Assembly (NCBI GenBank): GCA_964583985.1 | Contig: CAZOYD010000015.1 | Span: forward strand, 1 to 64,000 | From: an uncultured archaeon | GTDB lineage: Archaea; Asgardarchaeota; Lokiarchaeia; Sigyniarchaeales; SOKP01 | Direction of reading: 5' to 3' | Length of the DNA: 64,000 bases | In this document: positions 1 to 64,000 of the stretch, one piece after another | Layout of the letters: the number at the start of each line of letters is the position of its first letter | How positions within the stretch are numbered: position 1 is the stretch's first letter | The notes under the pieces: model-generated | Database searches by the model: none | The model's input: the letters and a program-made list of their open reading frames with translations, nothing else | What the model was told of the DNA's origin: nothing | Program-made: the position numbers and the translations under genes

Positions 1-342
1 TGTTATTCCGTTGGAAAGCATAATACCCGCGATAAGAATATCATTATCATCAATTCCATTGCCTTTCAATTCAAGGATATCATAGATTTCAGCAGCTTTT
101 TCTGCTTCCTTATATCCTAAAGTAAAAATCTCCATGCTGCTAATAAATTCTACCCAGATTTTATATAATTCATTATATCTTTTTTCTGATATTTTTCTCT
201 TTGTACGTTCTAACCCAATTTTAACTTCATATACTGTGATTGATGTAATGTATATAAAATCTTCTTGTTCTGTGATAACCTTTTGAATTTCATCACTTCC
301 ATTTAAATAATCGATACAAGCATTCGTATCAAGAATAATCAA
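1..342 (-). CDS. vapC: VapC-family PIN-domain toxin (partial, runs off the left window edge)
   Basis: Manual translation from TTG at 342 gives LIILDTNACIDYLNG...ITSITVYEV...IDDNDILIAGIMLSNGIT, with PIN motifs (DTN, E, D-x-L-I-A). It starts just downstream of the antitoxin stop at 344-346. Confidence 0.85.
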   Translation of the reverse strand, partial: MIILDTNACIDYLNGSDEIQKVITEQEDFIYITSITVYEVKIGLERTKRKISEKRYNELYKIWVEFISSMEIFTLGYKEAEKAAEIYDILELKGNGIDDNDILIAGIMLSNGIT

Positions 343-343
343 T

Positions 344-577
344 TTAATTCACCAAGTTTAGTTTTTTCCAATTACGCCCTGATCGACCGGTAATATCACT
401 CCAAATCTCTTTCTTTTCTTCTTCTGAAAAATTCCACGCACCGAAACAATTTTCTAATTTAACTTTTTGAATTTTGAGCAACCTTAAGAATAACTCTGAG
501 AAACTTTCATCCTCTTTTTTAATTTTCAAGAGTTTATGATATACTTCTTCAGTTATACTAATATTTTTCGATGTCAT
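344..577 (-). CDS. vapB: VapB-family antitoxin (archaeal DUF217 type)
   Basis: MTSKNISITEEVYHKLLKIKKEDESFSELFLRLL is a typical archaeal antitoxin N-terminus. The likely start is the ATG at 577, and the gene lies directly upstream of the PIN toxin. Confidence 0.85.
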   Translation of the reverse strand: MTSKNISITEEVYHKLLKIKKEDESFSELFLRLLKIQKVKLENCFGAWNFSEEEKKEIWSDITGRSGRNWKKLNLVN

Positions 578-1093
578 ATGAATGCATATATACATACACA
601 TATTTAAAAATAATCCTGATAAAGTTCTAATTTAACCTTTAGAATGGAAGGTCACTTCACGTTCAGTTTCTAATGAAATTTCCATGGTAATTTTATTACT
701 AATTTGAATGTCATTTTGGATATCATTATGAAAGTATTGATAAAGCCGAGGAAAATAGCAAATTTTCATTTTTTTTAAACTTTGAAATTGAATCCTTTAT
801 AGCAAATAAAATCGAGAGGGATTTATGAACTGAAAGAAATTAACAAGGAAAAAAATGCACCTTGTGCTAACAGATTAGAAATAAAGGAAAATGGAAATTG
901 TGTTTATAATCTTATTTATAATCGAAAATAAGTTCCTAATTCTTTAAATCTTGAAGAGATGGGATACCTTACTAATGAAATGTATCAGTTGAAATAATTC
1001 AGAGAGATAATTTAGAGAAGTTTAGAAATGCTATTAGAAAATTAATTCTCTTTAATTTTTAGAAAAAATAAAATATTTTAGAAGTTTTAGTTG

Positions 1094-2344
1094 TTACAAC
1101 CATCCTCTTAGTTTCATGGCATTAACAACTCTATCAACGGAGATACTGTAGGCTCCCATCCTATTATGGGTATTGTAGTGTTTAGCATGGTCAACAGTGG
1201 ATCGATAAGCATTCGTCATGACTCTATCAAGAGCTGCGAAAACTTCCTTTTCTGTCCAGAAATAGAGATAATAACCCTGCACCATTTCAAAATATGAAAC
1301 AGTAACGCCTCCTGCGTTGCAAAGAAAGTCCGGAATCACGAGTATGTCATTCTGAAAAAGAATTTCATCTGCTGCTGGTGTTGTTGGACCATTTGCAAGT
1401 TCGGCTATGATTTTTGTTTTTACATTTTTAGCATTTTCTTGCGTGATTTGATTTTCAAGGGCAGCTGGAATTAAAATATCGCACTCTAATTCTATAATTT
1501 CTTCATTTGAGATTTCTTGGGTTCCATTTAATCCCACAACGGTTCTTGTTTTTTCTTTCTGCTCAGCTGCCTTATGAGGATCAATGCCGTTTTTATTAAA
1601 AATACCACCTTTTGAATCAGAAACTCCGATAATCTTGCATCCAAATGTATCATATAGAATTTTCGCGGCCCAAGAGCCTGCATTGCCATATCCTTGAACT
1701 ACTACAGTTGCATTCTTTAAATCGAGGTCTATATCATTTGCTGCTTCTCTTATACAATATACACCTCCTTGTGCGGTAGCAATGGATCGACCGGCACTTC
1801 CTCCAATTGCCAATGGTTTGCCCGTTATTATCGATGGAGCATGTTTTCTAACAATGTTTTCATATTCATCCATCATGTAGGCCATTATTTGTGGCGTAGT
1901 ATATACATCGGGTGCAGGAACATCAACTAGAGGACCGAGAACATCAGCTATTTTCCGTATATAAGCTCTTGCTAGTCTTTCAATTTCTCCATTGCTCATT
2001 TCCTTGGGATTACAAATAATCCCTCCTTTAGCCCCACCTAATGGTATATCAACCACGGCGGTCTTCCATGTCATCCAAGCACTCAAAGCCTTTACAAGTG
2101 AAGCACTTTCTTCTGGATGCCATCGGATTCCCCCCTTCATTGGGCCTCTAGCAGAATTATATTGAGATCTGAATCCTCGGAATGTATTTAATGTGCCATC
2201 ATCCATTCTCAAGGGAATGCTTATTTCTACAAATCTTTGTGGCTGGCTTAAGGCATTATACGTATTTTTGTCAATTCCAAGTAATTTACACGCATCCCAA
2301 AGTTGAGTTTGTGAAATTTGAAACGGATCGAGATTTTCACTCAT
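1094..2344 (-). CDS. gdhA: Glutamate dehydrogenase (Glu/Leu/Phe/Val family), paralog 1
   Basis: [37 protein letters not shown] and [11 protein letters not shown] motifs. Start placed at MSENLDPF (ATG at 2344). Confidence 0.95.
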
Positions 2345-2443
2345 TTTTCTTTCTACCAAGTTAACTATTTAATATTTTTGTATAATAAGATATTAAACAA
2401 ATTTTAGAATTTAAATTTCTTTAATTAGATTCGTTTAATTGAT

Positions 2444-2496
2444 GGGAAAATTTTGGGCAAGCGGGATTTAAGGGTATTGGGTACATATATTTAGGG
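2444..2496 (+). promoter_or_regulatory. Six GGG tracts (putative G-quadruplex or repeated operator) in the divergent gdh promoter region
   Basis: GGG aaaatttt GGG caagc GGG atttaa GGG tatt GGG tacatatattta GGG lies within a very AT-rich spacer. Tracts 2-5 fit the G3N1-7 pattern. Confidence 0.45.
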
Positions 2497-2608
2497 TTGA
2501 GCGAGTAATCAAATAAACTGTAAAAAAAATTAAATAGAATCCGAAAAATTTTATTCACAATAAACATGTATTCATTTGAAAATAGAATTACATGAGAAAA
2601 GGTAAAAT

Positions 2609-3871
2609 ATGAAAATGAGTGATGAAATCAATCCGTTTGATGTAGCTAAAACTCAAATTGATATAGTTGCTAAAGAAATTGGTTTGGATCCCAACGTGAG
2701 AGAATATTTAAAAAGAATAGAAAGAGCACTAATAGTTACGATTCCAATAATGATGGATGATGGTTCGATGCAAATATTTGAAGGATATCGAGTCCATCAT
2801 TCAACGGTGAGAGGTCCTGGAAAGGGAGGTATTAGATACTCTCCTCATGTTTATTTAGATGAAGTAAAAGCACTTGCAACTTGGATGACGTGGAAAACGA
2901 GTCTTCTGAATCTTCCATTAGGGGGTGCCAAGGGAGGCGTGTGTGTCGATCCAAAAAAGTTATCGAATAAAGAACTTGAACGATTAACTCGAAGGTATAC
3001 GGCAGAGATAATTAATTTTATCGGACCAGACATCGATATTCCCGCTCCTGATGTTGGTACTGATAAGAAAATAATGGCTTGGATTATGGATGTATATTCA
3101 ATGCAGAAGGGAAGAACTATTCCCGGTGTGGTGACTGGAAAGCCGATAGAAATTGGTGGGAGCGTGGGGAGAGAACCTGCTACAGGTATGGGATTATTTT
3201 TTGTATTGGAAGCGTTATGTGAAAAGTTAAGCTTAAAATTAGAAGACCAATCGATTGTGATACAAGGGTTTGGTAATGTAGGCGGCACCATTGCCCAAAT
3301 ACTCTATGATCATGGATGCAAAATTCTTGCCGTTTCAGACATCTCTACTGCGATTTATAGCAAATCGGGATTAAATGTCACTAAATTATTGAATTGGGTA
3401 AGCCAGGGTAATTATCTCAAGGATTATAAAGAAGAAAACTATCAATTCATTACTAACGATGAACTTCTCACATTAAAATGTAATGTATTGGTACCTGCTG
3501 CTATAGAAAATCAGATCACGCAACAAAATGCAGATCGAATTAATTGCCAAATTGTACTAGAAGGAGCAAATGGACCCGTAATCCCCGAAGCCGATAAAAT
3601 CTTGTTTAATAAAGGGATTCATGTAGTTCCTGATATCTTAGCTAATAGTGGAGGTGTGTGCGTGAGCTATTTTGAATATATCCAAGATATACATTCTTAC
3701 TTTTGGAAATTGGACAGAATTAATGAAGAATTAAAGCGAATAATCATCGAAGCATTTGAAGAAACTTATAAAATATCAAGGGAGCGAAAAATTTCGCTCA
3801 GGACTGCTGCCTATGTCATAGCGGTATCTAGAGTTGCCAGAGCTATTGAATTAAGGGGTATTTTCCCTTAA
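2609..3871 (+). CDS. gdhA: Glutamate dehydrogenase, paralog 2
   Basis: KGGIRYSP, MTWK, GGAKGG, DIPAPD, QGFGNVG, EGANGP and NSGGVCVSYFE motifs. Confidence 0.95.
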   Translation: MKMSDEINPFDVAKTQIDIVAKEIGLDPNVREYLKRIERALIVTIPIMMDDGSMQIFEGYRVHHSTVRGPGKGGIRYSPHVYLDEVKALATWMTWKTSLLNLPLGGAKGGVCVDPKKLSNKELERLTRRYTAEIINFIGPDIDIPAPDVGTDKKIMAWIMDVYSMQKGRTIPGVVTGKPIEIGGSVGREPATGMGLFFVLEALCEKLSLKLEDQSIVIQGFGNVGGTIAQILYDHGCKILAVSDISTAIYSKSGLNVTKLLNWVSQGNYLKDYKEENYQFITNDELLTLKCNVLVPAAIENQITQQNADRINCQIVLEGANGPVIPEADKILFNKGIHVVPDILANSGGVCVSYFEYIQDIHSYFWKLDRINEELKRIIIEAFEETYKISRERKISLRTAAYVIAVSRVARAIELRGIFP

Positions 3872-3881
3872 TAGTCTTCTT

Positions 3882-5246
3882 TTATTTTTTAAACATTGGC
3901 AATAAGATCAATATGATAAGACCTATAACACAACCAAAAAATATGATCATAAATATAAAATACGTTAAAGCTAAAAGATATAATAAAGAGAGTCCAATAT
4001 GAATAGTTGCAAACATAGCTCCAGTTTTCAATAATCTTTTGTAGGAGAGATTTTCTACACCAGAATCTTGAGCAACTTTTAAAGTCATCATATCAGCAGC
4101 GGCTCCTTGTGGGATAAGATTGCCACCTAAGTTTATAGCAATTATAAAAGCAAATAATAAGGGTATTTCTGGGAAGTTAAAATCAGTAATTAGAGTTTGT
4201 ATGATTGGTATAAAAATTAATGCTGTAGGTGTATTAGCAACTACACCTGAGACAAGACTAACCAATATTAGGATAATGACTCCCAATACTGCGGGATCTA
4301 ATAATTGAAATGGTATCCCGCTGAAGATTTCTGTAAAACCAACTCTTCCCATTGCACCTACGATTACATATAGAGCGATGAAGAAAAATATAATTTCCCA
4401 TTCTATATCTTTTAGCAGATCACCCATTAATTTTTTTGTAAATCGTCTATTTGATAAGACAAGGATTAAAGCGGCAATAATTGCTGTTAGGTATAATAAA
4501 GGAAGGATAGCAAATAGGGTAATGGTGATAATGATTGCAAAGCTGTTAAAGTAAAACATTTTTTTATTTTTTATCATTATATCTGCATCAACTAATTCAA
4601 GAACAAATCTTTTCTGTTGGTCTTCAATTTTCGGTTCTTTCGATAACACGAATCGATCCATAATATATATGGTAGTGAATAATAAAAAAAGTGAAAATAT
4701 CCAATAATTCTGGATAAAATATTCAGTAGTAAGATTAAAAGCACTTGAAATTATAATATTTTCCCCACTCGAGAATGGAGTTATGATAGAACCTATATTT
4801 ATGCAAATAGTCATTCCTAATAGGTAAGTACCAGATCGAATTTTTAAGAAATGGCAAAGCCTAACAACCACTGGTGCTAAAATTAAAACCACCACAACAT
4901 CCGTAATAACAGCAGCCAGAAACGTTGTTATAATGCACAGTAAATAGAAAAATGTTTTTTGATTTCCTCGGGAAAGTTTAAATAATTTAACAGCAATAAA
5001 TTCTAATACATTTGAATCCTGAGCGATTTTTGTAATAATACTCATACTTAATATAATAAGGATTGCTTCCCAGTTCACCATGCTAATAAAAACATTTAAA
5101 TCAAGTCCAAGTTTCAATCCCGTAATTGTTGCTCCATAAAACATGCATAATAAAGAAATGGCAACGAAATCTAAATCTTTAAATGAATAGCTAAGAATAA
5201 TAAGGAAAAACATCAAGAAAAGCAATATTAGTAAAGGAAGATCCAT
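3882..5246 (-). CDS. ArsB/NhaD/SLC13-like ion or anion permease
   Basis: Highly hydrophobic 454 aa protein with NIGSIITPFSSGENII and NLGGNLIPQGAAAD hairpin motifs of the IT superfamily. Confidence 0.8.
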   Translation of the reverse strand: MDLPLLILLFLMFFLIILSYSFKDLDFVAISLLCMFYGATITGLKLGLDLNVFISMVNWEAILIILSMSIITKIAQDSNVLEFIAVKLFKLSRGNQKTFFYLLCIITTFLAAVITDVVVVLILAPVVVRLCHFLKIRSGTYLLGMTICINIGSIITPFSSGENIIISSAFNLTTEYFIQNYWIFSLFLLFTTIYIMDRFVLSKEPKIEDQQKRFVLELVDADIMIKNKKMFYFNSFAIIITITLFAILPLLYLTAIIAALILVLSNRRFTKKLMGDLLKDIEWEIIFFFIALYVIVGAMGRVGFTEIFSGIPFQLLDPAVLGVIILILVSLVSGVVANTPTALIFIPIIQTLITDFNFPEIPLLFAFIIAINLGGNLIPQGAAADMMTLKVAQDSGVENLSYKRLLKTGAMFATIHIGLSLLYLLALTYFIFMIIFFGCVIGLIILILLPMFKK

Positions 5247-5426
5247 CGATATTCAGCTTTCTGAATGTATTAACTTAATAATAGTGTTAAGAAATAGTTT
5301 TTAATAAACCTAATTGAAATGAAGGTTTTTTCAAAATAAGATTTGGAGGAACCAAAAATTACATCCTTTTGATGTACTGTGATTACTCTGAAGAAAATTT
5401 GGCTAAATCGTGATAAAATCTACAAT

Positions 5427-6272
5427 CTATCTGTGTAAAAAGACTTGTATGAGAAATTTAAATAAGTTTAATTCGTTTAAAAGAGACATATTTGATATTA
5501 AATAATCAAAAATATTCTCCTTTAGAAAATAATGTAAAGCGCGTTCAAATCCTTCTTCAGTTTTTAACATTTGAGTAATTCTTCTTATTAAATTAATTAT
5601 TTGTTTTTCCACGACTAACATATCGCAATTACCAGGATTTATACTAATAATATTAATCCCCGCATTACGATCAAATGATAATTTACTAAGTTCTTCATTA
5701 TCCTTCACATATTCATGGCTTAAATAATTTTTGAACATGTTTTCAATCTTAAAATAAATTTTCTCTTTCTTTAAAGGAGATACATGGGCTTCAACTACAT
5801 TTATTAGTAGATTAAGAATTTGTTGAAATACTCCCAAAATGTTATAATATTCTGCTAAGCTGGATACTCCTTCTGCAGTAAGCCATTGTTGGTAATATTC
5901 ATCAATTGTGTTTTTAAAGGGAAGAAAAAGATCAGTATTGCCCTTCCAAGAATGGACCCATTCCCCTCTATCAGGTATGTATTGTTGAATAAACGCTTGT
6001 TTTATGACATTTAACCTGGCTTTTAACATGTCTGAATTTACACTCTTTTCTGAAGCGCCAATGAAAAGTAAGTTTAACTCTTTCTCATCTAAATAAACCC
6101 ACCGTAATCCACCCATCTCTATACTTTCAATCCCCTCTTGAAACTCAAATATTGTAAATTGATTTAATGCAGCCAACAATCCACTTACAAGATCCTCATC
6201 CAATGGTAAATCTAAATATGATTTATATAGTAAAGTAATTCCGGATTCAGAATCTAACACCCATACATTCAT
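5427..6272 (-). CDS. Longin-like domain protein (Asgard type)
   Basis: N-terminus VWVLDSESGITLLYKSY...DEDLVSGLLAALNQF...IESIEMGGLRWVY...LLFIGAS...LNVIKQAFIQQY follows the longin/roadblock-type beta-beta-alpha-beta-beta-beta-alpha pattern, followed by a helical C-terminal domain. Confidence 0.7.
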   Translation of the reverse strand: MNVWVLDSESGITLLYKSYLDLPLDEDLVSGLLAALNQFTIFEFQEGIESIEMGGLRWVYLDEKELNLLFIGASEKSVNSDMLKARLNVIKQAFIQQYIPDRGEWVHSWKGNTDLFLPFKNTIDEYYQQWLTAEGVSSLAEYYNILGVFQQILNLLINVVEAHVSPLKKEKIYFKIENMFKNYLSHEYVKDNEELSKLSFDRNAGINIISINPGNCDMLVVEKQIINLIRRITQMLKTEEGFERALHYFLKENIFDYLISNMSLLNELNLFKFLIQVFLHR

Positions 6273-6355
6273 ATTTAATACCTCTTACCTGATATTTATT
6301 CTAAATTAAATAATATAATGTTCCGTGTAGAAAAAAATCTTTTGAATTTAATAGT

Positions 6356-6850
6356 TCAAGTATTATGTAGAAATTCATTTATATTCCTTGTTTTACAATG
6401 TTTTTCGAGGTTTCTTAACATATCGGAAATTTTTAACTGAAACGTCATGTCAGCAGCTCCACCCAGCAATTTTATGAAATCATTAGTAAAGATAAGGGTA
6501 TCAATAAATACACCCACTTTTGATTTGGTAGGCGATAATTTCTTAATCCGCAATCTCCCTTCTAGTTTTTGAACTTGTTCATTATTTCTAATATTCAATT
6601 CAATTAAATGACCTTTTCCTGCTTCTTCTCCCTTATCAGAAAGAACTATTTCAGTATCCATCTCAATTGGAACATTTACAATTTTTATCTGATCATGAAT
6701 TTTACTACGCATTACGTTAGGTGCTATGAATTCTACTTCAATTTTTTGTACGGGAGCGATTTTTTCCCACAAGTTCGGAGTATAAATTGCTTTTATTAAA
6801 TCATCCGCATTGCAATTTTCAATCTCTAAAATTTTCGAGATATTTGTCAT
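6356..6850 (-). CDS. Hypothetical protein, possible SRPBCC/START-like fold
   Basis: 164 aa with an N-terminal strand-helix (ADDLIKAIYTPNLWEKIAP), alternating beta pattern and a C-terminal helix (ISDMLRNLEKHC), consistent with the SRPBCC layout. Confidence 0.45.
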   Translation of the reverse strand: MTNISKILEIENCNADDLIKAIYTPNLWEKIAPVQKIEVEFIAPNVMRSKIHDQIKIVNVPIEMDTEIVLSDKGEEAGKGHLIELNIRNNEQVQKLEGRLRIKKLSPTKSKVGVFIDTLIFTNDFIKLLGGAADMTFQLKISDMLRNLEKHCKTRNINEFLHNT

Positions 6851-6940
6851 TATCCTTCATCTTCTCTCTGATTTTAATATTAAATTAAAAAATGGAATGT
6901 TTTTATTTTTTATCCTCCAAATTCAAAACACTAAACAAGA

Positions 6941-7022
6941 TAATAAGCCTCAGCCTTCCTTTGATTATTTCATGCATATAGACCATAAATCATAATCGTT
7001 TTGTTTCATCACAGGCTTATCA
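6941..7022 (-). ncRNA. Box C/D (k-turn) small RNA candidate
   Basis: Minus strand reads 5'-tgataagcc t GTGATGA ... CTGA ggcttatta-3'. Box C is at 7012-7006 and box D at 6953-6950, closed by a 7-9 bp terminal stem with a canonical 3-nt k-turn bulge. Internal ATGA and TGA may be D' and C'. Confidence 0.7.
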
Positions 7023-7070
7023 GTTTCACTATTCTTTATAAGAGTGTTATATAGAGCATTTATGTAAAAA

Positions 7071-7271
7071 TTAACCATTCCTAAATAGCATGCTGTTTTT
7101 TAATGGTAATTCTTTCTTGCAGTTGGGACATATCCACGTAGCTTCATTTTTTTTAACCGAATTTATACATGAATCACATATAGTGATGTCACAAATGCAA
7201 TAATATGATTTTTCAATACTATTCTTTAAATTTTTCTTACATATAAAACAATTAGGTGGCGTTGCAGACAT
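7071..7271 (-). CDS. Stand-alone C4C4 RING-like zinc finger protein
   Basis: Cys spacing is C-x2-C-x13-C-x-C-x4-C-x2-C-x12-C-x2-C, ending in CPNCKKEL. Confidence 0.8.
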   Translation of the reverse strand: MSATPPNCFICKKNLKNSIEKSYYCICDITICDSCINSVKKNEATWICPNCKKELPLKNSMLFRNG

Positions 7272-7360
7272 TTATGATCTGACCATCAGACTTTTTTTAT
7301 TAATTTCTAATATACATATATAGTATAGTTTTAAAAAATATATCATTTAATTTCTATATC

Positions 7361-7552
7361 ATGGATAAGTTAAAATCTCGTGTTCAGTTGTTGAGTCTAT
7401 TAAGTTTATTTTTAATTTATCGAGCGATCTCGTCTATAATTTCAAATAAATTATCCGAATTCTTCCTATGGATTATGTTCACTGCAATTTATTTAATCTC
7501 ATTAATAATTTTGTATTTCTTATTCAGAAAAGCTAATGCTCAATCGATATAA
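7361..7552 (+). CDS. Small membrane protein (2 TM)
   Basis: 63 aa ORF with two hydrophobic segments and a basic C-terminus; it fills an intergenic gap. Confidence 0.55.
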   Translation: MDKLKSRVQLLSLLSLFLIYRAISSIISNKLSEFFLWIMFTAIYLISLIILYFLFRKANAQSI

Positions 7553-7570
7553 GCCATTTTATCGAGATAT

Positions 7571-7837
7571 TTATTTTTTCCTCTTGAAAAAATCAGGAAT
7601 AACACCATCAATTCCAAGAGATTTTAGTACAGTATCGCGAATATCAATTTGAATTTTCATCTCTTCAATGGTTTTCAAAGTTTCTGCTAATGTTTTAGAG
7701 AAATTTTCACTCAAATCTTTTATCGTATCAGATATTAGTTTCATGGACTCTCGCATGGTAGTGTTTGTTTCATGTAATTCTAATGTAAGTTCTGACATGC
7801 TTTTTCCCAATTCTGATAATCGCTCTTTAATCCCCAT
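7571..7837 (-). CDS. Small coiled-coil/amphipathic helical protein
   Basis: 88 aa with heptad-like periodicity (LSELGKSMSELTLELHETNTTMRESMKLISDTIKDLSENF). Confidence 0.65.
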   Translation of the reverse strand: MGIKERLSELGKSMSELTLELHETNTTMRESMKLISDTIKDLSENFSKTLAETLKTIEEMKIQIDIRDTVLKSLGIDGVIPDFFKRKK

Positions 7838-8010
7838 GGTTTATGGAAGTATTTTTATTAATTTTAACTTATGAATTAATAATAATAAGGTATATTCCTA
7901 TATAAAGAATCGATTCCATTACAATAATTTATATTATCTTTCATAACAAGAATGCTTATATGATCTTAATATTTCTACTATCATAATCAATAACAGAAAT
8001 TATAGGAAAA

Positions 8011-8157
8011 ATGTCAGAATGGAAGAATAAGATTAAATCTCATGCTTCTAATACAGAAGAAGGGTCCTACTGTACTGGATGAGGCATTATTGATGGCATT
8101 CTTAATGGCATTAGTGCGATTAGACAAAGAAAAAATGCTAAAAAATCGAAAAATTAA
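8011..8157 (+). CDS. Candidate 48-aa protein with in-frame TGA (possible selenoprotein, YCTGUG)
   Basis: ATG at 8011 follows an AGGA and gives MSEWKNKIKSHASNTEEGSYCTG-TGA(8080-8082)-GIIDGILNGISAIRQRKNAKKSKN-TAA. No convincing SECIS was found downstream. Confidence 0.35.
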
Positions 8158-8280
8158 ATACAAACATTCTCGAAAATTAAACCGATAAATGATAGGGTTT
8201 TGTTTTTACTGTCCTGCTCGGACTGGAGAATTTTAAGATATTCCATTGTTATATTTTCTTAAAACACTATTAAATTAATT

Positions 8281-9633
8281 TTAACCCGTTCCAACCTTAT
8301 GGTAAATAAAGCCTTCTTTTAACATAATCTCACGGTTAAAAATATTCCTTCCATCAATTATGATTGGAGTATTCATCAAGGATTTTATCTTCTTAATGTC
8401 CAGTTCGTAATATTGCTTATGATTTGTGGCAAAAATCAGCACATCGGCTCCATTAAATGCCTCTTCAAGATTATCGGTTAATTTCGTAAGTTGATAATCT
8501 TTTTCTTTAACGTAAGGATCATGCGCAATATAAATAATGTTGTGAGAATGGTACCTATTCATAAGAATTTTTACTATATTTTCAGTAGGCGTGTTTCGCG
8601 TATCATCAGTATTAGCTTTGTAAGATACACCCATTAATGCAATTTTGATATTATCTACCAATTTATGGGCTTCACGAAATGCATCTTCCATCAATTCTAC
8701 CACGTGTTTAGGCATGTAATCATTTAATTCTCTCGAATTCGGTATGAGTTTAATCTTATCTCTATTTTCTGCATTCGTGTATTTCTCATGACCATAAAGT
8801 AATAACCACGGATCTTTCGTTAAGCAATGGCCTCCCACGCCACTTCCAGGAAGATGCATCATTCTATCAGGACGCATGTTTATTAATTCAATGATTTTAT
8901 AAATATCGCTATTAAAATCTTCGCATAATAAAGCGCATTCGTTCGCAAAAGCAATATTTACATCTCTATATGCATTTTCAATGCATTTTGTTAATTCTGC
9001 TGTAAGCGTATCAGTTACACGTAATTCTTTTTTAACTACTTTTCTATATAGAAATTTTGCATTTTCATTCGCTTTTTCGCATCCTCCTCCAATAACACGA
9101 GGAAAATTTATAATATATTCTAATAATTTACCAGGCATTAATCTTTCGAAGGAAAATACCAAATAGAAATCTTCACCTCTTTTAAATCCACTGCCCTTCT
9201 CTAAGATGGGATTTACAATATTATTTGTAGTTCCTGGGGCGACCGTAGATTCAATAATGACAGTAACACCCTTTTTCATGCATGCTGCTATTCTTTCAGA
9301 TACTTCAATTAGAGATTCGTATCTTGGAACTTTACTTTCTAATTCTACTGGGGTCTGCACGTCAACGAGAATGAAATCGGCAGTCTTACAATTATCGTAA
9401 TTATCAGTCACGTGGAATTTTTTATTTTTTACAATTCGAGTAATTAAATCATCTAAACCCGGTTCATCTCCCTCATAAGGATTTTTACCATTGTTTAACC
9501 AATCAATCTTCCAACCAGAACGTTGGGATCTCCTTTGAATTCCAGTAACATAGAAGTCATCAACGTCTGCGAGTAGTGCTGCCATGGGGATACCTACATA
9601 TCCCATTCCAATTACAACAATATTAATCGGCAT
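8281..9633 (-). CDS. wecC: Nucleotide-sugar dehydrogenase (UDP-ManNAc/UDP-GlcNAc dehydrogenase family)
   Basis: GMGYVG Rossmann motif, ESTVAPGTT, ENAYRDVNIAFANE, catalytic GGHCLTKD, YKANTDDTR. Confidence 0.88.
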   Translation of the reverse strand: MPINIVVIGMGYVGIPMAALLADVDDFYVTGIQRRSQRSGWKIDWLNNGKNPYEGDEPGLDDLITRIVKNKKFHVTDNYDNCKTADFILVDVQTPVELESKVPRYESLIEVSERIAACMKKGVTVIIESTVAPGTTNNIVNPILEKGSGFKRGEDFYLVFSFERLMPGKLLEYIINFPRVIGGGCEKANENAKFLYRKVVKKELRVTDTLTAELTKCIENAYRDVNIAFANECALLCEDFNSDIYKIIELINMRPDRMMHLPGSGVGGHCLTKDPWLLLYGHEKYTNAENRDKIKLIPNSRELNDYMPKHVVELMEDAFREAHKLVDNIKIALMGVSYKANTDDTRNTPTENIVKILMNRYHSHNIIYIAHDPYVKEKDYQLTKLTDNLEEAFNGADVLIFATNHKQYYELDIKKIKSLMNTPIIIDGRNIFNREIMLKEGFIYHKVGTG

Positions 9634-9739
9634 TTTTTAATTAAAAATGTTATTTTGTGTGATTTAATCATGTCTTATTCAAAAACTTTATATTAAAAAA
9701 TAAAAAATGGTTAAATATTAAATTTGTTAAAATTATTGT

Positions 9740-10423
9740 TTATGGCTTTTTCTTTTGATATGAGGTTCCTTTTACGGCTTTAAAAATTCCTGCTATAATT
9801 GCTCCCGCTATGAAACCACCTACATGTGCAAAATGCGCTGTGGACGACCCAAAAGGATTGGAAAAAGAATAAACAGCATATGTTAATTCAGATATGAAAT
9901 ATGCTATTATAAAATAACCAGCATTCACTTTTCGCATGGACAGGCCTGTTGCAGAAGGAAGATAAAATTTATTTTTTGGATAGAGAACTACATAAACTGC
10001 CATGAGTCCAAATATCGCTCCAGAAGCGCCTAATGATGGTATAGCCCCTAAAATAGGCCCCCAAACTGGTATAATCACGCTAGTTAATGCATGAAGGAAT
10101 GTTGCGAAAAGCCCAGATGAAAAGTAGGTAAATAGGTACAACCAATGACCCATTGCATGTTCACAGTTGTCTGTTACTACAATAAAGAACCACATATTCA
10201 TTATGATATGGACGTAATCACCATGCATGAACATTGATGTTAGAATTGTATATAATTTCTCGCCCGCGAAAAATTCGTTAGGTACAAAAGCATATTCTAT
10301 ACGCATTTGACCAGTAGGGTCCATGAGCTGCCACACAAAAACTAAAACATTAGCAACTAATATTGTAACAGAAAAATATTGTTTGAAGAACGGAATTTTG
10401 TCGGGTTCAGCTTCTAAAACCAT
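9740..10423 (-). CDS. Rhomboid-family intramembrane serine protease
   Basis: TSMFMHG..HIIMNM, catalytic GASG and AHFAHVGGF. Confidence 0.93.
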   Translation of the reverse strand: MVLEAEPDKIPFFKQYFSVTILVANVLVFVWQLMDPTGQMRIEYAFVPNEFFAGEKLYTILTSMFMHGDYVHIIMNMWFFIVVTDNCEHAMGHWLYLFTYFSSGLFATFLHALTSVIIPVWGPILGAIPSLGASGAIFGLMAVYVVLYPKNKFYLPSATGLSMRKVNAGYFIIAYFISELTYAVYSFSNPFGSSTAHFAHVGGFIAGAIIAGIFKAVKGTSYQKKKP

Positions 10424-10575
10424 TGTTTGTTTGCACCAACAATTTCAATGTTATTTTTTTAGTTGTAGTAAGATATTATTGTATTTTATAGGTTTTTTAT
10501 CATAAATAAAGGTAGCTAATAACTGATATATTTAAAATTCGAAACTTAAAATAATTAAAAGATTTATCTATACCT

Positions 10576-11766
10576 ATGAAATTATTAAAAACTGGATTGA
10601 ATGATATTGCTAAAATACGCCCTGATTCTGTAAAACGGAGAAGAATCTCAAGTTATGATAAGACTGGAGGAAATCATGACTGGATCGACCTCAAATCCGG
10701 TGAACTCGTGATTTTGGGAAAAGAGCAAGCAACTGGATGTATAACTCATTTATGGTGTACGATGAGGTGCAAGAGCAAATATTATTTGCGTAATATTATC
10801 ATTAGAATGTATTGGGATAATGAATTAGACGATAAACCTAGTGTAGAAGCTCCTATAGCTGATTTTTTTGGGTTGGGTCATGCAAAAAGAGAAGTGTTTG
10901 TATCTTCGCCGTTCCAAATGACTCCTCGAGGTGGTCGAGGATTCAATTGTTGGTGGCCAATGCCATTTACAGAAAATTTTAAAATTACATTAGAAAATGA
11001 TAACCCAGATCCTCTTAACTTTTATTATTACATAGATTATGAAGTTTATGAGGATGGAATTGAAAATTCTGAATCTTTCGGAAGATTTCATGCTCAATGG
11101 CGACGAGAGAACCCAACTACACCTAAACTCATAAATGGCGAGACAGGAAAAAAGTTCAAGAGATCAAAGCCAATCTCTTTCAATTACACCGGAGGGAAGA
11201 ATACAGAACCCTTAAAAGAGAATTTTAGAATTTTAGAGGCAAGTGGTAAAGGACACTATGTTGGTTGTCATTTAGATATCGATAATATTACCTTCCTACC
11301 ATTTCTCAATTGGCCAGGAGAAGGAGATGATATGATATTCATCGATGAAGATATAGATAAAGGTGTACCTACTCTCTTTGGAACAGGTACTGAAGATTAT
11401 GTAAATCAAGCATATGCTCAAGCAAAGAAGTATTTTGCTCCATATTATGGGACTATTAAGCCTGGCGGTTTCAACTTTTTTGGGCAAATTTCTTATTATC
11501 GATATCATATCGAAGATCCCGTCTATTTTAATAAAAAAATAATAGTAACCATCGAACATGGTCATGATAACCACCGCAGTGATGATTGGTCTTCCACAGC
11601 ATATTGGTATCAATTAGAACCACATGATCATTCCTTATTTCCTAAATTATTTGACAGGAATGGGAGAAAACCAAGAAAACATGTTGCTCATTTTTTTAGA
11701 AAAGCTCTTTGTTTTACCTTTTTAGCAATAGTGATAATGGTTATATGCATAATTCCTTTCCTTTAA
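10576..11766 (+). CDS. DUF2961 / glycoside hydrolase family 172 protein with C-terminal membrane anchor
   Basis: SSYDKTGGNHD, GCITHLW, IRMYWD, PSVEAPIADFF, WPGEGDDMIFID, GTGTEDY and EHGH motifs; hydrophobic C-terminal tail. Confidence 0.88.
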   Translation: MKLLKTGLNDIAKIRPDSVKRRRISSYDKTGGNHDWIDLKSGELVILGKEQATGCITHLWCTMRCKSKYYLRNIIIRMYWDNELDDKPSVEAPIADFFGLGHAKREVFVSSPFQMTPRGGRGFNCWWPMPFTENFKITLENDNPDPLNFYYYIDYEVYEDGIENSESFGRFHAQWRRENPTTPKLINGETGKKFKRSKPISFNYTGGKNTEPLKENFRILEASGKGHYVGCHLDIDNITFLPFLNWPGEGDDMIFIDEDIDKGVPTLFGTGTEDYVNQAYAQAKKYFAPYYGTIKPGGFNFFGQISYYRYHIEDPVYFNKKIIVTIEHGHDNHRSDDWSSTAYWYQLEPHDHSLFPKLFDRNGRKPRKHVAHFFRKALCFTFLAIVIMVICIIPFL

Positions 11767-11797
11767 ATTCTAAATTCTAAAAAGATTTATTCTACAC

Positions 11798-12808
11798 TTG
11801 ATTTTTTTTTGTATGGTTAATTTAGTTGATATCATAATCGTTATAACTGGCATAATTCTGGCATTGGTTACAACTACTTGCTTTAACTTGGCATTTGTAT
11901 ATCAAAAAAAAGGATTGAATCAAGCAACCCTTAATGGCGTGGAAATTAAATTTGAAGGTGGAATAAAACAGATATTAAAAACCTTCTTATGGTTAGTGAA
12001 AAATAAATCTTGGGCATTTGGGTTTTTCTTGGGAATTGCAGGCTGGTTTCCATATATATTATCAATTGGCATGATTGGAATTATTGTTACTGAGCCAGTT
12101 ATGGCTACGGGTTTTATAGTTTTTGTTATTGCAGCTATAGTTATTCTAAAAGAAAGGGTGGGTGCTTTGGAATATACAGCTATTGCCCTTCTTACTATAT
12201 CTCCGATATTAATAGCTTTTACGGGTATTTCAGATGTAAACATTGATTTATATGGCTTTGTGCCAGCATTCATCACTTTCTTACTCATTGTAATACCCAT
12301 TAGTATATTCTCCTTGTATTTTGCTAAAAAAAAGAAAGGAACTGGCGCTGAAGGACTTTTTACGATGTTTGGAGGGGCACTATTGTTTGCTTTGGGTGGT
12401 GTCGCTACAAACATTCTTGCTCAAGCTTTAATTCAAACAGGTGAAGGATTTCAATGGTATACACTGCTTGAATTACCTTTCGGCATCTTTTGGTTCATGG
12501 CTGGTGGAAATTATGCCCATTTATGGGTTTTTCTCGGATTTTGGTTAATGACTATTTTTAACATTTCAAGTGTACCTTTTTATCAAGGAGGATTTCAAAG
12601 GGGTAAACTTCTCATTATGTATCCAATTTTAGACACAGTTGCTCTACTCCTTCCAATTACTGCTGGGATTTTAGTGTTTCAACAAACATTTACAAATTAT
12701 CCATTATTCTTTGTAGCTTTAGTCTTTATTGTATTTGCCACTTTAATTCTGGCTAAATATCAATTAGCTCTGGAAATTATAGAACCTGAAGGATCAATTA
12801 AACGATAA
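11798..12808 (+). CDS. DMT-superfamily (EamA/NIPA-like) membrane transporter
   Basis: About 9-10 TM segments with YQKKG and AIVILKERVG motifs typical of DMT/NIPA-like proteins. Confidence 0.65.
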   Translation: MIFFCMVNLVDIIIVITGIILALVTTTCFNLAFVYQKKGLNQATLNGVEIKFEGGIKQILKTFLWLVKNKSWAFGFFLGIAGWFPYILSIGMIGIIVTEPVMATGFIVFVIAAIVILKERVGALEYTAIALLTISPILIAFTGISDVNIDLYGFVPAFITFLLIVIPISIFSLYFAKKKKGTGAEGLFTMFGGALLFALGGVATNILAQALIQTGEGFQWYTLLELPFGIFWFMAGGNYAHLWVFLGFWLMTIFNISSVPFYQGGFQRGKLLIMYPILDTVALLLPITAGILVFQQTFTNYPLFFVALVFIVFATLILAKYQLALEIIEPEGSIKR

Positions 12809-12824
12809 ACAGCTATTTAATAAT

Positions 12825-13220
12825 TTATAACCTACTTTTTGTGTCTAAAATTTTTCTGATATAATCTAAAAGCTTTTTTCCAGAAATAGTTTTTGGCAAG
12901 TAACCATCAGCTCCAAGTTCCTTGGCTTTTTGGATGTCGATTTGAAAATTTTTTACGCTGAATAAAACAATGAGTATATCATTATATTTTTCGTTTGCTT
13001 TAATTTTCTTTAGAACATCAAATCCACTAATTTGTGGCATCATTATATCTAGAAGAACAAGTGCAATTTCAGAATAGCGCTCTTCCATTATTTGGAGTGC
13101 TTCTTTCCCATTATTTGCTGAAAGGATGTCGTAATTTTCTAACTCTAAGAATCTTTTAGTTAATAATGTGATATCTTTTTCATCATCAACGATCAATATT
13201 GATCCTTTAACTTGGCTCAT
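12825..13220 (-). CDS. Single-domain response regulator (receiver)
   Basis: ILIVDDE, LVLLDIMMPQISG, FS and GADGYLPK motifs. Confidence 0.92.
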   Translation of the reverse strand: MSQVKGSILIVDDEKDITLLTKRFLELENYDILSANNGKEALQIMEERYSEIALVLLDIMMPQISGFDVLKKIKANEKYNDILIVLFSVKNFQIDIQKAKELGADGYLPKTISGKKLLDYIRKILDTKSRL

Positions 13221-13597
13221 TTCATATGACCTAAAATTTTCTTTACATATTCTAGGAGATCGTTACCAGAAAATGGTTTTGTAATATACCCATCCGCTCC
13301 AAGCATTTTACCTTGTTCAATATCCTCCCGGAAGCTTTTTACAGTAAAAAGTATTACTTTAATATGCTCATAATCTTTCTTAGATTTGATAATTTCTAAT
13401 ACTTCCGTACCACTAACTCCTGGCATCATTACGTCGAGAAGTACTAAAGAGATCTCTGAAAACTGGTCCTCCAATCTTTTTAATGCTTCTTTTCCGTTAT
13501 TACATGTAATAGTATTAAATTGCCCGATCTGTAAGAATTTCTCAGTGAGCGAAACAATATCTGGTTCATCATCTACGATTAAGATTGTCTCATTCAA
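13217..13597 (-). CDS. Single-domain response regulator (receiver)
   Basis: ILIVDDEPD, LVLLDVMMPGVSG, FT and GADGYITKPF motifs; 4-nt ATGA overlap with the next receiver gene. Confidence 0.93.
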   Translation of the reverse strand: MNETILIVDDEPDIVSLTEKFLQIGQFNTITCNNGKEALKRLEDQFSEISLVLLDVMMPGVSGTEVLEIIKSKKDYEHIKVILFTVKSFREDIEQGKMLGADGYITKPFSGNDLLEYVKKILGHMK

Positions 13598-13692
13598 TTT
13601 TTATCCCCTTTTCATATCTCCATATCGTTTTTATATAAATTCTGTTTATTAGATGACATAATCTATTAATTGAGTAAATCTATAAAAAATGG

Positions 13693-13716
13693 ATAATTAT
13701 GATCTTACATAATTAT
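13693..13716. promoter_or_regulatory. Inverted repeat (possible operator) in divergent promoter
   Basis: ATAATTATG-atctta-CATAATTAT: perfect 9-bp arms between the receiver pair and the methyltransferase gene. Confidence 0.3.
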
Positions 13717-13767
13717 ATTCATTTACTTATTTAAATAATTATCAGATTTTCATCATTTTGAGGATCA

Positions 13768-14427
13768 ATGTCAAGAAAAACATCAAATCCGAGATTTCCA
13801 GATTCATATATTGGTTCCTTATCAAATGAATATAATGATTCAATATGGATGGAAAGGAATCAAAAAAAGACCACGGTGAAATGCATCCGGTACTTATATG
13901 ATAAGAAACTGAATGAAATCGATAATCAAAATACTTTAGTTTATGAAAATTCACTCGTACTAGATCTAGGGTGCGGAACGGGATTTTCTTCAGAAATTTT
14001 AGTAAATCATGGATTTAGAGTCGTTGGGGTCGATATCTTAAAAGACATGTTATTTAAAACGGGTGAAAAAAAGCATTTATATCCAGAATATAGGAAAATT
14101 GAATTTATCTTGGCAGATATTAATAATCTTCCCTTACGGGAAATGACAATTGACCATATTCTCTCTGTTTCTGCATTCAATTTTATTACTCATGGATTAT
14201 TGAAGATTAAAGAAAAAAAAAAGCGAATTAGTGACACTGCTCGAGATTTACATAGAATTCTTAAACCATTAGGAAGAATTATCATTGAATTTTATCCTTT
14301 AGACGAACTGGAATTAAACTCCTATATTTCTTCATTTATCAATAATGGTTTTAACGGATTTCTAATTAAGAATCATAAACAACAAAAATCAGGTCAAACT
14401 TTCATTTTACTAAAAAGCACAAAATAA
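13768..14427 (+). CDS. Class I SAM methyltransferase, Bud23/WBSCR22-like
   Basis: VLDLGCGTG motif I. MSR N-terminus, LPLR..IDHILSVSAF and IIEFYP..GFNG segments parallel eukaryotic Bud23 as recalled. Confidence 0.75.
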   Translation: MSRKTSNPRFPDSYIGSLSNEYNDSIWMERNQKKTTVKCIRYLYDKKLNEIDNQNTLVYENSLVLDLGCGTGFSSEILVNHGFRVVGVDILKDMLFKTGEKKHLYPEYRKIEFILADINNLPLREMTIDHILSVSAFNFITHGLLKIKEKKKRISDTARDLHRILKPLGRIIIEFYPLDELELNSYISSFINNGFNGFLIKNHKQQKSGQTFILLKSTK

Positions 14428-14534
14428 ACGGTTTATTCTTTTTCTCGTGTAATTTAATAAAGTTTTTTTACTATTAGAGATTAAAATTAATCATACAAGT
14501 TAAGATCAAATTGAAACAAAAGGTATTATAAACA

Positions 14535-14840
14535 TTGCAAAAAGCAAGAATCAGGCTCTCGTCCGTTAAATTAGATGCTGTATCCTCCGTGTGCGAACAG
14601 ATTGATCAGGTTTGTGCATCCCAAGGAATTAAGAAGATGGGACCCATTCCCCTTCCAACGAAGCATCTAAGAGTTCCAGTATTGAAAAACGTTAGCGGGC
14701 AAGGTACGAATAAAGTTGCTAAATTTGAAATGCGAATTCATAAAAGATTGATTGATATAGTAGCAAATGAGCGTAGCATGCATCTTATCATGAAAATACA
14801 AATTCCTGAAACTGTTCTCGTTGAAATTGAATTACAATAG
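14535..14840 (+). CDS. rps10: 30S ribosomal protein uS10 (archaeal S10)
   Basis: MQKARIRLSS, GPIPLPTK, EMRIHKRLIDI and VEIEL; TTG start. Confidence 0.95.
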   Translation: MQKARIRLSSVKLDAVSSVCEQIDQVCASQGIKKMGPIPLPTKHLRVPVLKNVSGQGTNKVAKFEMRIHKRLIDIVANERSMHLIMKIQIPETVLVEIELQ

Positions 14841-14973
14841 TCATGTTATCCTCTTATTCTTACAATTTTCGTTGAAAAACGAGTATTTAAGTTAAAAAAA
14901 TTCAATTCATAAGAATTAAGATAAACTTACAATTACATTAAATTGAGTTTTTACAAGATTTTAGTGAGTATTT

Positions 14974-15807
14974 ATGGAAGTAACTATCGATTTTTTAAAA
15001 CAGTTGGCTATCAAGATTTATGAAAAAATAAATCCTCTTTTGGGTACTGAGGAAGGGGGGGTTAAAATTTCGCGGGGGGCTGGAGGAGATATATCCATGA
15101 ATATAGATCTTGTTGCTGAAGAGCTTATTATCCAAAGTTTAAAAGATCAAGAATTAGACATCCTTTTAATTAGCGAAGAAGTAGGGGAAAAATATATAGG
15201 AAATAAAAAAAAAGCACTTTTTAACGAACATATATTGATTGTCGATCCTATTGACGGATCTAACAACGCTGCAAGAGGAATTCCCTATTGTTCAATATCC
15301 ATAGCATATGCAAAAGGAAAATCTATCAAGGATATTGTAAAAGCTGTAATTATCGATCTAAACTCAAAGGACTTATATTGGGCGGAAGAGGGTAACGGTG
15401 CTTTTTTAAATGGTGCCTTAATACACGCTTCTCAGTTGGATGTATCGGATGATTGCTTTTTTGAGCTCAATATTTCAAACAAAAATTTATTTAAATACGT
15501 TGAGAAATTTCGATCATTAATAAAAAGGAACTATAAAGTTAGAGTCTTAGGAAGCAGTGCATTAACATTATGCCAAATTGCTAAGGGGAGCATGGAGGCA
15601 TTTATTAATTTGCGTGAAAATAATCGTTTAGTAGATGTTGCAGCTGGTATTTTAATATTAAAAGAAGCAGGAGGAGAAATATTTTCAATTACTGGAAGTA
15701 AACTTAAAGGAGAATTATCTATATTTTTAAAATTTCCTTTCATAGCTTCAAATAAAAGATTAGCCCCATTCTTAAAAGCCGAATTGTGCTTTAATAACAT
15801 GCTCTAA
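14974..15807 (+). CDS. suhB: Inositol monophosphatase / FBPase (SuhB family)
   Basis: GAGGD, ISEE, IVDPIDGSNN, RVLGS and DVAAG motifs. Confidence 0.9.
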   Translation: MEVTIDFLKQLAIKIYEKINPLLGTEEGGVKISRGAGGDISMNIDLVAEELIIQSLKDQELDILLISEEVGEKYIGNKKKALFNEHILIVDPIDGSNNAARGIPYCSISIAYAKGKSIKDIVKAVIIDLNSKDLYWAEEGNGAFLNGALIHASQLDVSDDCFFELNISNKNLFKYVEKFRSLIKRNYKVRVLGSSALTLCQIAKGSMEAFINLRENNRLVDVAAGILILKEAGGEIFSITGSKLKGELSIFLKFPFIASNKRLAPFLKAELCFNNML

Positions 15808-15820
15808 AAGGGTTCATGTT

Positions 15821-16906
15821 TTAATCAGGAACATTGATAGGATAAGTTCCGTATTTTCTTCTAATATTATGCATGGCTTCAAATCTATCAATTGTAACTG
15901 CTGGATTTATGCTATGACCTGAACCGAAGATATATCCTCCACCTGGTGCTAATTCCCGTATTAATTTTTTCGCGTAATCTTCAATCTCCGAAATGTCTCC
16001 CAATGCTAACATGATAGGGCTTAAATTGCCGACAAATGTGATCTTATCCCCATATTTTTCGTTTAATTTAAATATATCATAATCTGGGTTAGCAGTGGTA
16101 GATTCGATGGGATTGAGGGCATCAACACCACAATTTATAATATCCTCAAAAATTTCCATTAGATCTCCATCTGAGTGTAGTAATATTTTACATTCGCGTT
16201 TGTGGGCAGCATCACATATTTGCTTTATCCATGGAAAAATATATTTTCGGTATAGATTAGGTCTCATGAACAAACCATTTTTAAATCCGTAGTCATCCCA
16301 AAGTAACACCATTTGTGCATCATTTTCTGCCAAGATTTTCACTAATTCTAGCGTAAAAGATCCTCGGTCATCAAATACTCTTCTGATTTGTTTATCGTGT
16401 CTCAGTATTTTTGAAAAATTTTCAAGTCCAAATCCTTCCCAAGTACACTCCATGAGTGAACCTGTCGCCGGAATGGAAAAAACAACGTCATTCATGTCTT
16501 TTTGAATTTTTCTTCCACTTTTAAATTGTGCTAATCTCGATTTCAAGTTTGGATCTGGCTGTTCCCAACTTTCGTAATCTTCAAAACTTTTAAAATGACC
16601 TCCATGATAGGTGAGAATTTGAGTATCATCTGCACTCTTTTCAAACTTCATTAAACGGCCATATTCATCAATAAAACCATTTTTACCCTTGAGAAACGTT
16701 CGAGGGAAGAGACTTACTGTAGAAAGGACTAAATCTATTCCTACTTTATAGGAAAATTCATATAAGCCTTTATATCCCCCAGAAGCTCTTGGATCAATTC
16801 CATAATATTTCATAATTGTGTTATTCGTAAATGCGCTTTCAAACGCAGGGACCCTATCCGGTTCTTCGTGCTCAATCGTTTTTAAAATTCTTTCTGGAGC
16901 GTTCAT
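15821..16906 (-). CDS. Uroporphyrinogen decarboxylase-family (MtaA/CmuA-like) protein
   Basis: EPDRVP, DEYGR, WDDYG, LLHSDG, GGGYIFGSGHSI. Confidence 0.85.
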   Translation of the reverse strand: MNAPERILKTIEHEEPDRVPAFESAFTNNTIMKYYGIDPRASGGYKGLYEFSYKVGIDLVLSTVSLFPRTFLKGKNGFIDEYGRLMKFEKSADDTQILTYHGGHFKSFEDYESWEQPDPNLKSRLAQFKSGRKIQKDMNDVVFSIPATGSLMECTWEGFGLENFSKILRHDKQIRRVFDDRGSFTLELVKILAENDAQMVLLWDDYGFKNGLFMRPNLYRKYIFPWIKQICDAAHKRECKILLHSDGDLMEIFEDIINCGVDALNPIESTTANPDYDIFKLNEKYGDKITFVGNLSPIMLALGDISEIEDYAKKLIRELAPGGGYIFGSGHSINPAVTIDRFEAMHNIRRKYGTYPINVPD

Positions 16907-17009
16907 TATATCTCAAGCTAATAAAATTTTATTAAACTCATTAATTTAATATACTTATTCTTTTAAATATATAAATTTTTAATTTTACAAATTTGTAATT
17001 GATTTTGAA

Positions 17010-17651
17010 TTGAGTGGATTAAGTAGATTAACAAGGGACTATTTTTCAAGAGATACGGTGCAAGTTGGTAAAGAAATCTTAGGAAAATATCTCGTAAGAA
17101 AAACAGCGAAAGGAAGAATGATTGGAAAAATAATTGAGGTAGAGGCTTATTTAGGTTCAAGAGATAAAGCGTGTCATTGTTATAATAATAAAAAAACTGA
17201 AAAAACGAAAATAATGTACATGAAACCAGGTACTCTATATGTTTATTACATTTATGGAACCTATTTCTGCCTAAACGTCATTACTGAACCAAAAGGATGT
17301 CCGTGTGCAATATTCATAAGAAAATTATATCCAATTGATGGGATCGAATTAATGAAAGATAATCGCAATGTCAAAGTGGGTAAGAATTATAGAAATTTAG
17401 TTGATGGTCCCAGCAAACTTTGTATGGCAATGAATATAACAAAAGACAAATTTAATGGTACTGATTCTTGTGCTGATAACTCAGATCTCTACTTTACAGA
17501 AGGAGAAAAGATCAATGATGAGAAAATCTTAATGGGAAAAAGAATTGGAATTGCCTATGCTGAAGAAGATAAAGATCGACTCCTCCGCTTCACATTAGAT
17601 GAGATAAAAAACCCGACTCTTGGCTCCAATCCCAGAGTTATGACCAAATAA
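17010..17651 (+). CDS. mpg: 3-methyladenine DNA glycosylase (MPG/AAG family)
   Basis: IIEVEAYLG..DKACH, YVYYIYGTYFCLNV, GPSKLC and RIGI motifs. Confidence 0.93.
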   Translation: MSGLSRLTRDYFSRDTVQVGKEILGKYLVRKTAKGRMIGKIIEVEAYLGSRDKACHCYNNKKTEKTKIMYMKPGTLYVYYIYGTYFCLNVITEPKGCPCAIFIRKLYPIDGIELMKDNRNVKVGKNYRNLVDGPSKLCMAMNITKDKFNGTDSCADNSDLYFTEGEKINDEKILMGKRIGIAYAEEDKDRLLRFTLDEIKNPTLGSNPRVMTK

Positions 17652-17921
17652 TGCACCCCTCCACGCCCTTACCTTGAAGCGTGAACGTCTAACCTTACGA
17701 CTGCTCCATCCCTGGCCTGGTCGGTTTCGGAATTACGGGTTTATGCCTTCCCTACAGAAGACAATACCACAGATACCCACCATCAAGGGGAGCGCTTCGC
17801 CGGAATGTAAAATCGGATAACAATGCTTATGAAACCTCAAATCGGGCAATTTCCGCTATGAGCATTTTGCGGTCAATCCAACGAAGGGATATCAGGCATT
17901 GCCCAACTTGCCCAAGAACTC
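17612..17921 (-). ncRNA. ffs: Archaeal signal recognition particle (7S) RNA
   Basis: GC-rich ~310 nt island. The minus strand has helix 8 GACCAGG-CCA-GGGA-TGG-AGCAGTC, helix 6 GTCTTCT-GTAG-GGAAGGC, and complementary ends (TTCTTGG / CCAAGAG). End coordinates are approximate. Confidence 0.92.
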
Positions 17922-18075
17922 TAATTTTTCATTGTATTTATACATTTACATGCGTGAAAACAACTTTCACGTCTAATTACAACCATTCAGCGGAGTGTAA
18001 CATGTCGATATGAGATAATCATTTCATTTTTTTATCTTTTATCAGAATCATACCACGATATATGAATTTAGTATG

Positions 18076-18225
18076 TTATAATTCATCTGATATTAACTTT
18101 CGATTAATATCTCTTCTTAATATAGAGATAAATTCTTTAGTATCAGGGAATACATAAACTACATCTTCACCATTATCGTCAATAGATATCTCTTTAAAGA
18201 ATCGTCCTTTAACTTTTGTTTTCAT
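18076..18225 (-). CDS. Possible 49-aa hypothetical protein
   Basis: MKTKVKGRFFKEISIDDNGEDVVYVFPDTKEFISILRRDINRKLISDEL; protein-like composition, below the ORF-track cutoff. Confidence 0.3.
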   Translation of the reverse strand: MKTKVKGRFFKEISIDDNGEDVVYVFPDTKEFISILRRDINRKLISDEL

Positions 18226-18378
18226 ATCATTTAATATCATGAAATAATGTGAATAATTTTTGCTTCAAAAATGCACATGATATGGGCATCATATCTCCTC
18301 AAAGTTTTTGTTAAAATAGTGATTATTAGTGATAATTCAAATTAAAAAAAAATTTATTAAAATAAGTGATTCGTTAAA

Positions 18379-19482
18379 ATGACTGATGATGTTGTTTATA
18401 TTGATGCAAAAACTCTCGAAAATTTCATGAAAGATGTGTTCATGGGACTTGGTGTGCCTGAACAAGACGCTACAATAATAGCTAACGTGTTAATTACATC
18501 AGATTTAAGAGGAATTGATTCCCACGGCATTCAACGCTGTAAAATGTACTATGACCGGATTAAGGAAGGTATTTATGAAGTCACCACTAAAATTGATGTT
18601 ATCAAGGATGGCCCAACGACGGCATTATGGGATGGAAATTGTGGCATGGGACACGTGATCGCTCATAAAGCGATGAAAACAGCAATAGAGAAAGCTAAGA
18701 AATTTGGATTAGGTGCCGTGGCGGTGCGTAATTCTACTCATTTTGGGATTGCTGGCTACTATTCTCTCATGGCAATAAAAGAAGGAATGATTGGATTAGC
18801 CGTAACAAATGCAAGACCATCAATGCCCCCAACCTTTGGAGTGGAACCAATGCTAGGGACTAATCCATTAACCGTTGGGACTCCTACTGATGAAGATTTT
18901 CCTTTTTTAATTGATTGTGCCACTACTATTGTTCAAAGAGGGAAAGTAGAAGTATATGACAGGTTAAAAAAGCCGTTACCCGATGGCGTGATTATTACGG
19001 AAGATGGCAAAACAGAAACGGATGCTACTAAAGTATTGAAGGATTTAGGATTAGGGAAAGCTGCTTTATTACCGTTAGGAGGAAAAGGAGAAGAAACTTC
19101 TGGATATAAAGGGTATGGATATGCTACTTTAGTAGAACTCTTATCTGCTGCCCTTTCTGATGGAATTTTTTTAAAAGACACAATTGGAATTACTGAAAAA
19201 GGTCAAAAGCGATTAAAGGTTGGGCATTTTTTCTTAGCAGTTAATATTGAAAGCTTTTTACCACTCACCAATTTTAAAAAAACCGCAGGAAAGATAATGA
19301 GGGATTTGAGAAGTTCTAAAAAAGAGCCCGGACGGGAAAGGATATATACAGCTGGAGAAAAAGAATACATTTCCGAAAATAAAAGAAGTAAATCAGGCAT
19401 CCCTTTAAATAAAAGCTTACAAGATGATGTCAAAATTATGCAAAAGGAACTTCATCTGGATAAATACAAATTCAATTTTTAA
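18379..19482 (+). CDS. Ldh-2 family oxidoreductase (malate/L-lactate/sulfolactate dehydrogenase type), paralog 1
   Basis: DLRGIDSHG, VRNSTHFG, LGTNP, GYKGYG and GHFFLA motifs. Confidence 0.92.
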   Translation: MTDDVVYIDAKTLENFMKDVFMGLGVPEQDATIIANVLITSDLRGIDSHGIQRCKMYYDRIKEGIYEVTTKIDVIKDGPTTALWDGNCGMGHVIAHKAMKTAIEKAKKFGLGAVAVRNSTHFGIAGYYSLMAIKEGMIGLAVTNARPSMPPTFGVEPMLGTNPLTVGTPTDEDFPFLIDCATTIVQRGKVEVYDRLKKPLPDGVIITEDGKTETDATKVLKDLGLGKAALLPLGGKGEETSGYKGYGYATLVELLSAALSDGIFLKDTIGITEKGQKRLKVGHFFLAVNIESFLPLTNFKKTAGKIMRDLRSSKKEPGRERIYTAGEKEYISENKRSKSGIPLNKSLQDDVKIMQKELHLDKYKFNF

Positions 19483-19657
19483 AATTTTTTATTTAATTTT
19501 TATTATTTTCTAATTTTTGATATTAATTCGGTAGAATTATTAAAAAAATCGCTCAGAATTAATAAAATTAGAGTTAATCCCGAACTTTCAACTTATATTC
19601 AATCTGAATTTAATTAAATAGAAACATTTCTAATCAAACATACCATAAATATTTTGA

Positions 19658-20806
19658 ATGACAATGACTGAAAAAGCAAAAGCAAAATCAATTGATAATT
19701 CCCAAGACGATGATGTATTCATAAAAGCTTCAATTCTTAGAGACTTTGTTGAAGATGTATTCATAAAATTAAAAGTTCCTAAACCTGATGCTAAAATAAT
19801 TGCCCAAGGTATTATACAAGCAGATTTAAGGGGTATCGATTCTCATGGTATTCAGAGATGTAAGATGTATTTTGATCGAATCAAACAAGGTATATATAAT
19901 CCTGTAACGAATATTGAGGTAGTGAGTGATAATGAAGCAACAGCAGTAATTGATGGAAATTGTGGAATGGGTCATGTAATTGGATTTCATTCAATGAAAT
20001 TAGCAATTGCAAAAGCAAAGCGTTATGGAGTTGGAGCCGTAGCGGTGCGAAATTCTACTCATTATGGATTTGCTGGCATGTATTCTCTTATGGCAATTGA
20101 AGAAGGGATGATCGGTTTCACTACAACTAATGCAAGACCTGCAGTACCACCCACGTTTGGAGTTGAACCAATGTTGGGTACTAATCCTTTAACATATGGC
20201 GCTCCTACTGATGAGGAGTTCCCATTTCTTATAGATTGTGCAACTTCTATAATACAGAGAGGAAAAGTAGAAGTATATAATCGTACTCATAAATCTTTGC
20301 CTATTGGAGTTATTATTACCGAGGATGGAAATACTGAAACCAACCCAGAAAATGTACTTAATGACTTATACGATCGATCCGCTGCTTTATTACCTTTAGG
20401 TGGGAAAGGTGAAGCAACTTCTGGTTATAAGGGTTATGGGTATGCAACATTTGCCGAGATCTTGTCATCTGCATTACAAGATGGAATCTTTTTGAAAGAT
20501 ACAGCAGGAATTATTGAAAATGATCAAAAGAGACTGAAAGTAGGTCATTTCTTTTTGGCTATTGATATAAATCATTTTAGACCTATAAGTGGATTTAAAG
20601 AAACTACTGGGAAAATAATGCGTGAACTGAGGAATTCTAAAAAAGTTCCAGGAGTTCAAAAAATTTTTACTGCTGGAGAAAAAGAGTTCTTAAATGAAAA
20701 AGAAAATAAAATAAGGGGAATTCCTCTGAATAAAAGCGTGCAAAATGACATTAAAATCATGCAAAATGAACTAGGACTAACGCTGAAATATAGATTCCCT
20801 TTTTGA
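19658..20806 (+). CDS. Ldh-2 family oxidoreductase, paralog 2 (tandem duplicate)
   Basis: Same motifs and long identical stretches with the upstream gene (e.g. PPTFGVEPMLGTNPLT, FPFLIDCAT). Confidence 0.92.
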   Translation: MTMTEKAKAKSIDNSQDDDVFIKASILRDFVEDVFIKLKVPKPDAKIIAQGIIQADLRGIDSHGIQRCKMYFDRIKQGIYNPVTNIEVVSDNEATAVIDGNCGMGHVIGFHSMKLAIAKAKRYGVGAVAVRNSTHYGFAGMYSLMAIEEGMIGFTTTNARPAVPPTFGVEPMLGTNPLTYGAPTDEEFPFLIDCATSIIQRGKVEVYNRTHKSLPIGVIITEDGNTETNPENVLNDLYDRSAALLPLGGKGEATSGYKGYGYATFAEILSSALQDGIFLKDTAGIIENDQKRLKVGHFFLAIDINHFRPISGFKETTGKIMRELRNSKKVPGVQKIFTAGEKEFLNEKENKIRGIPLNKSVQNDIKIMQNELGLTLKYRFPF

Positions 20807-20819
20807 TTAGAAATGTTTT

Positions 20820-22271
20820 TTAAAATAAAACCCCATCTGTTCTACCTTCAATAGGTTCAGAATGCAGAATAATTTCAGTTAAGTTCTCTTCCCTAAGTAA
20901 TTCTCCTATTTCTTGTTCCAATAATGTAATAATTTCGTGTACTTTAGAGATCATAAGATTCCCATCAAAAAATATATGAAGTTCAAGTATGCAGCAATCT
21001 GGAGCATTCCAAAATTCTAATCCATGAAAACCTCTCACTTCTTCTGTATTTCTTAACAAATCTTCCAATGAGTTCTGTAATTTAACTTTCTTTTCTAATT
21101 CAATGGGAGTGCAGATAAGATTATCTACCAGTAATTTTTTTTCTAATGTCCTTGGTTCAATGTGAGTAATAATACGGGAAATTAAAGGTTCTTGAGTTTT
21201 TAATTGTTTCTCAAATTTACTGCTTACATTATGAGCCTCTTCTAAAGAAATTTCTTCATTTACTATGATTGTAACAGATATAAAATATTTTTCCTCTATT
21301 CTAAACACGTTTAGATTCTGAAAATATATTATTTCTTCAAACTCTGCTCTCATGGAATATAAAAGGTTGATTATTTTCTCACCAATCGACGCTTCTCCAC
21401 TCAGTGGATTCATCTCTATCATCGTTTCAACTTTATAAGAAGAGAAGTATTTTTTCGTCAAATTATTGATAGATTTAGTAATTTCGTTGGCATGTATTAA
21501 AGGAATATGATCCTCTACTAATATACGTGCTTCTACAAATAGTAGATCTCCACTAACCCGAACTTTAAAATCTTCTAAAGCATTTACATGATCTAAATTG
21601 AGGACCTTTTGTTTTATCTCTTCTAAAATTAGAGCACTTATGGGATTTACGTCTAATAAATCTTTAATTCCTTTCTTCGAAAGTTTAATTGCTGTAAAAA
21701 TGATCCAAATGGATAAAATTATGCTAAAAATAGGATCGAGAAATTCTATACTTAAAAATAAGGCAACCATAAAGTTTATTATAATCAAAAGCGCTCTCAT
21801 TGAATCTTGGAAAAGGTTTAGTCCCTGAATTTTAAGAGATAGGCTATTTTGTTTCCTTCCTTGCCACATTAATATTCTTGAGAATATAATGTTGATTATA
21901 AATGAGATAATTATTAATTGAAGCCCCAAGCCAGGATTCATAAAGCCATATGTTTTTTGCATGAGAGACTGGACTGCTGTAAAAATTATAATTCCATATA
22001 AATTAATCAAAATGATTCCTTGAATCAATCCCCCTATTGAATCGATCTTTTTATGACCATACATGTGTTCAAAATCAGGAGGTTTTTGACTTAAATAAAT
22101 GGAATATATTGTTATAATAACAAAAAAAATATCCGTTAAGGTATCAACGGTCTCTGATAAAAAGCCCAAACTCCCAGTTATTAGCACACCACCCAATTTT
22201 ATTATGGATTGAATTAGTATTACAAAAAATGCAGCTATTCCATACTTTATTTTTATATCCATGCAATTCAC
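20820..22271 (-). CDS. Cation diffusion facilitator with three C-terminal dimerisation (ZT_dimer) domains
   Basis: KPPDFEHMYGHKKID and 6 TM segments, followed by three repeats ending TMIEMNP, IITHIEP and IILHSEP. Confidence 0.88.
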   Translation of the reverse strand: MNCMDIKIKYGIAAFFVILIQSIIKLGGVLITGSLGFLSETVDTLTDIFFVIITIYSIYLSQKPPDFEHMYGHKKIDSIGGLIQGIILINLYGIIIFTAVQSLMQKTYGFMNPGLGLQLIIISFIINIIFSRILMWQGRKQNSLSLKIQGLNLFQDSMRALLIIINFMVALFLSIEFLDPIFSIILSIWIIFTAIKLSKKGIKDLLDVNPISALILEEIKQKVLNLDHVNALEDFKVRVSGDLLFVEARILVEDHIPLIHANEITKSINNLTKKYFSSYKVETMIEMNPLSGEASIGEKIINLLYSMRAEFEEIIYFQNLNVFRIEEKYFISVTIIVNEEISLEEAHNVSSKFEKQLKTQEPLISRIITHIEPRTLEKKLLVDNLICTPIELEKKVKLQNSLEDLLRNTEEVRGFHGLEFWNAPDCCILELHIFFDGNLMISKVHEIITLLEQEIGELLREENLTEIILHSEPIEGRTDGVLF

Positions 22272-22329
22272 TTTTTTTAGGTAAAAGATCTTAAGAAATT
22301 AAAAAAAAAAAAAGTTATGTAAAAAAAAG

Positions 22330-23562
22330 TTACAAATCTCTTGGAATTTTCATTTCAATATTCGAAATTGGATACGAAGCACACGGGTGGAAGTAATTAA
22401 ACTTTTTATCTGCAGATCGTCGCCAATCTGAAATTGGATTGATAAACACTTCTCCCGATACAAGAAGCGATCGACAAAATCCACATTCTCCAGAACGGCA
22501 TTTTGATGGTGGGGCTAAATTTGCCCTCTCTAATGCAACCAAAACAGATTCAGTGGCTAAAGCTGGAATTTCTTTAGAAAGACCTCCAATTTGAACTTTA
22601 AGCTTGAAACCTTTATCCGCAAGCTCCTTAGGAAAGCCTGGATATTTTAAAATATCTTTAATTTCTCCAAATGCTTCTCTACGGACACGTTTGACGGGTA
22701 AATTAAACTTATTGAGCTCTTTTTCTATAAAATCATACATAACCTGTGGTCCACATATAAAAAAGGTGGACGCGTGAACGTCGCAATATTTTCCTATGAT
22801 CTCGCCAGTAATGAATCCTTTTTCACATCCTTCCAAAGAGACTTCCTCACAACTCAGCACGTGGATGATTTTAATTTTAGTAGGGTTATTTTTCTCCATC
22901 TCTTTAAATTCATCATAGAAAATTATATCATCCTCTTCAGAACTTCCATATAATAATGTTAAACGAGCATCGATTTTACCTTCAATTATTGCTTTTGCAA
23001 TAGATCTAAAAGGAGTAATTCCAGATCCTCCCGCAATTCCAACAATGTTTTTCAAATCTCTCAATCTCTCAAAAAAGAAGAATCCTTCTGGACCTGAACT
23101 TTCTATCTTTGTACCAATATCCCAATTCTTCCAGAGATAATTGGTTAAGAATCCATTCTCTTCTTTTTTAATCGTGATTTCATAAAATCCATTAGCAACA
23201 TCTGTTGGCGAGGACGCAATTGAATAAGGTCTGGTGATTCGAACACCATTAACGTCAACTTTTAAGCTGAGATATTGACCCGGTCTAAAATACGATAATT
23301 TTTTAGTCTCTGATTCAGGATCGGGAATCAATTTATAGGTTTTAGTAGATCTAGTTTCCTCTTTAATAGCATCAATTATTAAAAATTGTCGCTCGGGATG
23401 TAATTTTCTCGCAAGGTCATTTATTGGATCTTTTGTAATTGGCTCGCTTGATGCACGTTCTATCCGTTTCATTCTATTAGGTACTAACTTAGTGAAAGCA
23501 AATAAGTCCTTTGTATTGCTTTTAACCGTGATGTTTAGTTTTTTCTTATTTCCTTCATTCAT
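22330..23562 (-). CDS. FNR-type FAD/NAD(P)H oxidoreductase with C-terminal [2Fe-2S] domain, copy 1
   Basis: FRPGQY, RPYSIASSP, IAGGSGITPF, FFICGP and CRSGECGFC..C motifs. Confidence 0.9.
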   Translation of the reverse strand: MNEGNKKKLNITVKSNTKDLFAFTKLVPNRMKRIERASSEPITKDPINDLARKLHPERQFLIIDAIKEETRSTKTYKLIPDPESETKKLSYFRPGQYLSLKVDVNGVRITRPYSIASSPTDVANGFYEITIKKEENGFLTNYLWKNWDIGTKIESSGPEGFFFFERLRDLKNIVGIAGGSGITPFRSIAKAIIEGKIDARLTLLYGSSEEDDIIFYDEFKEMEKNNPTKIKIIHVLSCEEVSLEGCEKGFITGEIIGKYCDVHASTFFICGPQVMYDFIEKELNKFNLPVKRVRREAFGEIKDILKYPGFPKELADKGFKLKVQIGGLSKEIPALATESVLVALERANLAPPSKCRSGECGFCRSLLVSGEVFINPISDWRRSADKKFNYFHPCASYPISNIEMKIPRDL

Positions 23563-25127
23563 GCATTATCACGCTCCTTCATTATTTTAGCATAAGTTAA
23601 TTGAGCTGATATCATCCCATCACCGAGAGCGCTACTATATCCATGTAATCGCCTGTTAAATCCACCTGCAAATTCTAATCCTTCGATATATACATCTTTT
23701 CCCATGCTCATTAATCGGGGTACAATAGAATCCCACGACTCTGGTTCATATCCATAAAAAATCCCTTTATAGTGCCTTGTATAACGTGCAAATGTAGCAG
23801 GAGTCGCTATTTCAATTTCTTCAATATGATCTCTTATAGATGTTCCCGTAGCTTTTTCAAAATTAATTAATAATTCTTCCGCAATTTTGGTTTTCGTGTC
23901 ATGGTAATCTTCAGGTTTCACATTTTCCCAAGGTTCAGATTTATAAAGTGTTGTAATATCTAATATGCATGTTCCGGGGGGTGAACAATCAGGAAGTGCA
24001 TTATTAAGAACTACACATGCTAATCCTTTAGGTGGTTTAAGAACTGTCCATGAATCATATAAAGCTTCAGTATTCATGCTATCCATAATAAAATAACCAT
24101 ATTCAGTTAAACCTAACTCCTCTGCAGAAGCATCCAAGCCTGCATAAATGACAAAACCTGTTAATCCATGAATACGAGCATTAACATCCTTATATGCAAT
24201 TTCTGGAACTTCTGATTTTGGGTAGATTAATTTATTGTAGGTTAATGTTGGAGACGCATTACATATTACATAATTTGTTTTAAATTTATCTCCATTCACA
24301 GTTTCCACTCCAGTTATTTTTCCATTCTCAACAAGTATCTTTTCAACTCTTGTATTATATTCTATTCTCCCTCCATACTCCCTGATTTTCTTATCAAATG
24401 CGGTTGTAAAACCATGCGATCTATTTGTTGGAATCCAACCTCCAAGATCAGCATAATTTTGAACCATTGTACAATAAATTGTAAAATTTATTCTACTGAT
24501 GGGTAAACCTAGATATGCCCAATATCCATTTAAAATATCTTGTGCCTTTTTAGGAATCCCCAACGCATCTTCTACCTCTTGAGTTGAATAAGCAGCAGTT
24601 TTAAGAAAATTTGAATATTCCTTCATTAAAACTCCTTGATCCGGTTTTCCTCCTGTTGATCCTATATAATTAAAAGCTTCACCTATTTCCTCTGCTAAAT
24701 CAAAGAATTTTTTAACTGATTCCCTACTGCCTGGAACTTCTTTTTCAATAGCATCGATCATATTTTCAACTCCAAATGGCATGGTAACATCCATTTTTTC
24801 ATTAGGATCAGTCACTATTAGTCGATAAGCTTCAGGAACTTGAACAAATTCAGTATCTAATTTAAATCTGTCTTCAAACATTCTTCTCACGTTACCCTTA
24901 TTAGTTTCAGGTCCATAACTAGCAAGTTCATGTAATGAAGTTTCAAATTCAAATCGCCCTCTGACAAAACTCGTCGCAACTCCACCTGGTAAATTATGTT
25001 GTTCCAGCATTAATACTTTTAAACCTTTTTGAGCAAGAAACGCTGTCGCAGAAAGCCCTCCATTTCCTGCTCCAATAACTACAACATCATAAGAGTCTTC
25101 AAGATTTTGTTCCTTTTTATTACTCAT
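23559..25127 (-). CDS. Phytoene-desaturase/RetSat-like FAD-dependent oxidoreductase, copy 1
   Basis: VVVIGAGNGG, EQHNLPGG..TSFVRGRFEFE, EIEIATPATFARYT; overlaps the reductase gene by 4 nt. Confidence 0.85.
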   Translation of the reverse strand: MSNKKEQNLEDSYDVVVIGAGNGGLSATAFLAQKGLKVLMLEQHNLPGGVATSFVRGRFEFETSLHELASYGPETNKGNVRRMFEDRFKLDTEFVQVPEAYRLIVTDPNEKMDVTMPFGVENMIDAIEKEVPGSRESVKKFFDLAEEIGEAFNYIGSTGGKPDQGVLMKEYSNFLKTAAYSTQEVEDALGIPKKAQDILNGYWAYLGLPISRINFTIYCTMVQNYADLGGWIPTNRSHGFTTAFDKKIREYGGRIEYNTRVEKILVENGKITGVETVNGDKFKTNYVICNASPTLTYNKLIYPKSEVPEIAYKDVNARIHGLTGFVIYAGLDASAEELGLTEYGYFIMDSMNTEALYDSWTVLKPPKGLACVVLNNALPDCSPPGTCILDITTLYKSEPWENVKPEDYHDTKTKIAEELLINFEKATGTSIRDHIEEIEIATPATFARYTRHYKGIFYGYEPESWDSIVPRLMSMGKDVYIEGLEFAGGFNRRLHGYSSALGDGMISAQLTYAKIMKERDNA

Positions 25128-25312
25128 AATCTCATTCTCTTTTTTTTATTATAATTTCATAATTCTTTATTTATTTTGAATTTGATAATTTTATATTAAA
25201 AAATATTCCTTGCTTTTTCATTGGGAATTTAATAAAACACCAAATTTTTTTTAACAAATTTTAATAGTTACAAAATCAATCTTTAACTAAATTAACTTTT
25301 AAGGAATTAACT

Positions 25313-28264
25313 ATGCAAGTATTAGATGTAGAAAAAGAACTTGAGAATTTTAAAGGGCAGCTAAATTTACTCGCCATGATCTTCGATACCCGCAGAAAAA
25401 TGCGTAGAGAAATTTATAATGAAAAAACCGGTTTCATTTTTAATGCAAAATATCAATTCACAACAAAGGATGATGCTTTCAATGTTTATGTAATTTTTAA
25501 AGATGGAAAGATGACTGTCGCTGATGGAAAAATTGAGCATCCTAATATCACAATTTATTATAAAGATAAAGAGACTTTAGCTAATCTTTATAGCAAGAGT
25601 GCCGAAGAATCTCTCGATTATCTTTTAACTAATGAAATGGGATATATAGGAAACATGAGTTATCTTACAAAATTCTCTTATCTTACTTCGCTTGTAATGG
25701 GGGCTAAAATTAAGGATTATAAAGGTCCTGAAAATCGCTTGCTTTATCCAATTAAAGATATTGACAATAGAAAAATCAAAAATGAAACTTTAAATCATAA
25801 AATTGATAAAGTTCAAGTATTAGAAGATCCTTATTTAGCAAAATATTCAATAAACGATTTTCCTCGGCTAAAATATTTGAAAAATCGGAGATTTGCCTTA
25901 AAACCAGCAATTTGCGTGGAAAGGGCGAAATTAGTCACAGAATATCACATGGAAAATGGTTTTGAAGTAGATAAATCCGGAAATCCTTTTGATCCAGAAC
26001 TACGACAAGCTGGAGCGGTGAATTATATAATGGCGAATAAACAGCCTATAATTCACGATGCGCATCTTATTGCTGGCTCCACTACTTCAAAAGAAGTCGG
26101 TATACCAATGTATCCAGAACTAATTGCGACAGCAATATGGCCGGAATTAAAAACAATTGGCGAACGAGAACTTAATCCGAACGATATTTCGGATAAAGAT
26201 GCTGATATTTTGAGCCTTGAAGTTTTTCCTTATTGGATGGAACGAAATGTGAGGGAATTTTGCAGAACAAAAAATAATAATCCAAAATCCCAAGCACTTG
26301 AGGAAGGGTGGGTTTTCTATTTTATGATGAAGACTAATGCTATCAGCCATACCGTCCCTGGATTTCCAATGGTGATCAATGAGGGCTTAGAAAGCATAAA
26401 AAGTAAAGCGGAGAAATTAGAACAAGAAACTAAGGATACAGAGAAAAAGAATTTTTATAAAGCGGTTCAAATCGCAATCGACGGAGTATTGATCTATTCA
26501 AAACACTTGAGTGAGGAAGCACTTAGAATTGCTTCCAATTTGGATCCTAATAACCCAGATCAAGCAAAAAGAATTATAGAATTGAAGGAGATCTCAAGAA
26601 TATGCGCTAAAGTTCCCGCAAAGCCAGCAGAAACACTTCAAGAGGCAATTCAATCAATCTGGACCAGCTTTGTATGCCTACATTGTGAGAATGCCAATTC
26701 TGCATTGTCTATTGGTCGACTTGATCAGATGTTACAACCCTTCTTCTTAAGTGATATTGAAAAAGCTGGTAATGAAGAAGAGAAACAAAATGTTATAAAA
26801 CGTGCTATTGAATTAGTAGGGTCCTTATTTCTAAGAATAAACGATCACGATCCATTAATGCCGAACGTGGGATGGAAGTTATTTGGGGGTAGCTCTTCAG
26901 ATGACACTGTAACTGTTGGAGGTGTGGATAAAGAAGGCAATAATGCAGTTAACGACATGTCATTTATCATCTTAAAAGCAAATGAAATGCTAGGTTTTCA
27001 AGATCCCAACATGAATGCCAGATATTATTCTGGGATTAATTCGAAGGAGTATTTACGAAGACTTACCGAAGTAAACATTAATATGGGGGCATCTCCAAGC
27101 ATTCACAATGATAAAACAATGATTGAAGCATTGGTCCATGAAGGTTTTTCATTGGAAGATGCAAGAGACTGGGCTGTTACCGGTTGTGTGGAACCTACTA
27201 TTGTAGGGAAACATTATGGTCATACAAATTGCATGCTTTTGAACTTAGTAGCTCCCTTAGAAATGGCATTAAATAACGGAGTTATTCCATTAACAGGAGA
27301 TAAAATGGGTATTGAAACTGGGGACGTTCGATTAGCGTTTCCCACTTTCAATGATTTTCTTGATGCTTACAAGGCACAACTGAAATATTTGGCTGAACAA
27401 TCAATTGAGATAAATAATTTTCTTGGAGAAGCGCATGAAATCATTCATCCAACACCTCTCTTATCTGGATTCTATAAAGGTCCTTTAGAAAAGGGTAAAG
27501 ATCTCATAAAAGGGGGAGCAATTTATAACACATCGGGCGTTGCACTTGTAGCGCTCACTGATGTTATTGACAGTTTATTAGTTATTAGAGATTTAGTCTA
27601 TAATAAAAAAGAAATTGATTTTGGTACCTTAATGGATGCATTACAAAACGATTTTGAAGGTTATGAGTCCATTTTAAATAAAATAGATCAAGTTCCTAAA
27701 TTTGGATCCGGTGAAGATTCTACAATCAAATTAGCCCAAGATATTATTGATTTTTGTTATGGGATATACAATTCTGCTGATAATTATAGGGGTGGTAAAT
27801 ATTTAGTCGGTTACTGGTCAATAAGCTACCATACCGGATTTGGAATGCTCACGGGCGCGTTACCATCGGGACGTAAAAAAGGAAAGGCTTTAACACCTGG
27901 ATTGACTCCTGCTCCAGGAACTACTGATATATTACTCCCTAGCATTCAGAGTGTTGCAGCTTTGGATTATTTAAAAATGGCTAACAATGCCTCATATAAT
28001 GTAAAGTTGGTTCCTCACGCTGGAGATAGTCATGAAAAAACATTAGATTTATTTACTAGTTATGTTCAGAGCTTTTTTGATTTGAATGGAATGCAGTGGC
28101 AATTTAATGTTGTATCAACAAATACTTTGAAAGATGCAATGGTCAATCCAGTAGATTATAGATGGTTATTAGTCAGAGTTTCAGGCTATAATGCATATTT
28201 TACGAAATTAAATAAAAATATGCAATTAGAAATAATTGAACGACATGAATATCAACCCAAATAA
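25313..28264 (+). CDS. Glycyl radical enzyme (PFL2/eliminase type) with N-terminal SCP2-like domain
   Basis: SIGRLDQ, TVGG, single-Cys GCVEP active-site loop and C-terminal LLVRVSGY glycyl motif. An extra ~130 aa N-terminal domain (YQFTTKD..YVIFKDGKMTVADG..PNITI..IGNMSYLTKF) resembles SCP2. Confidence 0.88.
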   Translation: MQVLDVEKELENFKGQLNLLAMIFDTRRKMRREIYNEKTGFIFNAKYQFTTKDDAFNVYVIFKDGKMTVADGKIEHPNITIYYKDKETLANLYSKSAEESLDYLLTNEMGYIGNMSYLTKFSYLTSLVMGAKIKDYKGPENRLLYPIKDIDNRKIKNETLNHKIDKVQVLEDPYLAKYSINDFPRLKYLKNRRFALKPAICVERAKLVTEYHMENGFEVDKSGNPFDPELRQAGAVNYIMANKQPIIHDAHLIAGSTTSKEVGIPMYPELIATAIWPELKTIGERELNPNDISDKDADILSLEVFPYWMERNVREFCRTKNNNPKSQALEEGWVFYFMMKTNAISHTVPGFPMVINEGLESIKSKAEKLEQETKDTEKKNFYKAVQIAIDGVLIYSKHLSEEALRIASNLDPNNPDQAKRIIELKEISRICAKVPAKPAETLQEAIQSIWTSFVCLHCENANSALSIGRLDQMLQPFFLSDIEKAGNEEEKQNVIKRAIELVGSLFLRINDHDPLMPNVGWKLFGGSSSDDTVTVGGVDKEGNNAVNDMSFIILKANEMLGFQDPNMNARYYSGINSKEYLRRLTEVNINMGASPSIHNDKTMIEALVHEGFSLEDARDWAVTGCVEPTIVGKHYGHTNCMLLNLVAPLEMALNNGVIPLTGDKMGIETGDVRLAFPTFNDFLDAYKAQLKYLAEQSIEINNFLGEAHEIIHPTPLLSGFYKGPLEKGKDLIKGGAIYNTSGVALVALTDVIDSLLVIRDLVYNKKEIDFGTLMDALQNDFEGYESILNKIDQVPKFGSGEDSTIKLAQDIIDFCYGIYNSADNYRGGKYLVGYWSISYHTGFGMLTGALPSGRKKGKALTPGLTPAPGTTDILLPSIQSVAALDYLKMANNASYNVKLVPHAGDSHEKTLDLFTSYVQSFFDLNGMQWQFNVVSTNTLKDAMVNPVDYRWLLVRVSGYNAYFTKLNKNMQLEIIERHEYQPK

Positions 28265-28298
28265 ATTAATTCCTTTTCTATTTTTATATCTTTAAGTA

Positions 28299-29198
28299 AT
28301 GATAGACAAAACATTAATAGTCGATATTAAAAGAAACGCATTAGATGATGGTCCAGGTATAAGAACCTTAATATTTTTTAAAGGATGCCCTCTTTCTTGT
28401 GTTTGGTGCCAAAATCCGGAGACAAAATCTCCTTCTTTGGAATTATCGTTTGATAAACAGATGTGTTCTGAATGTGGGAGTTGTATAGCTTCCTGTACCC
28501 AAGACGCTATTGATTTTGAGTATAAATTTCGCATTGATCGAAGTAAGTGTAATTTATGCGGTAGTTGCGTTGATAATTGCCCAAATTCCGCTTTAGAATT
28601 AGTAGGTAAATCATATTCAATTGAAGAATTAATGGAAATTATTTTGAAAGATAAAGTGTTTTATGATAACTCTAAAGGAGGGGTAACTCTCTCAGGTGGT
28701 GAACCTTTATATCATATATATTATGTTTATAATTTATTAAAGGAATTAAGGAAAGCTAATATTCATAGTTGCATTGAAACAGCAGGGCTCTATAATCGGG
28801 AAAAATTTGAGGAATATATTAAACCCCATGTTGATCTCATATATTTTGATTTGAAAATATTTAATCCCAAACTTCATTCCTATTATTGCAATGTTACAAA
28901 TGAACGAATTTTAGAAAATTTTGAAAATCTTATAAAGCAAGATGTGATAGAAATCTTGCCAAGAATACCATTAATTCCATCTATAACAGATAGAAAAGAG
29001 AACTTGCGTGCATTAGCAGATTATCTAAGCTCATTAAACGTCAAAGAAATAGGATTATTACCTTACAATCCCCTTTGGCTTTCTAAATCTGAAAAAATCG
29101 GGATTGAACAAAGTTATAATCATTCTGAATGGTTAAGTAAAGAAAAAAAAGAAGAAATTAAAGAGATATTTTCAGACTTTAAGTTTAAAGATTTTTAA
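28299..29198 (+). CDS. Glycyl-radical activating enzyme with ferredoxin insert
   Basis: DDGPGIRT.IFFKGCPLSCVWCQNPE, two CxxCxxCxxxC motifs and GGVTLSGGEP. Confidence 0.95.
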   Translation: MIDKTLIVDIKRNALDDGPGIRTLIFFKGCPLSCVWCQNPETKSPSLELSFDKQMCSECGSCIASCTQDAIDFEYKFRIDRSKCNLCGSCVDNCPNSALELVGKSYSIEELMEIILKDKVFYDNSKGGVTLSGGEPLYHIYYVYNLLKELRKANIHSCIETAGLYNREKFEEYIKPHVDLIYFDLKIFNPKLHSYYCNVTNERILENFENLIKQDVIEILPRIPLIPSITDRKENLRALADYLSSLNVKEIGLLPYNPLWLSKSEKIGIEQSYNHSEWLSKEKKEEIKEIFSDFKFKDF

Positions 29199-30988
29199 AC
29201 TGGTTTACCTTGTGCATCCCATCCTCTAATTTGATAGTATTTTTCTAGTAATCCTTCTAATGGAGGAATATTACCTTTAGATCCACCCTTTTCAAGCGGA
29301 GTATAAAATCTCTTCCCAAAATTATCATCTGCTTTGGTTATTCCACACTTAACATTAAAAATTCTTTTCATTTTAACGATTTCTCGACCTGCTTTCATAA
29401 AATCATCAACTGTATAAGACCTACCAGTGATTCCATTGAGACCGTTGATCCAAGGTGTGAGTTTGTGAATGAACCAAAATCCAAATATACAACCTCCAGC
29501 TGCGGAATACGCTTCGCTACCATCTTGAATTTTTACTACGGCTTCAGCAACATCATCCCCTGTGCCAAACTTATCTACTCTTTCAGTTAAACCAATTTCT
29601 TCTTTTTGATTCATGTAGGAGGATAAATGCATCGGTTCATAACAATGATATCCGCCTCGAGGGGTTGTAGCATAATCTAATGCCGTGAGATTATTAGCTC
29701 GTGGTTCATGAGCTGGAATCTCAAGCCCTTTTCCATGCATTGAAAGTTCATCTGGTAATCCCTTTAACTCACAAAAAGATCTTACTCCTTCAGCTAAATC
29801 GTTACCAATTCCTTCTCTATAAGCAATTTTGGTGAAAAGCTTTTCAATTGATTCAATATTGCCCCAAACATTTTCTTCAGTAAAATTAAAACCATCTAAG
29901 TTATCACTAATTAATTTTCTTTCAATTGATTCAAGAAAACATCCTACAGCAGCCCCAAGGCTAATTGAATCTAGTCCAAGATCATTAACAATTAAATTCC
30001 ATTTGATAATTGTTTCTAAATCATCAACCATTAAATTAGATCCTAGCATTCCAAGAGTTTCATATTCTGGACGAGTTACCCATTTTCCTTGATACTCTAA
30101 GAAACCCCGGCAAGCTGTTGGGCAATTAAAACAACCATGCATTTTTACTACTCCTCTAGCCTGCATTGCTTTTGCTCCAAGTTTTTTAATCCCTATCCAC
30201 CGTCCTTCTGTATAATTCTTGATAATTACATCTCCTACACTATACATAGAATCAATATGAACAGGTGTCCCCGAATCAGCCATAACCATTCCTAATGCTG
30301 ATTTTTTTAATAATTCTCTAAGTTCTTTAGCAGCATCATTTACTTTATCTTTATCTTGAATAGGAACTTTGTTAGTACCAAGAACCGCAATAGCTTTTAA
30401 GTTCTTACTACCCATTACAGCACCCATTCCACATCTTCCAGCAGCATGGTGCTTATCATTGATTATACATGCGTATTTTACTAAGTTTTCTCCCGCAGGA
30501 CCAATCGTGGCCACTTTAATTTTATCATTTCCAAGCAGCTCTTTTAATTTTTCATCAGTTTCTTGCGTTCCTTTACCCCATAATTCGGATGCATCCTTTA
30601 ATTCTGCAATTCCATCATTTATCCATAGATAAACTGGAGTCTTGCTTTTACCCTTAATGATGACTAGATCATAACCTGCAGTTTTTAACTCCTTACCAAA
30701 AAAACCTCCTGAAGATGCTTCCCCAAGAATTCTAGTTAGCGGCGATTTTGCTGTAATGAAGTATCTACCACAAAAAGGAATAGCCGTGCCGCAAAATGGT
30801 CCAACTGAGAAAATTAAATGATTCTTTCCATCTAATGGATCAACCTCTGGAGAAACTTCTTTTGTGAAAATTGCAGTTGCTAAGCCCATTCCTCCAATTA
30901 GCTCAACTTCCTCTTTACTTTTATAATCTTCATATTCTATCTTATTTGAATCTAAATCTACTCTAAGTATTTTAGCGATCTCAATCAC
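29195..30988 (-). CDS. aor: Aldehyde:ferredoxin oxidoreductase (W-pterin family)
   Basis: AKSPLT, IGPAGENLV, AAGRCGMGAVMGSKNLKA, CFNCPTAC, EYET, DLGLDSIS and YYQIRGWD motifs. Confidence 0.93.
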   Translation of the reverse strand: MIEIAKILRVDLDSNKIEYEDYKSKEEVELIGGMGLATAIFTKEVSPEVDPLDGKNHLIFSVGPFCGTAIPFCGRYFITAKSPLTRILGEASSGGFFGKELKTAGYDLVIIKGKSKTPVYLWINDGIAELKDASELWGKGTQETDEKLKELLGNDKIKVATIGPAGENLVKYACIINDKHHAAGRCGMGAVMGSKNLKAIAVLGTNKVPIQDKDKVNDAAKELRELLKKSALGMVMADSGTPVHIDSMYSVGDVIIKNYTEGRWIGIKKLGAKAMQARGVVKMHGCFNCPTACRGFLEYQGKWVTRPEYETLGMLGSNLMVDDLETIIKWNLIVNDLGLDSISLGAAVGCFLESIERKLISDNLDGFNFTEENVWGNIESIEKLFTKIAYREGIGNDLAEGVRSFCELKGLPDELSMHGKGLEIPAHEPRANNLTALDYATTPRGGYHCYEPMHLSSYMNQKEEIGLTERVDKFGTGDDVAEAVVKIQDGSEAYSAAGGCIFGFWFIHKLTPWINGLNGITGRSYTVDDFMKAGREIVKMKRIFNVKCGITKADDNFGKRFYTPLEKGGSKGNIPPLEGLLEKYYQIRGWDAQGKPV

Positions 30989-31127
30989 CTTTATTTATTC
31001 TATTATGTAATATTCCCTCATTGTATTATTTATAATTTGTCAATTTGCTAGAAAAATCAAATCTTGACAATGATTAAATTTACACTTCTCCTTTGAAATT
31101 ACTCGCATTTTAGATAAAATAAAAAAA

Positions 31128-32348
31128 TTATCGATTTCTTGGGACAATAATTTCAAGATTAGACATGGGATATGATGAACAAGGATGAAAGTAATTACGT
31201 AATTTATCCGCAATTCTTCTTTTATCATCAAAAGGATTCACGAATATTTCACCAGATATTAATGCAGAACGACAGAATCCACAGGAACCTGATCTACACC
31301 TGGAGGGTGGTGCTAATTTTGCTCTCTCTAATGCTGTTAAAACCGATTCAGTTGCTAATGCAGGAATTTCAGTTAATAAAGATCCCATCTCTACTTTTAT
31401 TGAAAAGGTTTTTCCAATGCATTCTTTAGGATAATTTGGAATAGATAATGGGTTTCTTATTTCTCCAAAAACTTCCTTACGTATTCTTTTATATGGCAGA
31501 TTAAATTTTGCTAATTCATTCTCAACGAATTCATACATGATTTGAGGACCGCAAATAAAAAATGAACATTTATTTATATCCACGTGTTTCTGTATTATTT
31601 CAGCATTAATGAATCCTTCTTCACACCCTTCTAAGTGAACTTCCTCACAGCTTAGTACATGAATGATTTTTATTTGATTGGGGAAATTCTTTTCAAACTT
31701 TCTGAATTCATCATAAAAGATGATGTCATCCTCTTCACTACTTCCATAAAATACTGTTAGTTTAGCATTAATTGTTCCATTTATTATGGATTTTGCGATT
31801 GATCTGAATGGGGTAATGCCTGAACCCCCTGCTATTCCTACTATGTGATTTAAATCCCTTAGTGGTTCAAAATAAAAATTACCTTCGGGACCAGAACTTT
31901 CTATTTTAGAACCAATTTTCCAATTATCCCATATATATTGAGTTAAAAATCCATCCTCTGCTTTCTTAATTGTAATTTCATAAAAACCATAAAGACTATC
32001 TAATGGAGATGAGGAAATTGAATAGGGACGTGTTATTACTGTTCCATTTATTTGTACTTTTAGACTCAGGTATTGTCCTGCTCTAAAATAAGCTGTTTTC
32101 TTTTCATCAGATTCTGAAATAAGACGGATTGTTTTTGTTGACTTCGTTTCTTCTCTTATCTCACTTATGACTAATGTTTGCTTTTCAGGATGTAATTTTC
32201 TGGACAGATTCTTGATTGGATCATTCTTTGGGAGGTTCGAAGCTTTTTGTATCAATTTGCTCCTTTTAGAGATCAGATTTTTAAATGCAAGCAAATCTCT
32301 AATATTACCTTTTACGCTGAGATCAAACTTTTTATTATGGTTCTTCAT
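31128..32348 (-). CDS. FNR-type oxidoreductase with [2Fe-2S] domain, copy 2
   Basis: FRAGQY, RPYSISSSP, IAGGSGITPF and CRSGSCGFC motifs; paralog of 22330-23562. Confidence 0.9.
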   Translation of the reverse strand: MKNHNKKFDLSVKGNIRDLLAFKNLISKRSKLIQKASNLPKNDPIKNLSRKLHPEKQTLVISEIREETKSTKTIRLISESDEKKTAYFRAGQYLSLKVQINGTVITRPYSISSSPLDSLYGFYEITIKKAEDGFLTQYIWDNWKIGSKIESSGPEGNFYFEPLRDLNHIVGIAGGSGITPFRSIAKSIINGTINAKLTVFYGSSEEDDIIFYDEFRKFEKNFPNQIKIIHVLSCEEVHLEGCEEGFINAEIIQKHVDINKCSFFICGPQIMYEFVENELAKFNLPYKRIRKEVFGEIRNPLSIPNYPKECIGKTFSIKVEMGSLLTEIPALATESVLTALERAKLAPPSRCRSGSCGFCRSALISGEIFVNPFDDKRRIADKLRNYFHPCSSYPMSNLEIIVPRNR

Positions 32349-33898
32349 TATTCTCCCTCCCTAATTTTTTGTAAAGTTAAAAATGCTGATATCTGTCCAG
32401 AAATTAAAGAATTAGTATAACTTACTCCTTGTGAAGAATATCCTCCACATATCTCTAAACCCTCAATATATTTCTCATCATTCATTGCCATTAATCGTGG
32501 AATAAACGAATCCCAAGGATCACTTTCATATCCATACGCAGAACCTTGAAATGCACTTGTATATCGTGAAAGGGTTTGGGGAGTAGCAATCTCAATTTCT
32601 TCAATGTGATCTTTAATTGATATATTAAGTGCTTTCTCAAATGATATAATTAAATCATTCGCAATTTTAGATTTTATATTGAAATAATCCTCTGATTTCA
32701 CGTTATCCCATACACCTGGTAAGAAAAAGGTTGTTATCATCAACATTGAAGTATTTGGAGGACTACAATCATTTATAATGTTATTTAAACAAGTTGTTGC
32801 TTGTACCATGGGTGAATTTAATGTTTTAAATGATTCATATATTTTTTCTGTATTCATTGAATTAAAAATGTGATAACTGTAATTTTTTATTCCTAATTGT
32901 TCAGCAGAAGCATTTAAACCTAAATAGACCGAAAAACAACTAATTGCGTGTTTTCGGGCATTAACAAATTTATAAGCGATCTCTGGAACCTCTTCCTTTG
33001 GAAAAATTAAATTGTTATATAATATAGTGGGAGAGGCGTTTGAAATAACATTATCCGTTTGGATTTTATCTCCTTTAGAGGTTTGAACTCCAATAATCTT
33101 ACCATCTTTGACTAAAATCTTTTCCACCCTCGTATTATATTCAACTTTTCCCCCGTTTTCTCGAATTTTAGATTCTAAAGCCGTTGAAAAATCGTGTGTT
33201 CTGTATTTCGGGAAATATGCTTTCCGAGTGAGGAAGTAGTAATGCATAGCTGAATAAAAGGTGAAATTAACCCTATTCGTCGGGATTCCAATATAGATCC
33301 AATATGCATCTAAAATTTCTTGTGCTTGTTGAGGGATTTTTAAAGCATTATTAACTTCATCTAAACTATATGGAACTGATTTTAAAAAACTCTTATACTT
33401 TTTTAAAAGCACGTCCTTCTCTGGATTACCTTTTGATTCTGTAAGATAGGTAATGGCTTCATTGATTTCCTCTGATAAAGTTAGATAATTCAAGAGGGAG
33501 TCTTTACTACCAGGAACGGCATTATCTATTGCTGCTACAAAATCCTCAAGACCAAAAGGGACTACAATATTAATCGGATCGTTTATATCAGTACATATTA
33601 ATCTAAACGCCTCAGGTATTTCTACAAATTCGACTTGCAAACCTAAATCATCCTCGAATAATCTTCTAATCGACCCTTTATTATCGTGAGGACCATAGTC
33701 ACATAATTCATGAAGAGTACCTTCAAATTCGAATCTGCCCCTTACGAAACTAGTGGCAAACCCCCCTGGTAAATTATGTTGTTCGAAAAGAATTACCTTT
33801 ACTCCTTCTAAAGCAAGTTGAGCCGCAGCTGTCAAACCACCATTTCCGGCTCCGATTATAACTACTTCATAAAATTCATTAAATTTCTGATCACTCAT
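32348..33898 (-). CDS. Phytoene-desaturase/RetSat-like FAD-dependent oxidoreductase, copy 2
   Basis: VVIIGAGNGG, EQHNLPGGFATSFVRGRFEFE, EIEIATP; paralog of 23559-25127; 1-nt stop/start overlap with the reductase gene. Confidence 0.85.
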   Translation of the reverse strand: MSDQKFNEFYEVVIIGAGNGGLTAAAQLALEGVKVILFEQHNLPGGFATSFVRGRFEFEGTLHELCDYGPHDNKGSIRRLFEDDLGLQVEFVEIPEAFRLICTDINDPINIVVPFGLEDFVAAIDNAVPGSKDSLLNYLTLSEEINEAITYLTESKGNPEKDVLLKKYKSFLKSVPYSLDEVNNALKIPQQAQEILDAYWIYIGIPTNRVNFTFYSAMHYYFLTRKAYFPKYRTHDFSTALESKIRENGGKVEYNTRVEKILVKDGKIIGVQTSKGDKIQTDNVISNASPTILYNNLIFPKEEVPEIAYKFVNARKHAISCFSVYLGLNASAEQLGIKNYSYHIFNSMNTEKIYESFKTLNSPMVQATTCLNNIINDCSPPNTSMLMITTFFLPGVWDNVKSEDYFNIKSKIANDLIISFEKALNISIKDHIEEIEIATPQTLSRYTSAFQGSAYGYESDPWDSFIPRLMAMNDEKYIEGLEICGGYSSQGVSYTNSLISGQISAFLTLQKIREGE

Positions 33899-34081
33899 GT
33901 TTTAACTTCCAATAATTATCCTTATACCTTAATATTAAATTTGATATCAAGTTCTAATGAATATATGGATTCCTTATTCTATATATATCTAGTTAAATTA
34001 TCATGAGGATTGAATGAATAATTAAATGCTTAAAATGAATTCTATTCATTTTGGTTAGAATTTAATAGAAAAGAAAAAAAA

Positions 34082-34798
34082 TTAAGGATTTTTTACAAAT
34101 AGTTTTTCAATAAATTTCGGTAACATCAATCCAATGTAGAACTCCAGAGTACTTGTAAATAAAATAATTCGAGCAATAACGTAGACTAAAGTCATTGGAA
34201 TAGCGAAGTCCAATACCGTGCCAATTGTGAATGATAAAAACGCAATAAGAAGGAATTTTCCTTTTAAACTTATCACTCGGTCTTGCTCTTTTATAGAGCT
34301 TATTGAAAATGAGATTCCCACATATAAAAAGAATACAAGACTCACTATAAAATAAATCTGACTTGGTACCGACCAATTTATCATGAATGGTGATGTTCCA
34401 GTTTCCGCGATCATTGAAATATCAGTAAATACGAAAACCAAGAAAAATATCTCATAAAATATGTTGATTGAGAGGTTCAAGATAAGGATTATATTTTTTG
34501 TTCTTTTTTTCTTAGGTAAGACTTTTAAAAATGCAATAAGACCTAATACGATTGTTATAGGTAAAAAGGCTATGCCAAATACTATAAACGCTTCAATACT
34601 CACAGGTGCCGATGTGACTAAAGTTATTATAAAAATTATTATAGTTGGCCACCAAGGAGTCGTGAGACCAATCCAGAATAATCCAAAGAGAAGGAACTGG
34701 CTTTTTCTAAGTTTAAAGTATTTTGAAATAATAATCAGTCCTGTTATAATTGAGATTATTACAAATATCAAGGTAAAAACACCATGAATCATATCCAA
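34082..34798 (-). CDS. Multi-pass (about 7 TM) membrane protein of unknown function
   Basis: 238 aa with about seven hydrophobic segments. Confidence 0.7.
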   Translation of the reverse strand: MDMIHGVFTLIFVIISIITGLIIISKYFKLRKSQFLLFGLFWIGLTTPWWPTIIIFIITLVTSAPVSIEAFIVFGIAFLPITIVLGLIAFLKVLPKKKRTKNIILILNLSINIFYEIFFLVFVFTDISMIAETGTSPFMINWSVPSQIYFIVSLVFFLYVGISFSISSIKEQDRVISLKGKFLLIAFLSFTIGTVLDFAIPMTLVYVIARIILFTSTLEFYIGLMLPKFIEKLFVKNP

Positions 34799-34844
34799 TA
34801 ATTCGATTGCTATTTTAGATCACCTTATGATTAATTATAAAAAA

Positions 34845-35129
34845 TTATAGGAATAACTTGAAAAAAAGCTTTTCGCATACATTTTTAGAAAATATTATGG
34901 AGTGTTCTTCTCTTGGGAATATCATCCTAATACTTCTTTTTAAACTCATTATTAATTCTGAAATTAATAATTCTGTATTTATTGTTGGTATTATCATTTC
35001 TATTATCAACAGAGTAATTGCAATTGCCATTACAGCATCACTAAAAGAAACTAATCTTTCTAAATCCCCTCTCGATTAATTAGAGATGATTTGATTATTA
35101 TTATTATCTAATATTTTATTTTCTTCCAT
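34845..35129 (-). pseudogene. Truncated TMEM175 (DUF1211) K+ channel remnant
   Basis: ATG at 35129 gives MEENKILDNNNNQIISN, an in-frame TAA (35076-35078), then SRGDLERLVSFSDAVMAIAITLLIIEM, matching the TMEM175 RxxxFSD-AIAITLL signature. Similarity is lost after the first helix. Confidence 0.75.
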
Positions 35130-35292
35130 TAAATATTCCTTAATATCTAATTTATCCTGTTAATTGCCTTTTGTTTAAATAATTTTTCAATCTTTTTATT
35201 AAACAGTCAGATAATTTCGAAGAATAAATATGTATAAGATGTTATGTTTTTTCAGTTCATCCAAACAAAAGGGAATAAAAAACTTAATTTAA

Positions 35293-35802
35293 TTACTTAA
35301 TTAGGGATTTTCCAAATGCTTTTGCGTTTTCAAAATCTTGTGCATTCGGTCGACCTTTGGTTTTTTCTAGATATTCTTCTTGCTTTTTTCTTTCTTCAAG
35401 AGGTAATTTTTCTAGCATTTTTAACGTTGTTTCCTTCGGAATGCCCAGGTTTTCACCTACACAATCAAATTCACCTATTACTTTCGAGTTATTTTCTTCA
35501 ATTGTTTGGAAAATTCTATTAAAAGCTTTTTGATATGCAGTAGGACTCTGATGGGTATTGAAAAAAGCGAATTTTGGAGGATATTCTACAACTTTATTCA
35601 TGAAAACCGTTACTTTTTTATGTAATTTTCCAGCATATATGCCTGACCCTAATACAACGAGATCATAATTCTTTAAGATTGAAGGATCTGTGTCCTCTAT
35701 TTTAAAAAGATCCACGTCTTCGCCTTCTAATCCTTTAGCAATACTTTGAGCTATTTTTTCTGTATTTCCTGTATTAGAGAAATAACACACCATTATTTTC
35801 AC
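35293..35802 (-). CDS. Flavodoxin-family protein
   Basis: GTG start after GAGGGA; YFSNTGNTEKIA, LVVLGSGIY and GRPNAQDFENA motifs. Confidence 0.88.
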   Translation of the reverse strand: MKIMVCYFSNTGNTEKIAQSIAKGLEGEDVDLFKIEDTDPSILKNYDLVVLGSGIYAGKLHKKVTVFMNKVVEYPPKFAFFNTHQSPTAYQKAFNRIFQTIEENNSKVIGEFDCVGENLGIPKETTLKMLEKLPLEERKKQEEYLEKTKGRPNAQDFENAKAFGKSLIK

Positions 35803-35818
35803 TATACTATCCCTCTTA

Positions 35819-36904
35819 CTATACTTTATTGACTTTAATCTTATAATGCTTATAATAAAGACGTTATCTTTTAATAGGTATTGCCTCAAATACCTCTTTT
35901 ACTTTATCTGGAGGAAAAACATCAAGACTACCATCCTCATTTTGAATCACGCAACCAGAATTAACCAAAATCTTGAAACGTTGCGCAGTTTCCTTAGGAT
36001 TGCCTGCACAGACAAATTGGCAATTACCACAAGTGAGTTGGATAGTACCCGTTCCACCAAAAGATGCTGGTTGATATCCACTTGAACTATCTTTAATAGG
36101 AGGTCTTTTCTTTTGACTTGTCATTGCGAGAGACTTTAGTCGCAATACTTCTATATCGTTTTCGGGATAACCATAACGTCCTGGAGACCAACTAGAAAAT
36201 TTACCCGAGGGGTGTAATCCATTCGATCCACCACATGTGAGAAAACAACGCATTTTATTGATCCGTTTAGAATAACTAAATGTATATCCACCTATTTTTA
36301 TAGTAGTTTTTTCTGTAGGCGAGAACATTTGATAAGCACATACTTTTGTACAGATCTTACACTCATCACAAAATGTCTCTGATTCTGGAATCGGTTCTGT
36401 TGATTCAAGTTTTGCATCAGTAACAATGCCTCCTAAAATAATAGCGGTCCCATGCTCCCTTGTGCCAACATTTCCTGACCAACCAAATGATGCGATTCCA
36501 GTTCGAACCGCAAGATATCTTAAAGAAAGCTCGGGTGGTAAAGTGACTTGCCATCCCGGGATATCTGTTCTATATTGATTATTGGGAAAAACGGATATAG
36601 CTTTATAACCTTGTTCAACTAACTAATGCTTCACATGTTGAGATGCTTTCCATATAATTTTGTGGATGTTGATATTCTCTTCTTCATGAATCCCACGAAC
36701 GCTTGGATCTTCTTTTCCTAAATATTTCAAAATCATCTCTTTATCAAATGGTACATAAAAACTTATTGCTGATTGAGCTTCGGGAAGGAGATAGGTAATA
36801 TCAGCTCCTTTAGGTCCGCCTGACATCGTTTCAAGCGTTGCAAACCCAACCTTTTTTGCTCCAGTTTCGAGCAACATTTCCTTTATTTGGTTTTCTAAAG
36901 AAAT
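35819..36904 (-). pseudogene. Disrupted epoxyqueuosine reductase (QueG)-like Fe-S protein
   Basis: ORFs 36623-36877 and 35864-36328 are one reading frame split by a TAG at 36623-36625. The intervening frame reads LVEQGYKA..LSLRYLAVRTGIASFGWSGN..FCDECKICTKVC, with a later CGNCQFVC. The apparent start is ATT (36904), and a second stop at 35864-35866 precedes a protein-like tail. Confidence 0.8.
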
Positions 36905-37043
36905 ATTAATTCCCTTTTACTCTTGATTACTTTACTAATATATTAAAATATTCAAGATCTATAAAAACTTTACATCACAGTAAAGAATTGAACTAAGAAG
37001 AACATTTGATATCTCAAGATATAAATTCATTCACAATTTTGAT

Positions 37044-37928
37044 TTATTTCATCGCAGGCGAAGCATAACAGTAATCACAATTATGTTTACAACGAAAAAT
37101 ACCCGTGTAACCTCCAATATCTTTTGATTTGAAGCACCCACAATCCTTACGTTGACCCGAATCTCTAACTTTTAAGATCTCTTCACCAATAATTGTTTCA
37201 ATTTTAAATGCATCTATGCAATGAGCTTGTCCTATTCCTTCGATTTCCAATAAATCTGGCTGACAACAAGCCTTCATCTTAATATTGTTTTTAATACAGA
37301 TTTCTAATAAACTTCTAAGAATCATTTTTTTCTTTTCTAAGTTTAAATCGATGGGGATATAACCTCTCGCGAACATTCGATTTTTAACTTTAGAATACAT
37401 GGTTGCAAAAGAAAAGGTTATCTCATCTAATCCCATTGAAGAAACATTCTCAATGATATAGCTGAACTTGTCTATATTATTAAAAATTCGATTATTTCCC
37501 TTCTTCTTGTAAAATACAATTGGATCAAACCTATAATTTACGGATGCCTCCCCAAATTCGTTAATTAACCATTCTAACTGAGTGAATCTTTCCTCAAGAG
37601 AAATTTTTACATTACTTTCTAATTCTGAAGGGGAATTGATGGTAAATTGAAATACATGTCCTTTATATGAATGAAATACATCAGGATTGAGTTCATAATA
37701 CTCGATCCAACTATGAAAATTTTTACTCCACCAAACCCAACATTTCACATCTTCGGGATTTAAAGATACTCGAGACACTTGTTTTCGGTTAAAGGGATTC
37801 TTTACATCAACAAATCCTTCTTTTATTCTTTCAAGAACCCATTTCATTAAAAATGCAGGAATATCTGTTCTACGAGAACAAGAGATGATTTGGGTCCTAA
37901 TTTCCTTTAATGCTATATTTTTTTCCAT
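37044..37928 (-). CDS. DUF1848 family protein (radical-SAM-like, C-terminal Cys motif)
   Basis: IISCSRRTDIPAF, NPFN, WSKN, RFDPI, QRKDCGC..SKDIGGY..CKHNCDYCYA. Confidence 0.9.
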   Translation of the reverse strand: MEKNIALKEIRTQIISCSRRTDIPAFLMKWVLERIKEGFVDVKNPFNRKQVSRVSLNPEDVKCWVWWSKNFHSWIEYYELNPDVFHSYKGHVFQFTINSPSELESNVKISLEERFTQLEWLINEFGEASVNYRFDPIVFYKKKGNNRIFNNIDKFSYIIENVSSMGLDEITFSFATMYSKVKNRMFARGYIPIDLNLEKKKMILRSLLEICIKNNIKMKACCQPDLLEIEGIGQAHCIDAFKIETIIGEEILKVRDSGQRKDCGCFKSKDIGGYTGIFRCKHNCDYCYASPAMK

Positions 37929-37947
37929 TATCCGAAATCTCTCTCTA

Positions 37948-39597
37948 TTATGAAATATAAATCTTCATTGCTTCAATAAAAAGTTCTTGTTGATCAACTA
38001 GCGAAAGTTTCTTATCTCTTTTGATTAAATCTTTTTCACTCGCAATTTCATTGATAAATTTATTTAGCAATAATTCTTGAAAAATAACTAAATGTGGATT
38101 GTAAAACGCTTTCTTTTGTTTAATATCTTTCCTAAGAAGTTCTCTGAATTCAGGTTCAAGCCAAATACGAAAAGGACCAGGACTATGTTCTGCTTTATGT
38201 TTTATCTTGAATTGACTCTTTAACGTGTAGATAACTTCATAAATTGTTTTGCAGATAATTCGGATTTTATCTTGATTCTCCTTGTATAAATAATTAATAG
38301 GGACTGGGAGTCGAAGGTGTAATAATAAGCCCATTCCCCGCCTAAAGTTTATATGACCATAGCCAAATATAATTTTTTGGAAACCATTTCTTTCAAAAAT
38401 ATTATTAATTGATGCAATGATTTCTGGTAAATGTTTAGGAGGACTTAATACATCCTCAAATCCAGGAAAGGCGATAAAATCAGATATATTATCTGAAGTT
38501 TGAACTAAAAGCGCAAATGTTGAACGTTCTTTAAGAAATTCATCAAATTCATCATCATTCAACCATTTTTGTGAACATTCTGTAACAGATTTCATAATTT
38601 CCATGAATGATTCCACTTCATTAACCGATCCTTGGATAAGTGTAGCCCATTTGATAGTTTCACTCAAATTAGCGAATTTTCCTGGAAGTTTAAAGGGGGA
38701 AATAACAAATTCACTAATCAAAGGAAAAATTTTATTCTCTAATACTTGTTGTAACCCATTAAATGCTGAATTTATATCGTCTCCAAATATAATCGCTTGT
38801 TTAAGATCCGTCTCTGGTTGATATAATTTGAATGTTGCGTTTAATACTATGCCAAAATAACCGTTTCCTCTTACAATTTTAGTAAAATAAGGATCATTTT
38901 TGGATATATTAATGCATTTTCCCTCTGGAGTCATTATTCGAATCTCCTCAAGCCAATCTGATACAGAACCAAGTTTACCAGAAGTTACGCCACTAGCATC
39001 AGTAGAAATAATACCCCCTATTCGAACCGGTAACTTAAAAGCGCTTGCTGGTTGGATTGGAAAAATGTATTTGTTATTGCTCAAGAGGGGGATTTTTTTA
39101 ATTAGATCGGAAATCAAAACGTTTTGCTCAACGTGAACTATTCCTTTTTCCAAATCCACGTGAATTGATTCCTTATTTGAATGAAGATCGGCAAGATCAA
39201 CGATTATTCCAAAATTAGCATAAGCTCCCGATAACCCTGTTTTACCCCCGGCAAAACTAATAGGCACTTCGAACTCTCTTGATGCATTTATAATATGACG
39301 CAATTGGTTTTCAACTAATGGTCGAAAGATAATATAAGGAATAATATGCAGTAAAGAAGTATCTTTTATGGCACCCCCTTCTATCAAGTTATTAACTAAC
39401 ATTACATTTCCAGAATTAATTGGTCTTTTTTGATTGTTTAACAATGCGTTCGAAATTGAATTTTGTACTAAGAAACCGCAATTTTCCATTTCTTTAATGA
39501 AGTCAATCCAATTAATCTTCTTCTTTAGTTTTAAAATCAAATCGGCACGATTCGTCATTATTTCTAAATTAAAATAAGTATTTACTATTAAAAACAA
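37948..39597 (-). CDS. FAD-linked oxidoreductase (GlcD/D-lactate dehydrogenase-like, PCMH FAD domain)
   Basis: AGGKTGLSG, PIQPAS..RIGG..STDASG..KLG, GYGHIN and AEHSPG motifs. The true start may be MTNRAD (~39558). Confidence 0.8.
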   Translation of the reverse strand: MFLIVNTYFNLEIMTNRADLILKLKKKINWIDFIKEMENCGFLVQNSISNALLNNQKRPINSGNVMLVNNLIEGGAIKDTSLLHIIPYIIFRPLVENQLRHIINASREFEVPISFAGGKTGLSGAYANFGIIVDLADLHSNKESIHVDLEKGIVHVEQNVLISDLIKKIPLLSNNKYIFPIQPASAFKLPVRIGGIISTDASGVTSGKLGSVSDWLEEIRIMTPEGKCINISKNDPYFTKIVRGNGYFGIVLNATFKLYQPETDLKQAIIFGDDINSAFNGLQQVLENKIFPLISEFVISPFKLPGKFANLSETIKWATLIQGSVNEVESFMEIMKSVTECSQKWLNDDEFDEFLKERSTFALLVQTSDNISDFIAFPGFEDVLSPPKHLPEIIASINNIFERNGFQKIIFGYGHINFRRGMGLLLHLRLPVPINYLYKENQDKIRIICKTIYEVIYTLKSQFKIKHKAEHSPGPFRIWLEPEFRELLRKDIKQKKAFYNPHLVIFQELLLNKFINEIASEKDLIKRDKKLSLVDQQELFIEAMKIYIS

Positions 39598-39626
39598 TTT
39601 TTAAATAGTGAAAAATTAACTATTCT

Positions 39627-40652
39627 ATGATTCCCACGATTGAATGGACTGAGGATAATAAAGTCAAGATGATTGATCAAACGATTTTACCTCATGAATT
39701 AAAGTTTTTAGAATTTACAGATTATAGAGATGTAGCCACTTCGATTAAAGTCATGAACATACGTGGTGCTCCTGCTATTGGTGTAGCCGCTGCTTTTGGA
39801 ATGGCTTTAGCCACAATCGAATTTAAATCTCTCTCTAAAGACAAGTTTCTTTCATCAATGAAAGAAGCTGCTAAGATCATTAAAGATACAAGGCCAACCG
39901 CATCAAATTTATTCTGGGCAGTAAATAGAGTTTGGAAAATAATCTCAGATTTTCCGGATAATCCTCAAACTTTGTCAGATCTAGTGGTTGAAGAAGCAAA
40001 AATAATGGCGCAAGAAGATATAACTGTAAATAAAAGTATTGGAAAAAATGGTGCTAAGCTATTAAGTGATGGAGATGTTGTTTTAACACATTGTAATGCA
40101 GGATCGTTAGCTACTGTTCAATATGGAACTGCTTTAGCTCCCATTAGAACAGCAATTGAAGAAGGTAAAAGAATAAGTGTAATTGCTGATGAAACCAGGC
40201 CAAGATTACAAGGCGCAAGATTAACAGCCTATGAATTGCAATATGATAATATTCCTGTGAAAGTTATCTCTGACACATCATCTGGATTATTAATGCGTCT
40301 TGGAAAAGTGAATAAAGTAATTGTGGGAACTGATAGGGTATCTTCTGATGCAGTATTTAATAAAATCGGAACCTATTTGGTTGCTTTAGCTGCGAAAGAT
40401 AATGAGATTCCTTTCTACGTTGCAGCTCCAACTTCAACACTTTCTCTTCAAGATACTGTAGATGATGTAATAATTGAACAGCGGGATCCAATGGAGGTAA
40501 GTAATATACTAGGAAAAGTTCGAATTGTTCCAGAAGGAGTAGAATGCTTAAATTATGCTTTTGACGTGACTCCATTTCGCTTGGTTAGTGGAATAATCAC
40601 GGAGGATGGTGTTTTCACTCCAGAAGAAATGTTATTAAAATATAAAAAATGA
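39627..40652 (+). CDS. mtnA: Methylthioribose-1-phosphate isomerase (eIF2B/MtnA family)
   Basis: IDQTILP, IRGAPAIG, TRPTA.NL, THCNAGSLAT, DETRPRLQGARLT, NKIGTY and AFDVTP motifs. Confidence 0.92.
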   Translation: MIPTIEWTEDNKVKMIDQTILPHELKFLEFTDYRDVATSIKVMNIRGAPAIGVAAAFGMALATIEFKSLSKDKFLSSMKEAAKIIKDTRPTASNLFWAVNRVWKIISDFPDNPQTLSDLVVEEAKIMAQEDITVNKSIGKNGAKLLSDGDVVLTHCNAGSLATVQYGTALAPIRTAIEEGKRISVIADETRPRLQGARLTAYELQYDNIPVKVISDTSSGLLMRLGKVNKVIVGTDRVSSDAVFNKIGTYLVALAAKDNEIPFYVAAPTSTLSLQDTVDDVIIEQRDPMEVSNILGKVRIVPEGVECLNYAFDVTPFRLVSGIITEDGVFTPEEMLLKYKK

Positions 40653-40703
40653 TTTAAACAACTTTTACTTTTAATCTTTATTAGCTTTTATTGGTCGGAA
40701 ACA

Positions 40704-40970
40704 ATGATTAAAATTATAGGTCATAAGTCAACAAAGAAGCAATCCTTGTTTAAGATTTTCATTTATGGAATGATTGAGATCATTTGCTTGAATCTATATT
40801 TCATAATATCTGGATTGGAGGGAAGTTTTACTTGGACTATTGAACGATTGAACTCAACAGCAGCAGGAATGTTAATACAAACAATAAATTTGATTGCTAT
40901 TATTATTGGTTTTGTTCTGCTCATTCAATTTATAATGTACCTTCTTTTGGTTTTTACAGGATCAGATTAA
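40704..40970 (+). CDS. Small membrane protein (2 TM)
   Basis: 88 aa with two hydrophobic helices. Confidence 0.55.
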   Translation: MIKIIGHKSTKKQSLFKIFIYGMIEIICLNLYFIISGLEGSFTWTIERLNSTAAGMLIQTINLIAIIIGFVLLIQFIMYLLLVFTGSD

Positions 40971-41971
40971 GAGTTATACATTTGGATGACGTTTTTAAAA
41001 GTGTTTTTTAATTGGGTTAAATTTTTAGCCTTAGATATATTTCTTCTGATACTTGTTGAATCTTTTATATATTTTGTTAACCATATAGAATTGCGATATA
41101 ATTCTGAAAATTTAAATATATCCTTTTCATATTTAATGGGACTATTATCATCTAAAAAATTATCAATACAATCTTCGTAAAGTTCAATGAATTGTTGCCA
41201 TTTAATAATGTTATTTTCAATTGATGTTTCGATGCCATGTTGAAGAAATTTATCGATTTGAGTGAATATTTCTGGATTTCCGATGCTACCACGTCCAATC
41301 ATTAGACCATCAACACAGGTATATTCTAAAAAGTATTTTGCAGTATTATAATCAATGAGATCTCCATTTCCAATAACAGGAATGGATATATTGGTTTTTA
41401 TGTCTCTAATCGTATCTAAATCAATTTTCATATCACTAAATCTATCTTGTACTGTTCTACCATGAATGGTAATAAATTCTAAACTCAGGTTATCAATTAG
41501 CGATATGAATTCATTTACATCAACTGGTTTTTCAAAGCCTGTTCTAATTTTTAATGATACGGGATGAGATGAAAACTTTAAAGCCGTTTGGACTAGCCGA
41601 CTTAACTTCTTTAAATCATTTAGTAAATATCCCCCTTCTTGTGCTTTAATCGCTCTTTTTGAGGGACAACCCGCGTTCAGATCAAGGAAATCAAATTCAT
41701 AAGTCTCAAGGAATTCAATAGATTTTTTTAGTGCATCGATATTCGATCCAATCAATTGAACGCCTATTGGTCGTTCTTCCTTGATTCGGTATAGTTCTAA
41801 TTCAACAGAGGAAGGGTTTTTTTCGAGTCGTTTAATGTATAACATGGGTACAATAACTAATCCTACATTTTCAGAAACTTTGCGACAAAATCTGCGATAT
41901 GGTGAAGTGGTAACATTTTGCATCGGAGCAAGAATTAAATCGCTTTTTACATCAATTCTACCTAATCTCAT
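40967..41971 (-). CDS. dus: tRNA-dihydrouridine synthase family protein
   Basis: LAPM, GVQLIG, DLNAGCP, SLKIRTG, IHGRT, GNGD and MIGRG motifs. Confidence 0.92.
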   Translation of the reverse strand: MRLGRIDVKSDLILAPMQNVTTSPYRRFCRKVSENVGLVIVPMLYIKRLEKNPSSVELELYRIKEERPIGVQLIGSNIDALKKSIEFLETYEFDFLDLNAGCPSKRAIKAQEGGYLLNDLKKLSRLVQTALKFSSHPVSLKIRTGFEKPVDVNEFISLIDNLSLEFITIHGRTVQDRFSDMKIDLDTIRDIKTNISIPVIGNGDLIDYNTAKYFLEYTCVDGLMIGRGSIGNPEIFTQIDKFLQHGIETSIENNIIKWQQFIELYEDCIDNFLDDNSPIKYEKDIFKFSELYRNSIWLTKYIKDSTSIRRNISKAKNLTQLKNTFKNVIQMYNS

Positions 41972-42090
41972 TTTTTCGTTACTCGTATAAGCCTTCTTGT
42001 CGATAAACTATAAAGTATAAAGAAGAAATTTTAATAAAAACAGCCTTTTAGTTTAATTAAATACAATAATTATTCTAAAATTTCGCAAGA

Positions 42091-42603
42091 GTGAAAAAAT
42101 TTATCATGATAAATTATCTAAAAGAATTTGAATTAAATAAAGATTCGATAAAAATTATGTATAAAGAAGGTGAACCACTAGAACTCAATAACAAGTTTAA
42201 TTTTTTTCATAATAAAAACAAGTTCAGAAAAGAATTAAATAAACTTCAATATTTATTTCGAAATTATACTGGGAATTCTCTAGTAGCTTCAGGGATAAGA
42301 GACTCTTATCTTAAAGAAGAGATTTCAGAGAACTTTTTGATAATCTTATTTACAACTAATGATACGGTAAAAAAGGCTAATGAAATAATTGAACCAAAGA
42401 AAAATTTTGCACCTGAAAAAGGAAACTATTATTTAGAATCTACAAAGAAATATATTCTATTGCTAAGCAGAGATATGACCGGTTTAACTGCAGGTATCAA
42501 TACTTTTGAATCGATCTTAACTCAAGTCTTCGAACATTACGTAAAAGTTAATAACCTCGAAGAATTTGTAAAAATAAGACCCTTTGAAATCTATAACTAT
42601 TAA
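42091..42603 (+). CDS. Hypothetical protein resembling the GH20 N-terminal (domain 2) module
   Basis: GNYYLES..YILLLSRDMTGLTAGINTFESIL..FEIYNY resembles the zincin-like accessory domain of hexosaminidases; no catalytic domain is attached. Confidence 0.5.
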   Translation: MKKFIMINYLKEFELNKDSIKIMYKEGEPLELNNKFNFFHNKNKFRKELNKLQYLFRNYTGNSLVASGIRDSYLKEEISENFLIILFTTNDTVKKANEIIEPKKNFAPEKGNYYLESTKKYILLLSRDMTGLTAGINTFESILTQVFEHYVKVNNLEEFVKIRPFEIYNY

Positions 42604-42665
42604 ATGTACTCTCTTTAGCTTATTATAATAATAAATAGGTTAGTATAAATAATAAGAAGTATAGA

Positions 42666-44393
42666 TTAAGCTACAAACTTCCATGGCTTCTGCTTCTTCA
42701 ACCGATATGCTTTATCGGCATACTCCTCGACCATACGATGAGTATTAAAGTAAGCTGCTAATGATATTGCATGTTTACTTCGTAGTAACCATTCATCATG
42801 ATTCATGTAGGTAGGAATTATTTTATTTTCTATTATCTCATAAAGAGCATTTGAATCAATGTCCCAACTGTTAGAAACGCCTGGATCTTTAGGGTTAGAA
42901 TCATCCGGTCCTATCGCCCATCCTGCCAGTGATGCTCGACGATATCCTTCTAACCACCATCCATCAAGCACACTCAAATTTAAGGCTCCATTCAACGCCG
43001 CCTTCATACCACTGGTCCCACTTGCTTCTCGATAACGTTCAGGTGTGTTCATCCATACGTCAACACCTGAAACTAACATGTGAGCTAAATCCATGTTGTA
43101 ATTCTCCATTAAAACAACCTTTACTTTAAAATTGTCATAAAGATATACCCCAGATTCGAAGATCTCTTTGATATATTCTTTTCCCATCATATCCTTAGGG
43201 TGTGCTTTGCCTGCAAAAATGAATTGAACTTTCCCTTGGCATAATTTACCTAATCTGTCAATATCATGAAAGATTAATGTGGCTCTCTTATATGTAGCAA
43301 ATCTTCTCGCAAAACCAATGGTTATGAGTTCTTCGTCTAATAGATTCCAAGAATGCCCTTTCTGATAATTAATTAAATTAAATTTATTCTCGATTCGAGC
43401 ATCAAATAATTCTAAATCATCTAATTCTATTGCATTTTGTAATAAGGATGGATTTGATTTCCAGTTTGGCCATTTACGATCGAATAATTTCCTTATTGGT
43501 TTTGACACCCAAAAAGGCATATGAATTCCGTTTGTGATGTAATCGAGATTTATATTAGGGAACATTTTTCGAGAGACTTCACAGTGCTTTTTTGACACTG
43601 CATTTTGATAACGAGAAGCATTCATTCCCAAGAAAGTCATATTAAGAGATCCATTATCATCAGCAAGCTTTCTTAATTTAGTGGGAAACCTGTTTTCAAA
43701 TACCTGTTCTACTAATTTTTGCTCAAATTTATCATGTCCCGCTGGGACGGGAGTATGGGTTGTAAAGACGAATTTTTCTTTTACTTTCTCTAAACTTCCT
43801 AAGTCATTATAAAGTTCTACTATAGAAAAGGATCCGTGCCCTTCATTGAGATGATAAACTTGAAGGTTTTTATATCCCAGAGATTTTAACAATTTAACTG
43901 CTCCAATCCCTAAAATTTGTTCTTGAACTATTCGATTCCATCTTGATGTGGAATCATAGAGTGAACCCGTCATTTTTTTCATCCAATCTTCATTTCCCTC
44001 AACATCCGTTGTAAGGAGATAAATAGGGATAATATGACCTGATTGACCGATCACTCTATAAAGCCAAGCAGATACCAATACTTCTTTATTCTCAATTTTA
44101 AGAGAGATTGGGGTCTCTACTTTTTCGAATTCATAAAAGAAATTCCATTCAATTTCTTTTTCCTTTTGTTCACCTTTTTCGTTGAACAACTGGTAGAAAT
44201 AACCAGAGCTATAACAAAGACATACAGCAACCATCGGAATTTCCAAATCTGCTGCAGACCTAACAGTATCACCAGATAAAACTCCTAAGCCACCACTATA
44301 TGTTGGAATGTTTGAATCAATTCCGATCTCCATCGAAATATATGCCACAAGTGTATTTTCCTTGAGTTCATCATCAATTTCCATATAAACCAA
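42666..44393 (-). CDS. glgP: Alpha-glucan phosphorylase
   Basis: YSGGLGVLSGD, HLNEGH, FTTHTPVPAGHD, GFARRFATYKR and PLP-lysine EASGTSGMK. Confidence 0.95.
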   Translation of the reverse strand: MVYMEIDDELKENTLVAYISMEIGIDSNIPTYSGGLGVLSGDTVRSAADLEIPMVAVCLCYSSGYFYQLFNEKGEQKEKEIEWNFFYEFEKVETPISLKIENKEVLVSAWLYRVIGQSGHIIPIYLLTTDVEGNEDWMKKMTGSLYDSTSRWNRIVQEQILGIGAVKLLKSLGYKNLQVYHLNEGHGSFSIVELYNDLGSLEKVKEKFVFTTHTPVPAGHDKFEQKLVEQVFENRFPTKLRKLADDNGSLNMTFLGMNASRYQNAVSKKHCEVSRKMFPNINLDYITNGIHMPFWVSKPIRKLFDRKWPNWKSNPSLLQNAIELDDLELFDARIENKFNLINYQKGHSWNLLDEELITIGFARRFATYKRATLIFHDIDRLGKLCQGKVQFIFAGKAHPKDMMGKEYIKEIFESGVYLYDNFKVKVVLMENYNMDLAHMLVSGVDVWMNTPERYREASGTSGMKAALNGALNLSVLDGWWLEGYRRASLAGWAIGPDDSNPKDPGVSNSWDIDSNALYEIIENKIIPTYMNHDEWLLRSKHAISLAAYFNTHRMVEEYADKAYRLKKQKPWKFVA

Positions 44394-44474
44394 TTCTTTA
44401 TGTAATTAATTTGAATATGTAATGAATATGTTATTTAGGGTTTTTAATCTTATATATTGTAAAAAAAATTTTAA

Positions 44475-45122
44475 TTATATGGTTAAAGTTTTATTTTCTA
44501 ATATTTCAACTTTAATGTTAGAATCTTTTCTATTCATGACTTTTTCAAATTCCTTCAAATCTTTATCCCAATTATGCATTGGAACTACCATTTGTGGTTG
44601 AATGTCAATTGCGGCATCTGATGCTTCTTCAAAATCCATTGTATACGTTCCTCCACAAGGAAGTAAAGCAACCGTTATTTTTCTTTTTGCTAATGCTTTC
44701 ATTTCAGGAATTCTTTCGGTATCCCCTGCATGGTAAATGCTCTTACCTGCTGATTCTATGATCGTTCCCGTCCAACCGTTACTTTTCGGATGAGTTGGCT
44801 TTATTATGGTATATGCCGGGAATAATTCAATAGTGAAATCTTTATAAGTAACTGGCTTACCAATCTTTAAAGATTGTCCTTTAAAGTCTTTCAAACTACT
44901 TGCAATACTTTCTGGACCTAATAAAATTGTCTCTTCTTTCCATAATTTCTTTATATCTGATTTTGAGAAATGATCTCCATGAGTATGAGAGGTAACAATA
45001 AAATCGGCTTTCTCTTCATCTTTGCTAACTTTATATGGGTCCAAATATATGATTCGACCACCACGCGTCACAATTTTAAAACAAGCATGACCCAACCATA
45101 TTAATTTAAATTCTCCTTCCAT
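44475..45122 (-). CDS. Metallo-beta-lactamase-fold hydrolase (UlaG-like)
   Basis: WLGHAC, SHTHGDH, YHAGDT and VPMH motifs. Confidence 0.9.
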   Translation of the reverse strand: MEGEFKLIWLGHACFKIVTRGGRIIYLDPYKVSKDEEKADFIVTSHTHGDHFSKSDIKKLWKEETILLGPESIASSLKDFKGQSLKIGKPVTYKDFTIELFPAYTIIKPTHPKSNGWTGTIIESAGKSIYHAGDTERIPEMKALAKRKITVALLPCGGTYTMDFEEASDAAIDIQPQMVVPMHNWDKDLKEFEKVMNRKDSNIKVEILENKTLTI

Positions 45123-45223
45123 TTAAATCACTTTTTCATAATTAAATTAAATTATATCTCAAAATATGATTCTAACCTTTTTAAGACTATCTTGAGAAAT
45201 TATTTTCTAAGAAAAAGATTGTT

Positions 45224-45598
45224 TTATTCTTCTTCATCCAATTTTAATTCTGGATTTTCTAATGAGATTTTCCTAGATCTTCTTAAATCATTGGGTTTTT
45301 CAATGCTTATATTATCAATTCTTTCAAGGAATAGCTTATTTTCGAAATTGGGAATGGAATTTATTAAATTCGGTTTAGGAAAATCATAAATTAAATTTGG
45401 TCTGTAATTCCTACTAATATTTGAAATATCATCCTTAAAAGTCATATCTGTTGAGAGTTTATTTCTAAATAAATTCTTGAATGGACTTAGCTCATTTTTC
45501 TTTAAATCTATTTTATTAATGGAATTTATCGGGAAAGTTGAACGAGATATTCGACATATTGGACAATTATTATTCTCAAGACCATGTATGCAAGCCAT
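45224..45598 (-). CDS. Hypothetical protein with N-terminal C-x-H-x6-C-x2-C zinc motif
   Basis: MACIHGLENNNCPIC followed by a low-complexity tail. Confidence 0.6.
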   Translation of the reverse strand: MACIHGLENNNCPICRISRSTFPINSINKIDLKKNELSPFKNLFRNKLSTDMTFKDDISNISRNYRPNLIYDFPKPNLINSIPNFENKLFLERIDNISIEKPNDLRRSRKISLENPELKLDEEE

Positions 45599-45675
45599 TT
45601 TTTTTTACTCTTATAATGTTGCTATTCTGTATTCTTTAAATTAATTTTATCTTTTATTTCTTTTTATAATAAAAT

Positions 45676-46800
45676 ATGAATGAACCAAATAATGTCTTTC
45701 TCTCGGAGATTTATTCCCAACCAGATGCACTTAAAAACACTTTTGAACACATTCTATCTGAGAGCAAGCCCCAATTCTTGCAAGTTAAGGATTTTATCAA
45801 GAGAGGAGGTATTTCTAAGCTAATCTTCACTGGAATGGGGTCCAGTTACATTGTATCATATCTTCCATATTATTTATTAAATCAATACGGGATAACCATT
45901 GAAATTCGTGAGGCGGGAGAATTTTTATTTAATACCTTCCCAAAAACAAGACAAGATTCTTTTAAGGACACAGGAATTGTTATAATCTCTCAATCAGGAG
46001 AATCTGGAGAAATAAGGGAATTATTGAAAAATATCAATGATATGGATGTAAAACCATTGACAATTGGAATTACAAATAATCCCGATAGCTATTTAGCATA
46101 CATGACGGAATTACAGATTTTCATGAACATTGATAAAGAAGCCACAATTACAACTAAAACGTATCTCTGTACATTATTAATCTTGTACGTTCTATCAAAG
46201 ACAATTATAGGAGAATTCTTTACTAGCGAAGATTATATTCAAGAAGTCCGTGAATTAATTAAAGAGATCGAAGATTTACTTAATGATAAGCAAAAAGTCA
46301 AATATATTTGGGAGAAAATTTTGCCGAAATTCGGTAAAAAGATAAAGTTTTTAGAAATACTTGCAAGAGGTCCCTCTATGGTCACAGCTCATCAAGCTGC
46401 CTTGAACTATAAAGAAATCGTTCGATCATATTCAGAAGCGACATCAATCTCAACCTTTCGACATGGAGGCATCGAATGTTTGAATAATGAATCAAGACTC
46501 ATTATACTCACATCGGACGATAAAAATCTTGAACTTAATGGAAATTTTATCACGAAATTGACCTCTGAATGGACTTTTGGTAAACTATTACATATCACTA
46601 ACCAAAAACTCACTGGTGAATTAGAGAAAATTCATAAAAATCCAAACATCATCCTTTATCACCATAAGATAAAAGATCCCTTCTTGGCCCCATTATATGA
46701 GATAGTAATTCTACAATTATTATTTTACAAAATGGCAGAGGAAAAAGGAATTGTGCCCGGAATATTCTTGTATTCTCAAAAAATCACTCGGGATTTATAA
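45676..46800 (+). CDS. Double SIS-domain sugar-phosphate isomerase (GlmS/FrlB-like)
   Basis: EIYSQP, FTGMGSS, ISQSGES, ITNNPDS, TKTY, ARGPS and FRHG motifs. Confidence 0.88.
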   Translation: MNEPNNVFLSEIYSQPDALKNTFEHILSESKPQFLQVKDFIKRGGISKLIFTGMGSSYIVSYLPYYLLNQYGITIEIREAGEFLFNTFPKTRQDSFKDTGIVIISQSGESGEIRELLKNINDMDVKPLTIGITNNPDSYLAYMTELQIFMNIDKEATITTKTYLCTLLILYVLSKTIIGEFFTSEDYIQEVRELIKEIEDLLNDKQKVKYIWEKILPKFGKKIKFLEILARGPSMVTAHQAALNYKEIVRSYSEATSISTFRHGGIECLNNESRLIILTSDDKNLELNGNFITKLTSEWTFGKLLHITNQKLTGELEKIHKNPNIILYHHKIKDPFLAPLYEIVILQLLFYKMAEEKGIVPGIFLYSQKITRDL

Positions 46801-46908
46801 AAACTACTATTTCTCTCACTTTTATCAAAATCCTAATACTTCAAGCTCGAAAACTAGAAATATTAACATCAATTTTTAAACATATTATTTAGAATGTAAG
46901 CAATTGTT

Positions 46909-48189
46909 ATGGATTCTATAGCAAATACTAGAACGTTTATTGGTTATTTGATTTTTTGGATAGGTCAATTGATTTCTCTTCTTGGGTCATCCATCATTCA
47001 TTTTGTTATAGTATGGTGGATAACAGAAGTTACAGGAAGTGCAATCCTCCTTGGTGTTGCGAATTTTATGGGAATGGCACCTTTAATTGTACTGACCCCC
47101 ATTTTTGGTGTTTTTATAGATAAATGGAATAGAAAAGTAATTATCGCTGTTGCTGATTTTTGTCAAGCTCTTATAACTTTCTGGATTATAATGCTATTTT
47201 TCCTGGGAATAGAAGCCGTTATTCCAATCATTTTGATCAATAGTCTTCGAGGAGTTTGCCAAGCTTTTCATTTTCCAACTGTTAAAGCAATCATTCCAAT
47301 AATGATACCTAAGGATAAGTTAAGTAGAATGAATGCCATTGATTATTTATTTAATGGGATGGTAAATATTGCTGGACCTGTTATTGCTGCTACATTATAT
47401 GCCTTTTTACCAATTATATCAATTTTATGGATTGATATTTATACTTTCATAATCGCAATTATTCCTCTCCTTATCATTAAAATTCCACATATCAATAAGA
47501 ATAAAATGGAAGAGAAAGAATTTTCCTTTTCAAAGGACTTCAAATTGGGATTAGATGGACTCAAAAAGGTTCCTGGACTGGTAATTTTATTAGTATTAAT
47601 ATCTATAATAAACTTTCTTGGACAACCATTTGGTACTTTACTTCCCTTATTTGTCTCATCCAATCATCTTGGAGATGCAGGTGATCTAGCCGTAATAATG
47701 GCATTAATGCAGACTGGTATGATTATTGGTGCTATTATCGCGTCTTCTAAAAAAGATTGGAGGAATAGAGTAAGGGTAATTTCAACCTGTATCTCCATTT
47801 CAGTGATAGGTTACATTCTTTCTGCTCTTTCTCCTACGGGCAATTTCATTTTAATTGGTGTAGGAGGGATGTTCAGAGCTGGAATGGTTCCCTTGATTAA
47901 TACTAACTTTCTTACAATAATTCAATTGCAAGTACCTCCTGAAAAACAAGGAAAAGTCATGTCAATAGTTGTATCATTAGCTTGGGCAGTGATACCTTTA
48001 GGTAGTTTGGTGTCAGGACCCATCGCTGAAGCTATTGGAATCGTTTCTCTTTATGTGACATTTGCAATTTTACAATTAGTTACCTTATTAATTATATTAC
48101 TCTTTACCAATGTGCGAAAAGTAAAATATGAAACCATATACGAAGCTGAAAATAAATTCAAAAATATGGAGTTAGAACCTAATGAGTGA
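46909..48189 (+). CDS. MFS transporter (MefA/DHA3-like), paralog 1
   Basis: FWIGQLISLLGS, GVFIDKWNRK motif A and QVPPEKQGKV; 12 TM. Confidence 0.9.
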   Translation: MDSIANTRTFIGYLIFWIGQLISLLGSSIIHFVIVWWITEVTGSAILLGVANFMGMAPLIVLTPIFGVFIDKWNRKVIIAVADFCQALITFWIIMLFFLGIEAVIPIILINSLRGVCQAFHFPTVKAIIPIMIPKDKLSRMNAIDYLFNGMVNIAGPVIAATLYAFLPIISILWIDIYTFIIAIIPLLIIKIPHINKNKMEEKEFSFSKDFKLGLDGLKKVPGLVILLVLISIINFLGQPFGTLLPLFVSSNHLGDAGDLAVIMALMQTGMIIGAIIASSKKDWRNRVRVISTCISISVIGYILSALSPTGNFILIGVGGMFRAGMVPLINTNFLTIIQLQVPPEKQGKVMSIVVSLAWAVIPLGSLVSGPIAEAIGIVSLYVTFAILQLVTLLIILLFTNVRKVKYETIYEAENKFKNMELEPNE

Positions 48190-49444
48190 TATCGCAAATA
48201 ATAAAACCTTTATGAGTTATATTGCATTTTGGATTGGTCAAATGTTCTCGTTATTAGGTTCTTCAGTGGTCCAATTTGTAATAATTTTCTGGATTACAGA
48301 AATTACTGAAAGCACTGTATACTTATCAATTGCCACTTTCTTTGCTTTCCTTCCTCAATGGTTATTAGGAGCTTTAATTGGAGTTTATGTAGATCGCTGG
48401 AATAGGAAATTGATCATAGCGTTAGCTGATTTCTTTCAGGCATTTACAACATTTATCATAATATTATTATTTTTTTTCAATGCGGAAACCGTGTGGGCTA
48501 TCATCATTATCAACGGTATTCGTGGTCTATGTCAAGCATTTCACTGGCCCGCAACAAATGCTATTATCCCTATAATGGTACCTAAGAAACACTTGAGTAG
48601 ATTAAATGGATTAAACTTCTTCTTCACGGGGATAGTTAATAGTATTGGTCCCGTGATCGCTGCAACTTTTTTAGCTCTTTTTTCGATTGAGCAAATCCTT
48701 TGGATTGATGTAATTACCTTTCTAATAGCGATTGTCCCATTGTTGCTTATAAAAATTCCAAATGTATTGAAGACCACAATAGATAAAGTTAAAAAACCAT
48801 TTTTCAAAGATTTCGCGGAAGGTATTAAAGTCATAAGAAATGTACCAGGTCTTCTGTTTTTATTATTTATTGCCACAATGATTAACTTTTTCGGCCAACC
48901 ATTTAGTACGTTAATGCAGTACTTCATATTATTTACTCATAATGGAAATGCTTTAGATTTGGGGTTTGTATTAGCTCTAATACAAGGAGGAATGTTTGTA
49001 GGAGCAATAATTGTAACAATAAAAAAACAATGGAAACATAAAGCTCTTGTTATCTTTTTAGGCTTGATACTTGGAGATGCAGGGCACTTACTTTTAGCAC
49101 TTGCACCTACGGGACAATATATCATAATCGGGATTGGGGGATTTATATTTGCTTTTATAGTACCATTCGTGAACACGATGTTTTTGACAATTTTACAGAG
49201 TACGATCCCTCCAGAAAAACAAGGAAGAGTAATGTCAATAGTTATAACTATTGCAACTGCAGTTTCCCCAATTGCAATGATAATCTCTGGACCATTAGCA
49301 GTTATAATGGGAATCGTTCCCTTATTTGTTAGCGCTGCAATTATTGATATGATCATCGTTCTATTAATTTGGATTTTTAGCAACGTTACGAAAATAGATT
49401 ATGATGAATTATCGGTTTCAAATTTTGGAGAAATCAACGATTAA
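48182..49444 (+). CDS. MFS transporter (MefA/DHA3-like), paralog 2
   Basis: FWIGQMFSLLGS, GVYVDRWNRK and IPPEKQGRV; tandem paralog overlapping the upstream gene by 8 nt. Confidence 0.9.
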   Translation: MSDIANNKTFMSYIAFWIGQMFSLLGSSVVQFVIIFWITEITESTVYLSIATFFAFLPQWLLGALIGVYVDRWNRKLIIALADFFQAFTTFIIILLFFFNAETVWAIIIINGIRGLCQAFHWPATNAIIPIMVPKKHLSRLNGLNFFFTGIVNSIGPVIAATFLALFSIEQILWIDVITFLIAIVPLLLIKIPNVLKTTIDKVKKPFFKDFAEGIKVIRNVPGLLFLLFIATMINFFGQPFSTLMQYFILFTHNGNALDLGFVLALIQGGMFVGAIIVTIKKQWKHKALVIFLGLILGDAGHLLLALAPTGQYIIIGIGGFIFAFIVPFVNTMFLTILQSTIPPEKQGRVMSIVITIATAVSPIAMIISGPLAVIMGIVPLFVSAAIIDMIIVLLIWIFSNVTKIDYDELSVSNFGEIND

Positions 49445-49566
49445 ATTTGTATTTATATAAGTAAAGAACACAGATGTTGCATTTGAAATGCTAGATTAAG
49501 TTTTAATTATTGAATAGATTCTTTCTATAAAATAGATGATCTATAAATTCCTTTGTAATTAAATGA

Positions 49567-50709
49567 GTGAAAATGCCTAAAGCAGTAATTTTATCAGGAG
49601 GTTGGGGCACGCGCCTTCGTCCCTTGACGTGCTCAATCCCCAAAACTTTAATCCCAATATGTAATAAACCGGTAATGGAGCATCAAATATTATTACTTAA
49701 AGCTGCAGGGGTAAATGAAATCATCTTAGCTGTAAGTGTTATGGCTGATGTAATTAAAGAATATTTTAGAAACGGCGAAAAATTGGGAGTAAAAATCTTT
49801 TATACTGACGAGATCTTCCCAGCTGGAACAGCTGGTGCCATAAAGCTGGCAGAATCTTTTTTGAAAGATGAGAATTTTTTCATGCTTAATGGAGATGTCA
49901 TTTTAAATTTTGATTTTAGCAAGATGCTTCAATTTCATGAGAAAAAAAACGCATTTGGGACGATTGCAAGTAAAGTTGTGACCGATCCTTCTCGATATGG
50001 TGTGATTATAGCAGATCAGAACACTAATAAGATTGAGAAATTTTTGGAAAAAGAAGAATATAAACCCCCACAAAGTGGTCCTGTTCCAATGCCAATAAAT
50101 TCCGGAGTATATTTACTAGAACCCGAAGTATTTTCCTATATTCCGGCAAATAAAAAAGTTTCTATTGAAAGAGAAGTGTTCCCAAAAGTTGCTAAAGAGC
50201 GTGAGCTCTATCATTATCCAATTGAAGGGATTTGGAAAGATATAGGAAAACCTTACGATTTATTGCAAGGAAATATTTCTCTCATGAATGATCTGATTCA
50301 GAATCTCAGTGAGAAACATAAAAGTTTAATTGATTATAGTGCCCAAATCAACCCAACCACAAAAATTATTCATCCTTGCGTCGTTGGAGAAAAGACGGTC
50401 ATTAGGCAAGATTGCGTTATTGGTCCAAATGTAATTATTGGAGACAATGTATTTATTGATAAAAACTCCATTTTAAAAAATTCTGTAATCTTTAATGAAG
50501 TTTACATTTCAAAACATGTAGAAATTGAAAATGCAATAATATCTGATAATTGTACTATAGGAGATAATGCTCGCTTAAAAGGAATTGAAGATAGATTAAT
50601 ATTATTATCCTCTCATGTTAAAGTAATGAAAGATGTTGATCTCATCAACGACTTTGATAATTACTTTTCGGTTTGCCATCATGAAATAATTAAGGAGAGC
50701 ATAAAATAA
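49567..50709 (+). CDS. NDP-sugar pyrophosphorylase (mannose-1-P guanylyltransferase-like) with left-handed beta-helix
   Basis: LSGGWGTRLRPLT..PK, GTAG, NGD, FLEK, WKDIG and hexapeptide repeats. Confidence 0.9.
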   Translation: MKMPKAVILSGGWGTRLRPLTCSIPKTLIPICNKPVMEHQILLLKAAGVNEIILAVSVMADVIKEYFRNGEKLGVKIFYTDEIFPAGTAGAIKLAESFLKDENFFMLNGDVILNFDFSKMLQFHEKKNAFGTIASKVVTDPSRYGVIIADQNTNKIEKFLEKEEYKPPQSGPVPMPINSGVYLLEPEVFSYIPANKKVSIEREVFPKVAKERELYHYPIEGIWKDIGKPYDLLQGNISLMNDLIQNLSEKHKSLIDYSAQINPTTKIIHPCVVGEKTVIRQDCVIGPNVIIGDNVFIDKNSILKNSVIFNEVYISKHVEIENAIISDNCTIGDNARLKGIEDRLILLSSHVKVMKDVDLINDFDNYFSVCHHEIIKESIK

Positions 50710-50732
50710 CTCAAGTATTTATTGATATAATC

Positions 50733-51134
50733 ATGAATAAGGTTTTTCTTTTAGATCTTGAAAAGATCCAACCAAGCCAACTATATTTGAATAACAATAA
50801 GTTGAAATCATCGCTAAATACTCTTAAATCGAATGATTTTCAATCCTATGAACCCATTCCTATAAAAGTTTTAAATCACAAATATATAGCAACAGATGGG
50901 CATCATCGTGCGTTCATCTTGTGGCAACGAGGTGAAAAAAGGGTGCGTGTTGAATGGGAAGATGAAGATTTGGATTGGGACCTTTACGAAATATGCGTGA
51001 AATGGTGCGAAAAAGAAGGAATATTCACTATTTGTGATCTCAAAGATAGAATTATTGACGATAAGGCTTACGAGAAATTATGGTTGAATAGATGTAAAAA
51101 CATGTATGAGAAAATGAATAAAGGAGAAATTTAG
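50733..51134 (+). CDS. ParB/Srx-like N-terminal domain protein
   Basis: IQPSQLY, EPIPI and ATDGHHRA motifs. Confidence 0.7.
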   Translation: MNKVFLLDLEKIQPSQLYLNNNKLKSSLNTLKSNDFQSYEPIPIKVLNHKYIATDGHHRAFILWQRGEKRVRVEWEDEDLDWDLYEICVKWCEKEGIFTICDLKDRIIDDKAYEKLWLNRCKNMYEKMNKGEI

Positions 51135-51148
51135 AGAGTTTTGATAGA

Positions 51149-52492
51149 ATGAAGAAAAACATCACTCCAAAAAAAATAATCCTTGATTTTGACAATGGAT
51201 TCATAACCAAAGAAGAATCAATAAACCTTTTAGAATCAATTATTAGTGAAAGTGATAATAATGATCAAAGAATTGATGCAATTGAAGCTATTGGTCATCT
51301 CAATCTCATTACAGGTAAATCATACGAATTGCTTGAAAAATGTTTAGTTACAGATGAATCCCCTTTTGTTAGGATATCAGCAGCTCAAATCTTGATTAAG
51401 AATTTCTCAAATTTAGAAACAAATCCTCTTAATTGGGCAATAGAAAATGAAAATTCGGTCCTTTTTTTTAAACCTCTGCTCGATCTATTTGAGACTGAGA
51501 TACAACCTTCATTAAATAATTTAAGAGAAAAAGTAATGAAAAAATTGACTCAAATATATAATCTTGAATTTCCTGATATGAAATTCATTATAGACGTGGA
51601 TTTTTTAGATGCAGTGAAATTTTTGAGTGAATTAGATGAATTTACAAAAAAATTTGGTATTAAAGAAGAATATAAATTGGAATTAATAAAAGAAAATACA
51701 AGCATTAGCAATAAAGGATTGTCTCGAATAAATGCAAGTCTTGATGGGCATATTACTAAATTAACATTAAAGGAGTTAAATCAGATTCCTCTCTCAATAA
51801 ATTCGTTGCCAAATCTAATTTCACTAACCATCGATCATTGTACGTTAAAATTGGATGTATTAAATAAACTTAGTTTCCCAAAAGTTAATCACTTAGTATT
51901 TACAAATAATAAAGTTGATGGATTACCCGATTGGGTATGGAAGATCGCTAATATTCCTATTATTTTCAATAAATTTATTAAGAATGGAGTAGCTCTTTCA
52001 GAAGCACCAATTTTAACATTAATAGAGATATTATCAGGTAAACCACTGAATATAATTAAAAAGTATGAAAAACATCATTTAAAGAAAGCCTATAATTATG
52101 AGTTTGACGAACGAGGTCATGTAAAGGGACTTTATATTACAAATGATTCGATCAAAATTGGATTGATTCCTCATCAATTATGTGATTTAAAATATCTTGA
52201 AGAATTATATTTAATTCGACAAAACATTATCCAAATTCCTATATGTCTTCTAAAATTAAATAGTCTGAAAATTTTGAACCTTTCTTTTAACCATATCGGG
52301 ATTATTCCTGAAAGTATCGAAGGTTTAAGTAATCTTGAATATTTTGATTTACGAGGCGAAAATGACAACATTATCGAAACGATACCTCAATCAATTATAC
52401 TTCTTGAAAAGTTAAAAGTATTTGATCTTTCAGGAAATTTCATTAAAAATGTGCCAGAGAAATTAAAGGATTTTAAAGCATTAAAATTATAA
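51149..52492 (+). CDS. HEAT-repeat + leucine-rich-repeat protein
   Basis: N-terminal HEAT-like repeats (RIDAIEAIG, DESPFVRISAAQIL) and C-terminal LxxLxLxxNxIxxIP repeats. Confidence 0.85.
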   Translation: MKKNITPKKIILDFDNGFITKEESINLLESIISESDNNDQRIDAIEAIGHLNLITGKSYELLEKCLVTDESPFVRISAAQILIKNFSNLETNPLNWAIENENSVLFFKPLLDLFETEIQPSLNNLREKVMKKLTQIYNLEFPDMKFIIDVDFLDAVKFLSELDEFTKKFGIKEEYKLELIKENTSISNKGLSRINASLDGHITKLTLKELNQIPLSINSLPNLISLTIDHCTLKLDVLNKLSFPKVNHLVFTNNKVDGLPDWVWKIANIPIIFNKFIKNGVALSEAPILTLIEILSGKPLNIIKKYEKHHLKKAYNYEFDERGHVKGLYITNDSIKIGLIPHQLCDLKYLEELYLIRQNIIQIPICLLKLNSLKILNLSFNHIGIIPESIEGLSNLEYFDLRGENDNIIETIPQSIILLEKLKVFDLSGNFIKNVPEKLKDFKALKL

Positions 52493-52588
52493 TCCAAGTT
52501 ATTATTATAATAAATTTCTCAAGACGGATATTTTAAATAATTCTATATAATAATAGTTATCATAAAAGTACATGTAATTATTAAAATA

Positions 52589-54550
52589 ATGTCAAAAAGA
52601 CAAAATACTTTGGATGAATTATTAAGTCCCACAAAAAAAACCTCTAAAGGAAACCAGTTGGAAAAAGAGATCGATAAAGAAAAGATTAACTTCCTCGTTC
52701 AAGAGATAAATAGGCATAGAGATTTATATTATAATTCAACACCAGAAATTAGCGATGCAGAATATGATGAATTAGAAAATGAACTGAGAAATCTTGATCC
52801 CAATAACCCAATCTTGTTTACCGTAGGGGCAGATTCTTCCGAAATTTTTACCAAGAAGGAGCATATAATTCCAATGGGTTCCCAAGATAAAGTTTCAACT
52901 CCAAATGAATTTAAAAAATGGGCTAAAGATCGTGGTAATGGAACATTTTTAATTCAGTATAAACTTGATGGAATAAGTCTGGAGCTACAATATAAGAGTG
53001 GTGTTTTTCAATGTGGAGTAACTCGAGGTAATGGAATCGTGGGAGATGATGTTTCGAGTAATGTAATAAAAATGAAAGGATTTATCCCAAGATTTTCCAC
53101 AAGATTTACGGGGGGAATTCGTGCCGAAGTATTACTTTTTCATGATCTTTTCAAGAAAAAGTATGCTGATAAACAAAATTGTAGGAACACTGCTGCTGGT
53201 ATTGTTAGACGTAAGGATGGAAAAGGATCTGAGGATCTTAATTTAATATTCTATGATGCTATTAGTCTCACTGAAGATGTAAGCTTTATTAATGAGATTG
53301 AAAAATTGAAATGGATGAAAAATGAACATCTACCTACAATTAAAACTAAATCGGTTAAAACAATGCAAGAAGTAATCGATTTTCGTGAAGAAGTAATGAA
53401 CAACATGCGTGATTCATTAGATTATGATATTGATGGGCTAGTAATAAAAAGTAAAGAAATTGATCTAAATGATATGAAACGCGCCAAACCATTGAAACAA
53501 ATAGCATTCAAATTTCAAGCTGAAGAAACTGAAAGTACTATAATTAAAGTCGAGTGGACCATAAGTGGTCATAATTATACTCCTGTTGCCCTTATTGAAC
53601 CTGTTCGGTTGATGGGAACCACGGTGAGCAGAGCTAGTTTAGCTAATCCCAATCTCGTGAAAGAATTGGGAATTAAAATTGGTGCAAGAGTTATCGTATC
53701 AAAACGAGGAGATATAATCCCTAAAATTGAAAGAGTTACCAAAATATCTCAAGACGCGAAGGATGTCATTATCCCTCACATATGTGAAGAATGCCATACT
53801 GATTTAATAAATGAGGGAACTCGATTATATTGTCCTAATGAAGCTTGTCCGAAAAGAAATTATCAACGATTGGTCAGATGGATTCATGTTCTTGGTGTTA
53901 AGCATTTTAGTGAGAAATTGATGCTAGAACCGCTCTTTAAATCTGGGAAAGTTCGAAAAATCGTCGATCTATATCACCTTAAAATTTCAGATTTAACCAA
54001 ATTTGAAGGAGTTCAAGAAACTTCTGCTAAAAAGGCATTAGATAATTTATATGCAGTAAAAGAAATCACATTAGCAAAATTCATTGGAGGATTTAATATT
54101 GAAAATATCGCCGAATTACTCGTTAAGAAAGTAGTTGATACGGGATATGACACGCTTGAAAAAATTAAAAATGCGAACATAAAACAATTAGCATTGATAG
54201 ATGGCTATGCCGAAATAACTGCTGAAAACCTCTTAATAGGAATAAATAAGTTATATCCAGAAATGCTTGAAGTACTAAATACTAATAAAATATCAATAAA
54301 AAATGTGGTAAAAGGTGGAAAGTTAAACGGTTTAACCTTTTGTTTCACTGGGAAACTCAACGAAATTTCACGGTCAGAAGCAGAGGATCTTGTTTTAAAA
54401 CATGGTGGAGAACCAAAAAAAAGTGTTATAACAAACCTAAGTTATTTAGTCACCAATGAAAGCACACTTACTACCAAATATTTAAAAGCACAAGAACAAG
54501 GCACAAAAATTATTACAGAAAATGAATTCCTCCAGATGATCTCAGAATAA
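52589..54550 (+). CDS. ligA: NAD+-dependent DNA ligase
   Basis: YYNSTPEISDAEYD domain Ia, KLDG adenylation motif, TRGNG, DGLVIK, AFKF, GDIIP, C4 zinc finger, HhH and BRCT (FCFTG). Confidence 0.96.
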   Translation: MSKRQNTLDELLSPTKKTSKGNQLEKEIDKEKINFLVQEINRHRDLYYNSTPEISDAEYDELENELRNLDPNNPILFTVGADSSEIFTKKEHIIPMGSQDKVSTPNEFKKWAKDRGNGTFLIQYKLDGISLELQYKSGVFQCGVTRGNGIVGDDVSSNVIKMKGFIPRFSTRFTGGIRAEVLLFHDLFKKKYADKQNCRNTAAGIVRRKDGKGSEDLNLIFYDAISLTEDVSFINEIEKLKWMKNEHLPTIKTKSVKTMQEVIDFREEVMNNMRDSLDYDIDGLVIKSKEIDLNDMKRAKPLKQIAFKFQAEETESTIIKVEWTISGHNYTPVALIEPVRLMGTTVSRASLANPNLVKELGIKIGARVIVSKRGDIIPKIERVTKISQDAKDVIIPHICEECHTDLINEGTRLYCPNEACPKRNYQRLVRWIHVLGVKHFSEKLMLEPLFKSGKVRKIVDLYHLKISDLTKFEGVQETSAKKALDNLYAVKEITLAKFIGGFNIENIAELLVKKVVDTGYDTLEKIKNANIKQLALIDGYAEITAENLLIGINKLYPEMLEVLNTNKISIKNVVKGGKLNGLTFCFTGKLNEISRSEAEDLVLKHGGEPKKSVITNLSYLVTNESTLTTKYLKAQEQGTKIITENEFLQMISE

Positions 54551-54622
54551 CATATTTAAAAATTATGAGTTCCATATTTTATCTATTACAAATACATTTG
54601 AAATTAATAGAGTGGATTTAAA

Positions 54623-54910
54623 TTGGAAGATATAAAGTCTCACAGTCTGAAAATATATGAAGCGATTTTCAATAAGAAGAAAAATGTAATGATTGACGAA
54701 AATGAATATCCTGTCCATAAATTCTCGAGTGGGATCAAATTTATTGATTACTCTGGATATAGATTCATCCAACAGAATCATAATAAGAAGTCAGAATGGG
54801 GAAAAAAAGCAAGACAAGGGCACCAAATCATGTGGATTCTAAAAGGACGACGATACCTCGCACGCATCATGGATGGTGAATTTACAGATTTGAAAAAGGA
54901 TAAAGGGTGA
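54623..54910 (+). CDS. Small hypothetical protein whose 3' end is duplicated downstream
   Basis: 95 aa ORF with TTG start; RFIQQN..KSEWGKKARQGHQIMWI. Confidence 0.7.
   Translation: MEDIKSHSLKIYEAIFNKKKNVMIDENEYPVHKFSSGIKFIDYSGYRFIQQNHNKKSEWGKKARQGHQIMWILKGRRYLARIMDGEFTDLKKDKG
54828..54910 (+). repeat. Direct repeat, copy 1 (intact, 3' end of the 95-aa gene)
   Basis: Manual ungapped alignment with 62119-62201: 72 of 83 positions identical. Confidence 0.9.
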
Positions 54911-55315
54911 TAGTGATATCATAGGTGTCCAAATGACGCATTAAAACTAGTCGGTCTTAAAAAATAATTTTTTAATTCACAAATTTTACAAATACTTCGC
55001 TAACCTGTTTACTTAACTTTTCTTATTAATTTATCATCTTTTAACATTTAATATCTATCAAAAGGTTCCTTTTGTTCCCTATTAGCTAAGGATCTAAGAA
55101 TTACAGCTGTATAAATTTTAAAAAGAAAACTCGAGTTTTTAAATCAATAATTAAATATAATTCTTTCTTATCGGTTGAAATTATTTACTTTAATACTCTA
55201 TATTCAAAAAAACATTATACAAAGATGGAAATAATTATATATACTCGAAAATAAATGATAAATAAGTTCAATTAACATTTTTAACATAAATGTTAATAAT
55301 GAAATCTAATGTGAT

Positions 55316-58300
55316 GTGAAAATAAAAATGAAAAGAGAAATTGGTCTAAAACATCGATATAAAACATATTCCATTACAGTTTTAATTATTATCTTAAGTT
55401 TGCCTATATCCAATTCGATCCTCTATAACTTATTTATTAATGATTTTTCAAACGAACCTAAGACTCAAGCTGTGGATTCTGGAGAAGATTCACTTATATG
55501 GAAATTAGGTAAAGGATTTCCTGGTTCTGGAGCAACAATGCAACCTAGATTAGTCAATCTTACAGAAGGAGGAAATCCATTGATTGTTGTTGGAACTGAT
55601 GGAGGGATTGCTACAATTACATTAGATGGTTTTATTAATATGAGTTATAGAACTTTTGGGCCTGTAATTGATTTTGAAATTATTAAAGATATTTCAGGTG
55701 ATAATCAAGATGATATTGTATTTATTACTTATTTTCAAGAGCATCCAAATTTAATTGCAATTTCTTCTAATAATGGGTCAGAACTATGGAAGTTTAAGCC
55801 CACAATCGAAGGTATTAGTCCTGAGACGTATCAAACACAAAATTTTATTCCATATTCATGGGATATTAAATTAATTAATGATATTACTTCTGATTTCATA
55901 CCAGAAATCTTAATCTCTTCGTGGTATAGATTAATCGTTGTAAATGGAAAGTCTGGAAATAAAGTATGGATGAATGATCAAGACTTTACCAATGATGTTT
56001 GGAAAATAGAAGTATTAGAAGATATAAATGGTAATGGATTTGAAACAATTATTGCCGGTTCAGAAGAAGGTAAATTAATTGCATTTGATTCTCAAGATGG
56101 AAGCAAACTTTGGACTTTTACAGTAAAAGGGACAGAAATGCTAGTATATGGTATGACTGGTCTTACTCTTCAAACTATACCCAATTCTATCGATGATATA
56201 AGAGTTGTTGGAGATGTTAATAATGATGAGATTAATGATATTATAATAGCTTCTGATGATGGATATTTACGATTAATTTCTGGAAAGCATGGTATTCTTC
56301 TTGATGAGGATGTTTGTTATACTATAAGTAGTCCTTCACAATCAAATTATATTAGTTTCCAAACATCTCCATATTCATCAATAAAAAGAATATTTATGAA
56401 ATCAGGAATAAAAATTTACGAAATTCCTGATATTGATAATGATGGGATTAAGGAATATATTTCAATCGCATGTGATCTCGATTATTCTCCAGATTATAGT
56501 TCAACAGAATATAAAATAATTCAAGGTAAAATATTCAATATAAATCCCTTATCCGAAATAAATAAGATAAACATCACCCGTAGTCTAAACTGGACTTATA
56601 ATAGCTTTTTTCTCAGTTCTTATCCCGAAATAATTAAAGTGGATTCTGATATTTATATATATGATTATTCATATAACGGTTATACAACAGCATTAATTAA
56701 TCGATATCACATTGATGATGAATTATCACAAAATCCAGAGGTTGTTTATACAGATCCTGGTCAATATGAGTCTGTATCGTCTTATAGTGGAAGTGAGAAA
56801 GGACATTATTTCTTAAATGTCGGTGATCTTAATAGTGATGGTGTGGATGATTTATTTGCTATTACTGCAAACGGTCGCTATTTATGTATTGATTGTAAAA
56901 ATAATGATATTCTTTGGGTGAGAACTCAAGAGGTATCTGAAATAGAGATAACTGAGATCAATGATTTAAATGATGATGGATTTAACGATTTCTTAATAAA
57001 GCAAATAAGTGTTTTTGAACCAGATTGGATTATTTCTGAATCCTCGTCTCAAACTACAGAAACACCAACTATCATAATTGAATTATATACAATTGATGCA
57101 AAAACGGGAAATATAATATGGTCCTTAAATATTCCTTTACCAGAATATTATAAAGGACTAAGGGACTTAAAAAATGTGGGGGATATTACTGATGATGATA
57201 TTGATGATTATGGGGCATGGATTATTCCTTCAATAATACCTTCCAATATTTCGGAAATTATAACAAATCTAATAGGGAATGAAACAATTGATTCAAATGA
57301 AGCAGAAATGATATATAGGTCTCTCTTAACTAATTATACTAAAGTTTTAGCTATTAATGGTTCTGATGGAAATATTATTTGGAATACTCCAATGATAGAT
57401 TTTCCATACAAATTTTATCGTCATTATGAATACAATGGGACTTATTTAGATCCAATTGAAACACAATCCTCTGGAAACCACATATATAATAGAATTAATA
57501 ATGAAATAGATGATACTTGGGTTAATAATTTTGATATTCAGTGGACAAATCATTGGAATCCCTTATCGTTAGCGCAAGCAAGTAGTATTCAACCTATAAG
57601 GGGTACTTCTTCCGATAATTTAACTGATTTATTGGATGATGAAGGAAATTATACTATTAAAGCTGAATATGTAGATTCTTCATGGAAAGCGATCATGAAT
57701 TTAACAATTCCAGTAAACTTACTTGATGATCATTTATTGGGGGCTATGGAGTATCCACTTTCCCAAACTGAACGATTATCTGCTCTTAAAATGCAAACTA
57801 ATCTAATGGTAAATACTTCATCTTCAAATTGGTATAATTTTACTTATGAAATTTTTGATGTAACAAATAACAAATGGGTTTTATGCAACTGGAGTTCAGA
57901 AACTACAACTTGGAATAATCACACTTATCCTGATCTTAAAGGTAATTATATACATCCATCACTTGAAAATTCTTTCAATGATGATCATATGTGGGTAATT
58001 ACACGTGGGACTCACGACGCAGATAATTTTATTGAATTTGATTATGAGAATAAAACTACACTATCGAATTTCATAGATTTAAACAAAAATATTCAAATTC
58101 GTTTAAATATAACAAACGGTAATAATGCATTTAATTTGACAATTAATGATTTTGGTCTTGCAGCATTTTATTGGGGTTTATTTGACAATGAATACGATAG
58201 ATATTATACATGGAAATATACTTCTAATATATATGACAAAGATCGATTTGATGTTAGCAATCTCCTAAATTTAGAAATTCAAGACTTTGAGGTTATCAAC

Positions 58301-60025
58301 GGAACAAATGACCAATATTTGGATTTAATTGCTATAATTGGTATTGAAAGCTATGATACCCCTAATACGTGGAGTACAAGAATCCGCCTTTTTGATCTTA
58401 AAAACAATGAGGCTTATACTAAATGGAGTCTTAATCAAACATTTATTCCATATCAAAATGTACGGGTTTTACCTCTAAATAATAGTCTAAATAACTGGTT
58501 ATTAACAGGAATTTTCCAATTCGGAAGTAACTTTAATTGTTCTCATAAATTAATAAGTGATCCTTATTGGGAATCTCAACTATCTCATTTTGAAAGTTAT
58601 TCAGACTCTAAAGTATTAATCAATTATTCTTGGGAACTCAATCCAACCTTTCCAACAGAAGAATATTACAGTTCTACACCTTATGAATTTCCTGGAAAAA
58701 CAAATATAACGATAGATGGAAAAATCGGAATTATTGTAGGAGAATATGGATATGTGGAAAACGAACACGGGTGGTTTTCTTCATCTTTAACCGATATTCG
58801 AATTATTGATATTAATAGCCGGTCAACAGCATGTAAAATCCCAACAGAAAATTTGGAATCAGCTATCTATAGCTCGGAGAGTAATGTAGGAAAGATTGAT
58901 TTTAGTGCTGAAGGTGCAGGTTATTTATTACTAATTTCCCATGAAGATTTCAATGGCGATGATTTCCTTGATCATGTTGGTATATATAGAATATATGAAT
59001 ACTCTGAATATACTTATATGTATGGAATGGAATGTAAAATATTTAGCGGTAATTCTGGTGATACTAATCCTAATATTCTCTTTAAACAATATTTCGAGGA
59101 TACTAATATAAACGACGATATTTATATATCAGATAAACTTAAAATGCCTTTTACTTCAATCGGAGATATTAATCTTGACGGAACTTCTGAAGCAATAATA
59201 GGAATACAATCTGATAGCTCTGAGTGTAAACATTCTTATATCAATTTCTATGATATTTTTAATAGTAATGAAAATGAACCACTTGAATTAACTAATTATA
59301 AGTGGACATTAGAACCTGGTAATTGCTTGCATGCTTACGGTACTTGGTATAACTATGAATTTGTTTTAAATATTGAAAAAATTGAAGATATTACTGGAGA
59401 CGGATTTAACGAGATTTTTATTGAGCATAATTATTACAGAAAAACAACAGATCAATGGGGATATGAGAGTTATAAACCAATCCCAACATCAGAAATCCTG
59501 GATATATTCGATCGGAAAATTCTTTATAGATTTAATATGGATATTAATTCAATATATCCAATTGCTGATTTAAATGAAGATGGAAATAGAGAATTATTAA
59601 TCGCTAGCGGAGAATTAGTATATTGTATAAATTCTAAATTTAACATCCAGATTTTAAATCCTACAAATAGAGAATCTATGGTTTCTAATAATTTCAATAT
59701 TGCATGGGAGACTGATTCACAATATGATTATTTTGAAGTATTAATCAACGGGGTTAGTCAAGGGGCTACTACTGCTAAAAATGTACAAGTTTCTCTTAGT
59801 TCAGGTTGGAAAGATATTAGCGTTATTATGCATGATAAGAGTGGCTTAATTTTAACTATTAATACAATCAAAGTATTAGTACCATCTAACCAAATTCATT
59901 TAATATTTACCTTCGTGCTTCTTGGTGCTTTAATTGGGATTTCCATATATTATCGAAGATATAATAAGAAACAAAAAGAGTTGATTTTAATTAACAATAA
60001 AATTGTTGAAGGAGGTAAAAAGTAA
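55316..60025 (+). CDS. Giant membrane-anchored surface protein with FG-GAP-like Ca-binding and PQQ-like beta-propeller repeats
   Basis: N-terminal signal/TM segment; about 12 DxNxDG-type motifs (e.g. DINGNGFET, DLNSDGVDD, DFNGDDFLD, DLNEDGNRE); GxxxW propeller motifs; an Ig-like region; C-terminal TM with a short basic tail; many N-x-S/T sequons. Confidence 0.85.
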   Translation: MKIKMKREIGLKHRYKTYSITVLIIILSLPISNSILYNLFINDFSNEPKTQAVDSGEDSLIWKLGKGFPGSGATMQPRLVNLTEGGNPLIVVGTDGGIATITLDGFINMSYRTFGPVIDFEIIKDISGDNQDDIVFITYFQEHPNLIAISSNNGSELWKFKPTIEGISPETYQTQNFIPYSWDIKLINDITSDFIPEILISSWYRLIVVNGKSGNKVWMNDQDFTNDVWKIEVLEDINGNGFETIIAGSEEGKLIAFDSQDGSKLWTFTVKGTEMLVYGMTGLTLQTIPNSIDDIRVVGDVNNDEINDIIIASDDGYLRLISGKHGILLDEDVCYTISSPSQSNYISFQTSPYSSIKRIFMKSGIKIYEIPDIDNDGIKEYISIACDLDYSPDYSSTEYKIIQGKIFNINPLSEINKINITRSLNWTYNSFFLSSYPEIIKVDSDIYIYDYSYNGYTTALINRYHIDDELSQNPEVVYTDPGQYESVSSYSGSEKGHYFLNVGDLNSDGVDDLFAITANGRYLCIDCKNNDILWVRTQEVSEIEITEINDLNDDGFNDFLIKQISVFEPDWIISESSSQTTETPTIIIELYTIDAKTGNIIWSLNIPLPEYYKGLRDLKNVGDITDDDIDDYGAWIIPSIIPSNISEIITNLIGNETIDSNEAEMIYRSLLTNYTKVLAINGSDGNIIWNTPMIDFPYKFYRHYEYNGTYLDPIETQSSGNHIYNRINNEIDDTWVNNFDIQWTNHWNPLSLAQASSIQPIRGTSSDNLTDLLDDEGNYTIKAEYVDSSWKAIMNLTIPVNLLDDHLLGAMEYPLSQTERLSALKMQTNLMVNTSSSNWYNFTYEIFDVTNNKWVLCNWSSETTTWNNHTYPDLKGNYIHPSLENSFNDDHMWVITRGTHDADNFIEFDYENKTTLSNFIDLNKNIQIRLNITNGNNAFNLTINDFGLAAFYWGLFDNEYDRYYTWKYTSNIYDKDRFDVSNLLNLEIQDFEVINGTNDQYLDLIAIIGIESYDTPNTWSTRIRLFDLKNNEAYTKWSLNQTFIPYQNVRVLPLNNSLNNWLLTGIFQFGSNFNCSHKLISDPYWESQLSHFESYSDSKVLINYSWELNPTFPTEEYYSSTPYEFPGKTNITIDGKIGIIVGEYGYVENEHGWFSSSLTDIRIIDINSRSTACKIPTENLESAIYSSESNVGKIDFSAEGAGYLLLISHEDFNGDDFLDHVGIYRIYEYSEYTYMYGMECKIFSGNSGDTNPNILFKQYFEDTNINDDIYISDKLKMPFTSIGDINLDGTSEAIIGIQSDSSECKHSYINFYDIFNSNENEPLELTNYKWTLEPGNCLHAYGTWYNYEFVLNIEKIEDITGDGFNEIFIEHNYYRKTTDQWGYESYKPIPTSEILDIFDRKILYRFNMDINSIYPIADLNEDGNRELLIASGELVYCINSKFNIQILNPTNRESMVSNNFNIAWETDSQYDYFEVLINGVSQGATTAKNVQVSLSSGWKDISVIMHDKSGLILTINTIKVLVPSNQIHLIFTFVLLGALIGISIYYRRYNKKQKELILINNKIVEGGKK

Positions 60026-60988
60026 ATGATCAAGATAGATTCAAAAACAAATCTTGAAATTTGGAGTGAGGAATTAACAAAAATCTATGGAAAAAAAAAA
60101 GAAGCGGTAGCGGCTGTATCAAAGATTGATCTACGAATGAAACCAGGAATTCATGGATTCTTAGGTCCAAATGGAGCTGGAAAAACTACTACGATTAATA
60201 TGTTGGTTGGAGCTATTTCTATAACTGAAGGGGCTGCTAAAATAAGAGAGAAAAAAGCAGGTACAGTTGCAGCTAAACAATTGATTGGTTTTTTACCACA
60301 AGATCCTGTTTTTTATGAAGATATGACTGGAGAAAAATATTTAATATATATGGGACAATTAGGAGGACTTCAAAAAAAAGAAGCTAGATTAAAGGCTCAA
60401 CAACTTCTAGATTTTTTTGATCTTTTTAAAGCTAGAAATAGAGAAATTGGTACCTATTCTGGAGGAATGAAGCAAAAAGTCGGTATTGCTGCATCTTTAA
60501 TACACGATCCTAAAGTGCTAATCCTTGATGAGCCTACAGCTAACTTAGACCCAATGGGAAGAGCGGATGTGGTTCAAAAAATAAAAGAATTATCAAAAAG
60601 AGTGAGCGTCTTTGTTTCAAGTCATATTTTATCTGAAATTGAGCAAATGTGTGAAGATGTAACAATGATAGATAATGGTAAGATTGTAATTTCGGATTCT
60701 ATCAGTAATATTAAAAGGAGCTTTATAAGTAATTTATATTTTTTAGATACTAATATGAATGAGACATTAGTAGATCAATTGAAAGATAAGGATTTTATCT
60801 CAAAAGCGTGGTGTGATGATTTAGATGGAAAAATTCATATTATTCCTGAAGATGCTGATAAGCTTCGAGATTTATTACCTCAGATGCTACTTGAGAATAA
60901 GGCTAAATTATATGAATTTCATCGACCTGAATTATCATTACAAGATATTTTTATGGAAATTATGATGAAAGAGAGGGGGAACAACTAA
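60026..60988 (+). CDS. ABC transporter ATP-binding protein (ABC-2/DrrA-like)
   Basis: GPNGAGKTT, YSGGMKQK, LILDEPT and SSH motifs. Confidence 0.95.
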   Translation: MIKIDSKTNLEIWSEELTKIYGKKKEAVAAVSKIDLRMKPGIHGFLGPNGAGKTTTINMLVGAISITEGAAKIREKKAGTVAAKQLIGFLPQDPVFYEDMTGEKYLIYMGQLGGLQKKEARLKAQQLLDFFDLFKARNREIGTYSGGMKQKVGIAASLIHDPKVLILDEPTANLDPMGRADVVQKIKELSKRVSVFVSSHILSEIEQMCEDVTMIDNGKIVISDSISNIKRSFISNLYFLDTNMNETLVDQLKDKDFISKAWCDDLDGKIHIIPEDADKLRDLLPQMLLENKAKLYEFHRPELSLQDIFMEIMMKERGNN

Positions 60989-62019
60989 TGAATAACAATA
61001 AAGGAAACACAGAAAGAAAGATAAAATCTAGTTCTAAGAAATTGAACTCAAATGTGTTGCAACCTGTGAAGAGTTGGCTTTCTAGGAATATTTTCAATAG
61101 AACAGCAATAATAATAAAGAAGACCTTTCAAGATGTTTTTTCTTTTAAAAAAACCATTATAATTTTGATTTTAGGAGTAATAGTTCCATTAATTTTTATT
61201 CTATTACCAACATCTATAGATTTTGGTTTAATATCTCCTTCTCATGCTGCTACGATAATCGGTTTTGCATTAATCTTCCCTGCATTTTTTTGGACCTTAG
61301 GTTTGGTTTTCACCATAATTATTGGAACTTCTGGAGCACCTCTTATTGCTGAAGAAGTTAAATCAGGAACAATGTTGTTATTAGTAAGTAAACCTATTAG
61401 CCGAATAAAAATATTTATTGGTAAATATATAGCAGTATATCTCTACGGAATGCTTTTAAGTTTTTTTTCTATTTTTGTGATAGGATGGCTCGGAGTATTT
61501 GTAAAATCTGGTAATATTGATCATTTTTTTAGTTTAATACCATTCTTGACTGCTCTATATATCTATAGCTTATTTATATTGTTTTTATTTACTAGTATCA
61601 CAATGGCATTTTCTTCAATATTCAAAAAAGCAAGATCAGCATCGATACTAATAATTTTTATTGCAATACTTTCTTATATCGCATTTCTACTAATTAGAAC
61701 ATTAACTGGTCCATTCTATGCGACATTTCAATTATACCATTTTGATCTTGGTTACCATTTAGGAAATGTATTTATTTTATTCATTGAAACATTGAATGCC
61801 GTTCCACCTTCTATAAGTTGGCAAACAACGTTTGCAATCATAACAGGAGTATATAGTATGGAATCATCAATAGATCCAGATCAGAATATCAATCTTGGAG
61901 GTTTAGAAAAAACTAATTATTATTTACCAGTGGTTTCATTATTACTTTGGATTTTAATTGCTGCTTTACTTTTAGTATTTGGTATGTGGAGTCTGAAGAA
62001 AAGAGAAATTTCTGTCTAA
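60988..62019 (+). CDS. ABC-2 type permease
   Basis: IAEEVKSGTMLLLVSKPISRIKIFIGKY motif and 6 TM; TAATG overlap with the ATPase gene. Confidence 0.9.
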   Translation: MNNNKGNTERKIKSSSKKLNSNVLQPVKSWLSRNIFNRTAIIIKKTFQDVFSFKKTIIILILGVIVPLIFILLPTSIDFGLISPSHAATIIGFALIFPAFFWTLGLVFTIIIGTSGAPLIAEEVKSGTMLLLVSKPISRIKIFIGKYIAVYLYGMLLSFFSIFVIGWLGVFVKSGNIDHFFSLIPFLTALYIYSLFILFLFTSITMAFSSIFKKARSASILIIFIAILSYIAFLLIRTLTGPFYATFQLYHFDLGYHLGNVFILFIETLNAVPPSISWQTTFAIITGVYSMESSIDPDQNINLGGLEKTNYYLPVVSLLLWILIAALLLVFGMWSLKKREISV

Positions 62020-62025
62020 AAATTC

Positions 62026-62066
62026 ACTTTTTTTTTTGTTAATATTTAATAATACAAAAAAAAAGT
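62026..62066. terminator. Oligo-T/oligo-A inverted repeat, possible bidirectional terminator
   Basis: AC(T)10GT ... AC(A)9GT between convergent transcription units. Confidence 0.45.
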
Positions 62067-62118
62067 ATGATGAAGGGTAAAAATAGATTTTTAATAAACG
62101 GGGTTAGTCAAGCACAAT

Positions 62119-62201
62119 TCATGTAGATTCTTAAAGGATGATAATACCTCGCACGTATCATGGATGGTTAATTAACAGATTTGAAAAAAGATAAAGAGTC
62201 A
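62119..62201 (+). repeat. Direct repeat, copy 2 (decayed; gene-fragment pseudocopy)
   Basis: 72/83 identity to 54828-54910; four codons have become stops (TGG>TAG, CGA>TGA, CGA>TAA, GAA>TAA). Confidence 0.9.
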
Positions 62202-62206
62202 AAAAT

Positions 62207-63070
62207 TTATTCACTTTTCCAAGTAACAATATAATCTAAATTTTCGGGTAGTGGAATATCCGGATTCGTAAAATGCCATCCTCCTTTTATTCCAAATTGT
62301 TTAGCAGTCAAATCAAAATGACATGTCGCTATTCCCATATCAAGTCTCACAAATGGTCTATAATTTACTGCTAATTTTCCTTCTGGATATTTAACATAAA
62401 AATGAAAAACATTCTCATTTTCTTTTTTTACTATTCTCCAAGGCTGTTTATTTCCGGCAGAAGGTCCTAACCGAACCATTTCTAGAATTGTAGAATATTC
62501 ATTCAATTTTTCATTCGATAAAGAATTTTGAAAATTTGCATTGAAAAAAATGGTCTCCCAGGGTTTTCTTTTCTTGGCTTGAATCACCTTGCGGATAATT
62601 TTTTCGCGGGATCTTCTTTTAGCAGGATATCCAATTGGTGTGATTGCTGGAATAACCTCTTCTGCTTTGCAATTAATTTTTTTTGAAAAAATGGTGCGAT
62701 TAAACGTTCCACCAAGCCAACAAGTACCTAATCCTAAATCTGTTGCCTTAAGAATAATTAATTCCATTACATAGCCATAATTTAGTTTGTAATATTCAGA
62801 CCTTTCTGATGCACCAACAATGAACTCTTGCGCTCCCGATATCATTCCATAAGTCCCAAGTTGCCTTTGTTCATCTGGTTCAAATTCAAGAACACTTACT
62901 AACTCAAATCGACAGGTTCCAGTTTTAGAACTAAAGGGGCTAACGAGGTCGCCTTGTTTCAAAATTCCCTCTATCTTTTCCTTAACATCATCTTCAAGTA
63001 ATTTAGGATAATAAGTTCTCCATGAAGTGCGTTCTTTGATTAGGTCTGTTATTGATTTTGAAAAATCCAT
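62207..63070 (-). CDS. Nitroreductase-family protein (two-domain)
   Basis: ERTSWRTY, LGLGTCWLGG, IGYPA, GPSAGNKQPW and DMGIA motifs. Confidence 0.9.
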   Translation of the reverse strand: MDFSKSITDLIKERTSWRTYYPKLLEDDVKEKIEGILKQGDLVSPFSSKTGTCRFELVSVLEFEPDEQRQLGTYGMISGAQEFIVGASERSEYYKLNYGYVMELIILKATDLGLGTCWLGGTFNRTIFSKKINCKAEEVIPAITPIGYPAKRRSREKIIRKVIQAKKRKPWETIFFNANFQNSLSNEKLNEYSTILEMVRLGPSAGNKQPWRIVKKENENVFHFYVKYPEGKLAVNYRPFVRLDMGIATCHFDLTAKQFGIKGGWHFTNPDIPLPENLDYIVTWKSE

Positions 63071-63294
63071 ATTTTATCTAAATTTGAAAAGGATTATAAT
63101 TATTTTGATATTAAAATATAAATTTAATTCTTATCCATAAGTGCCTCTTGATTATTTTCAAAAATTTTACTTGAATTTTTCTCTATAAGTAAAAATATTC
63201 ACTTCGATGATTGGTCTCCAATTCTTTTATTAAGTGACTCTTATAATGTTTAATTAAGGAACAGCTATAAAGATTAAGGAGTGAGAAAAAAAAT

Positions 63295-63510
63295 ATGGCA
63301 ACTCAAGTTAAGTATGGCTTGGATTATTATGAATTTTTAGATCTCGTTCAAGAGTTTTGCAACAAGATTAATTTAATACAAAAGGACCAAATTCAACTCG
63401 TATATAAACATTTTAATCTAAAAAATTGCAAAGAAGAGTTAGATAAAAAAATTGAATCGATTGATGAACTGCTAAATGAGCAATTAATTAATTATGACAC
63501 TTATTCCTAA
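63295..63510 (+). CDS. Small hypothetical protein
   Basis: 71 aa ORF preceded by AAGGAG. Confidence 0.5.
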   Translation: MATQVKYGLDYYEFLDLVQEFCNKINLIQKDQIQLVYKHFNLKNCKEELDKKIESIDELLNEQLINYDTYS

Positions 63511-63550
63511 ATACAAGTTATTTTCTAAATATTTTATCTTTTTTTTTAAT

Positions 63551-64000
63551 TCAACTTCTTTGTTTCTCTAATATTAATTCTAGGTACGATTTTGTAATAG
63601 AATTATCCTTGTTGATATTAAAGCGATCTAAAAGTTTAAATAATATACCTCGAGCGTCATCAATCTCTTGAGGTGATGAAACAACTATCTCTAATTCCAT
63701 GAAGTACTGATTTAAAAGTGGGATATGATCCAACAATATTTCAATTTTTTCATCTTGGTAAAGAAAATTATATAATTCTCTTTCTTTTTGAATAGTTAAA
63801 ACTTCTTGGAAACCGAGGACTTTCAAGATATCTTTCATATTATCAAAATTATCGATCATTACTTCAATTTCTTGTCGAGTTTTTGTTGTAGAGTCAATTT
63901 TTTTTCCTTTATACGTCAAATAGCAATTAGAGGTTAGTAAAATATCATCATCATTCTTATCAAATTCTTCCGATTTTCTAAGTCGAATTGCTTCATCCGT
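63551..64000 (-). CDS. cyaB: CYTH-domain protein (class IV adenylate cyclase-like), partial
   Basis: The frame is open to the window edge: TDEAIRLRK..YLTYKGKK..KTRQEIE..KERE..FMELE..SYLEL. Confidence 0.88.
   Translation of the reverse strand, partial: TDEAIRLRKSEEFDKNDDDILLTSNCYLTYKGKKIDSTTKTRQEIEVMIDNFDNMKDILKVLGFQEVLTIQKERELYNFLYQDEKIEILLDHIPLLNQYFMELEIVVSSPQEIDDARGILFKLLDRFNINKDNSITKSYLELILEKQRS

Follow-up and report, generated by a model that had tools for sequence, protein, structure and literature searches.

The locus at positions 22330-33898 of the window (the whole stretch of DNA analysed, 64,000 nucleotides), which comes from a Promethearchaeota (Loki) Asgard archaeon, is on balance best explained as two separable modules. 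Module A comprises a glycyl radical enzyme (GRE) with an N-terminal SCP2-fold domain, its activase and an aldehyde:ferredoxin oxidoreductase (AOR); module B comprises a CrtI-like flavoprotein and an FNR-[2Fe-2S] reductase. Judged by its sequence, the GRE is of eliminase type and matches no characterised class compared here, and its probable reaction is the cleavage of a hydrophobic alcohol or ether to give an aldehyde. The flavoenzyme pairs on either side look like a separate lipid-processing unit, neighbours through lineage history; module B is an older resident of the site that module A does not require. A looser link between the two, via the same broad lipid catabolism, is possible.

The seven genes listed in the preliminary description are intact ORFs in the order given there, with families confirmed by Pfam and NCBIfam. 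On the reverse strand, the reductase FNR1 (22330-23562) and CrtI1 (23559-25127; 522 aa), a CrtI/CRTISO/RetSat-fold flavoprotein by profile families, form the first cassette of module B and overlap by 4 bp. A cation-efflux gene, absent from the earlier listing, lies 58 bp beyond FNR1 in the same run. An AT-rich gap of 185 bp (25128-25312; 114-334 bp in relatives) separates CrtI1 from the divergent GRE and, from its geometry, may hold a promoter shared by both; a promoter and terminator scan found nothing above chance level, using a bacterial model ill-suited to archaea. The forward strand carries the GRE (25313-28264; 983 aa) and, after 34 bp, a radical-SAM activase with a ferredoxin insert (28299-29198; above the TIGR02494 cut-off). 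The activase and the AOR (29195-30988, reverse strand) overlap at their stops, as had been claimed, by 4 bp. Beyond a gap of 139 bp follow FNR2 (31128-32348) and CrtI2 (32348-33898), both on the reverse strand and overlapping by 1 bp; this second cassette is module B', and its CrtI2 falls in a separate paralog clade. The cofactor motifs are all intact, namely Cys625/Glu627 and Gly958 in the GRE and CxxxCxxC plus two ferredoxin motifs in the activase, and a motif check found the plant-type 2Fe-2S cysteines and FAD glycine motif of the locus likewise intact.

The GRE has the PFL-like barrel, C-terminal Gly loop (radical site Gly958, 28184-28186, by alignment and motif), Cys loop and adjoining radical-SAM activase of its superfamily. 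The thiyl loop holds a single cysteine, Cys625-Val-Glu627 (27185-27193), and this CxE, invariant in 66/66 wider relatives, is necessary but not sufficient for assignment to the 1,2-eliminases and isomerases; HPAD, IAD and the isomerases have it too (PMC13450708). Among solved structures, eliminases come closest (E from about 1e-111 to 1e-102). The full-length AF2 model has low confidence around the active site and was left out of structure search and cavity claims, and residues were compared one by one in an alignment with seven reference GREs only, outside which stand IslA, HpsG, HplG, BSS and HPAD. There, His281, Tyr336, Tyr339, Asp447 and Tyr640 of glycerol dehydratase are replaced by Ser, Ser, Asp, Asn and Trp, near-invariantly across the close family, with the His164 equivalent kept. 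The third of these, Asp530 (26900-26902), is a residue specific to this class, present in 57 of 66 wider relatives at a position where diol dehydratases and CutC have an aromatic Tyr339/Phe.

Several known classes were considered and rejected on these grounds. Of the glycerol/propanediol dehydratase residues His164, His281, Ser282, Tyr/Phe339, Asp447 and Tyr640, only His164 is kept. CutC is excluded by His rather than Asp at the 164-equivalent and Asp530 in place of the aromatic cage (TIGR04394, 421/1050 bits), HypD by Ser463 and Asp530 at the Asp278/Phe340 equivalents (NF043068, 431/1100 bits), and pyruvate formate-lyase by the single Cys where a Cys-Cys pair is expected (TIGR01255, 125/994 bits). 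The C-S lyases IslA/IseG/HpsG, which anchor sulfonate with two Arg and a Gln, are not among the classes rejected: they were compared without residue alignment, their matches are weak and the GRE lacks Arg at the fingerprint positions. The expectation that this enzyme stands outside the characterised small-substrate classes is supported for those compared, its fingerprint fitting none of them.

The claimed fusion to an SCP2 domain also proved real, as a fold. The N-terminal domain (residues ~3-132; 25319-25708) was modelled by AF2 at pLDDT 86, every top Foldseek match is SCP2 (probability 1.0), and VIA aligns it with human SCP at Z 11.8 (rmsd 2.7, 112 aligned). Its Pfam score is below cut-off (E 0.006), its sequence profile found no match among PDB sequences, and comparing that profile with the free SCP2 of the genome gave no significant score; the fold is recognised by structure alone. 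PF02036 is carried by 15% of Atlas cluster members, and acetyltransferases carry SCP2 folds too by structure comparison. A literature search returned no paper linking a GRE to SCP2, and nothing relevant on GREs with Lokiarchaeota or ether cleavage.

In trees built with FastTree or quick IQ-TREE without bootstrap, the GRE family forms its own clade (100% support, branch 0.74), with Asgard copies nested among bacterial ones. The bacterial hosts include Desulfatibacillum alkenivorans, Desulfosudaceae and Syntrophomonas, degraders of fatty acids, alkenes or alkanols. The copy of the cultured D. alkenivorans DSM 16219 is 61% identical, making an experimental test practical.

The AOR has AFOR_N and AFOR_C domains and the 4Fe-4S cysteines, and belongs to a Loki GRE-linked clade. 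Among dereplicated groups, an AOR lies within 5 kb of the GRE in 17/27 at 80-100% identity, 5/10 at 75-80%, 16/51 at 55-75% and 0/10 in the most distant clade (under 55%), against a background of 5% in the source genome; Loki genomes carry 14 AORs and the relatives counted are non-independent samples. Many bacterial copies, that of D. alkenivorans included, stand alone, and the neighbourhoods of five distant members hold TetR and the activase with no common catabolic partner. The AORs adjoining the GRE come from three separate clades, and the proposed association recurs in unrelated lineages and across domains. Its orientation is another matter: in 26 loci the AOR follows closely on the same strand as the GRE, in 11 it has the opposite strand, and co-direction with cassette 2, put forward as a feature of the system, is confined to one sublineage. 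Moreover, one crotonase clade (100%, 23 rows) adjoins the GRE in archaea and in Desulfobacterota; its members have the Asp of PaaG and neither hydratase Glu. One Desulfobacterales locus carries in series a GRE, a long-chain acyl-CoA ligase, a crotonase, an AOR, an acyl-CoA dehydrogenase and an SCP2-GRE. The ligase, single-Asp crotonase and dehydrogenase are GRE neighbours in other lineages, and in the source genome are found elsewhere. Since three AOR clades and one crotonase clade travel with the GRE across domains, we lean towards a radical elimination, carried out by module A at the head group of a lipid, whose aldehyde product is then oxidised and degraded through CoA-linked steps.

In established GRE chemistry, the activase installs a radical on the GRE glycine, which is then passed to the cysteine. 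Here the motifs suggest transfer from Gly958 to Cys625, with the SCP2 domain perhaps holding or delivering the greasy tail. By homology to glycerol/propanediol dehydratase, the Cys625 thiyl radical would abstract hydrogen from the carbinol carbon of the head group, Glu627 would deprotonate the carbinol hydroxyl, and His346, probably with Asp530, would protonate the leaving group on the adjacent carbon to give the aldehyde. From gene context, the AOR would oxidise this to the acid, reducing ferredoxin, and the ligase, single-Asp crotonase and acyl-CoA dehydrogenase would channel it into beta-oxidation. A hydrophobic substrate converted to an aldehyde, as first proposed, is the best reading of the SCP2 fold, fingerprint and neighbours, with several candidate substrates. 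Our lead guess, a tentative one, is a glycerol ether lipid, which by dehydration or alkoxy loss would give 3-alkoxypropanal and then 3-alkoxypropionyl-CoA, whose ether the crotonase could split by beta-elimination. Two other substrates suit the same chemistry: long-chain or terpenoid vicinal diols are an unlikelier choice, and sphingoid amino alcohols a distinctly unlikely one.

This last substrate would make the GRE a C-N lyase that releases ammonia and a 3-hydroxy aldehyde from sphingoid bases, with Asp530 pairing the ammonium. The conserved Asp530 and the precedent of CutC for C-N elimination (PMC13450708) speak for it, and the aldehyde, AOR and crotonase logic would still fit; however, the GRE has His at the CutC Asp216-equivalent, as in C-O eliminases, and no ceramidase or sphingolipid gene recurs in the neighbourhoods examined, making this rather improbable. 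It is more improbable still that the SCP2 domain has a structural or regulatory role and that the enzyme acts on a small polar compound. Characterised eliminases all act on such compounds (PMC13450708) and the SCP2 Pfam score is sub-threshold, but the domain shows strong conservation (mean column identity 57%) and is fixed to the GRE's clade, the bacterial neighbours are long-chain acyl-CoA enzymes and the GRE has lost the bulky polar contacts seen in small-diol enzymes. Least probable of all are two roles suggested for PFL2-like enzymes of archaea, namely activating hydrocarbons by adding fumarate and decarboxylating fatty acids. Archaeoglobus fulgidus PFL2, proposed to be an alkylsuccinate synthase, is the second-best structure match, Asgard homologs are annotated as alkylsuccinate synthase (PMC8163825) and hydrocarbon degraders are among the hosts. 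Yet MASS, BSS and HPAD match much more weakly than eliminases (E 2e-57 for MASS and 2e-47 for BSS), CxE is retained, there are no small-subunit genes, the activase following the GRE with no ORF in between, and the partner genes are aldehyde enzymes rather than succinate-rearranging ones; X-succinate synthase was rejected accordingly.

Turning to module B, cassettes 1 and 2 are old paralogs (CrtI 54%, FNR 66% identical). The idea that the bracket arose when module A entered a recently duplicated tandem pair was considered and dismissed, the tandem copies elsewhere being other paralogs. A third cassette, missing from the preliminary description, lies on contig C2 among thiolases, ChsH2-type proteins, crotonases, an acyl-CoA ligase and a free SCP2. 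The CrtI-like proteins fall far below all named CrtI-family cut-offs (crtI family 92/238) and the FNR below that of PaaE (142/421). Identity with the phytoene desaturases CrtI/CRTISO/CrtD was rejected on score and for want of carotenoid gene context, leaving a fold relative only. The two proteins are predicted to form a heterodimer (ipSAE 0.93; best control 0.40), the score mark being reached by 58/80 solved and 2/110 mismatched pairs; contacts agree in at least 94% between runs, partner pLDDT is 88, and the N-terminal arm of FNR1 (~55 residues) is predicted to clamp the flavoprotein. No comparable complex with a solved structure is known to us. Each pair may be a two-component flavoenzyme that transfers electrons between NAD(P)H and a lipid C=C bond, and the predicted complex would represent a second, independent uncharacterised enzyme.

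The preliminary description had joined both cassettes and the GRE in one system, which the evidence does not support. Among close groups (80-100% identity) 20 of 27 have a cassette next to the GRE, among those below 80% none of 71; the cassettes flank it only within one subclade of one Loki genus, and unrelated cation-efflux (17/27) and Ldh2 (15/27) genes are nearly as frequent. Each module occurs alone: a cassette without any SCP2-GRE was seen in four genomes of 95-100% completeness, and the GRE without a close CrtI in one of 93%. At locus L249 a cassette 98% identical to a GRE-linked one persists with GRE and activase cleanly gone; cassettes stay at the same genomic site in relatives without the GRE, and a search of several bacteria that carry the GRE, D. 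alkenivorans among them, turned up none. A unified, co-regulated pathway, in which the CrtI/FNR pairs act before or after the GRE on the lipid that it cleaves (for example by saturating or hydrating an isoprenoid chain), is doubtful on this evidence, despite some points in its favour. Three other loci (L073, L149, L162) show the same bracket of two cassettes, a close CrtI ortholog (47-68%) exists elsewhere in most GRE-bearing Loki, two Bacteriovoracaceae and one Spirochaetales genome, and the L300 cassette immediately precedes a member of the GRE-adjoining crotonase clade, taking the place that the GRE has in other genomes. The company of the third cassette also fits, and a passage of PMC10821996, citing Mori 2015, has hydroxyarchaeol in Methanosarcina made by a CrtI homolog. 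Taken together, two modules remain our preferred explanation: the neighbourhood check upheld the AOR in unrelated lineages and found CrtI/FNR in close Loki loci only, and of the earlier interpretation the uncharacterised GRE class, SCP2 domain and AOR stand, as does, as the best reading, the hydrophobic substrate.

A 2026 review notes that PFL-like GREs with known function are all bacterial, the archaeal ones being a clear gap, and every eliminase listed there acts on a small polar substrate (PMC13450708); a lipid-acting class would widen GRE chemistry, sharpen the view of what Asgard archaea eat and provide a candidate, open to experiment, for how recalcitrant membrane lipids are turned over anaerobically. 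At its most ambitious, and we think it unlikely, the SCP2-GRE, AOR, acyl-CoA ligase and single-Asp crotonase would together break down glycerol ether lipids (alkylglycerols, archaeol-type lipids) in anoxic sediments without oxygen, the first such route, with CrtI/FNR a new two-component isoprenoid-chain reductase or hydratase of the same catabolic network.

Among known systems, the GRE resembles the B12-independent glycerol dehydratase of C. butyricum (1R8W/1R9D) and the 1,2-propanediol dehydratase of R. inulinivorans (5I2A/5I2G) in its PFL fold, single-Cys CxE, His164 equivalent, ferredoxin-type activase and aldehyde-handling neighbours. It differs in identity (~30%), the extra SCP2 domain, the five replacements and its AOR and acyl-CoA partners, where those enzymes have alcohol dehydrogenase or microcompartment genes. 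A. fulgidus PFL2/PflD (2F3O, function debated; E 2.5e-111) is likewise archaeal, with CxE and a non-aromatic 339 position, but has no SCP2 domain and retains the Asp447 and Tyr640 equivalents lost here. CxE-assisted beta-scission would be shared with HypD/HpyG/HpzG, CutC and the YbiW/PflD isomerases, which cleave cyclic ether C-O bonds and demonstrate alkoxy expulsion by a GRE (PMC13450708); these take small polar substrates, have other fingerprints, and their NCBIfam equivalogs score the GRE far below cut-off. Lastly, the CrtI-like/FNR pairs share fold and cofactor motifs with CrtI/CRTISO/RetSat, the M. acetivorans hydroxyarchaeol synthase and PaaE-type FNR-[2Fe-2S] reductases, and are set apart from the CrtI and PaaE families by translational coupling, predicted binding through the N-terminal arm and a locus free of oxygenase and carotenoid genes.

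All seven ORFs of the locus (window positions 22330-33898) were intact and lay where the preliminary description had placed them, as judged from ORF calls and junctions. Pfam and NCBIfam assigned them to FNR-[2Fe-2S] reductases, CrtI-fold flavoproteins, a PFL-like glycyl radical enzyme (GRE), a GRE activase and an aldehyde-oxidising AOR. The assembly (3.8 Mb, 32% GC), whose nearest kin carry the names Promethearchaeota or Lokiarchaeota, encodes six GREs and 14 AORs as well as three CrtI/FNR cassettes, and therefore a test of chance adjacency was needed. A 238-aa membrane protein without a Pfam match (window positions 34082-34798) precedes cassette 2, and also precedes the cassette-2 paralogue in other genomes, there without a GRE.

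Residues 1-140 of the GRE scored under the Pfam SCP2 cut-off. The proposed SCP2 fusion was nonetheless upheld by two structure searches, in which the best matches of the domain model (51-sequence alignment, pLDDT 86) were all SCP2 proteins. PF02036 is present in 15% of the members of the Atlas cluster of 198 relatives. Moreover, the N-terminal region gave 157 matches, so that the SCP2-fused protein constitutes a family, which also includes a more distant clade; our literature search found no published account of it. Stand-alone proteins of ~150 aa resembling this domain form a large family, and the two tested (P0257 and P0258) had no Pfam match.

We compared 143 loci from genomes and metagenomes, giving 98 groups after dereplication; the neighbour counts are descriptive, owing to short contigs and to the non-independence of related genomes. 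A CrtI/FNR cassette occurred within 5 kb in 20/27 groups at ≥80% GRE identity and in 0/71 below 80%. The same pattern was seen for cation-efflux (17/27 groups) and Ldh2 genes (15/27), and marks plain synteny. The resident Loki order is Ldh2, cation efflux, FNR, CrtI and DUF1848, and many genomes have it without a GRE there. An AOR was found near the GRE in 38 of the 88 groups above 55% identity, against a background of 5%. These AORs come from three clades, namely Loki, Desulfobacterales and Syntrophomonas/Spirochaetales/Bacteriovoracaceae. The AOR had been described as co-directional with cassette 2, which is so in the window. However, it shares the strand of the GRE in 26 loci and opposes it in 11, and the opposite-strand copies, that of the window among them, fall mostly within one subclade; therefore the AOR belongs with the GRE and not with cassette 2.

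In the distant groups, neighbours included crotonases (15/51), TetR (8), acyl-CoA ligases (5) and acyl-CoA dehydrogenases (3). Most of these crotonases belong to a single clade, with archaeal and bacterial members, which lacks both hydratase glutamates and has the single Asp of PaaG. Two members occur in the present genome on contig C31, where they adjoin a different GRE of 799 aa without SCP2 (L244:1430-8367), in the slot held by the SCP2-GRE in other Loki genomes. At four loci of bacterial or metagenome origin, the GREs most like it (35-39%) lie close to the SCP2-GRE, and the 799-aa enzyme is possibly a second radical step in the same pathway. One Desulfobacterales locus (L112:1225-13668) is operon-like, with a GRE, long-chain acyl-CoA ligase, crotonase, AOR, acyl-CoA dehydrogenase, SCP2-GRE and AF1327-like membrane protein.

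The idea of a single seven-gene system was thus only partly borne out: the AOR recurs beside the GRE, but the cassette does not do so below 80% identity. Close CrtI proteins occur in 29/35 genomes of the genus and close GREs in 21/35. Four genomes (95-100% complete) have the cassette and no SCP2-GRE, and one 93% complete genome shows the reverse, an SCP2-GRE and no close CrtI. Cassettes 1 and 2 are old paralogue clades, each also occurring without a GRE, and several GRE-bearing bacteria, D. alkenivorans included, gave no CrtI match at 1e-50. A looser link with the GRE may exist, given that cassettes also flank the GRE on both sides at three other loci, that three GRE-bearing bacterial genomes have close CrtI orthologues, and that in one genome a cassette lies upstream of a member of the single-Asp crotonase clade. 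At one locus (L091) the cassette-1 FNR is split into two ORFs beside an intact GRE, by frameshift or assembly error.

The third cassette neighbours thiolases, ChsH2-type proteins, crotonases, an acyl-CoA ligase and a free SCP2, a cluster reminiscent of the catabolism of steroid or branched-lipid side chains. These neighbours point to the cassettes acting on a lipid substrate in their own right. The same cluster (L060:879-16035, contig C2) has two crotonases, a class III aminotransferase and an old-yellow-enzyme reductase. In almost every locus the CrtI and FNR genes overlap or directly adjoin each other, and the two proteins were predicted to form a complex (ipSAE 0.93 versus 0.40 for the best control; partner pLDDT 88), with at least 94% of contacts agreeing between runs and contact chiefly via FNR residues 9-55. 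The ipSAE mark was reached by 58 of the 80 solved pairs and by 2 of the 110 mismatched ones, counts that, with our own alignments, hold roughly. The modelling supports a putative two-component flavoenzyme. Two Jordarchaeia-like genomes (L265, L266) each carry four to six CrtI-like paralogues. These are frequently arranged as tandem copies, and some come with a shorter FNR.

From domains, motifs, family and context, the GRE would catalyse a radical 1,2-elimination at a lipid head group, yielding an aldehyde that would pass through AOR oxidation and CoA activation to beta-oxidation. Glycerol ethers are our lead guess for the substrate, because SCP2-GRE hosts are lipid degraders and because a leaving alcohol or 3-alkoxy acid would explain both the AOR and the single-Asp crotonase. 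Long-chain or terpenoid diols are a possible alternative, as are sphingoid bases. Glycerol ethers are further favoured since YbiW and PflD prove that CxE GREs can expel an alkoxy group (PMC13450708).

In a tree with glycerol and propanediol dehydratases, CutC, HypD, PflD and YbiW, the SCP2-GREs formed one branch (100% support), separate from these references and from the other GREs of the genome. The protein belongs to none of the named classes tested, and it did not fall within a known class with all specificity residues conserved, in line with its suggested place outside them. It is a real, as yet uncharacterised form of glycyl radical enzyme. One distant relative (P0279) is without the catalytic Cys and Glu and is possibly a pseudo-enzyme. 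Twelve active-site positions were compared, numbered on glycerol dehydratase. His164, Cys433, Glu435 and Gly763 are kept, whereas His281, Tyr336, Tyr339, Asp447 and Tyr640 are replaced by Ser, Ser, Asp530, Asn and Trp835. All 66 wider relatives carry the His, Cys, Glu, Trp and Gly, and 57 of them have Asp530. In the eliminase mechanism the Glu deprotonates the C1 hydroxyl and the His protonates the leaving group (PMC13450708). Given this mechanism and the residues kept and replaced, the SCP2-GRE retains the eliminase catalytic core without the small-diol contacts. In how it works, its nearest likeness would be glycerol/propanediol dehydratase.

Follow-up and report, generated by a model that had tools for sequence, protein, structure and literature searches.

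An N-terminal domain of predicted SCP2 fold in a family of eliminase-like glycyl radical enzymes from Asgard archaea

The window analyzed here, a stretch of 64,000 nucleotides from an uncultured Asgard archaeon, carries at 25313..28264 on the forward strand the gene of an oxygen-sensitive glycyl radical enzyme (GRE) of 983 aa, which is the sole long frame at this locus according to the list of open reading frames and its translation (Table 1). All sequence motifs that a first-pass annotation had quoted for this protein (YQFTT, VYVIFKDGKMTVADG, PNITIYY, GYIGNMSYLTKF, and TGCVEP) are found in the translation, and the span that it had marked as a lipid-carrier domain (25313-25720) corresponds to residues 1-136 of the GRE. 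Pfam recognizes a PFL-like domain (residues 186-844, E 2.7e-159) and a Gly_radical domain (residues 861-964, E 2.5e-22), while residues 1-185 are left without coverage. The ORFs of 80 aa or more that adjoin the GRE are limited to the known genes and one antisense ORF.

Table 1. Features of the GRE locus and its surroundings (positions in the window)
Feature	Position	Strand	Basis or remark
Distant CrtI-family flavoprotein	23559-25127	-	Part of a cassette divergent from the GRE
FNR-like FAD/NAD/[2Fe-2S] reductase	22330-23562	-	Part of the same cassette (22330..25127), divergent from the GRE
N-terminal domain of predicted SCP2 fold, residues 1-131	25313..25705	+	AlphaFold model, Foldseek, VIA-align, Pfam
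Conserved linker, residues ~132-156, invariant YKGPxN	25706..25780	+	Alignment columns, pLDDT
GRE catalytic core, residues 157-983	25781..28264	+	Pfam, structure alignment
His346 codon	26348-26350	+	In GRE core
Cys625 codon	27185-27187	+	In GRE core, Cys loop TGCVEP
Glu627 codon	27191-27193	+	In GRE core, Cys loop TGCVEP
Gly958 codon	28184-28186	+	In GRE core, glycyl radical site RVSGY
GRE-activating radical SAM enzyme	28299..29198	+	TIGR02494, 294.9 bits (cut-off 174); 34 bp downstream of GRE
Tungsten-type aldehyde:ferredoxin oxidoreductase (AOR)	29195..30988	-	Pfam AFOR_N and AFOR_C
Second, diverged CrtI-like/FNR cassette	31128-33898	-	Copy of 22330..25127

The protein had been singled out for its length compared to the ca. 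800 aa that are usual for GREs, and its N-terminal surplus of around 150 to 185 aa is indeed real because the five further GRE genes of the same genome are open frames of 781 to 874 aa and solved GREs mostly comprise 776 to 850 aa. A mis-called start or a fusion artefact can be excluded given that nearly all of the ca. 120 homologues collected via the N-terminal domain are 980 to 1000 aa long and share the same beginning. Across 119 loci of this family, the SCP2-type domain is present in every full-length member (107/107). Stand-alone homologues of the N-terminal domain of ca. 150 aa exist, and no split pair of a small SCP2 gene beside a shorter GRE was found among the 119 loci, all of which were chosen by the N-terminal domain or by family motifs. 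The distribution of these SCP2-GREs in Asgard archaea is patchy (32/300 genomes), and the family is also found in high-GC contigs that are presumably bacterial. From Asgard archaea to Desulfatibacillum-type sequences, the N-terminal domain has been kept at 50% identity compared to 64% for the catalytic core, and a second subfamily retains it at 26% to 32% identity.

Residues 1-131 are predicted to adopt the alpha/beta fold of SCP2 proteins, with a long helix followed by 4 strands, 2 helices, a fifth strand, and a C-terminal helix after the sequence GNMSYLTKF. The AlphaFold model of this domain alone reaches pLDDT values of 69 to 94 (10-residue block means over residues 1-130), and a Foldseek search of the PDB with the model of residues 1-131, a fold search that the first-pass annotation had proposed for this region, returned only SCP2 folds among the best ca. 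44 matches (probability 1.0), including UbiJ-SCP2, the C-terminal domain of alkylsulfatase, and the SCP2-like domain of MFE-2. VIA-align similarly placed SCP2 structures at all of the best 10 positions among 48,161 PDB representatives (Z 10.9-6.5; 100-115 residues aligned, model span 4..131), followed by weaker matches at Z 4-6 to the SCP2-like accessory domains of Eis-type GNAT acetyltransferases and the SpnK methyltransferase. At the level of sequence, Pfam SCP2 is the top match for 18 of 19 N-terminal domains of the family, with a best E of 3.8e-4 and all scores below the gathering score (16.8 bits for the window's protein against PF02036, gathering score 21.3). The profile of the domain found only chance matches among the sequences of the PDB (E 1.4), and the kinship to SCP2 is therefore invisible to a plain sequence search of solved chains. 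The fold that the first-pass annotation had read from the order of motifs is thus borne out by predicted structures and by consistent, though sub-threshold, Pfam matches.

The domain is joined to the catalytic core by a linker with invariant columns in the family alignment (Y136, K137, G138, P139, and N141). A model of the N-terminal piece by itself gives residues 131-190 a block mean pLDDT of 31 to 41, whereas the full-length AlphaFold model (pTM 0.92) raises it to 77 to 97; alignments of solved GREs begin only at model residue ~157-184. Since this conserved linker becomes ordered in the full-length model, the SCP2 domain appears to be docked on the GRE core.

The core itself displays the hallmarks of the GRE superfamily with an RVxG glycyl site, a ten-stranded barrel with the cysteine of the Cys loop, and a dedicated radical SAM activase. 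It resembles the GRE 1,2-eliminases (glycerol and propanediol dehydratases, Archaeoglobus fulgidus PflD, and CutC) more closely than the X-succinate synthases or PFL. The best sequence matches in the PDB are HpyG (8id1), PflD-Af (2f3o), HypD, propanediol dehydratase (PD), glycerol dehydratase (GD), and CutC with E values of 1e-111 to 1e-100, compared to weaker matches to MasD (2e-57), TutD (2e-47), and PFL (1e-25). Structural alignment gives the same order, with Z of 42 to 43 for eliminases, 34 to 37 for X-succinate synthases, and 31 for PFL; the alignment to glycerol dehydratase 1r8w covers 774 residues at VIA Z 43.4 and an rmsd of 1.9 A with 30% identity. All of the 113 family members compared share Cys625 and Glu627 of the CXE motif, His346, and Gly958. 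The sequence features of the 1,2-eliminase or CXE class are found in the GCVEP loop and in His346, which aligns with His164 of GD. The CXE motif is a signature of GREs that catalyze C-O elimination or isomerization, and GD uses His164 as its general acid (2026 GRE review). Further residues of the pocket form a signature specific to the family, and those that are conserved are largely polar (FGGSSSDD, GKHYGHTN, and N639); such a pocket would fit the polar head group of a larger molecule but equally a small polar substrate.

Attempts to assign the enzyme to a named GRE class point to a distinct position. The first-pass annotation had argued from the single cysteine of the TGCVEP loop that this is no true PFL, and an identity as PFL (formate C-acetyltransferase) can indeed be rejected, as the score of 125 bits for TIGR01255 is far below the cut-off of 994 and a motif of two cysteines is exclusive to PFL and TdcE (2026 GRE review). 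A specific glycerol or 1,2-propanediol dehydratase was likewise dismissed because the diol residues are replaced and the protein remains below the cut-off of TIGR01774 (528.7 bits; cut-off 678.2). D447, H281, S282, Y339, and Y640 of GD, which we take to be its diol-binding residues, correspond to N639, S463, A464, D530, and W835 in the SCP2-GRE family. Because no NCBIfam equivalog passes and the score remains below the cut-off even of the generic TIGR01774, the enzyme can be placed in an uncharacterized GRE subclass, as had been suggested previously.

Gene neighborhoods were counted across the 119 loci of our metagenome scan, chosen by the N-terminal domain or family motifs. An activase is encoded within 4 ORFs of the GRE at 75 of these loci and at 35 of the 42 that are flanked by 4 or more ORFs both before and after the GRE. 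An AOR lies equally close at 40/119 loci, in either orientation and in low-GC as well as high-GC contigs, though in the window it is convergent with the activase gene, overlaps it by 4 bp, and is not co-transcribed. The AORs beside GREs are two paralogues that are 87% to 89% and 55% to 59% identical to that of the window. With 14 AOR genes in the 3.8-Mb genome, we roughly estimate the chance of finding one within 4 genes to either side at ca. 3%, and the AOR is a candidate consumer of an aldehyde product. The first impression of a general linkage is tempered, however, by the result of collapsing close relatives, after which AOR adjacency is seen in 3 of 20 GRE clusters (75% identity). Other recurrent neighbors of the clusters are genes for enoyl-CoA hydratase (5/20), acyl-CoA ligase (3/20), and TetR regulators (5/20), and enoyl-CoA hydratase, acyl-CoA ligase, and V4R/TetR-type genes are found in the high-GC, presumed bacterial loci. 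Where AOR, enoyl-CoA hydratase, acyl-CoA ligase, and TetR genes are present, which is the case in part of the lineages only, this context agrees with a hydrophobic substrate whose final form is an acyl chain.

Ldh_2 dehydrogenases and a CDF transporter are encoded in the window as well. The CrtI-like/FNR cassettes on either side of the locus are doubtful parts of the GRE system; this synteny can be explained by shared ancestry because a single one of the 20 GRE sequence clusters shows it, throughout in low-GC contigs. We therefore did not retain the cassettes, the Ldh_2 genes, or the CDF transporter as system components, and their proximity to the GRE probably reflects the synteny of a single low-GC lineage.

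We propose that the protein is an eliminase-type GRE whose N-terminal SCP2 carrier captures a hydroxyl-bearing, lipid-like substrate for 1,2-elimination, a reading that we consider about evenly balanced between being right and being wrong. In this scheme, the radical SAM activase would place a radical on Gly958 from which Cys625 would become the working thiyl radical, and Glu627 and His346 would deprotonate the substrate hydroxyl and protonate the leaving group on the adjacent carbon so that 1,2-elimination would yield an aldehyde or a ketone. Residues 1-131 would serve as a carrier of hydrophobic ligands of the SCP2 type, held to the core by the conserved linker, that takes up a poorly soluble lipid-like substrate and directs the polar end of this molecule into the buried active site. 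The aldehyde might then be oxidized by the adjacent AOR in many lineages, and in some the resulting acid could be activated and degraded by acyl-CoA ligase and enoyl-CoA hydratase. That the enzyme performs this chemistry, that its substrate is a lipid, and that the SCP2 domain hands it over are inferences from catalytic motifs, family conservation, gene linkage, and a fold that rests on predicted models. A delivery domain for a lipid substrate, with a putative hydrophobic tunnel to the active site, had already been suggested by the first-pass annotation. A more specific version, in which SCP2-GREs are oxygen-independent lyases of membrane-type lipids that would, e.g., attack ether lipids at their glycerol or head-group end, or long-chain diols, by radical 1,2-elimination and release an aldehyde for oxidation by the AOR, is quite improbable in our view.

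The lipid-carrier role would be mistaken if the SCP2-like domain were structural or regulatory and bound no lipid, i.e., if it formed an oligomerization surface, gated the activase or a channel, or tethered the enzyme to the membrane while the substrate is small and polar. SCP2-like domains are structural in certain other enzymes, and those of Eis-type acetyltransferases are, to our knowledge, not known as lipid carriers. The weaker fold matches to these proteins and to SpnK, the richness of the predicted pocket in polar residues, and the nearby Ldh_2 and CDF transporter genes with no obvious link to lipids are all compatible with such a role. We nevertheless consider it unlikely, given that the best fold matches are true lipid-binding SCP2 proteins rather than the accessory-domain variants, that the domain has been retained over deep divergence, and that enoyl-CoA hydratase, acyl-CoA ligase, and V4R/TetR-type genes neighbor the GRE in high-GC loci.

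If the SCP2 domain does capture an amphipathic substrate, the core might still perform another CXE chemistry than the loss of water, either C-N or C-S cleavage as in CutC and IslA or a redox-neutral isomerization or ring opening in the manner of HplG, YbiW, and PflD. CutC, HplG, and IslA are all strong matches to the core, the CXE motif is retained in GRE isomerases, too (2026 GRE review), and the conserved acidic pair D530/D531 together with H634 and H637 could bind an ammonium or other charged head group. Since D447, H281, and S282 of GD are replaced, the site is also not a simple diol pocket. The invariance of the residue equivalent to His164, which serves GD as general acid in the release of water, argues against this alternative and makes it rather unlikely; the repeated presence of an AOR nearby agrees with an aldehyde product yet would also be compatible with a CutC-like C-N cleavage. 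Far less probable is a hydrocarbon-activating X-succinate synthase (Ass/Bss-like) with an SCP2 domain that delivers an alkane for fumarate addition. An alkane would be a suitable cargo for a lipid carrier, homologues are found in the alkane and alkene degrader Desulfatibacillum, and GREs of Asgard archaea (Hermodarchaeota) with a single cysteine and 29% to 33% identity to AssA1 have been annotated as Ass/Bss (PMC8163825). However, eliminases are nearer than MasD or TutD both by sequence and by structure, the GCVEP loop carries the eliminase glutamate where one methylalkylsuccinate synthase sequence has ACMSP (PMC8163825 supplement), the gap of 34 bp between the GRE and activase genes leaves no room for the gene of a small FeS subunit, and the AOR linkage indicates an aldehyde product.

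Returning to an eliminase with a lipid carrier, SCP2-GREs form a widespread family that, in our view, probably acts on a greasy, hydroxyl-bearing substrate. To the best of our knowledge, all characterized GRE eliminases act on small soluble substrates, and with a conserved eliminase-type clade that has a lipid carrier built in, glycyl radical chemistry would reach substrates that are insoluble in water. This could amount to an unrecognized step of anaerobic lipid turnover in marine sediments that is performed in part by archaeal relatives of eukaryotes. If the enzymes were membrane-lipid lyases, sediment Asgard archaea together with sulfate-reducing and fermenting bacteria could degrade lipids that are thought to be refractory under anoxia. 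The motifs of SCP2-GREs favor elimination over fumarate addition and so bear on the earlier annotation of Asgard GREs as Ass/Bss. The family lends itself to direct tests, as the genes of the GRE and its activase form a compact pair and the candidate domain could be produced by itself. All characterized PFL-like GREs are bacterial, and archaeal GREs constitute the clearest gap (2026 GRE review).

Among known GREs, glycerol dehydratase of C. butyricum (1r8w/1r9d) and propanediol dehydratase (5i2a, 9rco) share the ten-stranded barrel core of SCP2-GREs and have the CXE Cys loop, the His164 equivalent, the RVxG glycyl site, and a dicluster-type activase in common with them, but they lack the N-terminal domain so that their residue 2 aligns with SCP2-GRE residue 157. 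A. fulgidus PflD (PFL2), the second-best sequence match in the PDB (E 2.5e-111; Z 43.0), is also archaeal and has a CXE loop and the ENxxxAxS strand motif of SCP2-GREs, and its debated function is likewise unassigned (2026 GRE review). With 776 aa, it lacks an SCP2 domain and carries Asp at the position of GD D447 where the SCP2-GRE family has Asn. MasD (9o8u) and TutD/BssA (4pkf) are GREs for hydrophobic substrates that are more distant (E 2e-57 and 2e-47; Z 34-37) and lack the CXE glutamate (ACMSP). In alkyl- and benzylsuccinate synthases, a hydrophobic channel is gated by accessory subunits (2026 GRE review), and this accessory role of separate FeS subunits contrasts with the SCP2 fusion described here. 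We found no SCP2-GRE fusion among the solved structures compared and, in our literature search, no published description of such a fusion or of a GRE linked to an ether lipid. SCP2 carriers such as human SCP2 and the MFE-2 SCP2L domain, A. fulgidus AF1534 (3bn8), UbiJ-SCP2 (6h6p), and the C-terminal domain of SdsA1 (2cfu) have the same alpha/beta fold over ca. 100 to 115 residues, and the GNM...L..KF of the N-terminal domain ahead of its last helix resembles the GNMGLAMKL of human SCP2. The N-terminal domain differs from these carriers in its identity of just 11% to 16%, its sub-threshold Pfam score, and its fusion to the N-terminus of a GRE. The SCP2 modules of UbiJ in the ubiquinone-synthesis complex and of the alkylsulfatase SdsA1 are precedents for passing a hydrophobic substrate to an enzyme.

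The 983-aa glycyl radical enzyme (GRE) of this AT-rich window (G+C content ca. 31%) carries an N-terminal region, residues 1 to 185, without significant Pfam match in a scan of the full protein. The first-pass annotation had read this region as an SCP2 lipid-carrier domain, and every sequence string that it quoted is found in the translation of the ORF. Pfam SCP2 weakly matches residues 44 to 122 when a 196-aa N-terminal piece is scanned alone (E 0.021), scores E 0.0089 and 16.8 bits with residues 1 to 135 (below the gathering score of 21.3), and is the top Pfam family for 18 of 19 N-domains (the SCP2-like N-terminal domains) of the family, all of them sub-threshold with a best E of 3.8e-4. 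An AlphaFold model of residues 1 to 190, built with 23 homologues as input, reaches block means of pLDDT of 69 to 94 over residues 1 to 130 and shows a helix, four strands, two helices, a strand, and a final helix. As suggested in the first-pass annotation, this model was compared to the PDB with Foldseek, and the top ca. 44 matches are exclusively SCP2 folds (E 2e-5 to 8e-3, probability 0.96 to 1.0), including AF1534, UbiJ-SCP2, alkylsulfatase C-domains, human SCP2, the SCP2-like domain of MFE-2, and insect and yeast SCP2. With VIA-align, the ten best representatives are SCP2 entries (Z 10.9 to 6.5 over 100 to 115 residues across model positions 4 to 131), followed by weaker matches to SCP2-like accessory domains; since the stated background of this method is a best Z of 7 to 8 for models without a true match, the top SCP2 matches exceed it. 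The assignment of an SCP2 fold is thus sound on the predicted structure.

Features of the SCP2-GRE locus and of the compared contigs and loci
Feature	Position	Strand	Remarks
SCP2-GRE	25313-28264	+	983 aa; ORF translation
PFL-like domain	residues 186-844 of the GRE		Pfam
Gly_radical domain	residues 861-964 of the GRE		Pfam
GRE activase (radical SAM)	28299-29198		34 bp downstream of the GRE; TIGR02494, 294.9 bits
AOR	29195-30988	-	aldehyde:ferredoxin oxidoreductase
CrtI/FNR cassette	22330-25127	-	two diverged copies flank GRE-activase-AOR
CrtI/FNR cassette	31128-33898	-	second copy
Ldh_2-family dehydrogenase	18379-19482	+	tandem; best match L-sulfolactate dehydrogenase, below cut-off
Ldh_2-family dehydrogenase	19658-20806	+	as above
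Other GREs of the same genome (G000)	C40:11696-13636; C31:5992-7944; C103:3700-5580; C11:48655-50793; C46:23446-24951		frames of 781-874 aa
Stand-alone SCP2-like ORF	L045:1354-1767	+	G000:C47; 137 aa
V4R-domain protein	L047:6189-6929; L048:8834-9595	-; -	high-GC metagenome loci
Roadblock/LC7-domain gene	L063:14039-14602	+	187 aa; between activase and AOR

The linker behind the SCP2 domain (residues 131 to 190) is disordered when the N-terminal piece is folded alone (block means 31 to 41). In a full-length AlphaFold model (58 sequences; mean pLDDT 88.8, pTM 0.92), it reaches block means of 77 to 97 and the SCP2 domain 82 to 95. Together with invariant linker residues (YKGPxN as well as L160, K163, D165, V167, L170, D172, and P173), this predicted order points to an SCP2 domain held in a fixed arrangement against the GRE core.

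Our literature search found no paper linking GREs to SCP2, and a 2026 review of GREs describes those of archaea as still functionally uncharacterised. Precomputed Pfam annotation of ca. 120 homologues lists PFL-like and Gly_radical domains only, plus YjjI-like in three. These ca. 120 proteins, found with residues 1 to 185, are nearly all 980 to 1000 aa long, and shorter ones lack a Gly_radical match and look truncated. The fusion is a family-level feature and not peculiar to the window. Most homologues come from Asgard metagenome-assembled genomes (Loki-/Promethearchaeota, Hermod-, Thor-, Odin-, and Freyarchaeota) and a few from bacteria (Desulfatibacillum, Desulfomonilia, Anaerolineales, and Thermodesulfobacteriota); the 39 genome loci recovered with the N-domain are Asgard without exception. 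Its distribution is patchy, covering 32 of 300 sampled genomes of the phylum, 25 of 67 of the same family, and 14 of 26 of the same genus. The window's genome (3.8 Mb, 138 contigs) has six PFL-like GRE genes, a repertoire that looks large for an archaeon, with the N-domain in the window GRE only; three of the five others were compared and share 29% to 31% identity with the SCP2-GRE but have no SCP2 domain.

Some genomes carry a second, more divergent copy with an open frame of ca. 980 to 1015 aa. An exhaustive profile search recovered further GREs of 998 to 1010 aa with a divergent N-domain copy and many stand-alone N-domain proteins of ca. 150 aa that Pfam leaves unnamed. Other architectures of the SCP2-like domain family are a 2386-aa protein with 11 stretches matching the profile (P0133) and a 766-aa protein combining the domain with pentapeptide repeats (P0176). 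One stand-alone ORF, ending in ...GDLVIDGNLQDAIAYGEIL, lies in the window's own genome near a multi-pass membrane protein, a fragment of a geranylgeranyl-reductase-like FAD protein, and an ORF of 406 aa that runs off the end of the locus.

We compared 119 SCP2-GRE loci, 39 genomic and 80 metagenomic (G+C 0.28 to 0.69). The activase adjoins the GRE in 75 of them; among the 42 loci that extend for four or more ORFs to each side, it does so in 35. In 40 of the 119 loci, an AOR gene is no more than four ORFs away from the GRE; both strands are represented, as are low-GC contigs of Asgard type and high-GC contigs. The window's genome encodes 14 AORs, and a rough estimate puts chance adjacency within ±4 genes at ca. 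3% per locus. Two different AOR paralogues (87% to 89% and 55% to 59% identity to the window AOR) occupy the GRE-adjacent position, which suggests that the association has been maintained or re-acquired. After collapsing the GREs into 20 clusters (single linkage at 75% identity), AOR is found in only 3, enoyl-CoA hydratase and TetR each occur in 5, and acyl-CoA ligase occurs in 3. Each CrtI/FNR cassette encodes two proteins, an FNR-type FAD/NAD/[2Fe-2S] reductase and a flavoprotein distantly related to the CrtI/carotenoid-isomerase family, which scores far under the cut-offs of that family. The Ldh_2 pair is syntenic with the GRE in the window's low-GC cluster; like the cassettes and a CDF transporter, it occurs in 1 of 20 clusters, all on low-GC contigs, and the presence of these genes beside the GRE may be simple inherited synteny. 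Low-GC, Asgard-type metagenome loci L060, L061, L065, L072, L073, and L076 have equivalents of the Roadblock/LC7 gene of L063. Two high-GC loci have a V4R-domain protein beside the GRE, together with an enoyl-CoA hydratase; V4R is a binding domain for small hydrophobic molecules.

The 983-aa GRE scores far below the cut-off of every NCBIfam equivalog, and the generic PFL2/glycerol-dehydratase subfamily model gives 528.7 bits, short of the required 678.2. The solved structures that match it best are those of eliminases and isomerases (HpyG 8id1, Archaeoglobus fulgidus PflD 2f3o, HypD, 1,2-propanediol dehydratase, glycerol dehydratase [GD], and CutC; E 1e-111 to 1e-100), with MasD (2e-57), TutD (2e-47), and PFL (1e-25) weaker. 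The model core ranks likewise, with Z 42 to 43 and an rmsd of ca. 2 Å to GD, 1,2-propanediol dehydratase, A. fulgidus PflD, and CutC, Z 34 to 37 to X-succinate synthases, and Z 31 to PFL, which bears out the earlier call that this enzyme is not a PFL; residues 1 to 150 of the model are not covered by any solved GRE. This similarity ranking and the motifs of the SCP2-GRE speak against a role as X-succinate synthase, which has been proposed for GREs of Hermodarchaeota (PMC8163825). The data are most economically read as a GRE of the eliminase type for a hydrophobic or amphipathic hydroxylated substrate. Its SCP2 domain would be a built-in module that captures and presents the substrate, and the product, an aldehyde, would go on to AOR and also, in some lineages, to enzymes of the beta-oxidation type. 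Alternatively, the SCP2-like domain could be purely structural or regulatory and the substrate small and polar.

In alignments, Cys433 and Glu435 of GD correspond to Cys625 and Glu627 of the SCP2-GRE, and GD His164, which protonates the leaving hydroxyl, to His346; C625, E627, H346, and G958 are invariant among 113 family members. The CXE motif is retained in all C-O eliminases and also in isomerases (this and the role of GD His164 are taken from the 2026 review), and a rival to C-O elimination is other CXE chemistry such as C-N or C-S cleavage or isomerisation. GD D447, H281/S282, Y339, and Y640 are replaced by N639, S463/A464, D530, and W835, near-invariant within the family, which also has the signatures FGGSSSDD, GKHYGHTN, and YWSISYH. 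Judged by these residues, the catalytic machinery is thus eliminase-like, and the substrate pocket is peculiar to this family alone, in line with the separate GRE subclass that the first-pass annotation had proposed.
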